Positions 1-64,000 of a stretch of 64,000 nucleotides of DNA are shown piece by piece. The translations under genes and the position numbers were made by a program. The stretch is from assembly GCA_047495785.1 (NCBI GenBank), contig JBLDXI010000032.1, positions 2,728,001-2,792,000 of the forward strand. Reading direction: 5' to 3'. Each line of letters begins with the position of its first letter. Within the stretch, counting starts at the first letter, position 1. The stretch comes from Lepidodermella squamata (Eukaryota > Animalia > Gastrotricha). The notes beneath the pieces were generated by a model that saw only the letters and a program-made list of their open reading frames with translations, made no database searches and was not told the DNA's origin.

Positions 1-1766
1 GGGTGCGGTAGCGAAATGCGTCTCGATTATAATTGTAAAACATGAAATTCAGAAAAAAATCGGTTTTGTAAGCCTTGCGACGCTATTTTTCGCCTATTTT
101 GTGTCTCGAGGGGTAAAGAGCTCGGAAATAATTTGAAAGTATTAAAAAATCCTCCTGAAAAATGCGCGAGCTCTTTACCTGCGTCTTTTCTTCGCCCTCT
201 TTTTGCGTTTTTGTTGTTGTTGGTGCTGCTGCTGCTCGATTGTTGCTGCTCAATCTGTAGTGTTTGTAAAAATCGACAACAATGAAGCGTACGTGTTAAC
301 TTCTGAATTTCTTCCGACGTCCGAAAACCTTGCAAACAAAACATTATATCACCACCTGATGATACATAGCTGCCCGCCTGCGATTGTGCCGTGATTGTTT
401 TGTTTCCGCTATTTTTGTTTAATCGAGACGATTCATCGACGCCGTTATAAATTGAAACAGGCATGCCTTGATTGAAGCGAGGTTGACGATTGAAGTGTTG
501 GTGCTTGGTTGCAAATGCGACCGCTGTAAAAAACATGTAACCGATAATTTGTGTGAATTGATTGATTATGAAAGTGCCGTTTTGCTGCTTTTGTATCACA
601 GTTTTTTGTCTCGAAACCACCTGCACCCGAAGAACAAAACAACATTGTAATAAATCGTGAAAAATCTTAGTGATCACTTCGGCTCTCGTTCCTGTGTTAA
701 AATGATAATGATGGTAAAACCCAACTACGAGATTCTGTGTGCTGATTGGTTGATTGATTGATTGAAGAATATTTAGCCACCCGAGGCGAAAATCGCTCCA
801 CCTTATAATTAACCTTTATATTTTTATGTAAGAAATCAGCGATCGGCGTGAAGTTTGATTAGCCGGTCCCCTTCTTCACCACCAAGTTTACATTATTACT
901 AGAATATTTCGAGAGAACCATTGAGACCTTTTGTAATCGATGTGTAATATCATCGCATTGATAATTTGGCTACCACTACATGATAATTCGCTGCATGTTT
1001 CTTTTGTTTTGGATTGATTGATTGATTGATTGATATTCGCCTATCTTTTACCGAAGAAATGCTCTTGATTGGTTGTAGCCGCGCTCGCGATAAGCCTTTG
1101 AAACGGCTCGTTTTATTTATTCTTTCTTCATGTGTGTTATATTCATCGAACGCGTTTCCGCTCGTCATGATGAATCTTGAAACCTGAGACGATGAGAGTG
1201 AGAAACTTGAACTTGTACTTGAAAAGAAACAGCTGCAGTCATTCAGAGTGGTATATAAACCTAAAAAATTGATCGTGAATAATAACAATTACATTATTCA
1301 ATGCGTTTTCTTATCTCTAGTTGCATATACACTGACGGCGATGCTACTACTACTACTACAAAATTATTGAAAAATTCGTGAAAAAAGATTCAATTTGTCT
1401 CCTGAACTCACATTTTCGTACATTCGGCATCTCCGAATTCGCGATTCTGATGATGACTTTGAAATAACTTCCCCGTAAAAAAAAATCAAGATTTTTTGTC
1501 AGCTCCTACTACGCCTAATCTTCAATTATGTAGTACGATTCGCTGTACGCGTGTATTTTTTTTACTTCGCAGTGAACAATTGTACGCACCGAGCACACTG
1601 TGGCGACAGAGATAACTCTCGATTTATGAAACAAACATACAAACAAACGTGTCCTTGTATTGCAGTGAACGATGATTTGAACAAAAAAAGAAAGAAAGAA
1701 AGAAACATGTCCGAAAAAACCAAATTAAAGCGTGTCTTTTTGTATGTTATTAGTAATAATATAAAA

Positions 1767-4700
1767 ATGGAAGAAGACACCACTGAAAAGCAGAAGAGGC
1801 GGCGACCTGATTCGGCTCCTATTTCAGCAAAGCTTCGTCAGAAGTAAGTTGCGGGCAACAAATAAATCCGCGAAAAATCGAAAAATTAAGGCTGAGTTTT
1901 CATTTTTGCTCTCTAATTTTAGGTTCAGAGTAATTCGCAGTTTGGAGCCAATTTTTTCCGGAGCAGTTGTCCGTCTTACGCCCGATGGAAGATTCATGCT
2001 GTGCGATTGCGGTGAAAATGGAGTGAAAATTGTTGATACGAATGATTCTGCCGTTGTTGGAATAATTAAACCGGAAGAAGAAATCATAACCTGCTTTTGC
2101 GCTATATCAACCGAAGATACTGTTCCCGAGCCGGAAAACGAGTCAAACCTTCAGCCGTTTTACGTCGTAACCGGCAGTCACAATGGGATGCTGCGTCAAT
2201 GGCGTGTTTTGGTCCGTGAAACTGACGAGAATCTGCTAAAGGCCGATTTAGTGCCAGTCCGACTTTGGAAAGCTCAACCATCCACGCCAGCTGGTCGGTT
2301 GTGTTCTCTCGAAACCGATGATACCAACACCTTGTTAGCATCAGGGTTCACTGACGGAAGTCTCCGTGTTTGGGATTTGAGGAAAAAAGCTTGTACCCAT
2401 ATGTTGAGAGGGCACACGGGTGTTGTTTCCCTAGCCAGGTTTCATTCGACCGATGAAGGTCGCCACTACCTGTTGACATCAGCTATTGGTGATAGTCAAC
2501 TCCGACTATGGGATTTAGACTCATCCTCAACCCCTACTTTCACGCAGCTGAACGGACACTCCTCAGTAGTAACCGCCGCGATTTGGTCCCGAAATGGCAA
2601 TCGATTGATCACAGTCAGCCGGGATCAGTTGATTGTTGTATGGAACGGGAAAACATTTGAAAAACTGAGGTCTTGGCCGTGTTTCGAACAAGTCGAATCG
2701 GTCATGTTGTGCCCATTTATCAAATCGAAATCAAAATCGGGTGACGATGATGCGTTTCAAGTTGTAACGGGAGGATCTCGGGGTGAATTACGGGTGTGGG
2801 ACATCAAGACTGGTAAATGCATTGCTCAATCGACCGCCATATCTGGTAATGAGAACAAGGACCCGAAAACTGATGAGGACTTATCACAGGTGAGTTGATT
2901 GAAAAAATCATTAAGGTGGAATATTTATCATTTTTTATATCCAGACCGTGTCTTTTCTCTCTGCTCAAACAATTGGCTCATCAAGTCGTGTTATTTGCTC
3001 AACAAGTGATCGCCGCCTTGTTTTCTACGACATTGTCGAGGACGAGGCGAATTTTTCGATTGAGGAGCTCAAGCAGATCCCGGGTGATGTCGGCGAAGTT
3101 TTAGATATCAGTCATTTGAAGGTGCTATCGAATGAAACTGCCACGTCAGAAATTGGCCTTTTGGCCGTTGCGACTAACAGCCCTCTGATTCGAATTTACG
3201 ACTGCAGCAACTGGTCTTGCACATTTTTGAGCGGCCATCGGGCTGCTGTAACTTCAGTAGCTAGCTGTTTAAGAGGTGCTACTACATATCTGATCAGCGG
3301 ATCTCGAGATAATGACGTGCTGGTTTGGCGAATTTCCACCTCAGAATCGGGCCAAGTTCAAGGCAAAATTGTAGCGAAGGCGGCCGGCCATACTGGGGCT
3401 GTGTTGACGGTCGCTGCTGTGCCGAATGGCGAATTTTTCGTTTCGGCCGGAGTTGATCTGACGGCTAAATTGTGGCCTCTACCCAACTTCTCGTCTTCAG
3501 ACCCAACGGTCGTTACGCTTCGCAGCTCAGCTACTGTGAAAGCCCACGAGAAGGTATGCTTGTCCTCTAAAAATACTTTTTATTATTATTTACGTCTTAA
3601 AATATTAAGATTAGAATACTGAAGAATTTGAGTAATCTCGGCCTAATCTAATCTGAAATTAATTAAGGAGGAATTTTTAATTAAATGTTTTCGTCGATTT
3701 GTTGAAAATATTGATTAAACAATTCAGATTAAGATGAGTATTATTGAGAAATCTAGATATTGTAACGAGGGGTAAATTTTGGGAAAACCTAATACGTTTT
3801 CCTGGTATGGAAATTAGGTTTTTCTCAAGAAAGCTTTGAAATTTGAGAAAAAGTGTGTTCTTCCAATTATGAGAATTATTATCCTGATTTTGGCAATTTC
3901 CATTGCTTTTTGCAATTAGCGGGTAATTTTCCAACCTATCCGTTGGCCTGAGTTATAAGATTCGCTTTTTCAATTGGGGTCGAGCTTCGTAGAATTTCTC
4001 AAGAATAAATTCATTTATTTTCTGAATTCTGCTTTAGGACATCAATGCGGTGGCATTGTCTCCAAATGGTCGTTTTATGGCGTCTGGTTCGCAAGACAAA
4101 ACCGCCAAGATCTGGCTGATCGAAAGCGACCATTCGGGAGCCGCAGCTCTCCAACTCGTCGGAACCCTGCGAGGCCACCGTCGCGCAATCTGGAGCTTGG
4201 ACTTCTCGCCAATCGACCAAATCTTGGCCTCATCATCCGCAGATGGAACCCTAAAGCTATGGGCCTTGTCAAACCTATCATGCCTACGCACGTTCGAAGG
4301 CCACGAAGTGACGGTGCTGAGGTGTAAATTCATGAATAAAGGCACGCAGCTAGTTTCAGGTGGAGCGGACGGTGTGATCAAAGCCTGGTCAATCTCAACC
4401 GGGGAGAGTGTTGCGACCCTGGAAACGGGTCACGACGACCGGGCGTGGGCTGTTACCCCGCTCTTGGACGGGCAATACCTCGCGACTGGTTCAGCAGATG
4501 ACCGCCTCATTGTTTGGCAGGACTACACGCAAGAATTCGTCGCCGAATGTACGAAACGCGACCACGCTCGTGCCCTGGACGCGCAACGGCTGGACAACCT
4601 ACTAGCCGGGCGGAATTTTGTCGAAGCGTTCAATTTAGCCCTGGAACTAAACCAAACGGCTCGGCTTTGGCGAATTGTTCGCGAGTTGCGAATTTCTTCG

Positions 4701-5090
4701 GCTGATGAAAGCGCCGAGGATGTGGGAAAAACCAGGCGGACTTTGCCGGGTATTGTCGCGAATTTGCAACCAGCTTCGCTAGCCTCGCTTTTGCGCATTG
4801 TCGCGGCGTGGAATACTAACACGCGTTTCGTTCTCGAGGCGCAGTTCATGCTGGCGACGATTTTCAAAGTCCGCCCGATGGACGATTTGTTGGCGGTTGT
4901 TAAGCAGGACTTGCCCGGGTCGGGCCAGCAACTGCTGAGAGATGCCGTTGAGGCGCTGATTTCGTACACGCAGCGCCATTTTGCGCGCGTCGATCGCCTC
5001 GCGACGCAGTCGGCTTTTGTCGACTTTGCGTGGAGCCAGCTTAAACTGCTCGAGGACGTATCGATAACTCAGCAACTTGTTGAAAAATAA
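1767..5090 (+). CDS. TBL3: Transducin beta-like protein 3 / UTP13 (WD40 SSU processome subunit), 4 exons
   Basis: Many WD40 repeats (GHTGVV, LRGHRRAIWSLDFSPIDQILASSSADGTLKLW) plus a Utp13-like C-terminus (WNTNTRF...AQ, YTQRHFARVDRL). ATG 1767; introns at 1844-1922, ~2890-2945 and ~3554-4038 join ORFs 1849-2898, 2948-3622 and 4050-5090. Confidence 0.92.
3721..4028. mobile_element. Degenerate MITE-like inverted-repeat element in the long third TBL3 intron
   Basis: Imperfect inverted repeats AATTCAGATTAAGATGAGTATTATTGAGAAATCTA / TAGAATTTCTCAAGAATAAATTCATTTATTTTCTGAATT; this intron is ~485 nt versus ~50-80 nt elsewhere. Confidence 0.4.
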
Positions 5091-5620
5091 GATTTTAAAA
5101 TGCTTGTTGAGGTGAAATAAATTGTATGAATTATAATAACCAATTCGACTTTCGGAAATTATTGCCAACACGTTATTTTTCACACAGCAATCATGCCAGT
5201 AATAACGTATCCGATTGTCTCACCTCATATGAGCAATAATTATATAACACTTTTACGGAGCTGCTTTATAACGAATCGATGACGCCTATTAATTGTTTGC
5301 TTTCCCTGGCTTGCTTCTACTAATATTTCCAGCCGATCTGAAACGTTCACATTTACATTGCATTTGGCGCAATTTGCGCCAAATATGGAGCAACCGGAAC
5401 GTTAATTTTTATGTTTATTTTATTTGAAAGATTTAACGCCCAAGAAACGCAGCTGGACTCTTTGCAATGTGACAGAACATATACATACCTACTCCTAATC
5501 CCAGAATTATATCAGGCTAAATTTGATGCGAAATTTGCAAAATCTTAATTTTGAAATTTTGAGGTATATTTATTAATAATTTATTGATACTTCACCACAA
5601 TTCATCATTCGCCGATTTCA

Positions 5621-6331
5621 ATGGATAGTAACAACGATGAATCTATTTCCACACCGAATTCAGCGCTATCAGCAGATGAACTGCTAACTCTGTACCGTAA
5701 GCTCGACGATGATAACAAGCGGGACATTTCCAAAAAGATCCAGAACTTGCTCTCCGACCAGGAAAAAGGCTTGAAACGAGCAGAAACACTCATCCAACAA
5801 GCTTTAGAGGCTAAAACTGGCCTGAAATTATCAAGAGCGCCATGGAAATACTCCTATTTGGTTCGAGAACACATGGTGGAGAACAAGAAAATAATTCCTG
5901 AATTTCGCATAGATTTTGGCGAAAAGTTTACGTGTGTTCTCGAAGTGGACGAGAATTTCCATTTCGGCTACGACGAACGACAGGAATTTGTCCGCCCTTT
6001 TGTTTACTTGTTGCGTTTAAACGCTGAAAATCAACAGCGTCCGCGAATGGCATTAGTTCGACTGGGCTTGGGCAACAACAAGTTGACCAAAGAATCAGCC
6101 GACGACGCTCTGACATTTATTTACGAGTATTTGGTACACCAGCAACTCTCCACTGATACGATTTATTTTCTAAATTATCCGGAGTGGAATAAGCAAATAC
6201 AATTTTGGACAAAGACTCTAAAACAGCGAGGTTTGACGCTGACAAAACGATCGGAGCTACAGTTCACTTGGTTCGAGACTGTGCTCGATCATTGGTTTAT
6301 CGATGATCTCAATATAAAAATCGAAGCATGA
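5621..6331 (+). CDS. Intronless Vsr-like/PD-(D/E)xK-fold endonuclease-like protein, paralogue 1
   Basis: 236-aa ORF; motifs KRAE..I..L, IPEFRIDFG, VLEVDENFH.GY....E..R, ALVRLG, IYFLNY; clear paralogue of 7454-8206, which supports coding status. Confidence 0.65.
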   Translation: MDSNNDESISTPNSALSADELLTLYRKLDDDNKRDISKKIQNLLSDQEKGLKRAETLIQQALEAKTGLKLSRAPWKYSYLVREHMVENKKIIPEFRIDFGEKFTCVLEVDENFHFGYDERQEFVRPFVYLLRLNAENQQRPRMALVRLGLGNNKLTKESADDALTFIYEYLVHQQLSTDTIYFLNYPEWNKQIQFWTKTLKQRGLTLTKRSELQFTWFETVLDHWFIDDLNIKIEA

Positions 6332-7453
6332 TTTTACTTTTCCAGTGCTATTATTGATAACTATTGATACTCTGCTTTACATATTTTATTGCCATCATTT
6401 TAGCCAAATATTGCCACCGAATGTGCCTAATTAAAAAAATATGTATATATTCGTTGTAACTAGTTGTTAATATTTAGAATATCGGTGTGAATTGCTTGAG
6501 CTGAGCAACACATCATGTTATTTGGGATTTCGTTTGTTTTCTCGAGTCCCATATATATATCACGCATACCGACATATCACGCATATGTTATCACGCATAA
6601 CATTTTAAAGCAGGTTATCTCTTGTGATTTTTCTTTAATCATTTATTTTTTATTTTATTTTATTTTTTGAACTTAGTCATGTATTTTTCCAAGTCTGAAA
6701 TTTAACACTCACAATAATAATTATCCTTGCATTCCACAGGTGCCGGCAGAAAAATCGTGGTCTACGAATGTTGAGACCAGTCATGAACAAAACGAATGGA
6801 TGTACCTGCCTCGAGTAGCTGTCAGAAAAGATGCCTTGCATAAGGCAAAAAAAATGCGACGTGGAATGATTTTGTTGTCTGCCCTCCGTCTCAAAGACGC
6901 CCACAGCTTATTTACAGGCGCCGGTGTAACATGGTACCTAGTTCCAGCTGAGTGATGGTGTTACATGAAAGCCGATGTTCCGCACGTACAGAAGACTTGT
7001 AAATGGGCTGTCGGTGCAGCGGACAGAGGAAGCAGAATTTCGTACACCAAGCGAGATCAAAAAATTACGCTCAGGAAATTTCTGTACCTCATTGCTTTGT
7101 CGTCGACCGAATTCGGTCTCAGAAAATTAATACGGTTAATATTCATGACATTCGTTTTTTTGAGAGCCCATTCCGCTACCGAATCCGCGTCCGGGCGATG
7201 GCAGATGTAACCAGCAATTTTTTTCATCAACATGGAAAAGTGTAATTTCTTGATTCCACTGTACATCCAGAACTGTACATGACAGTCAATAAAATGCATT
7301 TCAATTTCTGATCCCTACTCATAAGAGCAAGGAAACCTGTTGAATTAGTTGCATCGGGCATCGTAGCACATTTCTTCGTGTTCTAATTTATTGCAACTTT
7401 TTTAAATTATTGATTTTATAGAATTGCTTTTCAAAGCTGAATAGTACTAACAA

Positions 7454-8206
7454 ATGGCTTCCAATAATACTTACACTGAATTACAATTCAAACGAGTCAA
7501 GCAGTCACGTGCTAGAGCATTTTCGCCTGAGGAGGTAGCCGAATCTTATGGACGATTGGACGATGACGATCAGTTTGCCGTGTCTAATAGAATTCGAAAG
7601 CTTCTATCTGATCAAACCAAAGGTTTAAAACGAGCCGAGCTGCAACTGCATAGAGCTCTAGAAAGGCGTCTAGGCCGGAAAGTGCAGAAAAACTCATTTT
7701 GGACCTATTCCTATCTGGTGCAGGAACAGCAAGTTCGTCACAGGCGAATTTTTTCGGAATTCGAACATGTGTTCAGCAACTTTTACTGCGTCCTGGAAAT
7801 CGATGAAAATTACCATGAATCTTACGACGTGCGCCTAGAATTCGCTAGACCTTTTGTATATTTGTTAAGGTGGGAAGCGAATGTAAGAAACCAGCAGAAT
7901 CCAATGCCTATGGCTTTTATTCGGTTCGGCTTAGACACTAACAAATTGACGAAAGAGTCTGCGGATAAAGCGTTGGACTTCGTCTTTGACTGGCTCAAGG
8001 ATAACCCTCCACAGCAAGATACAATTTATTTCGTAGGATATCCATATTACAACCGCCAAATTTGTTATTGGAAATCAGCGTTGGCTGGAAAAAATTCTTG
8101 CCTGGAGGAAAAGATTGTTGAAGCAAACACAGGACAGCAGTTCAGTCTATACCAAGCCGGCCTGGACAAGAGTTTCATAGATGATTTCAATATTCGGCTT
8201 GGATGA
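7454..8206 (+). CDS. Intronless Vsr-like/PD-(D/E)xK-fold endonuclease-like protein, paralogue 2
   Basis: 250-aa ORF; shares LLSDQxKGLKRAE, WxYSYLVxE, CVLE(I/V)DENxH, RPFVYLLR, NKLTKESAD, DTIYF and FIDD with paralogue 1. Confidence 0.65.
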   Translation: MASNNTYTELQFKRVKQSRARAFSPEEVAESYGRLDDDDQFAVSNRIRKLLSDQTKGLKRAELQLHRALERRLGRKVQKNSFWTYSYLVQEQQVRHRRIFSEFEHVFSNFYCVLEIDENYHESYDVRLEFARPFVYLLRWEANVRNQQNPMPMAFIRFGLDTNKLTKESADKALDFVFDWLKDNPPQQDTIYFVGYPYYNRQICYWKSALAGKNSCLEEKIVEANTGQQFSLYQAGLDKSFIDDFNIRLG

Positions 8207-9053
8207 TTCGGATGATTTGGTTATACAATAGCCAGTTCGGATCTTGCCGAACTTGCCATCTATATATGTTATACACGTCTCTGACTTGTAATTGCATCGA
8301 TGTTTTACCATAACTCATTCATGTTTCTGGGTTTCCTATTTATTGTTGTTTGTATCTTACTTCTCTCAGTTACCATTTACCATCAGTACCCTTAACTTTA
8401 AACTTCTCATAATATATTGTACACCTTAAATAAACATACATACAATTAGTTGAAAAAATGTTAGAAAAACCAAGGAAAAACCTCTTGCAAATCCATTAAT
8501 TTATTCACTAATTTATTGTGTCGGCTAATATATTCACGCGTGTTCTGATTTCCTTGATTCTTGCTTCTTCCATGTACCTCCCCTTCTTATAGCTCTTGAT
8601 ATATTGCATGTTGTAATTAGTTGAAAATAAAACAAAAACCATATAAATTCGCCTGTTTAAGCTGAATGGATGAAAACTCAAAGTTGACCAAAATCGAAAT
8701 CTAACTTTGAAAATCAAACTTGGAAATCGAAGATCATGAAATCCTCCTATGAGAACAGCAAAAATTGAAATGTAAGGGTTCGTCGCATGATGAAGATATG
8801 GGATAAGGGCCGAAAGCTGAATGACGGGCCAAGCCACGCTTTATCGCAGTCCGCAGCCCAAAAGTGGTGATCTCGAGGACCTACAGAAAGAAACTTTGGG
8901 GAACATAGTTTGCCCAGGTTTCGCGCGCAAAAATGATGCTGTCATGGAGCAGTACTAACACTGAATGTTTATATTTGATTGTAAACACGACAAGATCATT
9001 TAGTCATTTTTTACTCAAACAAAAATTAATATTAAAAAAATTCAAAGAAATGA

Positions 9054-9749
9054 TCATGCTAGTTTGTTAATGCTCAAATATTGAAGTTTATGGTCATCGT
9101 CAACAAGATCGAGCATAGGCATGACGAGGCCGCCGTTTTCGCGATGATGATGATGATTTCGGTGCTCATCGTCATCCTCGGCGAGTTGCCGTTTACACAG
9201 CTGAATTTGTAAATCAATCAGCTGACAGCGCTTTTTCGACTCGACAAAAAATTGATACCGCAAATCTTCCTCAGAGACCAATTTCCGCTTGACAGGTAGT
9301 TTTTTCATCGGCACCACTGACGGCCGGCTGGTTGCGAAACTCGAGTCGGGCGAGTCGTCTGAGAACGCCGAGTCGACGTGAGGGCTAGCTGATTTTGTGG
9401 GCAGGGTAAGGTCGAGTAATACTTCGGCTTCGTCATTTGAAGCATCGTTCGTATTGTTGTTAGTGTTCATCAGCTCCGATGAGCTGCAACTTCGTTTAAC
9501 TTTGTGATTTTCGTAGCATTTTTTCAACTGCTCCACGGTTCGAAGCGATTGCGGAAATTTTTCGCAGTAGCCCTCCTGCAACGCGAGCCAAAAATCGCGT
9601 TTTTTCGCCGTTATTTCCTTCTTGCTGGACCGCTCTGATAGCAGGTCCTTTTGAGCTAGGCAGTTCTCGAGGACATATCGAATTTGTTCCTTGGTGAAAA
9701 TTTCCGTGGTCTTACTGTGGAGTTTAATGCTGGACGCCTCGACAGCCAT
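9054..9749 (-). CDS. Myb/SANT-like DNA-binding domain protein (MSANTD-type)
   Basis: FTKEQ...L....LL......T...KRDFW......C......RTVEQLKKCYENHK matches the Myb/SANT-like helix pattern; low-complexity middle; C-terminal coiled coil. Confidence 0.8.
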   Translation of the reverse strand: MAVEASSIKLHSKTTEIFTKEQIRYVLENCLAQKDLLSERSSKKEITAKKRDFWLALQEGYCEKFPQSLRTVEQLKKCYENHKVKRSCSSSELMNTNNNTNDASNDEAEVLLDLTLPTKSASPHVDSAFSDDSPDSSFATSRPSVVPMKKLPVKRKLVSEEDLRYQFFVESKKRCQLIDLQIQLCKRQLAEDDDEHRNHHHHRENGGLVMPMLDLVDDDHKLQYLSINKLA

Positions 9750-10485
9750 TACGTTTTAAGTAGTAGCAGCAGCACCTCTTTCAATTCGATGATATGGCGT
9801 AGATTTTTTGTAGGATAAAATGTGTACTATGCTTCGAAAAATGGGGCTTATATTCCGTAGCACGAGTGTGAGGCTTGCCTGCTTGTGTTTTTGTGTATAC
9901 GCCAGCCATTTATTATCGCAAGTCTGGGCTTAGGCTGAGCTGGCTGCTGTTAGGCCGGGCGGCAGCAAAGAACGAGAGACGAGGGAAAAGATAGCGCTGC
10001 TGTTGTTGCTTAAGCGTAGTAGAATACTATTTATCCATACACTAATCCTTGCGATATTTTCCGCCGCTGCTGCCCGACTTGTGCCCTGCATTTGTTATTT
10101 TTACGTTATATTTAAGGATGATGATGAAGCGTTCGTAGAAAATAGGGCCAGAGATTGATAGAGAAATAATGGAGTCTTTCGATTAACCGTGCTAGGTATG
10201 TAAAAATGGAGTGTAGGCTGGTAAATGAAAAAAAAACCAACCATAGGGAGCCGTATTAAACGTACTCGAGTAAGTTTCAGCATTACACTACAGCATATAA
10301 CGGCCAGCAATCTCGATGATAAGTGGCATTTAGCGGCCAATCTTGCACTGAATAAAAGATCGGATTTTTCGGATTTTTTTATAACAATGATTCCGCAGAA
10401 TATAATCCAAGTAAATCAAATGAATTTTTACTCTAAACAACTGTCGTAACGTCGGGTAATTTTGGACAATGCCATGGTTTTCTAG

Positions 10486-10870
10486 GATCAAAAAATCCTC
10501 CTTAATCCGGAAAATTTTGAAATTTCTGAATATCTGTGAATTTTTGCGATTTTTTTCGGAAAATCAGCACATTTAGGACAATTTATGGGTAAATTTAAAC
10601 GCTAAAATTTGCTCATTTGTCGGATTTAGAAAAAATTATCAAAGGATGGCGCGTCATTTTTCGCTTTCTGAAAATTGCTCATTTTCAGAAAGCGAAAAAT
10701 GACGCGCCATCCTTTGATAATTTTTTCTAAATCCGACAAATGAGCAAATTTTAGCGTTTAAATTTACCCATAAATTGTCCTAAATGTGCTGATTTTCCGA
10801 AAAAAATCGCAAAAATTCACAGATATTCAGAAATTTCAAAATTTTCCGGATTAAGGAGGATTTTTTGATC
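10486..10870. repeat. Perfect palindrome (190-bp arms, 5-nt loop), probably the core of a foldback/MITE element spanning ~10452-10970
   Basis: 10486-10675 is the reverse complement of 10681-10870, loop TGCTC. Outer imperfect inverted repeats: CGGGTAATTTTGGACAAT (~10453) / ATTGTCCAAATTATACCCCG (10951-10970). Confidence 0.9.
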
Positions 10871-11044
10871 AAGAAAAATCAAGCATAAAAATCACCTGAA
10901 ATTTTGAATGTCCTGCAAAAACTAATTGTCTGATTTTTCATTTTTTTTAAATTGTCCAAATTATACCCCGCGCTTCGGTATCAATTATTAATAAATTTCC
11001 TAAACCCATTCAAATTCCTATGCAAGAGTTTTTGAGTCTTATCA

Positions 11045-12308
11045 TTAGTCCGTATGCAAATATTGAATGAGCTCGGCCATTCGGTGATCTTTCGAAACCA
11101 AGTCGTATCGTCGATATGCCAGAGCGACCGATGCCGCCATTCGACTATAGCTCGCAGCGTTGATCGCCTCTAAAACTTTGGTTAGATGGTCGAATCTATT
11201 ATGAGGCGAATTCCTAGCTGCCATCAGCGTCTGAACGCCGGCTTTCAATTCTTCGAAAATCCTCGCAAATTCTGTCCCGCCTTCGCATTCGAAATCACCT
11301 ATAATTCTAGAAATAGAATGCTCTTGAAAATTACTGTAATTTGAAGGGCGTACTTTTGTAGAAAATCAAAAATAGCAGCAGGGCGTATTCCTCGGTCGAA
11401 GGGTTCCAGTTCATGATGACTGACCACATTTGCAACGTTTCACCAGGTAGATGCTGATTAAAATGACTCATTAATTGAAAAAAGAATGAATTGACTAATT
11501 TTACCGCATATTCAGGGAACACACGAGCCATTTGAGTTGTATAATGGGAATTAAGATTGCAGAGTCGTGGCGAAAATCGAACCATAGCCGCCGTAGAAAT
11601 CGGCGTAATCGCTCGGCCAAACATGATTTTCCGCTTTTCCGGCGACAAAATTTGATAACCAGGCAGCATTTTGAGAAAATCAGCTATTGCCTTCAAGGTC
11701 ATCATCACGTGATCTGTCATGACACTCCAAAACTGAACATCCGTCGGGTATTCTTCCTTTAAAATGTCGCTAGGAAACTAATCGCCAGGATGGAATTGAT
11801 GAAATTGTGATGACTAAAAATTTACCTCTATAAATGTTTTTAACAGGTGATCAGCTGCTGTGACTGATTTTCGCAAGTTGTTTTCCATGGTTGTTAGTCT
11901 AGGCTCGGACAAATCGCTGATGACCATTATTGTTGTATCGCTCGATGACGCTTGATGACTTTTAGTTGTTACAACCGCGGTTGTTGAAACGCCTAAAGCC
12001 GTGCATTTGTCCATGCGGCATTTCGGACAAATCTGCCGTTACAACGACCCGGCTGATGAAACAATAGCCGGTCGAATTATCGGATTGCCACCAGGGTTAA
12101 GGCAGCTCTTCTGGCCTTTGCGGCATTTCAGCTGCGATGCGCGGTGGTAATTTCGCTTGTAAAACTTTTTGCACGCGTTGCAAGTTATTGTTAGGCTACT
12201 ACCGGCCAGCTGCTCGTCAGTCGAACCCGCCGTCAGTACGGGTGTCCCACATACCTGGCAATGCACCCCTCGATAGCCTGGTAGACCATTATTTTCAAGT
12301 GGAAACAT
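11045..12308 (-). pseudogene. Divergent nuclear hormone receptor (C4 zinc-finger DBD + LBD) with in-frame TAA at 12039-12041; pseudogene, null allele or base error
   Basis: CQVC...CNACKKFYKR; KCRKGQKSC...L*RQICPKCRMDKC in one frame across the stop; LBD signature KAIADFLKMLPGYQILSPEKRKIMF; intron 11778-11825 plus further short introns. Confidence 0.75.
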
Positions 12309-12786
12309 TATTTTTCGTGGAAAAAATCAAGCATAATGGTGAACTGATCCTTCAGTGATAAGTTTTTGTTCAAGAAAAAATTGAATTATATTTTGTTAGA
12401 AAGTTGTGTCAATCTTAATCTAAGATGACACTGCTCCTGACCATGAAGCGATATGATTAATTTATATAATTGATATATTGAATCAATTTTAATTGTTTGT
12501 CGCGAAATTGCAGGAACCGGCGCATTTTCAGTCATCGCGGATAAGTCCTAATTAATTTTTACAGTGTCGCGACTTGGGTTTTTCGAAAAATTCTGACATT
12601 TTTCTAGGGCAATGTTTTGCCTGCTTTTTCACGCCATGAGCAAATAAACAGCATGTGGCATGACTAAATTATAAATGCCTCAATTTGTTCAACTGTCAAT
12701 CCAGAATGCAATTTTATTCTCTTCCTCGCGCTACTATTCACGTGGTCCGTGAATTCAGGTGGAAATAAATAACACGTACAGTATTT

Positions 12787-13653
12787 TTAACACTTTAAGA
12801 CAAGGATGATAAGAGGCAAATTAATTGGCCACAAATCGACACAGACGGTGAAGGCGCCGTTGCGTCCAGAATACTGCGAATAGTCTGTTCTGTCTATTAC
12901 AGAGGCATCCAGCCACACGCCGTCGCTGCCGAACGTGTCCTCGGCCCATTCCGTGTTCATGAGGCTATTCGCGGATTTTGTGATACTCCGCACTAGAGAG
13001 TCGAGGTTAGATCCGTACGGCCTCACGCTTCGAACCCGACTGTGAGCCAGGACTTTCATATCATGCAACATGGGCCTGTATAATTCGAAAATAGAAGCGA
13101 TATCAAAGCCTTGAAACTCATGAGCTTACATTATCGAGGTAACGTTGATTTCCTCGGCAGAAGCAACTACACCAACTACGCCATTCAAAATCATTGTAAT
13201 CTGTAATAAAATTAATTTAAATTAATTAATTCGTGTAATATTAACCCACCAAACGAGCGTAAATTTGGCGTATTGTACGGTAAGTATCGCTCGTAGTATC
13301 TGACATTTGCTCCTTCGGCCAATCGGAGACTTTCAAAACGAAAGCATCTCTATCATCGGTATTCGGAAACCAATCAGGCCGATGTTTGTTCGCCGGTGAC
13401 AATGTAACCTTGACCTGATGCGCCCGGATTGTCATGAAGACTTCGTATTCATAAGCCGGCGGCGCTGTTGCTTCAACGTCATACTCTTGATCTGAAAAAA
13501 TCTATTTCAGAAATTGCTTCGAGAATTCCTGAACTTACAGTCTTTATTTGACACAGGATAAGTTCGATTTCGAGGCGTCCAATCATCGGCGGTTATCGGC
13601 AAGGTGCAAAAAAGTGATAAGAGCAATACGATGGCTAAAGGTTGTGATGACAT
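12787..13653 (-). CDS. Secreted/possibly GPI-anchored protein with SEA-like domain, 4 exons
   Basis: ATG 13653, signal peptide MSSQPLAIVLLSLFCTL; WPKEQMSDTTSDTYRTI resembles the SEA WxxxLxDxxSxxY motif; hydrophobic C-terminus; short GT-AG introns link ORFs 13241-13435 and 12787-13071. Confidence 0.5.
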
Positions 13654-14759
13654 TTTATTATATTATTATTGCAGAGGTATTGTCTACGCAATAATATTAT
13701 TGCTGAATCTCTGCATCGCAATTTTATTACCGAAGTAAAAAAGTAATATAGCATAATGAAATTACGTCGTCGGCGCGTTTAGTCATAAAATTGACAGAAA
13801 ATCGTAAGTAATATAAGAGCATTGTTTTTCCATCCATGCATGCATCGCTGCTGTCACTGTCAAGTGGCGGTGTAGTGTGTACGCGGAACTGATGAATAAC
13901 TCTTCGGCGGCGCAATAATTACCGCGCCCATCGTCGCGCGTTTAAAAACGACGAGTAACACGCCTTTACTTATTAGTTCGTGTGATTGAATAGTATTTGC
14001 CGATCTAAGCATAATATATTATTGCTATGAACAATGTAAAAATCGAACTGATGCCTCGCCAAGCCTGGAGCTTTGTTCCGGTTAAAAAAACCGCTCCTAT
14101 ACTGAAATACTTGCTATATATCAAATGGGAGTGAGTATTGGTACCGAAAGTGACCAAATGTCTAGAGGTATTTGTGAAGCGCCAAACGTCTGGTAATTAT
14201 TGCGCCAATTGATATAAAATGTTGCGATACTTACAGCGACACAAATTTATCGCGCAAATCAACCAATTTTCGGCCAACTTTTTCTCCAGCTGCACAACTT
14301 CGAATCGAACTCCCATTTAAATGGTAAATAGACCTGGTCCTGAACTACAAAAAAGCAGAAGGGCCGGCCAATTTTTGCTACGGTCAAGCCTTGGCGCCGC
14401 ACCTTGAGGCTGAAAAAATGAGCGACAATTTACGCTAAAATACAGCTCGTTTTCAACACATTTATTCTGTCGCACGGGGTCACCAAATTAAAGCAATTTT
14501 TTACGGAGAAACAGAGTGCTTTGTGTCAAAGCGAAAAAGCTCCGCCTTAATGAAACTTCATGAAAATCGGCAGAAGGCTTTTCTCCAACTTTTTCCCAAC
14601 GCAGAAAATGGTTTTATTCAGGATATTTTCGCGAGCCTGTGAACTAAAATAAAAATAATACATTTCTCCATGCCATGAGTCAGTTTTATTTCATTGTACC
14701 TTCAAATTGTACTTTAAAAAAGGCAAATTTATTCTAAGAACACTGTTGCAACAACTTGT

Positions 14760-14775
14760 GGCCCTGAAAAGGGCC
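14760..14775 (-). promoter_or_regulatory. Histone 3' stem-loop (H3)
   Basis: GGCCCTTTTCAGGGCC on the minus strand downstream of the stop. Confidence 0.95.
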
Positions 14776-14816
14776 GGTCGGTGTGAGATCTTCGGTGGAA
14801 ATTGGCTTCGATCTGC

Positions 14817-15804
<988 letters not shown>

Positions 15805-15853
15805 GATCATCATCAATCGACTGCTCTCAACATCAGCGTCTTCAGCCCTAACC

Positions 15854-15869
15854 GGCCCTTTTCAGGGCC
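15854..15869 (+). promoter_or_regulatory. Histone 3' stem-loop (H4)
   Basis: GGCCCTTTTCAGGGCC. Confidence 0.95.
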
Positions 15870-16017
15870 ACAAGTCATTGCAATAGTGTAAAATGTGTCC
15901 CAGCAATAACGTTTTCCTGAATAATAAACATGTTTCTGTCTCCTGTTAAAAAAAATGTGTGTTTGGTCGAAGCAACGTTGCAGCTTATTTTGATTCAAGA
16001 GGTACCAAAAACAGATA

Positions 16018-16419
16018 CTGTATATCTACTAATTTTCGGTGGTCACTAATTTTCGGTTTGATCTTTGAATTTGCTCAAAATCACCGAAAATAAATTCGGT
16101 CAATTCATTGTTCTTTTCTACAATACAGCTGTATTATGGTAAAATAGGGTAAAATGTGCCAAAATTGTGTTACCCGCAATTTTAGGTAGTAAGGATGTTG
16201 GAAGTAACAGATATTGATGCTGCTAAAGCAGCGATTATCTCCTCATAGCGTGTAAAAACACGAAATTGAAGCACTGAAATAAATTTTCAAGTGACTAATT
16301 TTGAATTTTTTCTCAGGAGCTACTCTCAAACCGAATTCAAATCCACCGAAATTAAATGTACAGGTCCGAAATCTCCAAAACCGAAAATTAGTGACCACCG
16401 AAAATTAGTAGATATACAG
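16018..16419. mobile_element. MITE (Tc1/mariner/pogo-like, TA target duplication), 402 bp
   Basis: ~42-bp perfect TIRs CTGTATATCTACTAATTTTCGGTGGTCACTAATTTTCGGTTT; TA at 16016-16017 and 16420-16421; no ORF. Confidence 0.88.
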
Positions 16420-17008
16420 TATATGATCATGTGAAAAATGTGAAAATGTATTGAATTTTCGGCGATTCTCGACGAATATTTTGAATCCAAACTTTCATTT
16501 CAATTAATTTCAATTTCCAATGAGTTTGAAAAGCTTTTTTGTTGTGATTGTGTAAAATGCCCACTTCAGACATTGAATGAAGACCTGCTCGGGAATACGC
16601 CGCGTCGTCACGTTGAGAGAACGAATACCGCATAATACCTGAATTCTCGGTAAAAACCCTATAAAATTATGTTTTCAAACGGTCAAATCCCGATATTGAT
16701 CAAGCAACATAATTTGTCCATTTCTAGCATTATCTACTTCATGTTTCATGTCTCCTGAATGATTTACGTGGCTCGAAAAAAATTGCAATCTCAATCAACA
16801 TTTTATTTATTTTGCAAATTGATTGCCATATTGTTTCAGACATTTTTCGGGTTTGGCTTGAAACCTTCGATATCCTGTTTTCTGAAGAAGTAAATGCAAA
16901 CGCTTGGTCTGATGTATAATTCTAACACAACTTCCATGAAACAGAAAGCGAAAACTTTTATTTCAACAGATGAAACTAATGCGGCAAAACACTGTTGCAA
17001 CAACTTGT

Positions 17009-17024
17009 GGCCCTGAAAAGGGCC
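17009..17024 (-). promoter_or_regulatory. Histone 3' stem-loop (H2A)
   Basis: GGCCCTTTTCAGGGCC on the minus strand. Confidence 0.95.
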
Positions 17025-17064
17025 GGTTCATGCTTATTGAAAAGCTGCAGATGGAAGTTGTCGT

Positions 17065-17508
17065 TTATTGCGATTGGCTAGCAGCGGCCTTCTTCTTGCC
17101 ACCAGAAGCCGGCTTAGCAGCGGGTGCATCGGCCGTTTTCTTGGGCAGCAGGACGGTCTGGATGTTGGGCAGAACACCACCTTGAGCAATCGTAACGTGC
17201 GACAGCAGCCTGTTCAACTCCTCGTCGTTGCGGATCGCCAGTTGGATGTGGCGAGGCACAATGCGGGTCTTCTTGTTGTCGCGAGCGGCGTTTCCGGCCA
17301 ACTCGAGGACTTCAGCAGCCAGGTACTCCATGACGGCGGCGAGGTACACAGGTGCACCTGCGCCGACACGCTCGGCGTAGTTACCGCGCTTCAAAAGACG
17401 CGTGATACGACCGACCGGGAATTGAAGACCGGCGCGAGATGACTTGGTCTTTGATTTTTGGCGGTTAGCCTTGCCACCCTTACCACGGCCAGCAGCTGGA
17501 GCAGACAT
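17065..17508 (-). CDS. H2A: Histone H2A with extended H2A.X-like C-terminal tail
   Basis: [11 protein letters not shown]...[13 protein letters not shown]...LLPKK core; tail ...[15 protein letters not shown]. Confidence 0.97.
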
Positions 17509-17877
17509 TGTTGATGATGATGTTGATAAGCGAAAGTGAGAAAATTTCTAACAGAGCACGAACAAGAAAAAAAGTGAAAATTTTTGTTTAAATACCCCGC
17601 GGTGGCATTAGCGGGAGGCGAAAAATTCAAATTTATTGTTTATGACATTAACAGCCAATAAACAATCTAGGCATGCGCGCACTACAATTATGCGCATTTA
17701 TGATTGGTTGAAAGTGCGCGCGCCGGAAGCAATAAAAACAAACAAACGTTTGCGCGTTAATTCTGCCGCACTAATGCCACGCGCAACGTATAATGTTTCA
17801 CGTTTTACACAAACACTGTTCGGAAAAGCTAGTAAATACACGCATTTTCACCTTGCTAAAATCAATCATCATCGATA
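17509..17877. promoter_or_regulatory. Divergent H2A/H2B promoter region
   Basis: Head-to-head genes; CAGCCAATAAACA at 17652-17664 and an inverted ATTGG; GCGCGCAC motif shared with the H3/H4 spacer. Confidence 0.55.
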
Positions 17878-18252
17878 ATGTCGCCCAAAGTCACTGGTAA
17901 AGTTGCATCGAAGGGTTCGAAAAAGGCCGCCAAGCCTAAGACCGCTGGTGAGAAGAAAAAGCGCCATCGCCGCCGCGAGTCGTACAACATCTACATCTAC
18001 AAGGTGTTGAAACAGGTTCACCCTGACACCGGCATCTCCGGCAAGGCTATGGCCATCATGAACTCGTTCGTCAACGACATTTTCGAGCGCATCGCCCTCG
18101 AGTCGTCGCGCCTGGCCCACTACAACAAGAAGGCCACCATAAGCAGTCGAGAGGTACAAACAGCTGTGCGTCTCCTGCTGCCTGGTGAGCTTGCTAAGCA
18201 CGCCGTCTCGGAAGGCACCAAGGCCGTCACCAAGTACACCAGCTCGAAATAA
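17878..18252 (+). CDS. H2B: Histone H2B
   Basis: [21 protein letters not shown]...[10 protein letters not shown]. Confidence 0.99.
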
Positions 18253-18297
18253 GCTGCCTACTTCGAAGACTACAACATCGTCTTCTTACTCCGAACC

Positions 18298-18313
18298 GGC
18301 CCTTTTCAGGGCC
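18298..18313 (+). promoter_or_regulatory. Histone 3' stem-loop (H2B)
   Basis: GGCCCTTTTCAGGGCC. Confidence 0.95.
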
Positions 18314-19216
18314 ACAAGTTGTTGCAACAGTGTTTTGAAAATGTTATAAATGTCGGGCAATAAACGAATTTAAATTGCTGATAAAGTTTCAAATAAAAAA
18401 GTTCGAATAGGTCAAAAATATAGAAAATAACGAAAACGTAAACAAATTAATTTTGGATAAAATGTTAATCGAGACTTGACCCACAAAATAGATAGTCTTA
18501 ACATTTTAGCCCGAATTTTGTTACTATTTTTACCTATCCACTTGTTAATCCGTTCATTCTTCAGCCATTTTACTACAAAGCAATTTTTTGAGGACAGGCT
18601 TCAAAAGCAAAAGATCCATAAGGTATCTTGCACGATTTTACGGAGCCAGTTACCTATCTCACAGTTTTCAGTGTATATTTCTTTCATCTGTCATTTCTCC
18701 GGAGGTGCCGGCGACTTGTGAAAGTGTTCGGTATCACTTTAACGCACATGGCAGTCCGAAACAGCAACTCGCCACTTTATTTAATCCAAAATAAAAAGCT
18801 TGTGTCGTTAAAAAGCGCTGTATATTGTTGATACAATTACCTATGATGTATAATATCACGTTGTGATTATCAAGAAATATTTACTGTATAAGAAAGTGTT
18901 GACGCTGCACAAAAGACTATAACGCAAAAAGCAGATAAATGCGCACACGCGACGCCGTTGCCGCTTCAAGTGACTTTGCCGGCCGCTGAATAGCCCTGAT
19001 CATTAATATTTTATACGCTTTGCTAATTAACGCGTTATCATCCATCGCATTCACGCACCTTCAGGGCGGAGTTAGAATATAAGGTTAAAAAGCTTCGATG
19101 AAAGTTGGCGGGTAACTTTCGAGAATTTTCTCTTCTAATATCACACCTTTTCTCGAAAATTAAATTTTGAATGTTGATTTTTTTATAATTTTTCAGAAAG
19201 GCGTTTTAATTCAGGT

Positions 19217-20909
19217 ATGCCGACTGGGCGAGTCGGTTTAATTTTTACAATAGTTCTGCTCTTGGCAACCGCCTGTCTCTGCGAGCCTGAAATAACCAGT
19301 GAAGAATTGGATGGTGAAAATATCGAAGAAATAGACAGCTTCTTATCTGATCTACCGCAAAGGACTACTGATGTGATCAGTACGACAGAAGCAGCTATGA
19401 CTACGCAAGAGTCACCAATAGCGAAATGCCCGAAAAGCGGAAAACCGATGGTCTTCCCGCAAAATCTGTATTCCAACAAATCGATGCACTACCCATTTCA
19501 AGAGAGCGGTCTTCAAATATTTCTCGGTCTTAAAATACCCTGCGATGGTATTATCACTGCCTGGCAATTTTTATCAGCAAATTCTGTGGTAATAGATTCG
19601 AAATTTATTCCAATTAGATTAATCTGCTATCTGTTACACATCCAGATATGGGGACTTCATTTCGGAATTTTTCGGAGGACATGTTTCGACGTTTACCAAC
19701 TTGTATCAGATACTTACATAAATGGGCAGTCAACCGGGACCGGTGGCGAGCGATGGGTTGCCTGGAAGCCGGCGCATCCTATTCCTGTTCAACGTGGGGA
19801 TGTCATCGGAATTTTCTACGATCGCATCAACACCGCTACAAAAAGCGTATCAGTTAGATCGGTTACGCTGCCAGATAATTATAAATACGCTCCGAAGCAA
19901 TTCGCCAGTTCCGAGGCTCTGGTTTTTCTTAACGACGCGCAATCGCTGGCTAAATCTCAGGGTTATTACCCAAGGATCCTTAATTTTTATGTTTTTTTCT
20001 AAAAATTTATCATATTAGGGTGCGTTAGACTAGCGGCTGGGCGTGTCACTCGGCGCATACCTGCCTTGTTCATTTTATTAACGCCTGACAATCGGGTCCG
20101 GTCATCAGGTAATTTCATATTTTAGAGATTTTAATAATTTAATAAATTTAATAAAATTGTATTTTAATTTTATGATGCTTATAATTTTAATATTTTAATA
20201 ATTTTGAAATAGAACTCAACACCGTTCGAACTTTCATCTCCACAACAGAAATACCTGATTATGAAGCCACTGGCAAATCAGAGAGTTCGTTTTCAAATAT
20301 AATAGGCCCATTTTCAAAATTCAAATTTTTCATTAAGGTGAGGAAAAATCTCGAAATGCGAAGGTCCCAATAAGCTGCTATCTTTCACCCAAGTTTGACA
20401 ATTGGTGTCAAATTTCCTTACGTGCTCGATATTACTTCGACACGGCTTCGAAGATTTGCCGCCAATTCCTGCACTGTCCAACTAATCTAGCAGCTTCAAA
20501 TTTCGGTTTCCCCTCGCACGCCGAATGCTTATCGACATGTAAACCCGCGGCTAAAGGGGCTAAGATTTCTGTGGTCAAGAAGAAAACTTACATCCCTAAG
20601 CATAATTCAACCATCAATACCAAGAAGTGGGCAGTTTTTGATAGCAAAGCGAATTCTGAAGCTGGAAAGGTTCAACATTCCCCAGCGAATTTGATCAAAT
20701 TTCGAACTCTCCAACCTACAACTCCGGAGCCTGATAACTATGAAACCCAAATCAACGATGAAATCGGGTCTTTCAACTACGGCCCGGCTGAAAATGATCA
20801 ATATGACGATGAAGATACCGATTTCGAGGAGCCGATAGCCGAATACATCGCCTACAGACCCAAATTGGCGAGAAATTCAAATCGGCTCAGACAGCGTAAG
20901 AATTTCTGA
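19217..20909 (+). CDS. Secreted protein, unrecognised N-terminal beta domain + divergent Kunitz-like domain (paralogue 1), multi-exon
   Basis: Signal peptide; YPF...PCDG.I..W.FLSA...IWGLHFGIFR...VQRGDVIGIFYDR; later exon CYLSPKFDNWC...RYYFD....CRQFLHC....FGF....C...C. Exon boundaries approximate. Confidence 0.7.
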
Positions 20910-21313
20910 TGTCTTCGCTTTTATACACAAGTTGCTCAATCAAAGTTTTATTGATGATTTTTTGCTAAAAATAAAAAGTTGCTGTTTTTTTGCGGAATAT
21001 TCTCCGATATTTACAAGTTATTTAATTGCGTTGTTGCTTTTTATTGGAGCCGGAAGCAAACATCTTTTGTGTGTTGGGAAAATGTTCGCAAACACATGCT
21101 TTTTATCGAGATGTTTATCACTCAAGTCAGTTTTTAAAAGATAATGCTCGTCCATCATAACGAGATGAGTCGCGTCGCTCGACACCGAGGTTGAAATAAT
21201 AGAAAAAAACAAAGCAATAATGAATAATGATGCGCTGTCGTGTCCAAGTTTAAACCTGTCAAATGCGCAACTCACTTTGAAAGTGCCTCGATTATATTAC
21301 TCGCAAAACACGA

Positions 21314-22754
21314 ATGGCAAAATTTAGGGCTTTGATCCTATTTTTCAACGCGTTCTGGCTGGAACCAGGCTTCATTTTAGCGAATATCCTCATCGAAAGA
21401 CCACGATCATTCTGCCCGAACCAAAGCATCTACCAGCTCCCGCCCTATCCATTCAGCCAAAATGTCGAAAAGTATTTCGCGACCCCCGAACCTTTTCTCC
21501 AGGTCTTCAGTGGATCTATGACCGTACCCTGCGATGGGGAGCTATCAAATTTGCGATTCATCTCCGCTGTGGAACGAATTCAAGGCTTGCACTTTGGAAT
21601 TTTCCGGCCTGTTAGCTTGGGCACGCAGCTTTGCCTAGCCTATGACATGTACCTGGATAATTTAGCGACAAACCAATCGGCTGATTCTTGGGTCACGTGG
21701 ACACCCCCTCATAGTGTTTCCGTGCTGAAAGGCGACATAGTCGGCATTTTTTACGACAGATTTTCTCTTGATAACGATCAAAATTTCGCGGTAAAAATGT
21801 TGACGCTGCCTGACGATGACACGGCAATTGTCAGCCGGTATAATTTTATGCCAGAGACACTCGTGTTCCGGAAACAAGCCGTAGAGCTAGACGCAGATAA
21901 ACGTTCGAGAATTAGGATTTTTCCTATATTTTTCATATATTTTGGTTTCAATTTTTTAGATTGCCTCTCAGTTTCCGAAGGTTGGAAGTCGAAAAGGGTT
22001 CCCGCCCTAGTAGCTACAGTAATTCCGAAAGCTCCAGGTTTGTCCCAAACTCACATTAATATCATTCTGAATTAATCTCCGAATTAACAGAATCGCCAGA
22101 AATCGCTGTGCCAACTAGCCGGAGTCAAAAGTCAAATCGAAAAGTTGTCTCGGCTCCCGTTCTGGTGCCGCTTCGAGTCCAGAACGATGATTCCTTACAA
22201 AAACCACCAGAGGGTCAGTTTTCAAAATTTCCCGGAATTTTTTCTTATTTTTTTTAAATTTCTTTTTAGGATGCTTTTTGCCGAAGGACCAAACGCGCAT
22301 TCGGAATTGCACTGTAGATGATAAAGCTGTTCGCTACTATTTCGACTTCATGGCTCGGCAGTGCCGGCAATTTTTGCAGTGCTACGTCGGTGGCCAGCCG
22401 TTGGACGGCTTCACAACGGTAGGTGAATGCAAGGCGCAATGCAGTAGGTCCACAGCAACCCTGCCACCGCCTTCAACGCTACCACCTGCCCGGCCTATGG
22501 TCAATCGAATCGTGCCTCGGACAGATGTGATTCAGACAAAGTCGGCTGCTGGGTTCAACGGCAATGGCGCAGATTTGGCGACGCGTCGGCGGTTGGGTGA
22601 AATCATCTTAGCGCTGTACATGATGCAAAATCAGAATAATGTCAATCCGGCTCGGCTGATCAGCGAAGCAGCAGGCTACATGGCTGGGCCAACTAGTTAC
22701 CTGCAACAGCCGGGTTTCGTCCACCAAAACGATGCATTTTTCCTTCGGCGCTAA
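21314..22754 (+). CDS. Secreted protein, same domain + Kunitz-like (paralogue 2), multi-exon
   Basis: PCDGELSNLRFISA..IQGLHFGIFR...VLKGDIVGIFYDR; CFLP...C...RYYFD....CRQFLQC...GF....C...C. Confidence 0.7.
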
Positions 22755-23656
22755 TTTCTGATCGAATGAGTGACTCATTGTTGGAAAAACATGTATTTTT
22801 ATTTTTTTATACTCGCAATAAAGACTGACTTTTCAGCATGACTTTTACAGTTTGGTCAAAAATCAAAAAATTAATTTTTGAAATCCGGAAGTTGATAGTT
22901 TTAGCTACAATTTATGCCCAGAGGTCTTGGATTTGCGTCTGCTGTTTCTTTTAATTACAGCTTCAAAAAAATATTTTCAGTAAAAGCTAGCGCTCATAAT
23001 TAGCGGCGTTAGAAGCCTAATAATTACGGAGAAAAAGGTGAGCCTAAATTACAATGAAATAACCACGCATAATTAAAAACAAATACAACGCTGTTAAAGC
23101 TTGTTTGAAGATGATAAGAGACTTCTGCCTAACTGTCATTATGAGACAATAAGGATTTTTTTTTTAATTTTTAATTATTTATTTATAAGAGCAAGGCATT
23201 AAACAATAGATCCTAAATAACAGCAACAGAAGTTGTATCAAAATCAGTCTTTTTCGAGTTTTTTAGTTTAAAATTTCATTTGTTGTAAAAATCAGAGTAA
23301 ATTGCGTGATGAGAGATATTTTGAGGTACTATTAATTACCGAATTATTGCATAAAACTATACATTTTTTAAGGCGGGTGATGGCATGCGCGCCTGCAATT
23401 TTAATTAATGGCTGGTTATCGCAATTAAATCTTAATTACATCACGCAATGCGCATGCGCTTTGACGCTATGCTATCATCAAAGAGAGGTAAAGCGCGTCG
23501 CGGTCAGAAAAAAGAGCGCTTTATTGTGTTCAGATCATTTGGCCGCTGTTATAGAGTCCAGCAATTCCTCTTCCTTGAAACTAAAAAGACTTCTGAAATT
23601 GTCCACCTTGAAATAGAGCATATTTAATCTTGATTCAATTTATAGAACTGTTAAGA

Positions 23657-25228
23657 ATGCAATTATACACAATATTTTTTACATTTTTGTTACACGCTTC
23701 ACGAGCGCAATGGCAGTCGGCAAAAAATGGTTACGGCAGCCAACAGCAAACTGTGGATCGAGTAACTCAGTGCCCGTTGAAGTTGACTGCGCACAAAACT
23801 GAGCTGAGCAAATATTCGCTGCAGTATCCTTTCCTCGACAGAGGCCTCGCGATATTCAACGACCTAAAAATCGATTGCGACGGTTTCATCTACGAATGGC
23901 ATTTTCTATCAGCTGTAACCGTAATTTGGGGCCTTCATCTAGCCGTATTCCGCCAGTCAGGGCAGAATAGCGACGAATTGGCGATAATCCACGAAACCTA
24001 CGTGAATGGCATGACAACGCGTTCCTTCGGCGACACTTGGGCAATTTTAAGGCTGCAATATCCACTAAAAGTTCAATCAGGTGATTATCTCGGCGTTTTT
24101 TACGACAAGAATGTAACGTTAGCGTACGGAGCTTTATCGCTACGGTCGATGGGCCGCCGCATGCCGGACGCAGCGACGGATGAAACGGCTCGAAGCCAAC
24201 ATTTTCGGCCGAATACGCTGATGTTTCTCCACACGGCCGATGAGTTAAGAATGTCGAGCGGAATCGTCAATCGAAGAGACGCGTTTAAAATCGAGCGGTT
24301 ACCTGGGCTTTACGTAATGTTGTCCTCTTCGGTCCCAGGCGAAATTACTACTAGTACGACGACTCAAAAATATCCGCAGTTTGCCGTTCAACAAAATGAT
24401 AATATTAGATCTTACGATGTAAGGCCGAAAATTATTCGACCTGCAACTACGGGTAAACCTGCCTCAAAAGATTCGAATGCCGGTTCCAATTTTAACATGC
24501 CCATTCCGGCTACTTTGCCGCCTTTCCCGATTCCTCAAAGTGTTCAAACGGATGATGTCTCAAAATTAAAAGCTGCTGCTTCACCTCGTTAGTAGTTTTT
24601 ACTTTATTTTTGCGACTAAATATTTTTTCTTTTTTCAGGTTGCGTTGGCGTTCCTCCGCATTACAGTTGCAATAACCTGATGATTCGTTTTTACTACGAT
24701 TTTCAGGGTAAGGTATGTCGCCAGTATTTGTCTTGCTCCACTGCGCCAGAGGCCGAGCGGTTTGGCTTCACTTCCCACAGCCTTTGCATGGCAACTTGTT
24801 CGCCGAAGCCTCAGCAATCAATTCCAATTTCATCAACCACGACTACGGCAATGCGGTTGGAGCAGACAACAGCGTCTCCAAGTGAGAGCAAAATCAGCGC
24901 TGAGGCGGATGTTCATATTGCCCTACCTGAGACGTTCGACATGAGTGACTATTATGTCGAAGGAGAGGATTATAATGACGTATTACCGGACGTATTACCG
25001 ACGACAACTGTCAAATTGACATCGCGAAAAAACGACCCTAAGAAGGATAATTCGAGGGGTCAAGCAATTGACAACAGGCGAAATCGGTTAGACAAAGCAA
25101 AAGATGGCGATGAAAATAGCCGGCAGCAATCGGAGTTGGACGATGCGATAGTACCAGTTGAAGACGATGGTACTGGCAACGGCTCCTTTGTTACCCCAGT
25201 TTTTCCATATTTCGCCTTCCGGAAATAG
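23657..25228 (+). CDS. Secreted protein, same domain + Kunitz-like (paralogue 3), 2 exons
   Basis: ATG 23657, signal peptide; DCDGFIYEWHFLSA..IWGLHLAVFR...VQSGDYLGVFYDK; RFYYDF...CRQYLSC...FGF....C...C. Confidence 0.72.
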
Positions 25229-25525
25229 AAATGACGCGAAATTGAACGACGCTGTGGAAATGTTTTGTTAGTAAAAATAAACAAAGTGATTGTTAGTTGT
25301 TAGTTTACAAGCCTATGACCAAATTTTCCCTGAGATACATTTTTTTATTCCTTACTCTTACTTCACTTACCATGCAGAATTCAAATAGATATGAATGAGT
25401 GAATCATTAACGTAGGCATGGCTTACAAACCTTATCCGGTCTGGCTGGATGATATCAGCTGATACGGCCTAGCTTTTTTTGTGAGATGCACTCATCCATG
25501 AAAGCAAAAGAAGGCTAATAAAATC

Positions 25526-27146
25526 ATGGAGAACCAGCCGGTGGTTTCAAAATCTCCAACATGTAAGTTTAAGGTTTGCGGTTAGAGCCAACTATTTTTT
25601 TTAACATTATACGCTATATAGTTAAATTTGGAAAGCGCCACGTCCTAGCGTTATGGCTGTTCAGCGGTTTCATCAACGTTTATATTTTGCGAGTGTCAAT
25701 CAACGTTGCAATAATTTCTATGGTCAACCAAACTGCAATTAAGGAAGAATCGAATCATTCCTCAATTTCTACCAACGGAAGCTGCCCAGCGCCTGAGGTA
25801 AAAAACGACACGGCACCAGCGAAAGATGTAAGATTTTCAACATTGCCAGAAACATAATTCAATTCATATTTCTCAAGGGTGAATATTTGTGGGACCATCA
25901 AACTCAAGGTGTTATTTTGAGTTCATTTTATTACGGCTATATCTGCACCCAATTCCTCGGCGGCTACTTGGCCCGAGCCTTTGGCGCGAAACTTCTCTTT
26001 GGCATCGGAGTCGGTGGCACCGCTGCTCTTACCCTTTTGAACCCAGTAGCAGCTGGAGTTAGCTCAAGTTTCCTCATCGCTGTTCGCGTGATAATGGGTG
26101 TTTTGGAGGGGGTCACTTTTCCAAGTAGCCATTCTCTGAACGGCAACTGGGCACCTAAAACCGAGCGAACCCTTTTGGTCGGGTTCCCACTCTCAGGGCC
26201 ATGTATCGGAACTGTTATTTCCGCACCATTAACAGCTTTGTTGTGCCAATACGGTTTCGCCGGAGGTTGGGCTTCGTCGTTCTACGTGTTCGGTGGCCTT
26301 GGTTTACTGTGGTGCGTTGGTTGGTTCTACTTCATCAGCGATACACCGGCTAAGCATTCGACAATCACACCCGAGGAACGGCGCTACATCGAAGAAAATT
26401 GCGAATCTTCAACCGCACCGATTTCTGTAACTTCCATGCCATGGAAATCAATTTTCCTCAGTTCGAGAGTCTGGGCACTTCTCGTAGCTCACATTTGCTA
26501 CAATTGGAACTTTTACACGCTTTTGACGGAAATTTCAACGTATCTTCATGACGTCCTGCATATAGATTCGACCTTGAACGGACTTGTATCTTCACTTCCT
26601 TATATTTGCCTATTTATATGTCAAGCGATTGCAGGGATTGTCTGCGATTATCTCCGGAAAAAGGGTATCGTTTCCACGAAAAATGCGCGCAAAATTTGCT
26701 ACGCGGGCGGTATGGGATTGTCGGCTCTTTTTCTCGTCATCATCGGGCAAGTTGGCTGCGACACGAACATTGTAATTCTACTGCTTTGCCTATCTGTTGG
26801 ATGCCTCGGCTTTGCCCAGGCCGGGTTCATTGTCAACCACGTTGACATCGCGCCGCAATACGCGTCCATCTTAATGGGTTTTACCAACACGTTTGCAACA
26901 CTACCCGGCATTATTTCGCCCATTCTAACTGGAGCTATCACGAACGAAGCCTCGACGATTGCGACGTGGCAAGTCGTGTTCTACATTTCAGCTGGTTTCT
27001 CAGTCGCGGGTGCGCTTGCGTTTGGCCTATTCGCCGGGGGTGAAGTTGAACCATGGGCAAAGGTGTCCAGTGATGTTGAACCAATCGTAGACAAGGAGGA
27101 GAACATTGATCAAGGCGCCAACCCTATCAACGTTTCACAATATTGA
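25526..27146 (+). CDS. SLC17 family MFS anion transporter (sialin-like)
   Basis: LRVSINVAIISMVN, WDHQTQGVILSSFYYGY, RVIMGVLEGVTFP, WAPKTER, NHVDIAPQYASILMG.TNT; ATG 25526; two short introns. Confidence 0.93.
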
Positions 27147-27217
27147 TACCATGTGATATGAAATCCAAGTAAAGATTGGAAAGAAAACCTATCACGCTTA
27201 CGAGTGGCTGTTATTGA

Positions 27218-27441
27218 AAAGGGTTACCCTGAATGAGATCCTGAAATTGGGGTTCCAGCACTAAATTTCCTCAATCGGTTTTAGTGGTTTTCCCCAGATC
27301 AGGGTCCGAAATTATTTTCAATTCCCAAGGTTTACTAAAATAAAAATCCTAGGGCTATAGGGAGTATCCTTGTCGATCAGAAGCGGCGGAAAATTTAGTG
27401 CTGAAACCTCAATATTGGTTAAGGAAACATCTGGACCCTTT
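27218..27441. mobile_element. Small degenerate inverted-repeat (MITE-like) element
   Basis: ATTGGGGTTCCAGCACTAAATTTCC versus reverse complement of GGAAAATTTAGTGCTGAAACCTCAAT; ends AAAAGGGT/ACCCTTTT. Confidence 0.35.
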
Positions 27442-27557
27442 TGAAAATTCTCCTTCCGAGACACTTTAGTTCTTCCAGCTTGCCAAATAAAAGACGTTTG
27501 AAAAATTCGATGTTGGAACGATGCAAGAGAGCCGCGGGCGGTTCCTCTGGTAAAAGG

Positions 27558-27992
27558 TGGCGTTTCGGTTCTTATCGATACGTCTACGAGTTCTACAACA
27601 AACCTGTCTTGCCAAGTCCGCCAATGATTTTCGAACTCATCTATCGACTATTTGTTCATCTGAACAATAACTGCAAGCCTAAACCTGAGCCTCCTAGAAA
27701 TACTGATTTTAGTAAGCTTTCAGTGGCTTTTTCAACTATACATGAACATTCCGTTTGCCAGAGGAGTATTTCATTGGCAACGATATCGCTGATTTCGAAT
27801 ACACGAGGTTGGAAATGTTTGAGCGTAACGCGGTGGAAATATCGTTAGATCAGCGGAACCTTGCTGAGAGCAGCAATAATCCAGTTGAGAAGTCAGAAAT
27901 TTCAATTAAACACCCATTAAAAAAACAACAATTCTTTTTCTAGCTTGAAAAGTCGAGTGAAAAGCATTGACGATCGCCTTGAGGATCGCTGA
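27558..27992 (+). pseudogene. Orphan 3' fragment of a TRPM-like channel gene (TRP box + coiled coil, 3 exons)
   Basis: WRFGSYRYVYEFYNKPVLPSPPMI resembles TRPM WKFQRY..EY..RP.LPPP; then L.MFE and LKSRVKSIDDRL after short introns; no transmembrane exons upstream. Confidence 0.6.
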
Positions 27993-28189
27993 GCATGTTG
28001 CAACTCGCGATAAAATCATCGGCCACGAGAAAATCAATCTAAATTTTGATAAACTCCCGAAATCTCAAAATTTCGTGTGAAAGCAGTTTATTCAGCAAGA
28101 CCTTTTTACCTAAAAATGACCTGATGACCTTAATGTCTAAATGTCACTGGGTAAATAAATTATGTGGAGTTAATTTGGAGTTTGGATTA

Positions 28190-29494
28190 TTATTCCAGGT
28201 CGATCTTGCTGTTAACATCGGCTAGGCTGATAGGCTTCTTTTCCTCAGCCTGTCGGCCATTCGTAGCGCAAGCTGAGAAATCACTGCTGCCAGTTCCAGT
28301 AATATCCAGAACGTCTTCCAACTTCTTGCAAGCTTCGATCACATCAAGCTCCATTGGTTGATTCTCAAAGGGAAGGGGCTTGAAAGCACGAAGGTGGACG
28401 TACTCATTCGTGCCAATTTTAACTTTCATGTAATAGTTCCGGCCAGCAACGACTTGAGACCTGTACGAAATGAGTTCGAACATATCGGGTTTTCGCTGAG
28501 TCTTCTGCGTGAAGGCGGGCAAAATAACATTGGCAAGGTCCTTCTTCAGCTCCGCAGCCTCATCAGCATCGTTCCCACTCGCTCCAAGTTGAGCGACAAC
28601 GACGGGCTTGCTGTAGCCACCAGCAATATTATCATCATCATCTTCTAAATCATCTTCGTGCATCTCAAGGATGACTGTTTTAGGCTGAGCTGTTGTTGTT
28701 GTAGTAGTAGTGGTGGTTGAGGGTAGCGAGTCAGCCATGAAGAACACGACTTCATCGGACAACGTTTTACCACGCTGGACGTTCTGCAGCTCCATCGGCT
28801 TGTGGGTATAGGGCAGCGGCTCGTAAATGCGAAGATGGGCGTATTCGTTCGCCTCGACCTGGACCTTGACGTAGTAAACGCGACCAGCTACGACCTGGGT
28901 GGTATAGGCGATCATTTCCCATTGGCTGGGTTGATGCCCGGTCTTATTTATATACGCCGGCTTGATCAGTCTGTTCAACGCGTCCTTCAGGTCGTTGATA
29001 TCGTCAACGTTACGACCTGCAGCTAAGCTTTGAGCGACAAAAATCACATCTCGGCTTGTTGCGCCCGCGACCATAACGGTTGCGCGGCTTTGCGTGACTA
29101 TAATGTCGGAATTGAAGTATTCAATAGCGTCGCCAAGTCCCTTTCCGCATTGGACGTTGGTCAGCTGCATTGGGGCGTCTCCAAGAGGCTTGTAGATGCG
29201 AAGATGGCAGTAAGAGTTGGCGGCAACTCTCACCTTGGCGTAGTAGTTCCTGCCTGCAACGACTTGGGTAGTATAGGAAATGAGCTCAAATTCAGCGGGC
29301 GTTGATTTTGTTTTCGCGATATAAGCCGGTTTGATTGTGGTGTTGAGTGCTGTTTTCAGGGCGGCGATTTCAGCAGCATTGGCAGCAGCTGCATTCGCAT
29401 TTGAAAGGACGATAGCGTCCGAGCTGACGGCTCCAGAGATTTGGGCGTCTCCTCCGACAGCTAACAACAAGGTGATTGCTACGTATTGTAGCAT
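28190..29494 (-). CDS. Secreted three-domain stefin-like cystatin
   Basis: Signal peptide; three QVVAG motifs each followed by YYxKV...HLRxY.PL and K...D...(Y/F)F-type ends; intronless. Confidence 0.9.
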   Translation of the reverse strand: MLQYVAITLLLAVGGDAQISGAVSSDAIVLSNANAAAANAAEIAALKTALNTTIKPAYIAKTKSTPAEFELISYTTQVVAGRNYYAKVRVAANSYCHLRIYKPLGDAPMQLTNVQCGKGLGDAIEYFNSDIIVTQSRATVMVAGATSRDVIFVAQSLAAGRNVDDINDLKDALNRLIKPAYINKTGHQPSQWEMIAYTTQVVAGRVYYVKVQVEANEYAHLRIYEPLPYTHKPMELQNVQRGKTLSDEVVFFMADSLPSTTTTTTTTTAQPKTVILEMHEDDLEDDDDNIAGGYSKPVVVAQLGASGNDADEAAELKKDLANVILPAFTQKTQRKPDMFELISYRSQVVAGRNYYMKVKIGTNEYVHLRAFKPLPFENQPMELDVIEACKKLEDVLDITGTGSSDFSACATNGRQAEEKKPISLADVNSKIDLE

Positions 29495-30869
29495 TATCGA
29501 AAAATTAAAATTGAATCTAAAAATACAGTATTAAAAATGAAAGTTAATCGTTGGAATTTTCTTGAAGCATAAAAAATGCAGGTTTTTACGAGCATTTTAG
29601 CCTCGTCGACCTTGTTTACCCCTTATACGGCCTATAGAAGAAAGCGCACGAAAATACAGTTGGATGCCAATGACGTATGCACAACTACTGCTGTGAGCTT
29701 GTTGTGAACATTTTTTTCAACATTTTTTAAGCTCATGCTATAGCTTTGTACACGAATGCACGATGTGTCATGCGTCCACGTTTTAGTCGCTGTATAAAAA
29801 AGTAACTTTATGAAACTAGATGATTTGCTGAACTTGCCTGTCTGTTGACCTGAACCATAGATTAATAATTTTTTAAATTAAGGCAAAGCCGTTACTGACC
29901 AGCAGACTTCGAAATTCTGGGGTTTATATTCGGCCATAATTTCTGCCCAGTCATGATCAAGGGCAATGAGTAATCCACCTGAAATGTTTGCAATCCCATC
30001 AATCATAAAGGAATTAGGAACATGCCGATCTATTGAGTAGCATGTTTGTTCAGCTGCAGAGACAAGAAATTATTTTGCAATTATTTTGCTTGAATAGTGG
30101 ATATTTAAAAAAATTCTCAGAAGATACCTATACATATTTCAAGGGTCTGTGAAGAAACTGAATTCTTCCGGCTTAGCATTTTTTGTGAAACAGGAATGAT
30201 TGAAAATTGAAGGTAATTGAATTGAGTATTTAATTGATAAAAACCTTCATTTTGGTATCCTAAATATTTTCCGTCATTTGGGGTGAATCGCTCGGGGCGA
30301 TTTGGCCGAAAAGCAAACATTTCGGTTTAATTCAAAATTCGAAAATTGACTAATTAAAAACCATATTAATTAACCTCATTAACCTCATTAACCTGATCTC
30401 TATGTTAAAAGCCAGCCGTAAATAATATCGTGTTTTAAAAAACCGAAGAAATTTGTTCATGAAATTGTAAGAATTTCATAATTTTTTTCAGTTAATCAGT
30501 TGCTGAACTCTTTTAGGGGTAGATAATCTGCACGTACCTAAGAGAATTGCTGGAAAAATGAAATAATCGCTAGAGATGAATTAGGATGCGAGCGAATCGA
30601 GTCAAAAGTCTAGTATTCAACATTCAACCTCTTTTGAAATGCAAAAATGAGCATTTTCAGCTGTGATATTTATGAAAATGCGGGAGGAATTCATTAACTC
30701 GCTTCTGCTTTAAACTGCTTTTAACATGATAGAGCTTCACGTATGTGTTAGATTCGAATGCTGGTACAGTAGGGAATCAAAAGGCATTTATAATTAAAAA
30801 ACACGAAAATGGAGATATTGAGCCAATTTCGACAACGTTAAGATGGCTAAAAGCTGATCGTTCTCACAG

Positions 30870-30871
30870 AT

Positions 30872-30905
<34 letters not shown>
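30870..30905. repeat. (ATTT)n microsatellite
   Basis: About nine tandem ATTT units. Confidence 0.9.
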
Positions 30906-30907
<2 letters not shown>

Positions 30908-31420
30908 GAGCATTTATCCCACAGTTGAGAGCTCGGTTATAAAAAAATTGTCAGTGAGAAAAAAATGTAACAACAATTCATGATTATTCGGTCCTGTTCA
31001 GAATTTAAGAGTCAAGTAGATTCCCAACTGTGTCCCAAGAATGCCGAAATTTCTAAAATTTTTTAATAAATAATATTAGTTTGGTGTCTGCCACTGAGCG
31101 AGGCCACTGGCGAAAAATATGAAGGCTGATTGCTGGAGATGAGTACTTTCATTAGGAATTAGAACCTTGACGGTGATAGCGTTACGGACGGTAATGGAAT
31201 GGTTTAGAAAAGTTTTAGGCTCCGATGATAATATATTTGTGTAGTGGTTCGTTTAAAAAAGCCCATTTTGAACGTGTGAAACTTTACCAGCGCTGCTTGC
31301 CCAAAATAACACAGAAAGCAAACCTGGTAAGTTTTTTTATTGTTTGAGAATAACCTTTCCTATACTGTTGCCTACTAGTAATAATAATTATTAGCTTGGC
31401 TCCAAACAAGAGAAAGAAGT

Positions 31421-33427
31421 TCAAAAATACTCAATCGTATCGTTTAACGACTTGACAGGTTGAACACCAGCTAATATGGTCGGGGCGTTACCTTTCATTG
31501 ACAAGGGCTTGAACAAATTCAGGTGATAGAAATTGCCTGCATTTAGCACCTTGACAAACATGTTTGTACCAGCTACAACTTGAGTTCTGTAGGAAATCGG
31601 AACAGGGTTGCTCAAAGCAACGGTCGTTTTGGTCTCGAAAACATCTCGAACATTGCTCGAGTTTAACGCAACTCTGATGTCATTCATTTGATTTCCGAAC
31701 TTCTTTTGATCGGCTGGATCGCTGAAATTGATTAGCGGGCCAAGACCGCCTTTTAACAGCGAAGGAGGCGGGGTAGGCAAAAACTGGAACCTTGAGGCGT
31801 CATCGAAATATCCCAGGTTATCATTGGCAGTTTTGTTCAGTTGAACACCGTTCAACTCCAATTCATCAGATAATTTCCCCGGGATTAAACCTTGGTGCAG
31901 ACGAAGGTGGGCATAGTTACCGCTGTCGAGCTTAACCTTGACGAAGTAATTGATCCCAGCTACAACTTGAGTCGCATACGAGACAATCATCATGTTAGAG
32001 TTTGTCAAATTCGTTTTCGCGGTCCATTGCTTTTTGAAACCAGCCGAATCCAAGGTCTTACGAATCTTCACGACATCAGATGAATTCGTGTTAGTTGCAT
32101 TGACTTGGATCTCAGCCCCCACGCCACCCGCTCGCATTGGCAATGTTGGCAACATAACGCGAGGCTGTTGCGGCGGAATGCGATCATCGAAGTATGTTAA
32201 CGAATCATTTAGAGTTTTGTTCAACTGAACGGCAATTAATTGCATGTCAACAGATATATTATTCACAGGTATTCCTTGGAACACGCGAAGGTGGGCCCAT
32301 TGATTTGCACCGATTTTAACCTTGGCAAAATGGTTCCGACCAGCTACAACCTGGGTTGCGAAAGAATCCAGATCGAAGGTCGTAACATTGCTCCAGTTCG
32401 TTTTTGCTACCCATTGTTGTTTGAAAGCAGTTGAAGCCAAGAAATTTCGCAGGGCCACAACTTCAGATGAGTTTGAGTTGGTACTATTGACTTTTATCGG
32501 GCTGCCTAATCCGCCTGCTCGAATGTTCAAACCTGGCGGTTCGATTCGGGGCCAACTAGGCATTGGATCCCGTTCAAATCTGGTTCCCTCAAAGTAGGAT
32601 AGAGAGTCATTCAGAGATTTCCACAACTGGACGCCAAGTAATTGCATGTCGGCGGATTTATTACCCATAGGCAACCCTTGGAAAATGCGAAGATGGGCCC
32701 ATTGATTTTCACCGATTTTCACCTTGGCAAAATTGTTCCGACCAGCTACAACCTGAGTTGCATAGGAATCCAATTCGAAGGTCGTCACATTGCTCCAATT
32801 AGTTCGCTGCACCCATTGCTGCTTGAAAGCAGTCGAAGCCAAAAAGTTCCTAAGCTCAACAACTTCAGATGAATTCGCGTTTGAACTGTTCACTTTCGTA
32901 GCGTTGCCAACTCCTCCGGCTATTACAACCCGATAACCTGGCGGTTCGATGTAAGGCGGCAAGGGCACGGCCGTGTACATCGGCATCGGCATCGGCATGG
33001 GCCGCCGGGGCACAGTGTTGCCATTCATATCGATTTCCTCGATAGCATCAGTCAAATTATGGTTCAGCTGCGCCGCTTCTAGGGTCGCGTTACCTCGCAG
33101 ATCCTCAAAAATTCGAAGGTGGGCGAATTTATTGTCGGCGTATCGAGCTTTCGCGAAGTAAATCCGCCCGGCTACAACCTGGGGCACGAAAGATATCAGA
33201 TCCAGCTGACTCGCAGTTACGTTAGTTTTCGCTGCGAAAGAAGCTTTAACAGATGAGGAGCTCAGGTGGCCTTTCAGTTTAGCCACATTATCAGCGTATA
33301 AACCAGTCGCATTTGCGTAGATCACATTGCTGAAATTCGCCCCAAATGACGGCGGCACGGCTACACGCGGTAGCTGGGCCGAGCTAAGTTCGAACAAAAC
33401 GCAACTAGCTACAACTAATATCCACAT
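31421..33427 (-). CDS. Secreted five-domain stefin-like cystatin
   Basis: ATG 33427 (MWILVVASCVLF); five QVVAG motifs, each with GG N-trunk and K..ND.(L/I).YF-type end; Pro-rich linkers; many NxS/T sites; domains 2 and 3 near-identical. Confidence 0.92.
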   Translation of the reverse strand: MWILVVASCVLFELSSAQLPRVAVPPSFGANFSNVIYANATGLYADNVAKLKGHLSSSSVKASFAAKTNVTASQLDLISFVPQVVAGRIYFAKARYADNKFAHLRIFEDLRGNATLEAAQLNHNLTDAIEEIDMNGNTVPRRPMPMPMPMYTAVPLPPYIEPPGYRVVIAGGVGNATKVNSSNANSSEVVELRNFLASTAFKQQWVQRTNWSNVTTFELDSYATQVVAGRNNFAKVKIGENQWAHLRIFQGLPMGNKSADMQLLGVQLWKSLNDSLSYFEGTRFERDPMPSWPRIEPPGLNIRAGGLGSPIKVNSTNSNSSEVVALRNFLASTAFKQQWVAKTNWSNVTTFDLDSFATQVVAGRNHFAKVKIGANQWAHLRVFQGIPVNNISVDMQLIAVQLNKTLNDSLTYFDDRIPPQQPRVMLPTLPMRAGGVGAEIQVNATNTNSSDVVKIRKTLDSAGFKKQWTAKTNLTNSNMMIVSYATQVVAGINYFVKVKLDSGNYAHLRLHQGLIPGKLSDELELNGVQLNKTANDNLGYFDDASRFQFLPTPPPSLLKGGLGPLINFSDPADQKKFGNQMNDIRVALNSSNVRDVFETKTTVALSNPVPISYRTQVVAGTNMFVKVLNAGNFYHLNLFKPLSMKGNAPTILAGVQPVKSLNDTIEYF

Positions 33428-33574
33428 CTTCAAAAATAAAAACTGAGAATCTGAACCATTTTCTGAGCAGGCTAAAAGGGATTGTTTCCGTAAAAAAACC
33501 AGGTGGCTGAAAAATCCATTTTTTATTGCGCAATCATCAACAGTTTTTTGCGTGGCAAAGGGATTGCCATTTCA

Positions 33575-34429
33575 TTATCTAGGTGCTCTTTGGCTTGAAG
33601 AAGTTTTCGCGAACGTCTCGTCGTAAAAGTAAGACACGCCATCGCTCAAAGTCTTATTTCCCTGAATTCCATTGAGTATCATCGGCAGTCGAGTGAACGA
33701 CAGGGGTTTGAAGAAGGCCAGGTGGACATATTCACTATCAGCCACCTTAACTTTTAGAAAGTAATTAGTCCCAGCGACGATTTGTGTCGAGTAAGAAACC
33801 AGTTGCCAATCGCTTAGGTTCTTTCGGCCCAATCTCGCCATAACTTGATTTTTCACATCAGAATCGTTGATTGCAGCTTTCAGTTTTTCGATCTCTTCCT
33901 TGGTAGAATTGTCGTTTTCAAGATCCGTCGCGTTGATGACAGGCCCAGCTCCACCCAACAGCCGAGGCGGGGCTGCTAGCATCGGTTTAAAGGTCACAAT
34001 GCTAACGATTGTTTGCTCGTTATCAAAATATTCCAAGGGATCAGCCAGAGTTTTATTAAGCTGGAACGCGTGTAATTTCGGCAGTTTTCCTGTGAATTTC
34101 AGCGGTTTGAATATGCGTAAATGCGCATAGGTATTATTGCTAGTCCTGACTTTTGCGAAGAAATTCGTTCCGGCCACGACTTGAGTTGCGTAGGAAATCA
34201 GCGTGAATTCCGCCGGCTCTTTTCGATTGTTAGCCGAAAGCATGAATTGAAGTTTAATCGTCGAATCGAGGAGTTCTCTTAGCTCGATTTCATAGCCACT
34301 TCGCTCCGATTCGATTTCGCTCGCATTTATAGCCGGGCCCAGGGCGCCAGAATCGACGTTACGCACCAGTTGGCAAAGCGTAAAATGTGAAAATACAAGA
34401 ATTAATCCAGCCGATATTAGAAAAGCCAT
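33575..34429 (-). CDS. Secreted two-domain stefin-like cystatin
   Basis: Signal peptide; QVVAGTNFFAKV and QIVAGTNYFLKV; KTLADPLEYF. Confidence 0.92.
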   Translation of the reverse strand: MAFLISAGLILVFSHFTLCQLVRNVDSGALGPAINASEIESERSGYEIELRELLDSTIKLQFMLSANNRKEPAEFTLISYATQVVAGTNFFAKVRTSNNTYAHLRIFKPLKFTGKLPKLHAFQLNKTLADPLEYFDNEQTIVSIVTFKPMLAAPPRLLGGAGPVINATDLENDNSTKEEIEKLKAAINDSDVKNQVMARLGRKNLSDWQLVSYSTQIVAGTNYFLKVKVADSEYVHLAFFKPLSFTRLPMILNGIQGNKTLSDGVSYFYDETFAKTSSSQRAPR

Positions 34430-34561
34430 GTTTTATTGTACAAAATGAGTGGCTATATCAGAATCACAATGAAATCGAGAACGGGAATGCGAAAATGCAA
34501 CGCTTCATCCAAGCGTGACGTGTGTCCTTTTGTTTTGCAATTATTCGTAACGCGATGGCGT

Positions 34562-35092
34562 TTACTCAAGGTCGACCTTTTTGTTAGGTAAAACAAGTGA
34601 TAGCAGAGTTGTTGCCTTTGTTTCATCGTTACGAAACGGGATCAAAGGATCGTTACGGCTTTTACCGCGCTGGAACTCGGCTAGTTGGTAATTATTAGCT
34701 CGATTATGTTGTAAGACCAGCGAATGAGTAACCCGCAAATGAGCGTATTCATTATCACTCAATCGTACCTGATAAAAAATATTGGTTATAAATAAAATTA
34801 GGATTGATTATTAAATTTTTCTCACCTTCACGTAATGTTGGGAACCACCTGATGTTGCGGTCAAGGCGACTAGTTGAAATTCATCTGTGCTTTGCCCATC
34901 GTTAGCCATTTCATTAAATTGCTGCCGAATAGTTGTGTTAAGGGCAGTCTCGAATTTCGATTGAAAATCATTTTCCAAATTAGCCTGTCCTGAGTAAATT
35001 TCCGCATTCGGCATAATCATAAAATAGGTGAAGGCATGAATTTGACCAAAAGCGCCGATTAAACATGAAAAAAGTAACTTGTAACTGAACAT
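34562..35092 (-). CDS. Secreted single-domain degenerate stefin-like protein, 2 exons
   Basis: Signal peptide; intron 34769-34825 joins HYVK|VRLSDNEYAHLRV; QRGKSRNDPLIPF; QVVAG replaced by TSGG. Confidence 0.75.
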
Positions 35093-35332
35093 TTTTTCTG
35101 AATTGAAGCAGATTGAACTATCAAACGGTCGACTTTACGGTATATTTAACCAGGTGAGCTAAACGTAAACATGTTTTCACCTTACGTTCATGTGCGTAAA
35201 AAACGTGCGTCATTAAACACAAAAAAACGATGAACTCATCAAAAAGCGTGGGAAAAATCCAGACTCATCACATTTTTATTCTTATTACATGCGGTAAAAC
35301 AGTCACGTGAATTGAAATGAGGTTTTATATAG

Positions 35333-36070
35333 TCAAAACTGCTCGATTGAATCTTGGAGCGACTTGTTGAGCTCAAAGCCGAGAACAACTGGCTTTTCTT
35401 GTCCGAAAACTTTAAGGTGGACACAATTTGCTTTTCCGCCGTCGTTCGAAATTTGAACCTTGACGAATACGATGGGGAATTCAGTATCAAGTTCGTGACG
35501 CTCGCTGATTGCCTTGAAAATGTCGACTTGCTTCAAGCTGGCCAGGTACAGAAAGTGCGATTTTACAGCGTCGACCTGGGCCTGAGTTTTCGTAGATGCC
35601 AGAGTCGTGACCGAGAGGGTAGGCCTAGGCGAGTCGAGGCTGCTGCTGACCAAGCCCGTTTCAATGTGAGCCGGGCGACCAGCTGCCGAGGCGCGAATTA
35701 CCATACGAATCGGGTCGCTGAGCTGTTTCGCCCTTTGAACATCGACCAGATTCAGGGTGGCATTTTCGTCATCAGCCTTGAACAGGCGAAGATGGCCGTA
35801 TTCGGTTGAGCTGAGCTGAACCTTGACCGGGTAGTTTGTTCCGCCGGGTACTGACAACTTGCCGGCGTAGGAGATAAAGTTGAAGCTGGATGGCTGAAAC
35901 TTGGCTTTACGCACGAATTCAGCTTTGAGAGACGCAGCTAGAGCTGTTTGAATTTCGGCAATCTCTTCTGCTGTCCATTGTTCATCACCCTCGGCATAAG
36001 CGGCAGTTGGCTCGGCGCCGTAAACTGGCGAAATAAGGAAGGCCAAAAATGCAATATGAACTAGCAGCAT
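35333..36070 (-). CDS. Secreted two-domain degenerate stefin-like protein
   Basis: GGTNYPVKVQL...HLRLF...KQLSDPI and VFVKVQ...HLKVF...NKSLQDSIEQF; QxVxG absent. Confidence 0.8.
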   Translation of the reverse strand: MLLVHIAFLAFLISPVYGAEPTAAYAEGDEQWTAEEIAEIQTALAASLKAEFVRKAKFQPSSFNFISYAGKLSVPGGTNYPVKVQLSSTEYGHLRLFKADDENATLNLVDVQRAKQLSDPIRMVIRASAAGRPAHIETGLVSSSLDSPRPTLSVTTLASTKTQAQVDAVKSHFLYLASLKQVDIFKAISERHELDTEFPIVFVKVQISNDGGKANCVHLKVFGQEKPVVLGFELNKSLQDSIEQF

Positions 36071-36974
36071 TTCACAGCGGAAATTTGATTAAAATGTTTA
36101 GAAAAATGTTCGTTGGAATGGCAACCAACAGGCCTATTTTAAAGTAAAACCAATCTGTGTGGGAAGACCACAGGATTATTCTTTCAAACACAAACAAGCG
36201 CCTTTTCAAGCACCCTCTATCACGTCCGATATCAGAACTGCTCTTCTTGCGCGCTTCAGGGATTATCCTTTCTAGCCAACAATAATTCAGGTTTTTAGGT
36301 CCATTTTCTGCTGACAAACAAAATTCAGCGATTTCCTCAACTAAAGGAGCAGTTGGCAGATTCTCAGTGCGAACAACAGCTAATAATTATGAATCATCGC
36401 TGCATTTTTTGCATGGTGATGGTGGTGCAAAAAGATCACGCCAAGTTTAAACTTTCACGCGATTACCATGTTTTTTGAAAATTAAAAATCAGTCCGAATT
36501 AAGACTTCGATGATTTTCGATAAAAACGTGTGTTTTTTCGAGTTTTCGATTTTTTCCTGATTTTTGGCGATCAAAAACATGTATAGTTGAAGTTGGACAA
36601 TTATTAGGGCTATTCTGGACACACTCATTTGCATAATGTTCAGTTATTTGGGTCACATTTCGAAAAAAATTAGGAACATCAAATTTCATCGAAAATAAAA
36701 AAATGGCCATAATGAGGTCGATTGACGAATGCAAGGTACGTATTGATTAATCACTATTAGTAGCGCACACAGCTTTCGATTTAAAAAATATGAAAATACC
36801 GGATATATCAGTTATAAACTCCATAAGCGCGTTCCACTTATAATTTTAATATAGGTTCCAATTTAAAATGATAACAGGATTTGCGAACAATTTTCCGCTG
36901 ATAACAAACAAGCCGTACAAACAAGATCAGATTGAGTGATTGATTGGTCTGCTTTATTTAGTTCGGTATAAAAA

Positions 36975-38228
36975 ATGATAAAAACTCTTGTATTTACTAC
37001 TGCCTGCTGCTTCTTGCTAGAAGTCAGCCTGGCTCTCGCTAGATCTTCAACCGTTAGAGACGCCATCAAATTTTTCAACCTCCTACCAAGAGGCAACGTG
37101 ACTTCTTCCCGGAAACTTCTGAAAAGGTGCCCCAACTTCGCACCAGAGGTCGTCTCACCTATATCTGACGATATACTAAACCTGACCCTCAGTTTTAGAG
37201 GCTATCGATTCAATGGAATCGACGATGTAGGCGAGATGATATCTATTAATGGCGAGATCTTGATCTCGTGGGAAGCTGATTGCGTGAATCCTAACGCCTT
37301 TGCCGACCAAACTGACAAGAGCCAGTTCTACGCAGAGCCGAGCAGGCTGCTATGGCGACCTCGAATGCTGCTCGTTAACAGCATGAAAGGAATGCTGGAC
37401 GATGCCGAGTTATCTGAAGTTTTCCGAGTAACAATCTATCCGAGTTATGCGGCAACTCGAAAGGCCCGAATAACTTTCGAGTGGTTTCTGATCGGGAAGT
37501 TCGACTTCACATGCCGGCTGAAACTTCAAAAATTCCCGTCTGACATCCAAAAATGCGGCGGGATAGTCAAGTCTCTCGAACTAGTCGTGCGAGTCCAGAA
37601 GCTTCTGATATCAACTGAAGAAGGGTTCATGGACGACAGTCCTGGGTACACATTTCTCGCAAAATATAAGAAAAATGATGTCAATTTAACGACATCTATC
37701 GTCGAGTTTGGAATAGCTGTTCAGCGGAAATCTGAATTCATCCTACTCCACCTTGTCGCCCCGTGTTTGATTCTAGCTCTGCTGGAAATGGCTAGCTTCT
37801 TCCTACCGCCACAGGAAGTTGACAGAACCTCTTACACGATGGCGATTTATTTGGCATTCAGCGTCCTGGAAACGGAGTTGATTTCAATGATTCCTAGATC
37901 GCCGAAGCGAATCTATCTAGCTGAATATATTGTATTCCAATCAGTATTCAGCATGTTGGTCACATTTTTCTCAGCGGCAATGTGTTATTACACGAGGAAT
38001 TATCCGAAATCGGCCGAAGCTACTGGTGCTGGTAAATTTCCTAGGTTTTTTCGCTTATTTGAACATTGGACACGGCATCAAATTGCTGATTTTATCGGAT
38101 TCTTTATTTTTCTGTTGGCCCTAATAGGAGCATCTGCTTTCTATCTTTTAAACGTGCTAGCCGAGGAGCAGTTGTCGGACATTGAAGGCGATATGATAAC
38201 AAAGAATCTAATGCTATCCCACGTTTGA
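36975..38228 (+). CDS. Divergent Cys-loop ligand-gated ion channel subunit (intronless)
   Basis: Signal peptide, WRP, Cys-loop CRLKLQKFPSDIQKC (C-x13-C), four TM helices, FFLPP..DR. Confidence 0.9.
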   Translation: MIKTLVFTTACCFLLEVSLALARSSTVRDAIKFFNLLPRGNVTSSRKLLKRCPNFAPEVVSPISDDILNLTLSFRGYRFNGIDDVGEMISINGEILISWEADCVNPNAFADQTDKSQFYAEPSRLLWRPRMLLVNSMKGMLDDAELSEVFRVTIYPSYAATRKARITFEWFLIGKFDFTCRLKLQKFPSDIQKCGGIVKSLELVVRVQKLLISTEEGFMDDSPGYTFLAKYKKNDVNLTTSIVEFGIAVQRKSEFILLHLVAPCLILALLEMASFFLPPQEVDRTSYTMAIYLAFSVLETELISMIPRSPKRIYLAEYIVFQSVFSMLVTFFSAAMCYYTRNYPKSAEATGAGKFPRFFRLFEHWTRHQIADFIGFFIFLLALIGASAFYLLNVLAEEQLSDIEGDMITKNLMLSHV

Positions 38229-38620
38229 TTTTTCCAACAGCGGGAACTACAACATCACATTCCCAGCTTTTGTTGGAGACGCTTTGGCTTTTGACGGGTT
38301 AGCGAAATATCCGCTAATTAAAATGTACTTGATTAATTTAAAACAATAAACAATGAAAGGAATTGTTTAAATAAAGTGAATGAAAACAAACGATTTCTCA
38401 AATATTTTTAATTGAAAACTTTAGGGATTTATTTCGGCCGGTATTTTTTGAAATCGAGAACCAGATAGCGGGATTTTCGAGTTCGATTTTTTTTTTAAAT
38501 CGCTCGATTTCGAATGAAAAGTTCTATTAAAATTGTTGTTTGTGATTTTGTGATATTCACCTTCTTCAGGAGTATAGTGATTTTATAAAAATTTGATTGA
38601 CAACAATTAATATTCCCAAC

Positions 38621-39850
38621 CTACTCCATAATTGACGAAATGAAGTAAATCGTAGCAGCAATCAAAGCGGATGCGAATATTATGAAAAAGCAGAAATCCA
38701 ACAGTGACTGGAAACAAAACTTCACCTTACCGAACAATGAGATTTTTCTCCGAGCCAAATTTGGCTTCGAGTTGACGAAAAGGCACAGCAAAGCCGAGTA
38801 AATTGTGCACATCATTGAAAAAACGGCTTGGAAAAGAATCAAGTCAGCTATCAGCATTTTCTGTGGCGTTTTAGGGATCATCGTGATCAGCTGTGATTCA
38901 AGTACAGCAAATGCTAGGTAGATAGTCAAGGTGTATGTAGCCCGTTCTGACGTTTCAGATGGCAGGAAAAAGCTGCACATTTCCAGGATAGCAAGAACAA
39001 AACACGGCGCAACGAGATGGTAGAGATAGAATTCCGGTCTCCTAACTGCCGTTACCGTTATAACTGCAGCCGGAACACCAGGAATGTAATAGTTTTTCAC
39101 AATACTTGCATTATAAGAGATAACATCCCATTCAGCGTTCCACGATTCTGGTGATGAAGAAAAAAATAGAATAAAGTCTGTAAGCTTGAAGTCGAAACCA
39201 ATTTCCCCCAGCTGAAAACTGAAAGAACACCGCTGTGTATCGGCTGGGAATTTGCGCAAATTCAATTTGCAATACGACACGAATTCGCCCGTCAAAGACC
39301 ATCGAAACCCGAACATTTCGTCTCCTGGACTTTTTGGCGTAAAATTAATTGAAAGCCTTTCATCACGGTCGTCCGATTTGACGGAAGCCTTGTTATTTCC
39401 CCGGAAAATGATTTTCGGCCGCCACATTATGCCCGGCGGATCGCATTCGATTTTTGTCGAACGAGACCGATTACGAAAATACTGCCAATTGCTGCATAAC
39501 GGCATCCACTGGAATTCGAGTAAGCCAGTTATTGACGCAACCTCTGCAGTACTATCAATTCCATTGAAGCTATAAGACTCGTAACGGACGACTATCTCCA
39601 GTGGAGAAGCACTCTTTGTGAGGGGACTGAATCGCCATGGCGAGAAGTTGGGACAATTAGCCAAGATTTCGTAAGGGTCATAGACGGCAAGTGGGTCAAT
39701 TGTCATTGACCGCGGGAATCTATCCTCCTCGGAAGGAGCGTTATCCTCCGCCAAAGCTTCATCCTCATCGAACTGCGCACCTGCCAGCCTAACGATAACA
39801 AGTATGAGTAAACCTTGGATGCAATAACAAATTTTATCCAGCAACATCAT
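38621..39850 (-). CDS. Divergent Cys-loop ligand-gated ion channel subunit (intronless)
   Basis: Likely ATG 39850; CKLNLRKFPADTQRC; 4 TM; SERATYTLTIYLAF in M2. Confidence 0.9.
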   Translation of the reverse strand: MMLLDKICYCIQGLLILVIVRLAGAQFDEDEALAEDNAPSEEDRFPRSMTIDPLAVYDPYEILANCPNFSPWRFSPLTKSASPLEIVVRYESYSFNGIDSTAEVASITGLLEFQWMPLCSNWQYFRNRSRSTKIECDPPGIMWRPKIIFRGNNKASVKSDDRDERLSINFTPKSPGDEMFGFRWSLTGEFVSYCKLNLRKFPADTQRCSFSFQLGEIGFDFKLTDFILFFSSSPESWNAEWDVISYNASIVKNYYIPGVPAAVITVTAVRRPEFYLYHLVAPCFVLAILEMCSFFLPSETSERATYTLTIYLAFAVLESQLITMIPKTPQKMLIADLILFQAVFSMMCTIYSALLCLFVNSKPNLARRKISLFGKVKFCFQSLLDFCFFIIFASALIAATIYFISSIME

Positions 39851-40118
39851 TGTCAAAATGATTTGAAAAAAAAACAATTTTCTCCTCTCGCAGCATCTGG
39901 AAACATTTTAATCAGCGCGAATCATTCCCAATATTTATTCTTGCTGTTTATTCCGATGGAATGGTGAGCCACGTGCGAAAGCGTTGCCTTATTCAATCAG
40001 TCAGCGATATTGAAAGTATTAAAAGCTTCGGAATATACCGCTGATACCGAGTGAGAACCAATAACCGAAATGCGTGAGAGGCGCCATGAGATGACAAATA
40101 TTTGGTTTAACTACCCGT

Positions 40119-41321
40119 CTAATATAAAATAGCAAATATAAAGTAAGCAGTAGCAACGATTAAAGCCAATACGAAAATGATAAAGAAAGAAATGTCAAGA
40201 AAAGCGTAAAAACTTAGTCGGATGTTCCGTGCTATGTTTTTCGCTGCCTGTTCAGGTCTGATATTGACGAATAAACACAATAGCGCGGAATAAAATGTGA
40301 TCATCATCGAAAAAGCAGCTTGGAAAAGAATCAAGTCAGCTATAAGCATTTTTTGTGGCGTTTTAGGGATCATCGTGATTAGTTGTGATTCAAGCACAGC
40401 GAAAGCTAAGTAGATTGTTAGGGTATAAGATGCCCGTTCTGATGTTTCAGGAGGTAACGCAAAACTGCACATTTCCATGATTGCCAGAACGAAACAAGGG
40501 GCGACAAGATGGTACAGGTAAAAGTCGGGAACCCTTTTGATAACCACTGTAATGGAAGCAGCTGGGTAACCGGCGTAGTAGCTCTTGACAATGCTTGCGT
40601 TGTAGTAAAGGACCTTCCATTCAGCATTCCACGAGTCTTTCACTGGAGCTCCCAAACCGATAGAAGCAAATTTGAAATCCAAAGGCAACGCGTACAACTG
40701 GAAATTGAAAGAGCATTGCTGCGTATCGGCAGGAAATTTCCGTAAATCTAGAGCACAGTAAGAAACGAATTCGCCTGTAACAGACCATTGAAAAGAAAAA
40801 CTATCCTCCGGTGCTCGATGGGGATAAAAGTGCAGCAATAGCTCCTGATTTTTACCACTGGATTGAAGGGACAATTCTGAGTTTCCGCGGAAAATGATTT
40901 TCGGCATCCACATGATGTCAGTCGGGTTTACACGAATAGTTGAGAATGTTCTGTTATGCAAACTTCGCCATCCCAAACAGACCGGGGACCATTGAAATTG
41001 GAGGAGGCCCGTGATTGATGCCGCCTCAGCAGCACTGTCGATTCCGTTAAAACTGTACGCTTCATATCGAACAGCTATAAGTAGAGGCGGGCCCTGTTTT
41101 GTGTGTGGGCTGTAACGATAAGGCGAAAAGTTCGGACAAATCTTGAGAACTTCGTTAGGATCATATAAAGCTTGTGAATCGAACATCATTTCATCAGGAA
41201 ATCTTTCCTCAATAGGCGACGTCGTACTGCTTGAAGACTCGTCCAGGTTGATCCCATTCTCCGCAAGAGTAAGAAAGCAGCATGCTAAGGAAACGAAAGC
41301 GTTGAAAATTGATTTAAGCAT
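40119..41321 (-). CDS. Divergent Cys-loop ligand-gated ion channel subunit (intronless), close paralogue of 38621-39850
   Basis: CALDLRKFPADTQQC; near-identical TM region (LESQLITMIPKTPQKMLIADLILFQ). Confidence 0.9.
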   Translation of the reverse strand: MLKSIFNAFVSLACCFLTLAENGINLDESSSSTTSPIEERFPDEMMFDSQALYDPNEVLKICPNFSPYRYSPHTKQGPPLLIAVRYEAYSFNGIDSAAEAASITGLLQFQWSPVCLGWRSLHNRTFSTIRVNPTDIMWMPKIIFRGNSELSLQSSGKNQELLLHFYPHRAPEDSFSFQWSVTGEFVSYCALDLRKFPADTQQCSFNFQLYALPLDFKFASIGLGAPVKDSWNAEWKVLYYNASIVKSYYAGYPAASITVVIKRVPDFYLYHLVAPCFVLAIMEMCSFALPPETSERASYTLTIYLAFAVLESQLITMIPKTPQKMLIADLILFQAAFSMMITFYSALLCLFVNIRPEQAAKNIARNIRLSFYAFLDISFFIIFVLALIVATAYFIFAILY

Positions 41322-41517
41322 GACAAGGATATCAACATTTCCGAAGATGTTATTCCCAGCAAATGTGAGGATTGTTCAAAATTTCGTTGTATAAGTATAA
41401 ACATTGCCAATTAATTTCCTATTCTCTGTTTACTTGGAGTATAAGGAGGAACACTGCGTACTTCAATACCACAAAAGAATCGAAGATGCAAAAGACCGAA
41501 AAAATATCGAGATTTAT

Positions 41518-42273
41518 TCAAATGATTTCAAGAGGTTCCTGCCAAGTTCTTCTGTCTTTGAAAGCCACCAAACGTGGCGTGTTAGAATTAAGCGAGATCT
41601 GAAGATGCGCGTAACTTCGCCGGTCAGTCTGCACTTTGATCAACAGCAGCATCGGCTCTTCATCCTGACTCGTCACAAATCGCTGCCTGATCGCTATGAA
41701 CCGCGGCGCAGACCGTCTACCCGACATGTACAGGTAATCGTTTTTCATCGCGTCTGCCATAGCTTGAGCACCAGGCGTTGCCGGCTGTTCGTCGTCTAGG
41801 ACCAGTTTACGACCCAAATTAACCTCGTCCTCATCAGGGCTAGCAACTATTTGCCCCTCAAAGTTATCGACCAGTAAAATCGGCTCACTCAACGAGCGAT
41901 TTCGTTCGTATGTCACTAGTTTCATGGTCCTCCGCGGCTGCTGAAGAATCCGTAAATGAGCAAATTCGTGGTCGCTTAATTGCACCTTGACCAAGTAGAA
42001 AATGGATAGGGGGTAATTTGCCAGGCGTTGAGTGGCCGATATTATGAGTTCGAATTTTTCAGGTTCATAGCCGGAATTTCGAATAAATTGCTGCTGAATT
42101 TCAGAGGTCAAGATCGACTTCAACGCGTCTTCTGTCAACGCATCGCCAGTTTCGGGCCTGTTATTATTAGGGTGGATTTCAACGATACTCTCCTCAGATA
42201 GAACGATCTGGCCAGCGGAGGATGGCCCAAAATTAAAGGCAGCGGCGATAATAACCAGGAAGAGCTGTATCAT
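41518..42273 (-). CDS. Secreted two-domain degenerate stefin-like protein
   Basis: Signal peptide; FELI...TQRLA...YLVKVQL....AHLRI...RSLSEPI, repeated; QxVxG altered. Confidence 0.75.
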   Translation of the reverse strand: MIQLFLVIIAAAFNFGPSSAGQIVLSEESIVEIHPNNNRPETGDALTEDALKSILTSEIQQQFIRNSGYEPEKFELIISATQRLANYPLSIFYLVKVQLSDHEFAHLRILQQPRRTMKLVTYERNRSLSEPILLVDNFEGQIVASPDEDEVNLGRKLVLDDEQPATPGAQAMADAMKNDYLYMSGRRSAPRFIAIRQRFVTSQDEEPMLLLIKVQTDRRSYAHLQISLNSNTPRLVAFKDRRTWQEPLEII

Positions 42274-43883
42274 AATTTCGATGAAGCTATACTATTGTTA
42301 TTAGGTGCATGTAATAGCTACCTTAGCTCTTTAGGAGCCTGATGATCCAGCTATGATAGAGATACTCTTTTCAACATGTACTGACCGGCCTCCCGGCTCG
42401 TGTTTACACTTTAGGTATAATAATATATGGCTATGCACACACCAACAAGAATAATTATAGATGACCTGTGGCTTTTTCTCGATGAAGATGCGTGCGTGTG
42501 ATATATCAGGTTTAGGAACACACCAGTGAAATTTGCTTGTCATTTTTGGAAACGTAATTAGATTCCGAGCAACCTTACATCCAAGAGATACATAAAAAAT
42601 TGTATTAATAAAAAATAGAAAAATAGACAACCAAGTCGTGAATGGACTAATGAAAAGTGCCATCCAAAGCTAATTAATAAATATTTCGCATAAAATTGAA
42701 TTTTGCGAGTTTTGGCTGTAATCAGATATCCAACGATTACTCTCAAAGAGGGTAATTCAGTGTACTAAACTTCAATTATATAAGACTAGCAACCTAGAGC
42801 GATAACTCACTTTTACTTGACCAGAAATACAATTCCTTGAATGTTTTCGCCAAAATCTGGAACATCTGCGTGCAATGTACCGATGGATCGATGGAGTGAT
42901 AACAAATTTGAGCCAAAATTCGCATGTAAATGGCAGTAAATAGCTGGAATAATGAAAGAATTGTTCACCATCGACTATACAGAACGTTGATGTAAACCGT
43001 AACTATCCAATTGTCCAATTATCACTCGTTATTTGGGACTTACTCCACTCATAAGGTGAATTCGGAAGTAATAGCCGAGGTAGAAAGACGTCTGAATCAC
43101 GCAATATCAATCATGGATAGCGTCATTGGAAAAATCAATGTTACATCGTTTTGTGATTTGAGGAGCGTAATTTTTTATCTTGCTCTGTCAATATAAGGAG
43201 CCAGTTGCAGGAAGATTCTTGAAAAAATCTATAGAAGCAAATTTACATGGTAAACATTGTTGGGCGAGTAAAAGTATATGTTATTGTCGCTAGACTTCCC
43301 ATGCAGCTGCAGTTACGTATACGAAGTCGCGAAGCTCGTAATGAACAAGCGATTTTATTATTTGCTCAATTGCCACATTGAAAACCTATAGTAGACATAT
43401 TATAGTTGACCATCTTATCAGCAACTCTTTAGCAGAAACTATTTCCGAATATGCATGTCCCGATTCCCTACTACCTTTTCTCAAATTCTCAAATTTTGCA
43501 ACTTTCCTCTGATAACAGGTAAATAATTCGAACCCGATCTTCAATTAATGGATTGTTCACAATCGCCTAGTTACGTTAATTTAAACCGTAGGCGGTATTT
43601 GTCATTTTTCAATTTTCCCGAGTAAATTGTACCTTTGTCATTAATAGGATATGTCCATTTCAAAAGTATATCCCTGGGAGGTTTCAATCACTCTGCAAGC
43701 TAAACGCGGCTACACATAATTTTCCAATTTAATATTTATGGCCTCAGAGTAAAGCTCGAAGTTTCAATCCCTTAACAACCGGAATGTGTCTGTGCATAAT
43801 TTTCAATTTTAATACTAGGGTAGTCCAAAAAATTAACAATAATTCACGCACCAGTTTCTGTTGGCATTACAACAAATGAGCTA

Positions 43884-45112
43884 ATGCCCAGTTCAATCCT
43901 CTTAATAATATGCTGCATTCTACCTGGCGTCATTTCAGCTAATGACGAAGAAAAACACGAAGAGTCAATAATTCAAAATCCGTTGCTCTGCGACCCATTC
44001 GCTCGCTCGAATAAAACAGTCGAAATCAAGGCAAAGTTCCGGTTTTACAATTTCGACGAAATCGAAGATATCAGCCAGACGGTGGCTGTGAAGGCGAATC
44101 TTGTCATGAGCTGGCTTGACGGTTGCTACTACAGAATTGCTAGGCAATTATGGCCTTATTTCAACGAGAGCTCATCAGGATCGCCGATTTACCTAACAAT
44201 CGACGGCGCTTACGCTATTCAAATGTGGAAACCTAAGTTGGTATTCATGAACAGCGCGACCGAGTCGATACTTGTCGTAGATGAAAACATGGCCGGGTAT
44301 CCTATCGGCGTTTATTCAGACGGAACTGTGATCACGAATGCAGGCGGGCTTTGGCGAGCAAAATGTTCCATGAACCACGAATTGTTCCCCTTCGACACTC
44401 AACGATGCGATTTCGTCTTCGAAATGTGGCTACACGATCGGCTAACCAACCTGAGCAGCGTTAAAGTCGAGTATCTCAGCGCGAATAAGGTGATAACGCA
44501 AAAAACAGACCATTGGGCCTTTGTCAGTGCCAATGCTGAAGTTCACGCCGATGAGTGTTTTACCCTATCAGATGGAAATGAAGTTCAGTGTTGGTCTAAA
44601 ATGACTGTAACGCTTGATATGAAGCGTATCTGGGTGCCTTACGTCTTCACAATAATAGTGCCAACCATTTCGCTAACTGTCCTTCAATTATCCATCCTAG
44701 CAATGCCAGCTAGAATGCCAGATAGACCGGTAAAATGTTCGGGTTTTTTTGGAAATTGTTCAATATAATTTTTCAGGTGTTTTCAACGACATTACTATTG
44801 GCTTTCGTTATTTTACAAACTGATACTCGCCGAAGCATTCCCGATTCAGCAGTTGTAGTCGCCTTATTGGTCTACTTCAATGTGAATATAGCCTCGAGCA
44901 CGCTCATGTGCATCTACGTCACGTTTATGGTCGGCGTTTATGACCATCTGAAGGAGACTGGCCAAAACAAGAGCTCTCACCTGCTAAGCAAAGGCTTTTT
45001 CAAGGGTCTGACCATGTCGCGGCAATGTGATTTTTTTGCTTTCTTGTTATTCTTCGTTATCTTTGTGGGCGAACATTTGTACCTGGTCGCACGTGTGAAC
45101 CTCGTGGCGTAA
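43884..45112 (+). CDS. Divergent Cys-loop ligand-gated ion channel subunit, 2 exons
   Basis: CSMNHELFPFDTQRC; WKP; intron ~44730-44776 at DRP|VFSTT; 4 TM. Confidence 0.88.
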
Positions 45113-45590
45113 TAGATAAACTTTGTTGTTGATATACTTTTTAGACTTATAGGAGCCACATGGCGAAGCTACACCAGTTTTGAATAAATAAACGTTTGAG
45201 AATAAATCTTTTTCTTTCGCTGGCTCGAACGGTTGATCCGCTTTTCTACGCTTCTTCCAAACAAATAAAAGTAGTGCTTCATCCTGAATATTTGCTCATC
45301 TTCTTTTTGCTTTCAAGTTTTAACGAACAATGTTCATATCAGGAATTGATCTACTTTTTCCAATTTGAGGTTGATGCTCGCAAAATTGGGTAAAATTGAA
45401 ATTTCTTATGCTCACGAAATAGGTAGAGGGCTCGAAATTAAGAGTGACAGTTGGAAGAAGTCCTACTGTTAATGGCATCTGATTAAGGCTGATTTTTCAT
45501 TATTTCTTCTTTCTCACTTCCTTGAATTTGTTAACTTTTCAGCTTCTTCAAATTATTTTTGTTTTTTTCCGAAATTTTTCATAGTAGCCA

Positions 45591-46769
45591 ATGACTGACG
45601 TCCCATCACAACTTCCGGTCACGTACTACCGGCGTCCTCTGCCTCCAAACTTGATATCTTTCTCCTCGGATCTTGGACGGCAATACTTTAAAGAATCCTT
45701 AGCTCAAGGTTACGCCGAGGGTTACTTCGACCTGGTCGAGAACTTTACAACCCAGTCTGAACCAGCCTTTTGCGGTCTTGGATCCCTTTCGATGGTGCTA
45801 AATGCCTTGGAGGTCGACCCAGGTCGAGTTTGGAAAGGAGTCTGGCGGTGGTATGCCGATGAAATGCTAGACTGCTGCGTGCCAATTGACGTTATCAAGC
45901 AGAAGGGCATCACCCTGGCTGAATTCATCTGCCTAGCAAAATGCAACGGCCTCCAGGTTGACGCTCATCGATTCGACGAAACAACAAAACAGCAGTTTGT
46001 TAACGATCTCAAGTCGGCAACTTCGAGTCGGAATAAACACGTTGTAGTGTCGTACTCGAGGAAGGGCTTGAAACAAACTGGCGATGGCCATTACTCCCCG
46101 ATAGGTTGCTTCAATGAAGAAAGAGCTTCCGCATTAGTTCTAGACGTTGCACGATTCAAATACCCTTCTTACTGGGCGACAGTTGATCAACTTTGGTATA
46201 TAACATTATCAAATCATTGAGTAAATTGTTAAAGAATTTTTTAAAGGGATGCAATGGCACCTCCTGATAGCGAAACCGGTCGGCCTCGAGGGTACTTTGT
46301 CCTCTCGAAAATCGAACATCCGAAAGGCTACTCGCGAGACCCGACCAAGGGCGGTTTGACATTTGAAGACGCCAAATGTTTCGCTAAGTGCAACGGATTA
46401 GATCTGATCGAACGCTTGACGAGTGAAATTTCAAAGGAGGAATTTCTGGCTGATCTCAAATCAGTGACATGCTCGTCGAAAAAACAGATAATGATCCGTT
46501 CCGGCGAATTTTTCCTACCTGTTTGTTGCGTTAATGGCGATCGCGTGTTGCTGGCCAACATCGAAGAGACAAGCAGTGCCTGTGACACTTGGACTACTGC
46601 TGACCACCTATGGTAAAAGTTCTGATACTTTCGATTAAATAATTAAATAAAAATTTATTTCCTCACTAATTTCAGGTCAGAACTGCAATCAAACAAAAGC
46701 TTGCCTGTTGGCTATTTATTACTGCAAAAGCAGCTTTGCAATTGTAAATCTTGCTCAAAATCGCTTTGA
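45591..46769 (+). CDS. PCS: Phytochelatin synthase (glutathione gamma-glutamylcysteinyltransferase), 3 exons
   Basis: YYRRPLP, TQSEPAFCGL (catalytic Cys), WKGVWRWY, QTGDGHYSP (His), LDVARFKYP (Asp). Exons 45591-46195, 46247-46612, 46676-46769; ends CNCKSC. Confidence 0.95.
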
Positions 46770-46931
46770 TTATCGACGATTCACATTTTTTAGAAAATAA
46801 ATCAGCACGCACGAGAGGAAATTCGAAATTGAACAGCAACACTTGTCAAACAATTTTTCAATATCCTGTTTAGAGCAAAATCCTGATCTGACGTTAGATT
46901 TTTCCACTACATTTCTTTGTAAAAAATCGAA

Positions 46932-48134
46932 ATGATTTATAGAGCTATAGTCTTGCTGATTTTATGGACTTCACCAGCAGGCTCTGTGATGACATCGAAA
47001 GACCGAATTAAATTTATCGATGGTCTTCCACAGGGTAACATTAGAACGGCTCGAGATCTGCTGCGAAAGTGTCCGAACTTCTCGCCCGAGCTTGTCGCGC
47101 CCTTCCCGGATGATATTTTAAACATTTCAGTCCACGTTGAAATTTATCGATTCAACAGCATCGACGCTGTATCTGAGACTTTGTCAATTAATGGCGACAT
47201 CCAAATAAGCTGGAGGGCTGATTGTTCGAATTTAACGGCTTTCTTCGATGAGCAAGAGAAAAGTCTGTTCTACGTCGAGCCAACCAGTGACGTTTGGCGG
47301 CCTAGAATGGTATTTGTCAACGGCAAACAGGCTATGTTCAGATTTGCTGGCCTGTCAGAGATGCTTCGGGTGCAAATTATACCCTTTCATCGGGGCTACG
47401 GCAGGTCGCTGATCGATTTTACGTGGCACCTGATCGGCGAATTTATTTTCAAATGCCCACTTAATCTGCAAAGATTTCCGTCGGATATGCAGCAATGCAG
47501 CGGGAAAATTCGAACCCTTGAGCCCTATGTAACATCAATCGCTCATCTTACGGTATGGCGAGACCCCAATTTCATGGCTAACAATAATGAGTTCAGTTTT
47601 CTGGGCATTTACAAGGCTATTAAAGAGGGGCCTAATGATACCTCAATGGCTGAATTCGGCATAGCTGTTGAACGACGGCCTGATTTCTACCTGATGCATC
47701 TAATATTTCCGTGTTTAATCCTCGCCGTAGTAGAAATGGCAAGTTTTTTCTTGCCGCCGCAACAAGCTGATAGAACAGCTTTCACCATGGCGATTTATCT
47801 CGCTTTCAGCGTTCTCGAGGTCCAACTGTTAGCGTTCATCCCTCTGAGCACGAAGCGCATTGTCCTGGCTGAATTCATAGTATTTCAGTCAGTTTTCAGC
47901 ATGCTGATAACGTTTAATTCAGCTGTGATGTGTTACTACACGAACAACTACGATGGATCAACCGAAATTTTAACGAAATTTCGCCGTTTCCTGCGCTGCT
48001 TCAATGGCTGGCAGCGGCATCGGTTCATTGATTTTTCAGCTTTCGTCGTATTTTTGTTAATTCTTTTTACGGCAACGTGCTACTTTTTGTTCAATATTTT
48101 GCTGGATGAACAACCGCTGAATCTGAGTGCATAA
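46932..48134 (+). CDS. Divergent Cys-loop ligand-gated ion channel subunit (intronless)
   Basis: CPLNLQRFPSDMQQC; paralogue of 36975 and 52625. Confidence 0.9.
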   Translation: MIYRAIVLLILWTSPAGSVMTSKDRIKFIDGLPQGNIRTARDLLRKCPNFSPELVAPFPDDILNISVHVEIYRFNSIDAVSETLSINGDIQISWRADCSNLTAFFDEQEKSLFYVEPTSDVWRPRMVFVNGKQAMFRFAGLSEMLRVQIIPFHRGYGRSLIDFTWHLIGEFIFKCPLNLQRFPSDMQQCSGKIRTLEPYVTSIAHLTVWRDPNFMANNNEFSFLGIYKAIKEGPNDTSMAEFGIAVERRPDFYLMHLIFPCLILAVVEMASFFLPPQQADRTAFTMAIYLAFSVLEVQLLAFIPLSTKRIVLAEFIVFQSVFSMLITFNSAVMCYYTNNYDGSTEILTKFRRFLRCFNGWQRHRFIDFSAFVVFLLILFTATCYFLFNILLDEQPLNLSA

Positions 48135-48834
48135 TATAATAAAAAAATCAGCATATTTTTTGCAATTTCGCCATAATTTTCAGAATAAATGGAAACATAA
48201 ATTTGCATAATTAAAGCATAATTTTTACGAAGCATTCAAAGCCCAGAATGTTTTCGGAAAATATTTTCATTTTTCTTTCCCTATTGACACGTGCCTTTCC
48301 GATAGAGAAAAACGAGGGGATGAAGAATCTGGAAACCGCATATTTTTATCACCTACTGTTATTGAGATATTCCAGTGTCAAGTTGTCACGTGACCTTACC
48401 TGTTGTCACACCTGGACGATTATCTCAAGAACAGTGATAGCTAGGAAGCCGCTCTCAAAGAAAAAGTTCATCAGCATCATGAGATCCATCTAGAAATGCA
48501 TTCAAGTGGGTTATATGTGATACTTCGTGCAAAATCGATTTTGATGAAACTTTAGTTTATGAAACAGTCCTGAAAAACGGCCCCTAGCTCATCACCCAGC
48601 CTACGAGACACTGTTGATTTATCCGTTTTCCCCGAATTGATACGATTTCCCAACGCGGAGATATGCCTTTTAGACACCCTGTGGTTGTAGTCACCCTGCA
48701 TGATTTTTTAAATATAGGGTGGCAGGAAAAGATGCCGTTGGGCGTTAATGGGTTTAATACATATTTAATTATGAAATTTTAACCTTTCATACACATTTTT
48801 TTTATAAAATTGTATTTTCTTAGCAAAACGGTGA

Positions 48835-48945
48835 TTAGGAATTGGGGTAAGGGGATAGTGTTCAGGGTTCGGGATAGGTTTAGGGTTAGGGCTATTAGGG
48901 TTTGGTTAGGACCCAGGTTAAGGTTAAGGTTAGGTTTAGGTCGAG
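48835..48945 (+). repeat. Degenerate TTAGG(G)-like tandem repeat
   Basis: ...GGTTTAGGGTTAGGGCTATTAGGGTTTGGTTAGG...GGTTAAGGTTAAGGTTAGGTTTAGG. Confidence 0.7.
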
Positions 48946-49042
48946 TTTGGGGCCCTTGAACTTCACCAATAACCATTTTCAAGCGGAAAAATTGACTGCG
49001 TTATCGGAACCAAAAACTAGTAATCTGGTCGGAACTAGTCAG

Positions 49043-50911
49043 CTGGAACCATTAAGATAATGGGGCGTATGTTGGAACCTTCCTTATGTTGGATTAAGGT
49101 TTAAGGTTTAAGTTTTCCTCTCATTTCCAAAGCAACCATTGTTGCGTATTGGGACTCACCATTGTTCACGTATATAAAATGGAGCAATAGAAGAAAATTC
49201 CTATGTTCGATTAAAAAACCTATTTACAAATGAGAGAAAAGTTGCAGGTTTTAGAGGATTTAACCGCTAAACCTGGTTTAAACTCAGAATTTTTCAAACC
49301 ATGTACGAGGAGGTTTACAAAAAAACGGGTATTACGGCCCAACCGGCGGATGGCGCGTCTTATAGCGCCATTGCTCGATGGCGCGGAATTCAAAATTTCG
49401 AAAAGTTGAAAGTGCGTTATGATATTTTCATTCCAATATTATCAGTAAAAAATCTAAATTTTCGGCTGTAATATTACTCGCAATATTTCTCGACGGTCCC
49501 GACTATTTCGTTTGCGATCGGTCAATGATAAACGTTTTCTGCGTTGAATTTATCGCAAAATAGTTATTATTCAATATTACAATATTTCAATATAATTGGC
49601 GAACTAATTTTTCCCCGCTCAGGACCGCTGAAAAAGTATTATTTCAGGCATTGAATTGTTATATATTATTGTCACCAATCCGCCCCGTACGCCACTTTAT
49701 AAATCAAATTAAATTGCCCCAGTTTATTTTGTTACGCTCAGGTCATTCGAGCTGAAGTAAGAAATGAGGTTAAGAATTTTAGAGACATAAACAATATTTC
49801 GTAATCATAATGGAAGGTATCATGGAAGGTGGGTTTTCATTGGGTTTTCAGCCCAGTTGACCGAATTCCTGAAGCGCTGGATTTCGCCATGATGCACCGG
49901 TATTCACTAATATCTAACCGATTACGATTATACTGATTACCTATGTACGTCTTCGAGGCACAAAAATAGACTAGCTTCAGATCAGCTGCAGATTTCATGA
50001 ATTTTAGGCCATTCATGCCCAACTACATTTTTTGAGAAGAATAAGCAAAAAAATTCAAAATTCAACAGAAGCTTAATTCACCTGAACAATAATAGCTAGG
50101 TGGCCATGAATTCTCCCCAGCTCAATGGCAAATTCAGAGAGAACTTTTGCCAATTCGCATGATAGTTGAAAAATACTTCTCGCGAGAACTAGAAATAACG
50201 AACTGAATTGGCATGGTGCAGCAACGCGGCCGCCTCGTCTCACTGTTTCGTAACTATGGGTTGTCCCTTTTTTCCAGGGCATATCTACTGATGAAATGAT
50301 TTTAAAATTATTTCAAATTCAAGCATGGAGATTCATGTTCTTATAATTAATGCCTCGTTGCCTCGTTGACATGGCTCCTCGGCGGTGTTTGCGAGAAGCC
50401 ATTATAATTCAGTCGTCTCATCGTTGGCGGAAAATTTTTTCATCAAAATTCAAGGCTAGCTAATTTACAAAGAAAATAGTCCTCGGTCCTGATCGTCCAG
50501 CCTTGCCTCCGGTAGGCCGTCGAGATTCTAAACGTGTATAATTCCTGAATCATTTAATAACAATAATAATAATAAATAGCCAACTGGATAGCCGTGAAAT
50601 CCTATCAACTTTTTTATCTACTATCTACCTAGTTATTTTTTCATATTGACACCGCGGAAGAATGCTGCTGAAAAACTCAATCGTTCCATAATATTCTATA
50701 ATCTCACTTGCTTCTTGCAGATGACACATTGAAAATTAAAAAGGGACGATTTAACAGTTGGTTTTAGAAATTATATAGGACAACACTAGAAAAGTGTCCC
50801 GGAGTAATTGGATTTTTAGAAAGATCTCGGCTCAAGTTTTAGCCTAACTTAGGAAAAGATACGGAAAGTTTAAGCTAGATTCCAACATACCCCCCAATTC
50901 ATGGATTCCAG
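49043..50911. mobile_element. Non-autonomous DNA transposon remnant (~1.87 kb) bounded by imperfect TIRs
   Basis: TGGGGCGTATGTTGGAACCT (49061-49080) matches the reverse complement of 50877-50896 at 18/20, with outer CTGGAA..CAT similarity; no transposase ORF recognised. Confidence 0.5.
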
Positions 50912-51355
50912 GTCGAATTTAATGAAAAAATAGGTAAAAGGTTAAAAAATGTCACACATATACCTATTTATGTGTGAAACATTGCACCCTAATTTTTATC
51001 CAGAACAGCTCTTTTGTCGAGCCTTGTTTGCTTAGGGTTAATGCAGATATCCGGCTTTCTCTCCGAAAATCCTCAGCAGTCGTATCACACCGCATTATTT
51101 GCTCTGACAGAGACAGTTAGGCTCATGTTAACTAATAATTTATTTGCCTTCAACGACAGTTGCTGTGCGACCGAAGTGCGACTCTACCCCCAAAGTGACT
51201 GCGATGCAAAAGTCGAAAGCCTCTAAGGAATAAAATAGCCAATTTCATCAATAAAAAACACGCGCAAGAGCTAAATTAATTCCGCAGTAAAACCTGCTAC
51301 ACCATTATTCAATAGAAAAATCTGGTTCATATCCGATCAGTTTGCAACAATCATC

Positions 51356-52539
51356 ATGAAGATTCCAGAAATATTGCATTTAATAATTTCTCTCGTGCGA
51401 TTTGGGAGCGCTTTCGTGACTGAAGAAGGCGCGGTGATGGCGCAACTTCGAGATCAATGCTGGGAAGAACGCCACCTTCGACCTGTGCGATACCACAACA
51501 CCACCCTTATGGCCCGCTTTCAATTCAACCCACTTAGATTTATTAACCTTGACGAAATCGAGCAACAGTTGTCATTCAACACTAGATTTTCTATGTTCTG
51601 GAACAACTTTTGCCTTAAGGAAGCGTGGCCTGTTAACACGACTAACATCAGCCAAATTTTGATCCCGGCGAGTGGATTCTGGCTTCCAGAAGTTCTTCAT
51701 GTCACTTCAGTTGGCGATGTGTTGCTAACAACAAGGTAAAAAATAATTGCCCATTTTAATCAACAAAAATTCAAATTTTGTACAGCCAATCGGAAAACAG
51801 CTACCTTAATTTATATTCGGATGGAACCATTAAATGGACGAATAATTTGCGATTTGACGCGTTTTGTGGGCTGAAAATGTGGAACTACCCTTACGACACC
51901 CAAGTATGCCGAATTAAATTCGAGTATCTAAATGACGATAAACTGGTGAATTCAACAATTGCACGCGCTTTCCTCTACAACGACTTCATTTCACCGTCAA
52001 GTGTCTGGAACCAACCTACCATAAATGCTAGCTTGGAGACAAAGACCTACGACTCATTGCCAGGGTTAAAATTTCGCCAGCCGACTTTCACGCTGACATT
52101 TGAGCGGAAAAGTAACCAGTACCTCGTGAATCTTGTTATCCCATCTCTAGCTCTAATGATCCTGCAACTGGCCTTTGTCCTCATGCCGCCGAATGAAACG
52201 AATCGAGTTCTATTCTCGGCTACGATGCTGATGACCTTCCTAATTCTTCTCACGGTTTTATCCACCCAAATGCCGAATACATCCGAAACTGTTCTGATAA
52301 TGGTCTTCATAACTGCGCAACTTTTCATTGGCGCCTCGGCAACCATCTACGCCCTAGCCGCTAACATGGCAGCTACGTCCAATCCCCACTTGACGAAGAA
52401 GAAGTACGGCTGCAAATGCTGGGGCAACCGCGAAATTTCCGTTCTACGCCTCTGCGATATTGTTGTTTTCAGCGCTTTGCTTTTTATTTGCGTTGCTTCG
52501 TTCCTTGGAACGTTTTTGCCGATGATTTACGGCAGATAG
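51356..52539 (+). CDS. Divergent Cys-loop ligand-gated ion channel subunit, 2 exons
   Basis: LRPVRY, FWLPE, CGLKMWNYPYDTQVC, 4 TM; intron ~51736-51785. Confidence 0.9.
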
Positions 52540-52624
52540 CTTTCGCAGCTAATAAAACGAGCGTTTCGAAATTTAATAAAAATTGTGTTGACCAAACAGA
52601 GTCGCGGAATTCTCATTTTATTAA

Positions 52625-53866
52625 ATGCGAGTTCATAAAATGCTTCTGGAAATTTTTCTTCTGCTCGCGGTAACAGAGCTGGCTCATGGCCAGCCGCCGC
52701 CTCCTAAAATGAACGCGAAGCAATACATTAAGCAGATGAGGCTCACTCCACGTGGCAACATCACGTCAGCCTATGAGTTGCTGAAAAGATGCCCAAATTT
52801 CGCCCCTGAGCTGATTAGCCCTGTTAAAGATGATACGTTGAACCTTTCCGTTCACTTCGAGGCTTACCGATTCAATGGAATTGATGACGTCAGTGAAACT
52901 ATCTCGCTAAATGGAGCACTCGTCATTAATTGGCTAGCAGATTGTGATAATGCTAAAGCATTTGAGGGTGAGACGGACAATAGCCGATTCTACGCCGAGC
53001 CGACGAATCAGTTATGGAGGCCTCGCATGGTCTTCGGAAACACCAAACAAGCGATGTTACGGTACGCCGGTATGTCAGAGATCCTTCTAGTTTCGATCAA
53101 TCCTTACCATGTTGGCTACGGCAAGCCCTATATTGCGTTCTCGTGGTCTATAATCGGCGAATTCGTCTTCGCATGCCCCCTGAGCCTCCAACACTTCCCG
53201 TCTGACATGCAGCAATGCGGCGGGAAGCTTCGAACGCTGGAACCAAACGCTTTAATGAACATCACTGAGATGCATATGTCATTTGATAGAGGATTCATGC
53301 AAGACAACAATCAGTACGTTCTTCTTGCGACTAGCAGCTCCACTTCGATCGGTCCTTACTTAAGTTCCATGTGCGAATTTCAGTTGGCTTTAGAAAGACA
53401 ACCAGAATTTTTCCTAATGCATCTGATGACGCCCTGCTTCATCCTCGCCACTATGGAAATGGCTAGTTTCTTTTTGCCCCCACAAGAGGTTGATAGGACT
53501 GCATTCACCATGGCGATTTTTCTAGCATTTAGCGTTTTAGAGACAGAGCTGATTGCAATGATACCTCGATCTCCGAAACGAATCTACCTGGCTGAATACA
53601 TTATTTTCCAATCTGTCTTCAGTATGTTGATAACATTCAACTCAGCCATCATGTGCTACTACACGGTCAACTACCCTGTGTCAGCGGAGACAGCTTACAA
53701 ATCTGCATGTTTCAAAGGCTGGAAGCGCCATCGGGTTATTGATCTTGCAGCGTTGATAGCGTTTGGTATCGTCCTCCTGGCAGGAACTTGTTATTTCCTG
53801 ATAAATATTCTACTCGAGGAAACACCCCTCGATATGAAGGGGCGACTTGAAACTTTCACCCGGTAG
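52625..53866 (+). CDS. Divergent Cys-loop ligand-gated ion channel subunit (intronless)
   Basis: CPLSLQHFPSDMQQC; start may be ATG 52640; 4 TM. Confidence 0.9.
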   Translation: MRVHKMLLEIFLLLAVTELAHGQPPPPKMNAKQYIKQMRLTPRGNITSAYELLKRCPNFAPELISPVKDDTLNLSVHFEAYRFNGIDDVSETISLNGALVINWLADCDNAKAFEGETDNSRFYAEPTNQLWRPRMVFGNTKQAMLRYAGMSEILLVSINPYHVGYGKPYIAFSWSIIGEFVFACPLSLQHFPSDMQQCGGKLRTLEPNALMNITEMHMSFDRGFMQDNNQYVLLATSSSTSIGPYLSSMCEFQLALERQPEFFLMHLMTPCFILATMEMASFFLPPQEVDRTAFTMAIFLAFSVLETELIAMIPRSPKRIYLAEYIIFQSVFSMLITFNSAIMCYYTVNYPVSAETAYKSACFKGWKRHRVIDLAALIAFGIVLLAGTCYFLINILLEETPLDMKGRLETFTR

Positions 53867-54346
53867 TTTCGTACTATGTGTTCGTTCTGGTGTCCGCACC
53901 CGTTTTGCGCTCGCTGGCCTGCGTCGCGCCCGTCATGACCTTTTACTGTGCGCAGTTTTATTACCCAGTGATAGATTAATTTGCCTTCAAACGAGGCTAA
54001 CGTAAAACTGACGAGTCCAACCTATCGTTTTGGTGAATTTAGGCAATTTTAGTATATTTTTCTTAGTCTACCTAATGATAAAGCATGTTGTCCTGATAAA
54101 AAAATAAAATTCGTTTCTTACATGTAAATGCTATCCTTAAGTCTTTTTGAATATTACAAAAAAGTGGCACTCGCTATTCATCAAATATGCCGACGGCTTA
54201 TTTTATATTCACAACATCGCGCATTACTGCGCTACTACTATAACACGATATAATAATAATCCTGCTGATATACTAGTAGAGTTGCCGAGAAAAAATCGAT
54301 GAATTTACGCTGAAAGAGGGATAGCAGCCGTCATTAATGAGGAACG

Positions 54347-56384
54347 ATGAAACTGTTTTTTCCACGTTGCCTGCTCGTTTCTCGCATTTTCAAGACTAAA
54401 ATTAATCGAAGCGAGCAATTTTCGACTTATTTAAGCAACCTGGCTCGAGTTATGGAAAAACACGGCGAGCTGACCAGCTACTACCGCCGCCCTCTACCTC
54501 CTAATTTGATCTCTTTTTCCTCGGATCTTGGACGGCAATACTTTAAGGAAGCCTTAGCTCAAGGTTACGCCGAGGGTTACTTCGACCTGGTCGAAAACTT
54601 TACAACGCAATCTGAACCAGCCTTCTGCGGTCTTGGATCCCTTTCGATGGTGCTCAATGCCTTAGAAGTCGACCCAGGTCGAGTTTGGAAGGGAGTCTGG
54701 CGGTGGTACGCCGATGAAATGTTAGACTGCTGCGTTCCGATAGAAACCGTTAAGCAGAAGGGCATCACCCTGGCTGAATTCATCTGCCTAGCGAAGTGCA
54801 ACGGCCTCAATGTAACGGCGCATCGATACGACAAAGCAACGAAGCAGCAATTCCTCAACGATTTAAAGGACGCGACTTCGAGTAGAAACAAACACCTTGT
54901 TGTGTCGTATTCACGTCAAGCTTTACAACAAACTGGAGACGGCCATTACTCCCCAATCGGTTGTTTCAATGTGGAAAGGAATTCAGCTCTTGTCCTCGAT
55001 GTCGCTCGGTTCAAATACACTAGAAAAAAATAACCCCTGATAAGGGGTCTGATCAGGGGTCATAGCTCCTAGTCATTAGTATAGCTGATCAGGGGGTAAT
55101 ATGCACCCTGATCAGGGGTTATATTGAAATGAACCCTAATCAGCTCACCCTGATGAGGGGTCATTTTGCTTCCAATATTTGCTGATAATAATCACCTTTA
55201 GCGCCCCTAATCAGCTGCTGATCAGCAAATTTAGTAAAATTTCAAAATTTTTAGAAAAATGGCAGCCCTTTTCATTTTTATTTTTATATTATTTTTTTTG
55301 AATAGCCGGTTGATCAAGATTCGCCCACCCTGGTGCCATCCATGCCATCGGTGGTATGGTATGCCACCGGACGCGGCAACTACCTAAACATGGCAGGGTC
55401 TCATGATGGCATTTGGTAGAGCCACTTGTTAGGGAGAGAAGGACTTATTGCTAAGTAAATAGGTGAAGTAATAGAGTTCGCGTGTGAAACAATACTATTT
55501 TTTGAAAATATGGACCTTCCGACGCAAGCCTGAATTGAACATGCAGTCTAATTTGCATATGCACGCTTGGTTAATTAGCGAATGCACACTTTTGACCCCT
55601 GATCAGCCAAGTCATGCTGATCAGCATGAAATGACATGGATTATCAGCTGGCGACTGTTGATTATCAGGGGTTGTCCCTTTTTCGTCCTGATCAGCAAAA
55701 TGGTTTAAACAGCTGACCCCTGATCAGGGGTTAATTTTTTCCAGTGTACCCGTCTTATTGGGCTACTTTAGACCAGCTATGGTAACACTCCTAAAGCCTC
55801 TAAAGTAAGACTACATATTTTCCAATTTACAGGGATGCCATGGCGCCACCTGATAGTGAGACGAAACTTCCTAGGGGCTATTTTGTCCTGTCAAAGCGTC
55901 AGTTTTGCGTTAGGGCAGCATTACAAAGTGGCTTAACTATGGATGACGTCATATGCTTCGCGAAATGTAACGGCCTCGACGTATCAGTTCGTGAAAAGAG
56001 CGCATTAACTAAGCAGTTCTTTCTCGAAGACCTGATCTCGGCTGTATCTTCGGGGAGGGAGCAAATTATGGTTCGCTACAACGGCTTCTTCACGCCCATC
56101 GGAGGGCTGAAGGAAAGCAGCCATGTCATGCTAGCTGACATCCATCAAAATGGAGCCCAACAGCATTGGGTCGCCTTGGATGATTTATGGTATGGTAAAT
56201 TCTGAAGAACCGTCAATCTTTAGTTGCTTGTTTTGCTAGGAATGAAATGGAATCGCTCGATCCTGATGAAGACCTGCCTTGTGGATATTTGATCCTGATC
56301 AAGCAAACGTGTGATTGCAAATCATGTGCTAACCCGGTTGACAAATTGCCTGCCCTGTGTCCAGCTCCAGCTCTTTCTCAATAA
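54347..56384 (+). pseudogene. PCS: Second phytochelatin synthase, interrupted in exon 1 by a CACTA-like element
   Basis: Catalytic region near-identical to PCS1 up to ARFKY; insertion 55018-55746; resumes (Y)PSYWATLDQLW; introns 55782-55832 and 56190-56239; ends CDCKSC...SQ* at 56384. Start ATG 54347 or 54452. Confidence 0.88.
55018..55746. mobile_element. Non-autonomous CACTA/EnSpm (CMC)-like DNA transposon, 729 bp
   Basis: TIRs CACTAGAAAAAAATAACCCCTGATAAGGGGTC / CACTGGAAAAAATTAACCCCTGATCAGGGGTC (3 mismatches in 32); 2-bp TA duplication at 55016-17 and 55747-48; many subterminal CTGATCAG palindromes. Confidence 0.9.
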
Positions 56385-56501
56385 CAATCCTTATCACTGT
56401 AAACGTTCTCTAGATCTCAACTTGCACGCTAGTTTTACAATGTATCTCTTTCAATCGCTAATGTGGTATTTTATTTAAATAAAGAAACGGAGTAAATTTT
56501 T

Positions 56502-59500
56502 TCATCCTGATGTGCAGATCGTTATCAGACATCCAGTTCTGTCGGCTCCTTTCTCAATCAAAATCCTTATTGCGTTCATATTGGCGTCTGGTCTCGAAGC
56601 AGCCCAACTTAAAGCACTGACGTTGTTATCCGACTTATTGTTTATATTCGCTCCAGCGTCGATGAGGATTTTCAGCAGCTCCACTTTGTTGAGAAAGGCA
56701 CTCCAAGATAACGCCGTTCGACCCATTGAATCACGCTGTTCCACGTTAGCTCCGCGTTCAATCAATAACTGAACGATCTTCTCGGCATTTTGCGATGCAT
56801 TAATCACAGCAGCATGAAGAGCAGATAGACCCATGTTTGTCGCAGCGCTAATGTTCGCACCTCGATTTAGCAAAGACCTAACAGCGTCAAATTTGCCACT
56901 TCGAGCCGCGAAGATCAGCGCAGTTTCGCCGTCAATGTTCTTCATCTCCATTTCTGCGCCACTTTCCAGCAGCAATCGCAAGGAAGGTACATTCCCGTTC
57001 TCCGCAGCCATCATCAGTGCTGAATCGCCGTTTGTTGCTTCTTGGAAATTTCGATCCGCCCCAGCTTCAACCAGCTGACGGACAATGTCGATGTTAGCAT
57101 TACAAGCTGTTGCCTTATGAAGTGCTGAAGCCAATGTCATCGTCCGGTTGTTTCGACATGAACTAAAGGGAATAGGGTCTCGCCAATCCACGTCGAAGGC
57201 AACCCCGCTGTAACGAAGGCCTAAGATTCGCGTGACTTCATTCGAATTCCCGCTAGCAGCCGCTCTATGCAGCATCATGTTATAATCATCAGACGGCATA
57301 ATAGCAATTCTCTGAGTTGTAGTAGTAGTTGTGGAAGTGGTCGTAGCAGGAAGAGTTCTAGCAAGCGGTCGGCAGATACCAGGCGTGGACCATTCGCCAG
57401 TTGCGAGGCAGGTCAAGTTAGCCGCTCCTAGAATCTGAAATCCAGTCCTGCAAACCAGTGTGCGAGTTGCACCGACGCTAAAATTTGTACTAGCCAACGA
57501 TTCGGGGCTTAAAGAAGCTCCGGATGCGTCCAGCGTGGCTCGAGGAACCTCTCGGCACAAAACCGGGGCCTTCGTTGTAGCTGAGGCTGATTGAGTTGTA
57601 TCAGATTGTTCACAAAACCCAGGCGGCATACTCCATTCTCCATTTGGTTGGCATGTTACCGTGACCTGAGCCTGCCCCATCAGCCTGAAGCCGGGCTTAC
57701 AAGTGAGCATTATAGTCGCCCCAATGCTCGTGTTTGCAGCGGCATATTCGGCATCAGTCACAGCGAAATTTCCAAGATCAAACACGAATTTCGGAGGCAG
57801 CGGACAGCTTGTAATTCTTGGTAGTAGTGTGGTGGCTCGAGGTGTTGTAGCTTCAGGAGCGGCTACGCACATTCCTGGCATAGTCCATTCTCCATTAGGC
57901 TGACACGTTACCGTTACCTGAGCTTGCCCCATCAGTTTGAAACCGGGCTTACAACTAAGAACTTTCGATGCCCCTATGCTGGTGTTCGAAGAGGCATATT
58001 CAGCGTCAGTCACAGCAAAATTTCCAAGATCAAACATGAACTTCGGGGGCAATGGACAGCTTGTGATTTTTGGCGCTGATGTGGTGGCTCGAGGTGTTGT
58101 AGCTTCAGGAGCGGCCACACACATTCCAGGCATAGTCCATTCACCATTCGGCTGGCACGTCACCGTAGATGAACCCATAATCTGGAAACCAGGTTTACAT
58201 GCCAGATACTTTGTAGCTCCGATACTAGTGTTTGCGGATGCATACTCAGCGTCAGTTACCGCAAAATTACCCAGGTCAAATAGAAATTTCGGAGGTAGCA
58301 TACAGTTCATTATCTTTGGTATTGCAGTGCTGGTTCTAGGTATTGCGGTTGTTGCTGCAGCTATCGTTGTAGGCGGGACTGCAGTACACATTCCTGGCAT
58401 GGTCCACTGACCATTCGGTTGGCACACGACTCTCGAAGGACCATTGGCTTGAAATCCTTGTCGGCATTTCAATTCTTTGGTCGCTCCAACAGAGTTATTT
58501 AAAGTTTTATACTCTGCGTCTGACATTTCAAAATTAGCAAAGTCGAACATTGATTTCGGAGGAACTGGACACAGAACGAGCGGCTTTATAGTGGTCACAG
58601 TCGAGGTTAATCCAGCTGTTGTAACTGCAAGTTTGATGGTTGAAGTGGAAGACAGCTGTGTGACTCTAGGAGATGTCTCCGAACCCTGCACGCACATTCC
58701 GGGCATCGTCCACTCACCATTCGCTTGGCATGTTACGCTAGATGGTCCCATTATCTGAAATCCCGGCTTGCAGTTCAGTGTTTTTATCGCTCCGATGCTC
58801 GTGTTTGCAGATGCATATTCAGCATCAGTAACCGCGAAGTTACCCATGTCAAACAGGAATTTAGGAGGTAAAGTGCAGTTCAAAATCTTCGGCTGAGGTA
58901 CTGTGGTCCAAGAAGTACTGGTTCTAGCCGCAGTTGTAGCCGCAGATGGCGTTGTTTGAGATATCGCGCTACACATACCCGGCATGGTCCACTGCCCATT
59001 CTGTTGACAAACCACTCTCGGGGGCCCATTCACTTGAAATCCAGGTTTACATTTCAGCTCCTTAGTCGCCCCTACAGAGTTGTTAAAACTGTTGTAATCT
59101 GCGTCCGTTATCAGAAAATTAGCAAATTCGAACACGGATTTTGGAGGGACTGGACAAAGCACAGGTGCCTTCGTAGTAGTTGAAATGGAGGACGATCTAG
59201 GGGTAGCAGCCTTTGATGTCGACGAAGACTGCGAGACTCGAGAAGTTGTTTCTGTAGCTGGAACACAAAGCCCGGGCAACGTCCATTCTCCATTCGGTTG
59301 ACATCTTACCACAGACGGGCCGACAATTTGGAACCCTGGAAGGCACTGCAGCTCTCTTGATGCCCCGACTGAGGTGTTGGCTGTTTCGTAATCTTCCTCC
59401 GTAACATCGAAGTTTCCTAGCTCAAACAAGATAAACGGAGGTAGAATGCACTGAACAGCTGGTTTAGTGGTTGTTATAGTCGTAACTGGAGCTGATGTCG

Positions 59501-59777
59501 AGTTGAAGGTGAAGGCGACAAAGCCTGGGGTGGTTGCTCGAACACACTCCCCACTCTTGGTCCATTCGCCGTTAGGTAAACAGGTCACATTAGAGGGCCC
59601 TGAAATGATGAAACCCGGTTTACATTTAGGCTGCCAGCTAGCCCCAACGCTCGAATTTACGGCAGCCAAATCAGCGGCTGACACAGCAAAATTATACATT
59701 TCAAACGCGAATGGAGGTGGCAGTTGACACTTGCTCGTTGAATTTGTTTCCTTAGCAGTCAAATTCGTAGTTATAGG
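56502..59777 (-). CDS. Large terminal exon: 9 sushi/CCP repeats + ~7 ankyrin repeats (likely spliced to exon 62984-60333)
   Basis: No ATG or signal peptide of its own; phase-0 acceptor TTTTTAACAG ending at 59778; repeats C..PP...C.PGF...G...VTC..NGEW...G.C; ankyrin motifs SALMMAAENG, TALIFAARSG, LLxxGA. Confidence 0.85.
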   Translation of the reverse strand, partial: PITTNLTAKETNSTSKCQLPPPFAFEMYNFAVSAADLAAVNSSVGASWQPKCKPGFIISGPSNVTCLPNGEWTKSGECVRATTPGFVAFTFNSTSAPVTTITTTKPAVQCILPPFILFELGNFDVTEEDYETANTSVGASRELQCLPGFQIVGPSVVRCQPNGEWTLPGLCVPATETTSRVSQSSSTSKAATPRSSSISTTTKAPVLCPVPPKSVFEFANFLITDADYNSFNNSVGATKELKCKPGFQVNGPPRVVCQQNGQWTMPGMCSAISQTTPSAATTAARTSTSWTTVPQPKILNCTLPPKFLFDMGNFAVTDAEYASANTSIGAIKTLNCKPGFQIMGPSSVTCQANGEWTMPGMCVQGSETSPRVTQLSSTSTIKLAVTTAGLTSTVTTIKPLVLCPVPPKSMFDFANFEMSDAEYKTLNNSVGATKELKCRQGFQANGPSRVVCQPNGQWTMPGMCTAVPPTTIAAATTAIPRTSTAIPKIMNCMLPPKFLFDLGNFAVTDAEYASANTSIGATKYLACKPGFQIMGSSTVTCQPNGEWTMPGMCVAAPEATTPRATTSAPKITSCPLPPKFMFDLGNFAVTDAEYASSNTSIGASKVLSCKPGFKLMGQAQVTVTCQPNGEWTMPGMCVAAPEATTPRATTLLPRITSCPLPPKFVFDLGNFAVTDAEYAAANTSIGATIMLTCKPGFRLMGQAQVTVTCQPNGEWSMPPGFCEQSDTTQSASATTKAPVLCREVPRATLDASGASLSPESLASTNFSVGATRTLVCRTGFQILGAANLTCLATGEWSTPGICRPLARTLPATTTSTTTTTTQRIAIMPSDDYNMMLHRAAASGNSNEVTRILGLRYSGVAFDVDWRDPIPFSSCRNNRTMTLASALHKATACNANIDIVRQLVEAGADRNFQEATNGDSALMMAAENGNVPSLRLLLESGAEMEMKNIDGETALIFAARSGKFDAVRSLLNRGANISAATNMGLSALHAAVINASQNAEKIVQLLIERGANVEQRDSMGRTALSWSAFLNKVELLKILIDAGANINNKSDNNVSALSWAASRPDANMNAIRILIEKGADRTGCLITICTSG

Positions 59778-59924
59778 CTGTTAAAAAGACAACAATTTAT
59801 AGTCGAGGTTCAATTTTATTTCGCACGTAAATTATTGCCTTGCGTTATCCAATGAGATAAATCAAATCAACGGGATGTTTGATTTAGAGTGACGTAACAC
59901 GAATAAATATAGGATGGAGTGTCT

Positions 59925-62900
59925 TTAGTGCCAATTAGCTCCGTTGGATAACAAGGCAATAATTACGGCCAGGACTATTACCATTGTTGTCGCGATTGTT
60001 GTAGCAGCTGATGAGGAATTTCTTGCTACGGATGCTTCACCGCGAATGCATCTTCCGGCGATTGTCCACTGCCCGTCAGGCTTGCAAGCAATTACGTTGG
60101 GGCCAGTTAGTTGCGGTAAGTTTGGTAGACAAGTCAAGACGATTGTATCGCCAACAGCATAATCTTTCCGGCCCCGGTCTGATGGCGATAATTCGAAACC
60201 GAGCCTCGTGATGAGAGGCACTGGAGGAGACATGCAAGCAGCAAATTTCACGGCTGATGTTGTAGAGGTTGTACTAACCTAAGACATCAAAATTTCCACT
60301 CAACCAAAATTGAAAAAAACTCGAAAAAATACCGTTGAGGTTGACGCCAGCATGCATAGCCCTGACGTAGTCCACTCTCCGTTTTGTTGGCAAGTCATAA
60401 CGCTGGAACCAACCAATTGATAACCAGGCTTACAATTGATAACCCGAGTGGCGCCAACTGAAGTGTTTGCTGACGAATATTCAGCCTCAGTCATTAGGTA
60501 ACCACCCGCGTCGAGCAAAGCCATAGGAGGAAGAGGGCATTTGATTATCACAGTGGCGGAAGTGGTCGATGTAACTACAGCTCTACTAGCAGTAGTAGCT
60601 GTTGAACTTGAAATCTGGGTTCCATTAGGTAAGTTGGTCGAAACTTGGGCTTGAGCTATAGGCTGACCCAATGTTGTTGGCGCTGGGAGGCAAGCCCCAG
60701 GTACAGACCATTCGCCGTTCTGTTGACAAGTAGTTCGAGCTGGGCCGATTAATTGGAAACCAGGGCGGCATTTCAGCTCCCGCGTTGCCCCGACACCCGT
60801 ATTAGCCGTAGCATACTCAGAGTCAGTAACTGCGTAATTTCCTAGCTGAAATTGAGCTTTTGAAGGTAACGGACAGGTGACTCTTGGCGCACTGGTCGTT
60901 GCGGCTGGGACACACATACCCGGCATAGTCCATTCGCCGTTTCGTTGGCAAGTAACCCGAGAAGGTCCGTTAACTTGGTACCCAGGTTTGCAAACCAGAT
61001 CACGCGTGGCTCCTATTTTGTTATCTGCATTCGCGTACTCCTCATCAGTAACAGCAAAATTGCCCAGGTCAAACAAAAATTTCGGCGGCAATGGGCAGCT
61101 GGTAGGACCTGAAGATTGTGTGGTCGTGACAGCTACACAAGAACCACCTATGCTCCAGTCCCTATTCGGCTGGCATTTCAGGATAGCATTTCCGGAGAGT
61201 TGGTAACCAGGCTTACAGACTAATGTTCTCGTCGCGCCAACTGTGATGTTAGCCGAATCGTAATCCTCATCACTCATCACATAGTTAGCCATGTCGAGCT
61301 GGTATTTGGTTGGTAGGGGGCATGTTACGACATCAGAAGCCGGTCTTCGAGTGGTCGTAGCAGGGATTTCCACACACAACCCAGGCATGGTCCACTCTCC
61401 ATTAGGTTGACAAGTAACTTTAGAAGGGCCGGAGATTCGGTATCCAGGTTTGCATGTCAGCTCTTTAGATGCCCCAACACTGTTGTCGACGGTATCATAC
61501 TCCTGTTGAGTAACAGCGAAATTTCCGAGTTGGAAAAGAATCAAAGGTGGCAGAGGGCATTTTATTCCACTGTCCAATGGTGCCGAAGGCTTTGAAGTAA
61601 CTGCTAGTGTTGTTCTAGCTTGGGTTACTCTCGCAGTCGTTGTAGGAGGCGCTGAATCACCCGGAACACACATTCCAGGCATTGTCCATTGGCCATTTTG
61701 CTGACAAGTTACCCTATTAGAGCCATCGATTCTATAGCCCGGTTTGCAATTCAAAACTCGAGTAGCACCGACATTTGTATCAGCCGATGCATACTCAGCT
61801 TCGGTAACTGCGAAATTTCCCAGTTCAAACAAGAAGATAGGTGGTAAGGGACATTTCACTGCAGCTTGAGCTAGTGTAGTAGGTCTTCCAGTAGTTACGG
61901 AACTCGGTACGCAAGGGCTAGGCTGAGTCCATGATCCGTTATTCAAGCAAACTATGAAATCAACACCAGATTGAACTCGACCCCCAGCTGTGCAGGTAAT
62001 TCGACGAACTGAGCCGATTTCCGTTGAGCCAGATCCCAAAGTTCCGCCGTTAATCACAGGAGTGGGTCCGCAGTTCTTTGGGACGTCAGTTTGAGCTACA
62101 GAAATTGCAGGTAGAGACGTTATTTGGGTGCATTGCCCGACTCTTGGTTTCCAGCTCCCATTCGACATACATACGCCGGATTCGCTTCCGTTAGTGATGT
62201 CATAGCCGACAGGACATTGAATTGTAATCGAAGTCTCAACTTGAAGCCTCCGACCTCCGAACTCAGCTCCTCTAATCGCCGCATCGTTAATCACCAGCTT
62301 AGTTCCGTTGATCAAAGGCGGGATGGTGCACATCATTCCGTTGGGTCGAGTCACTGCCGCCGAATTCGAGGCATCGGACCCTGGCTTACACTCGCCCAGT
62401 AAAGGCCTCCATTGCCTCGAGGATACGCAAACGCCGGTCGAGCTTCCACCTGCTATTGAGTAACCGGTTGGGCATTTTATAGTCACTGCAGTTTCCATCG
62501 AGACCTTTTTGCCACTGAATTCAGGCCCTCGGATTACTCCGTCGTTAATCACGAATTGAGCGCCCTGGGGGATTGTTGGCATAGTGCACATGACTATGGC
62601 TGGGTTAGCTGGGCCTTTCCCGCCGCCGTCCAGAGATGAGATCGGTCGCTGCGGCGCTTCGTTAGTCTTTTCTTCGCAGTCGACGAGTTCAGGCTCCCAT
62701 CTTCCGCCGGGTAGACAGGTTGACGTTTGAACTGTTTTGTACTGGCGTCTTTCGAGTTCTATGCCAAAACCTTCGGCGCAAGAAACTTCAAGAGTCGACC
62801 CTTCCACGGCGAAAGACGCGTCCGGTCCTACTGGGTCGGCTAGACCCACCGGCCGGTTGACAACCAGGTATTCGCTGTTCTCGATTTTCGGCAGTTGGCA

Positions 62901-62984
62901 TGTCCGTTGAGCAAAAGTTGCGATTACGTAAAAATTTGCTACCGTTAAGACAGCAGTCAAGACGTGATCACAAATGCGTTTCAT
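59925..62984 (-). CDS. Sushi/CCP-repeat surface protein (11 CCP, C-terminal TM/GPI-type hydrophobic tail), 2 exons
   Basis: Signal peptide; 10 CCP repeats in exon 62984-60333; intron 60279-60332; last exon has 1 CCP and the tail MVIVLAVIIALLS. Confidence 0.88.
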
Positions 62985-64000
62985 TGTAGTAATGTCATGA
63001 ACGCAACAATTTTTTGTAACGTATTGCAGTGTACAAGACGTTAAATCCGCCTATTGTGATGTGAGTGCGCGGGCGAGGCGACAATTTAGTGAAAACAATA
63101 CACACACCTATCAATGAATGAGTATTTGTTAAGCCGAAGGCAAAAATGGTCTCTTGATGCTATTGCCGTGTTTAATGATTTGTAACACATCTCACGTCAG
63201 GCTAATGAGCTAATCTTCTTTCCGTGTGTGCGTTTAGTGTGATGGAAGCTTAACGAAAAAAGCGTCGGCTTCAAGGGCAAGTACCTGCTCTTAAAAGCCC
63301 ATGAATACATGTGGATGAACGCCCTCGACATGAGCCGTTTTATCCATATATTTCCTGCTGGTGTAAACTGAAATGAACCTTACGTGGAAACTGGGTGCAA
63401 TTATAAAAATGCGACATGTCGCGTTTTTTATTATCTTTGAGGATTAAGATGTTTGTTTGTTTGTCGACATGGCGCACAGGTTATTTCATGCGCAAACATG
63501 TTCAACATTTCCCTGCAAAAAACTGGCACGTGTCACCATGCGAATGTCTCTCAACAAATTCAGCAGGAAGCGGTTAAACCGAACTGTTCGATTGAATCTC
63601 CAGGGTTGGGCCTGTATCTGGAACGAGCTTTTCTAAATGAATGCAACGGCTTTGTTAACTAAAATGTAGTAAAAACAAGAAAAATGAGGTGAATAAATCA
63701 CAAAAGCCATCATATCATTTCCTTCATTTCATATTGACCAGCTTTCTCGATTCAATGAAACTTTCGAATTTTCTGTAACCAGAATGCATCACTGCACTTT
63801 TGTATCCAATCTAGCGAGAAGCTGGTATGAAGATAGATTAATGTTTACACACTAGCACTGATGTGCCAAGGACATCTCTAGAACTATGTTTTACGCCTCT
63901 CAAGTAATGAGTTTAGCAAATAAAGAGTATCGCGGAAGTTTTATCTAATGCAAATAGTACTCGATGTTGTATAAAATAGTGGAAACAGCGATAAGACACG

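Follow-up and report, generated by a model that had tools for sequence, protein, structure and literature searches.

Two phytochelatin synthase (PCS) genes of the gastrotrich Lepidodermella squamata raise the question of what the protein chain behind their catalytic domain is, how it arose, and what keeps it there. Both genes lie in one stretch of 64,000 nucleotides (the window), and a sequence-only reading of this stretch had taken the chain to be a dead duplicate of half of the catalytic domain. The present analysis suggests, with a probability of about three in four, that an ancestral intragenic duplication gave two PCS paralogues a dead half-domain that is under selection and replaces the usual C-terminal domain in its stabilising or regulatory job.

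Canonical eukaryotic PCS proteins such as Arabidopsis AtPCS1, C. elegans PCS-1, and the Schistosoma mansoni PCS share with the two genes the N-terminal PF05023 papain-fold and its Cys-His-Asp triad, and likewise have a C-terminal extension with Cys residues. Their C-terminal domain is variable, and metal regulation has been ascribed to it (PMC3561135). It looks largely helical in the retrieved sequences and is unrelated to the catalytic domain, whereas the C-terminal region of the L. squamata genes is a dead copy of catalytic positions ~95-212. The prokaryotic half-size PCS Alr0975 from Nostoc (PDB 2BTW, 2BU3, and 6TH5) comprises the catalytic domain only, without a C-terminal domain and without a repeat. 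It serves as the structural reference for both the catalytic domain and the copy.

Gene layout and the catalytic domain

The window is animal DNA, and its introns are short. The sequence and its list of open reading frames place two PCS genes on the plus strand, gene 1 at 45591-46769 with three exons and gene 2 at 54452-56384. The genome (121 Mb, 151 contigs) contains seven PF05023 loci. The two window genes lie on contig C32, and an allele-like pair lies on contig C14, where L006 is of the gene 1 type (~95% amino acid identity) and L005 is of the gene 2 type (95-100%). The same genome has secreted or membrane-anchored PCS-like paralogues (L009-L011; PF05023 E 1e-40 to 1e-43) with Cys, His, and Asp motifs as in genes 1 and 2. 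These differ from genes 1 and 2 (~25-34% identical) in that one open frame contains their Pfam match and they have no internal repeat; they carry hydrophobic N- and C-terminal segments. The features of gene 1 are as follows.

45591-46195, 46247-46612, and 46676-46769, plus strand: exons of the gene 1 model, 354 aa
45591-46195, plus strand: exon 1, Met1 through the TG of the Trp202 codon, bulk of the PCS catalytic domain
45771-45773, 46089-46091, and 46143-46145, plus strand: triad residues Cys61, His167, and Asp185, in this order, aligned with Nostoc Alr0975
45906-46310, plus strand: source unit of the duplication, residues ~106-223, corresponding to the catalytic domain's second half, together with intron 1 (BLASTP self-alignment)
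46196-46246, plus strand: intron 1, 51 nt, GT..AG, phase 2, within the Trp202 codon (TG/G), absent from an RNA-like contig
46247-46612, plus strand: exon 2, coding for the final 21 catalytic-domain residues, then a short linker and the body of the dead copy
46353-46730, plus strand: dead copy, residues ~238-342, intron 2 included (BLASTP self-alignment)
46512-46514, plus strand: Phe291 of the copy, in place of the catalytic His; the copy also has Asn306 in place of Asp and retains the CxxxC pair
46613-46675, plus strand: intron 2, 63 nt, GT..AG, phase 2, within the Trp324 codon, at a position homologous to intron 1
46676-46769, plus strand: exon 3 in the form with an unspliced tail, final strand of the copy, CxCxxC tail, and stop codon at 46767-46769
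46744-46793, plus strand: third intron, 50 nt, GT..AG, in one RNA-like contig

The transcript evidence is a single contig for gene 1 from run X1 (probable RNA, 2015), and contigs of this kind carry no information on expression level. It aligns at 46077-46194, 46246-46611, and 46675-46743, and omits two GT..AG stretches of 51 and 63 nt at exactly the predicted sites, with the frame kept. A second run, X2 (2024), spans the gene 1 introns and is DNA-like. The X1 contig bears on the notion that the gene model is an artefact, in which the catalytic exon and the copy come from separate genes, namely a PCS gene and a neighbouring tandem PCS fragment. PCS genes are indeed tandemly multiplied in this genome, and a possible in-frame Met lies right behind the acceptor site of exon 2. 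However, the intron-free contig spans exons 1, 2, and 3 in a continuous frame with GT..AG joints, exon 2 itself encodes the last strand of the catalytic domain, and four gene copies have the identical structure, so that such an artefact is scarcely credible.

The X1 contig also omits 46744-46793 (joint 46743/46794), and extends only 23 nt past this joint. Splicing of this stretch creates a TAA across the junction, and the gene 1 protein then ends in ...QLCN with two of the three tail Cys lost. At the equivalent place, the sequence of gene 2 has no donor site. The CxCxxC tail that had been described behind the copy thus holds for gene 2, but in gene 1 it is mostly spliced out in one RNA-like contig, and there it may be isoform-specific. 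The features of gene 2 are as follows.

54452-55017, plus strand: first piece of exon 1, catalytic domain up to ...FKY
55018-55746, plus strand: MITE in the coding exon, 729 bp, with 34-nt terminal inverted repeats and an in-frame stop
55016-55017 and 55747-55748: TA target duplication that flanks the MITE
55749-55781, plus strand: second piece of exon 1, ending in the TG of the split Trp codon
55833-56189, plus strand: exon with the tail of the catalytic domain and the body of the dead copy, Phe286 in place of His and Asp302 kept, ending in the TG of the second split Trp codon
56240-56384, plus strand: last exon, final strand of the copy, CxCxxC motif, and 20-residue tail

The start ATG of gene 2 at 54452 was chosen by analogy, and another in-frame ATG lies upstream at 54347. 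An intron at 55018-55746 was considered and ruled out: GT..AG ends are absent, and the terminal inverted repeats and the TA duplication identify the stretch as a MITE. Full-length copies of this element occur at least 10 times in the genome, with 89-98% identity, and the gene 2 counterpart L005 on contig C14 has the MITE-free, empty site. The insertion is recent and affects one gene 2 copy, that of the window, while the gene 2 type is otherwise intact.

The catalytic domains themselves are conventional. Against a PF05023 gathering cut-off of 24.9 bits, exon 1 scores 259.9 bits (E 1.6e-77) in gene 1 and 244.7 bits in gene 2, and exon 1 matches the Nostoc Alr0975 structures with E 4e-23. C61, H167, and D185 of gene 1 sit in the motifs AFCG, GDGH, and LDVARFKYP, and are aligned to their Alr0975 counterparts. 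Judged by sequence, the catalytic domains of both gene types are ordinary and intact PCS domains, and phytochelatin production is predicted. Their nearest relatives in a collection of 5.8 billion proteins are at most 65% identical, and those with names are fungal (Kickxellales, chytrids) and cyanobacterial. Identity to named chytrid and zygomycete fungi is 51-60% in the catalytic domain. The closest relative of the catalytic domain, P0001, is encoded on a eukaryotic contig that carries Nuf2 and dynamin genes.

The region behind the catalytic domain

In both genes, ~105-120 residues behind the catalytic domain are homologous to the second half of the same domain. With exons 1 and 2 compared by BLASTP, E is 4e-12 in gene 1 and 3e-15 in gene 2. 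When the spliced models are compared with themselves, 119 aa of gene 1 align with 30% identity (E 7e-16), and 125 aa of gene 2 with 34%. The alignment is collinear from catalytic residue ~97-106 to the final strand, and passes through both split Trp codons. The sequence-only reading had listed repeat alignments between the catalytic half and the C-terminal part, all of which were found in the sequence, and the self-similarity that it called for is present, with E down to 1e-24 in gene 2. Chance similarity between the copy and the catalytic half is excluded by these E-values.

Profile comparisons also find the copy, as had been proposed, and more readily in gene 2. The gene 2 copy matches PF05023 at positions 93-191 (E 1.2e-8, 34.9 bits), and gene 1 exon 2 matches at positions 94-144 (E 6.8e-5) with 22.6 bits, which is below the cut-off of the family. 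An HMM of the catalytic domain, made from 157 sequences, detects a second domain both in gene 2 (HMM positions 95-212, E 1.4e-17) and in gene 1 (HMM positions 95-144, E 3.5e-8). Compared with the catalytic second half of its homologues, the gene 2 copy gives E 1e-16 to ~1e-10 among the best 46 listed. Its ESM Atlas neighbours are PCS and C39-like papain-clan peptidase clusters. Besides PF05023 and a sub-threshold zinc-finger-like match, genes 1 and 2 contain no other Pfam domain, and Pfam finds no match to PF09328 (Phytochelatin_C) in them. A sequence search of the PDB with exon 2 gives zero matches.

A papain-like subfold, which the earlier reading had suggested looking for, is predicted for the copy. 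For each copy, the body without the final strand, which the next exon encodes, was modelled with AlphaFold2; the models have pLDDT 85.7 and pTM 0.70 and 0.73, and are biased to the catalytic fold by input alignments that consist mostly of catalytic halves. Foldseek against the PDB was run with the gene 2 copy model only, and its top matches are Alr0975 chains with a probability of 1.0 and E-values of only 0.1-0.4. In these matches, the model superposes on the second half of Alr0975 with TM 0.81-0.85 and rmsd 2.0-2.6 Å.

The catalytic apparatus is largely gone from the copy. In a 52-sequence alignment, the Cys-bearing N-terminal half has no counterpart in either copy, and 8-9 residues of the nearly invariant active-site loop before the His are missing. 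The catalytic His is replaced by Phe (F291 in gene 1, F286 in gene 2), so that the absence of the Cys segment and the His-to-Phe exchange, both noted earlier, are true in both genes. The position of the catalytic Asp has Asp in gene 2 and Asn in gene 1, and the nearly invariant ARFKYP stretch after it, which lines the cleft, is replaced by polar residues. By its sequence, the copy is catalytically dead.

Other positions are retained. The CxxxC pair, which is nearly invariant in the family, is present in all four copies (C32 and C14), and fold-core positions are kept as well. The copy and tail together contain 8-9 Cys in 131-145 residues, and beyond the family-wide CxxxC pair only three Cys are common to the copies of both paralogues. 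The first Cys of the pair is presumably AtPCS1 Cys109, as judged from the residue numbering and the Cys spacing. The Nostoc residue at the AtPCS1 Cys109 position has been stated to be Lys (PMC3561135). In the present alignment, Nostoc has Arg, not Lys, opposite the first Cys of the pair.

A dead homologous domain beside an active one would not be without parallel. Receptor tyrosine phosphatases with D1 and D2 domains and JAKs with kinase and pseudokinase domains have an active domain beside a dead homologous domain that is kept by selection, and D2 or the pseudokinase regulates or stabilises its active neighbour. There the duplication took in the entire domain, whereas PCS genes 1 and 2 have a duplicate of one subdomain only, the half without the nucleophile. 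Because only the nucleophile-free subdomain was copied, the PCS copy would be unable to form an active-site cleft.

Origin of the copy and its occurrence elsewhere

The introns mark the way in which the copy arose. Each gene has two Trp codons that a GT..AG intron interrupts as TG/G (gene 1, 46195 and 46612; gene 2, 55781 and 56189). When the two halves are aligned, the Trp codons interrupted by introns 1 and 2 fall opposite each other, and both introns are in phase 2. The earlier observation that introns split the same Trp codon in both halves is thereby confirmed at all four sites. In gene 2, the homology of the second unit begins only about three residues after the first unit ends. The identical split of homologous Trp codons, together with this spacing, argues for an intragenic head-to-tail duplication that included the intron. 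The genomic internal duplication proposed from the sequence is thus upheld, since the split Trp codons align and the RNA-like contig has its joins there.

A maximum-likelihood tree unites the gene 1 and gene 2 copies in a single clade (support 100/99), although the attachment of this clade among the catalytic halves is flagged as a long-branch join and the tree gives neither a date nor a lineage. The single clade suggests that the duplication took place before genes 1 and 2 separated. The catalytic domains of the two genes differ by dS ~1.0-1.4.

The proposed course of events is as follows. An ancient intragenic tandem duplication would have copied ~125 codons and their internal phase-2 intron. 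The duplicated segment would run from the middle of exon 1 through the intron into exon 2, and would correspond to the helix-plus-beta-sheet subdomain that normally carries the His and Asp. The copy would have been inserted directly behind the catalytic domain, in a single duplication that preceded the separation of the two genes. The resulting order is a catalytic domain followed by a dead half-domain and then a short Cys tail, with the helical variable C-terminal domain absent. Since then the copy has lost the His, the 8-9-residue loop before it, and the ARFKYP stretch.

Unequal recombination between two tandem PCS genes, which joins the end of one gene to the middle of the other, would give a product that looks the same, and PCS genes here do stand in tandem-like blocks. 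The spacing of about three residues in gene 2, however, is what a head-to-tail tandem copy predicts, and recombination would require a non-homologous junction and the loss of the tail of the first gene. As the copies of both genes form one clade, either route would have been taken only once. Unequal recombination is considered rather unlikely, and an intragenic tandem duplication remains the preferred origin.

Searches for the same arrangement in other proteins were negative. With a two-copy profile, which is weak at this database size, HMMER finds no second case of the architecture among 1.84 billion representative proteins. The profile matches 36 proteins at E <=0.001 (best 5e-8), each with one matched stretch, and in all 36 the match lies inside an ordinary catalytic domain. 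Of 156 further PCS proteins, most of them fungal, cyanobacterial, or metagenomic, none has a second catalytic-type domain in an HMM scan. Two apparent cases among these were each a single domain split in two. An HMM of the copy has no similarity to 55 canonical PCS C-terminal regions (E >1 throughout), the exon 2 peptide gives zero matches in a word-index protein search, and a scan of JGI metagenomes with the copy alignment gives 173 pattern matches with 0 confirmed. A CxC-type motif at the extreme end, as a separate feature, occurs in 10 of the 79 long PCS proteins retrieved.

Neither an internally duplicated PCS nor one with tandem domains came up in the literature searched, and for rotifer or gastrotrich PCS no relevant paper emerged. 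Protein sets from close relatives of L. squamata are not among the matches of any search, in which the best match to the catalytic domain is 65% identical. The architecture, as far as sequence comparison goes, is seen nowhere else, which is to be read as 'not found elsewhere' and not as 'absent from related species'. Within this scope of 156 PCS proteins and the 1.84-billion profile search, the claim of a new PCS architecture stands.

Selection and possible role of the copy

The allele-like versions on contigs C32 and C14 allow the copy and the catalytic domain to be compared for recent change (Nei-Gojobori). The gene 1 copy has 13 synonymous and 5 nonsynonymous differences (dN/dS 0.098), and the gene 2 copy has 19 and 1 (dN/dS 0.012). 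The corresponding values are 35 and 10 (dN/dS 0.074) for the catalytic domain of gene 1, and 7 and 0 (dN/dS 0) for that of gene 2. Under neutrality, 78% of the differences are expected to be nonsynonymous, and neutrality is rejected with P = 8e-6 for the gene 1 copy and P = 3e-12 for the gene 2 copy. The copy is under clear purifying selection today, as had been supposed. That it is kept in two paralogues needs a qualification, since gene 2 of the window is broken by the MITE, but its C14 counterpart is intact.

Over the long term the picture differs. When gene 1 is compared with gene 2, the copy has dN 0.48 and the catalytic domain 0.10, with synonymous sites of the copy saturated, and the rate of change in the copy is about five times that in the catalytic domain. 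This faster evolution is what would be expected of a decaying, functionless relic carried behind an essential catalytic domain, and the loss of all catalytic features, the very long branch of the gene 1 copy, and its Pfam score under the gathering cut-off point the same way. Against this, the reading frame through the copy is open in 4/4 copies despite saturated synonymous divergence between the paralogues, fold-core residues are retained, and the recent dN/dS values reject neutrality in both genes. A relic is therefore very unlikely. The copy qualifies as a pseudoenzyme domain, in that it is homologous to an active domain, has lost the catalytic residues, and is under purifying selection.

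What the selected half-domain does is less certain, and the metal sensor or intramolecular dimer mimic put forward by the sequence-only reading are hypothetical roles. The function served by the C-terminal domain of eukaryotic PCS is itself disputed between metal sensing, a second acylation site, and simple stabilisation (PMC3561135). In the proposed mechanism, the N-terminal domain would make phytochelatins as usual, and the dead half-domain would assume the stabilising or regulatory job that is ascribed to the normal C-terminal domain. A metal or metal-thiolate may bind at the CxxxC pair that has been retained and at the terminal CxCxxC. That the copy does the job of the usual C-terminal domain by stabilisation, metal regulation, or both, with CxxxC and CxCxxC as candidate ligands, is put forward tentatively. 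A metal-sensor role based on the tail is weakened for gene 1, because most of its Cys tail is spliced out in the sole RNA-like contig.

The copy may also be purely structural, as a solubility or stability module without metal sensing or regulation. Its conserved positions are mostly fold-core residues common to the catalytic half, the gene 1 transcript can drop the Cys tail, and in Schistosoma PCS the catalytic domain alone suffices for phytochelatin synthesis (PMC3561135). Retention of the CxxxC pair in the copies and of the CxCxxC tail in gene 2 speaks against a purely structural role, as does the Cys content of the copy and tail. Such a role is possible but doubtful, and is about as likely as a metal-regulatory or stabilising replacement role, while a relic is unlikely.

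A further possibility is that the copy acts as a decoy partner. The N-terminal half of the catalytic domain would pair either with the half that carries His and Asp, which is active, or with the Phe-bearing copy, which is inactive, and metal or metal-thiolate bound at the CxxxC and CxCxxC cysteines would shift the balance. This is highly improbable, but if true, duplication of one papain-fold lobe would have produced a built-in on/off switch, within the enzyme or within a dimer.

Under the main reading, L. squamata has replaced a domain of disputed role with a part that has a known origin and a predictable fold, and that would have been kept by selection in two long-diverged paralogues. Because the replacement would be of known origin and is under selection, it would constitute a natural experiment on which C-terminal functions a PCS requires. 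As an example of protein evolution it is unusually clean: the duplicated segment ran from within one exon across an intron into the next exon, and the tandem duplication is marked by its own intron. It also suggests that one lobe of the papain-fold can persist without its partner lobe.

Copies and neighbours of the phytochelatin synthase pair

The L. squamata assembly carries a second copy of the two-gene phytochelatin synthase (PCS) pair, here compared with window positions 45591-56384, and three divergent PCS-like genes. Cys-loop channel-like genes flank both PCS genes of the window.

C14, ~695-703 kb: second PCS pair (L005, gene 2 type; L006, gene 1 type)
C14:301666-302253: divergent PCS-like gene L009
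C15:1827520-1828134: divergent PCS-like gene L010
C3:1409981-1410601: divergent PCS-like gene L011
Window 43884-45112, 46932-48134, 51356-52539 and 52625-53866: channel-like genes

Synonymous divergence between the C14 and window pairs is 0.05-0.27, so that the C14 pair could represent either a recent segmental duplication or a diverged haplotype. For gene 2, the catalytic part shows a dS of 0.048 between the two versions, fivefold lower than the 0.24 of the C-terminal copy, which may reflect gene conversion across the 5′ part. The gene order is channel-PCS-channel in one block of the window and channel-channel-PCS in the other, and the two blocks resemble products of an ancient duplication whose gene orders differ.

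L009, L010 and L011 have ~25-34% identity to genes 1 and 2, and in each the Pfam match falls in one open frame. All three retain the Cys, His and Asp motifs, and the N- and C-termini contain hydrophobic segments. The products look secreted or membrane-anchored.

A transposable element in gene 2

A coding exon of gene 2 contains a non-autonomous terminal inverted repeat element.

Window 55018-55746: MITE, 729 bp

The element has inverted ends of 34 nt each, a TA target duplication, and numerous internal palindromes of the CCTGATCAGGGG type. At least 10 full-length copies, 89-98% identical, are present in the genome, and the closest of them reaches 98%, which indicates that this MITE family was active recently.

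The C-terminal Cys tail

One RNA-like contig lacks a short intron that lies within gene 1's final coding exon.

Window 46744-46793: GT..AG intron, 50 nt

When it is removed, the joined exon ends form a stop codon, and the protein loses most of its Cys tail. This may represent alternative splicing that alters the gene 1 C-terminus.

A CxC-type motif lies within the last 22 residues of 10 of the 79 long PCS proteins (from the retrieved sets P0001-P0120 and P0121-P0156), named chytrid PCS proteins among them, and likewise at the ends of genes 1 and 2. Such a short tail with Cys residues may be an old feature that has outlasted the replacement of the remaining C-terminal domain.
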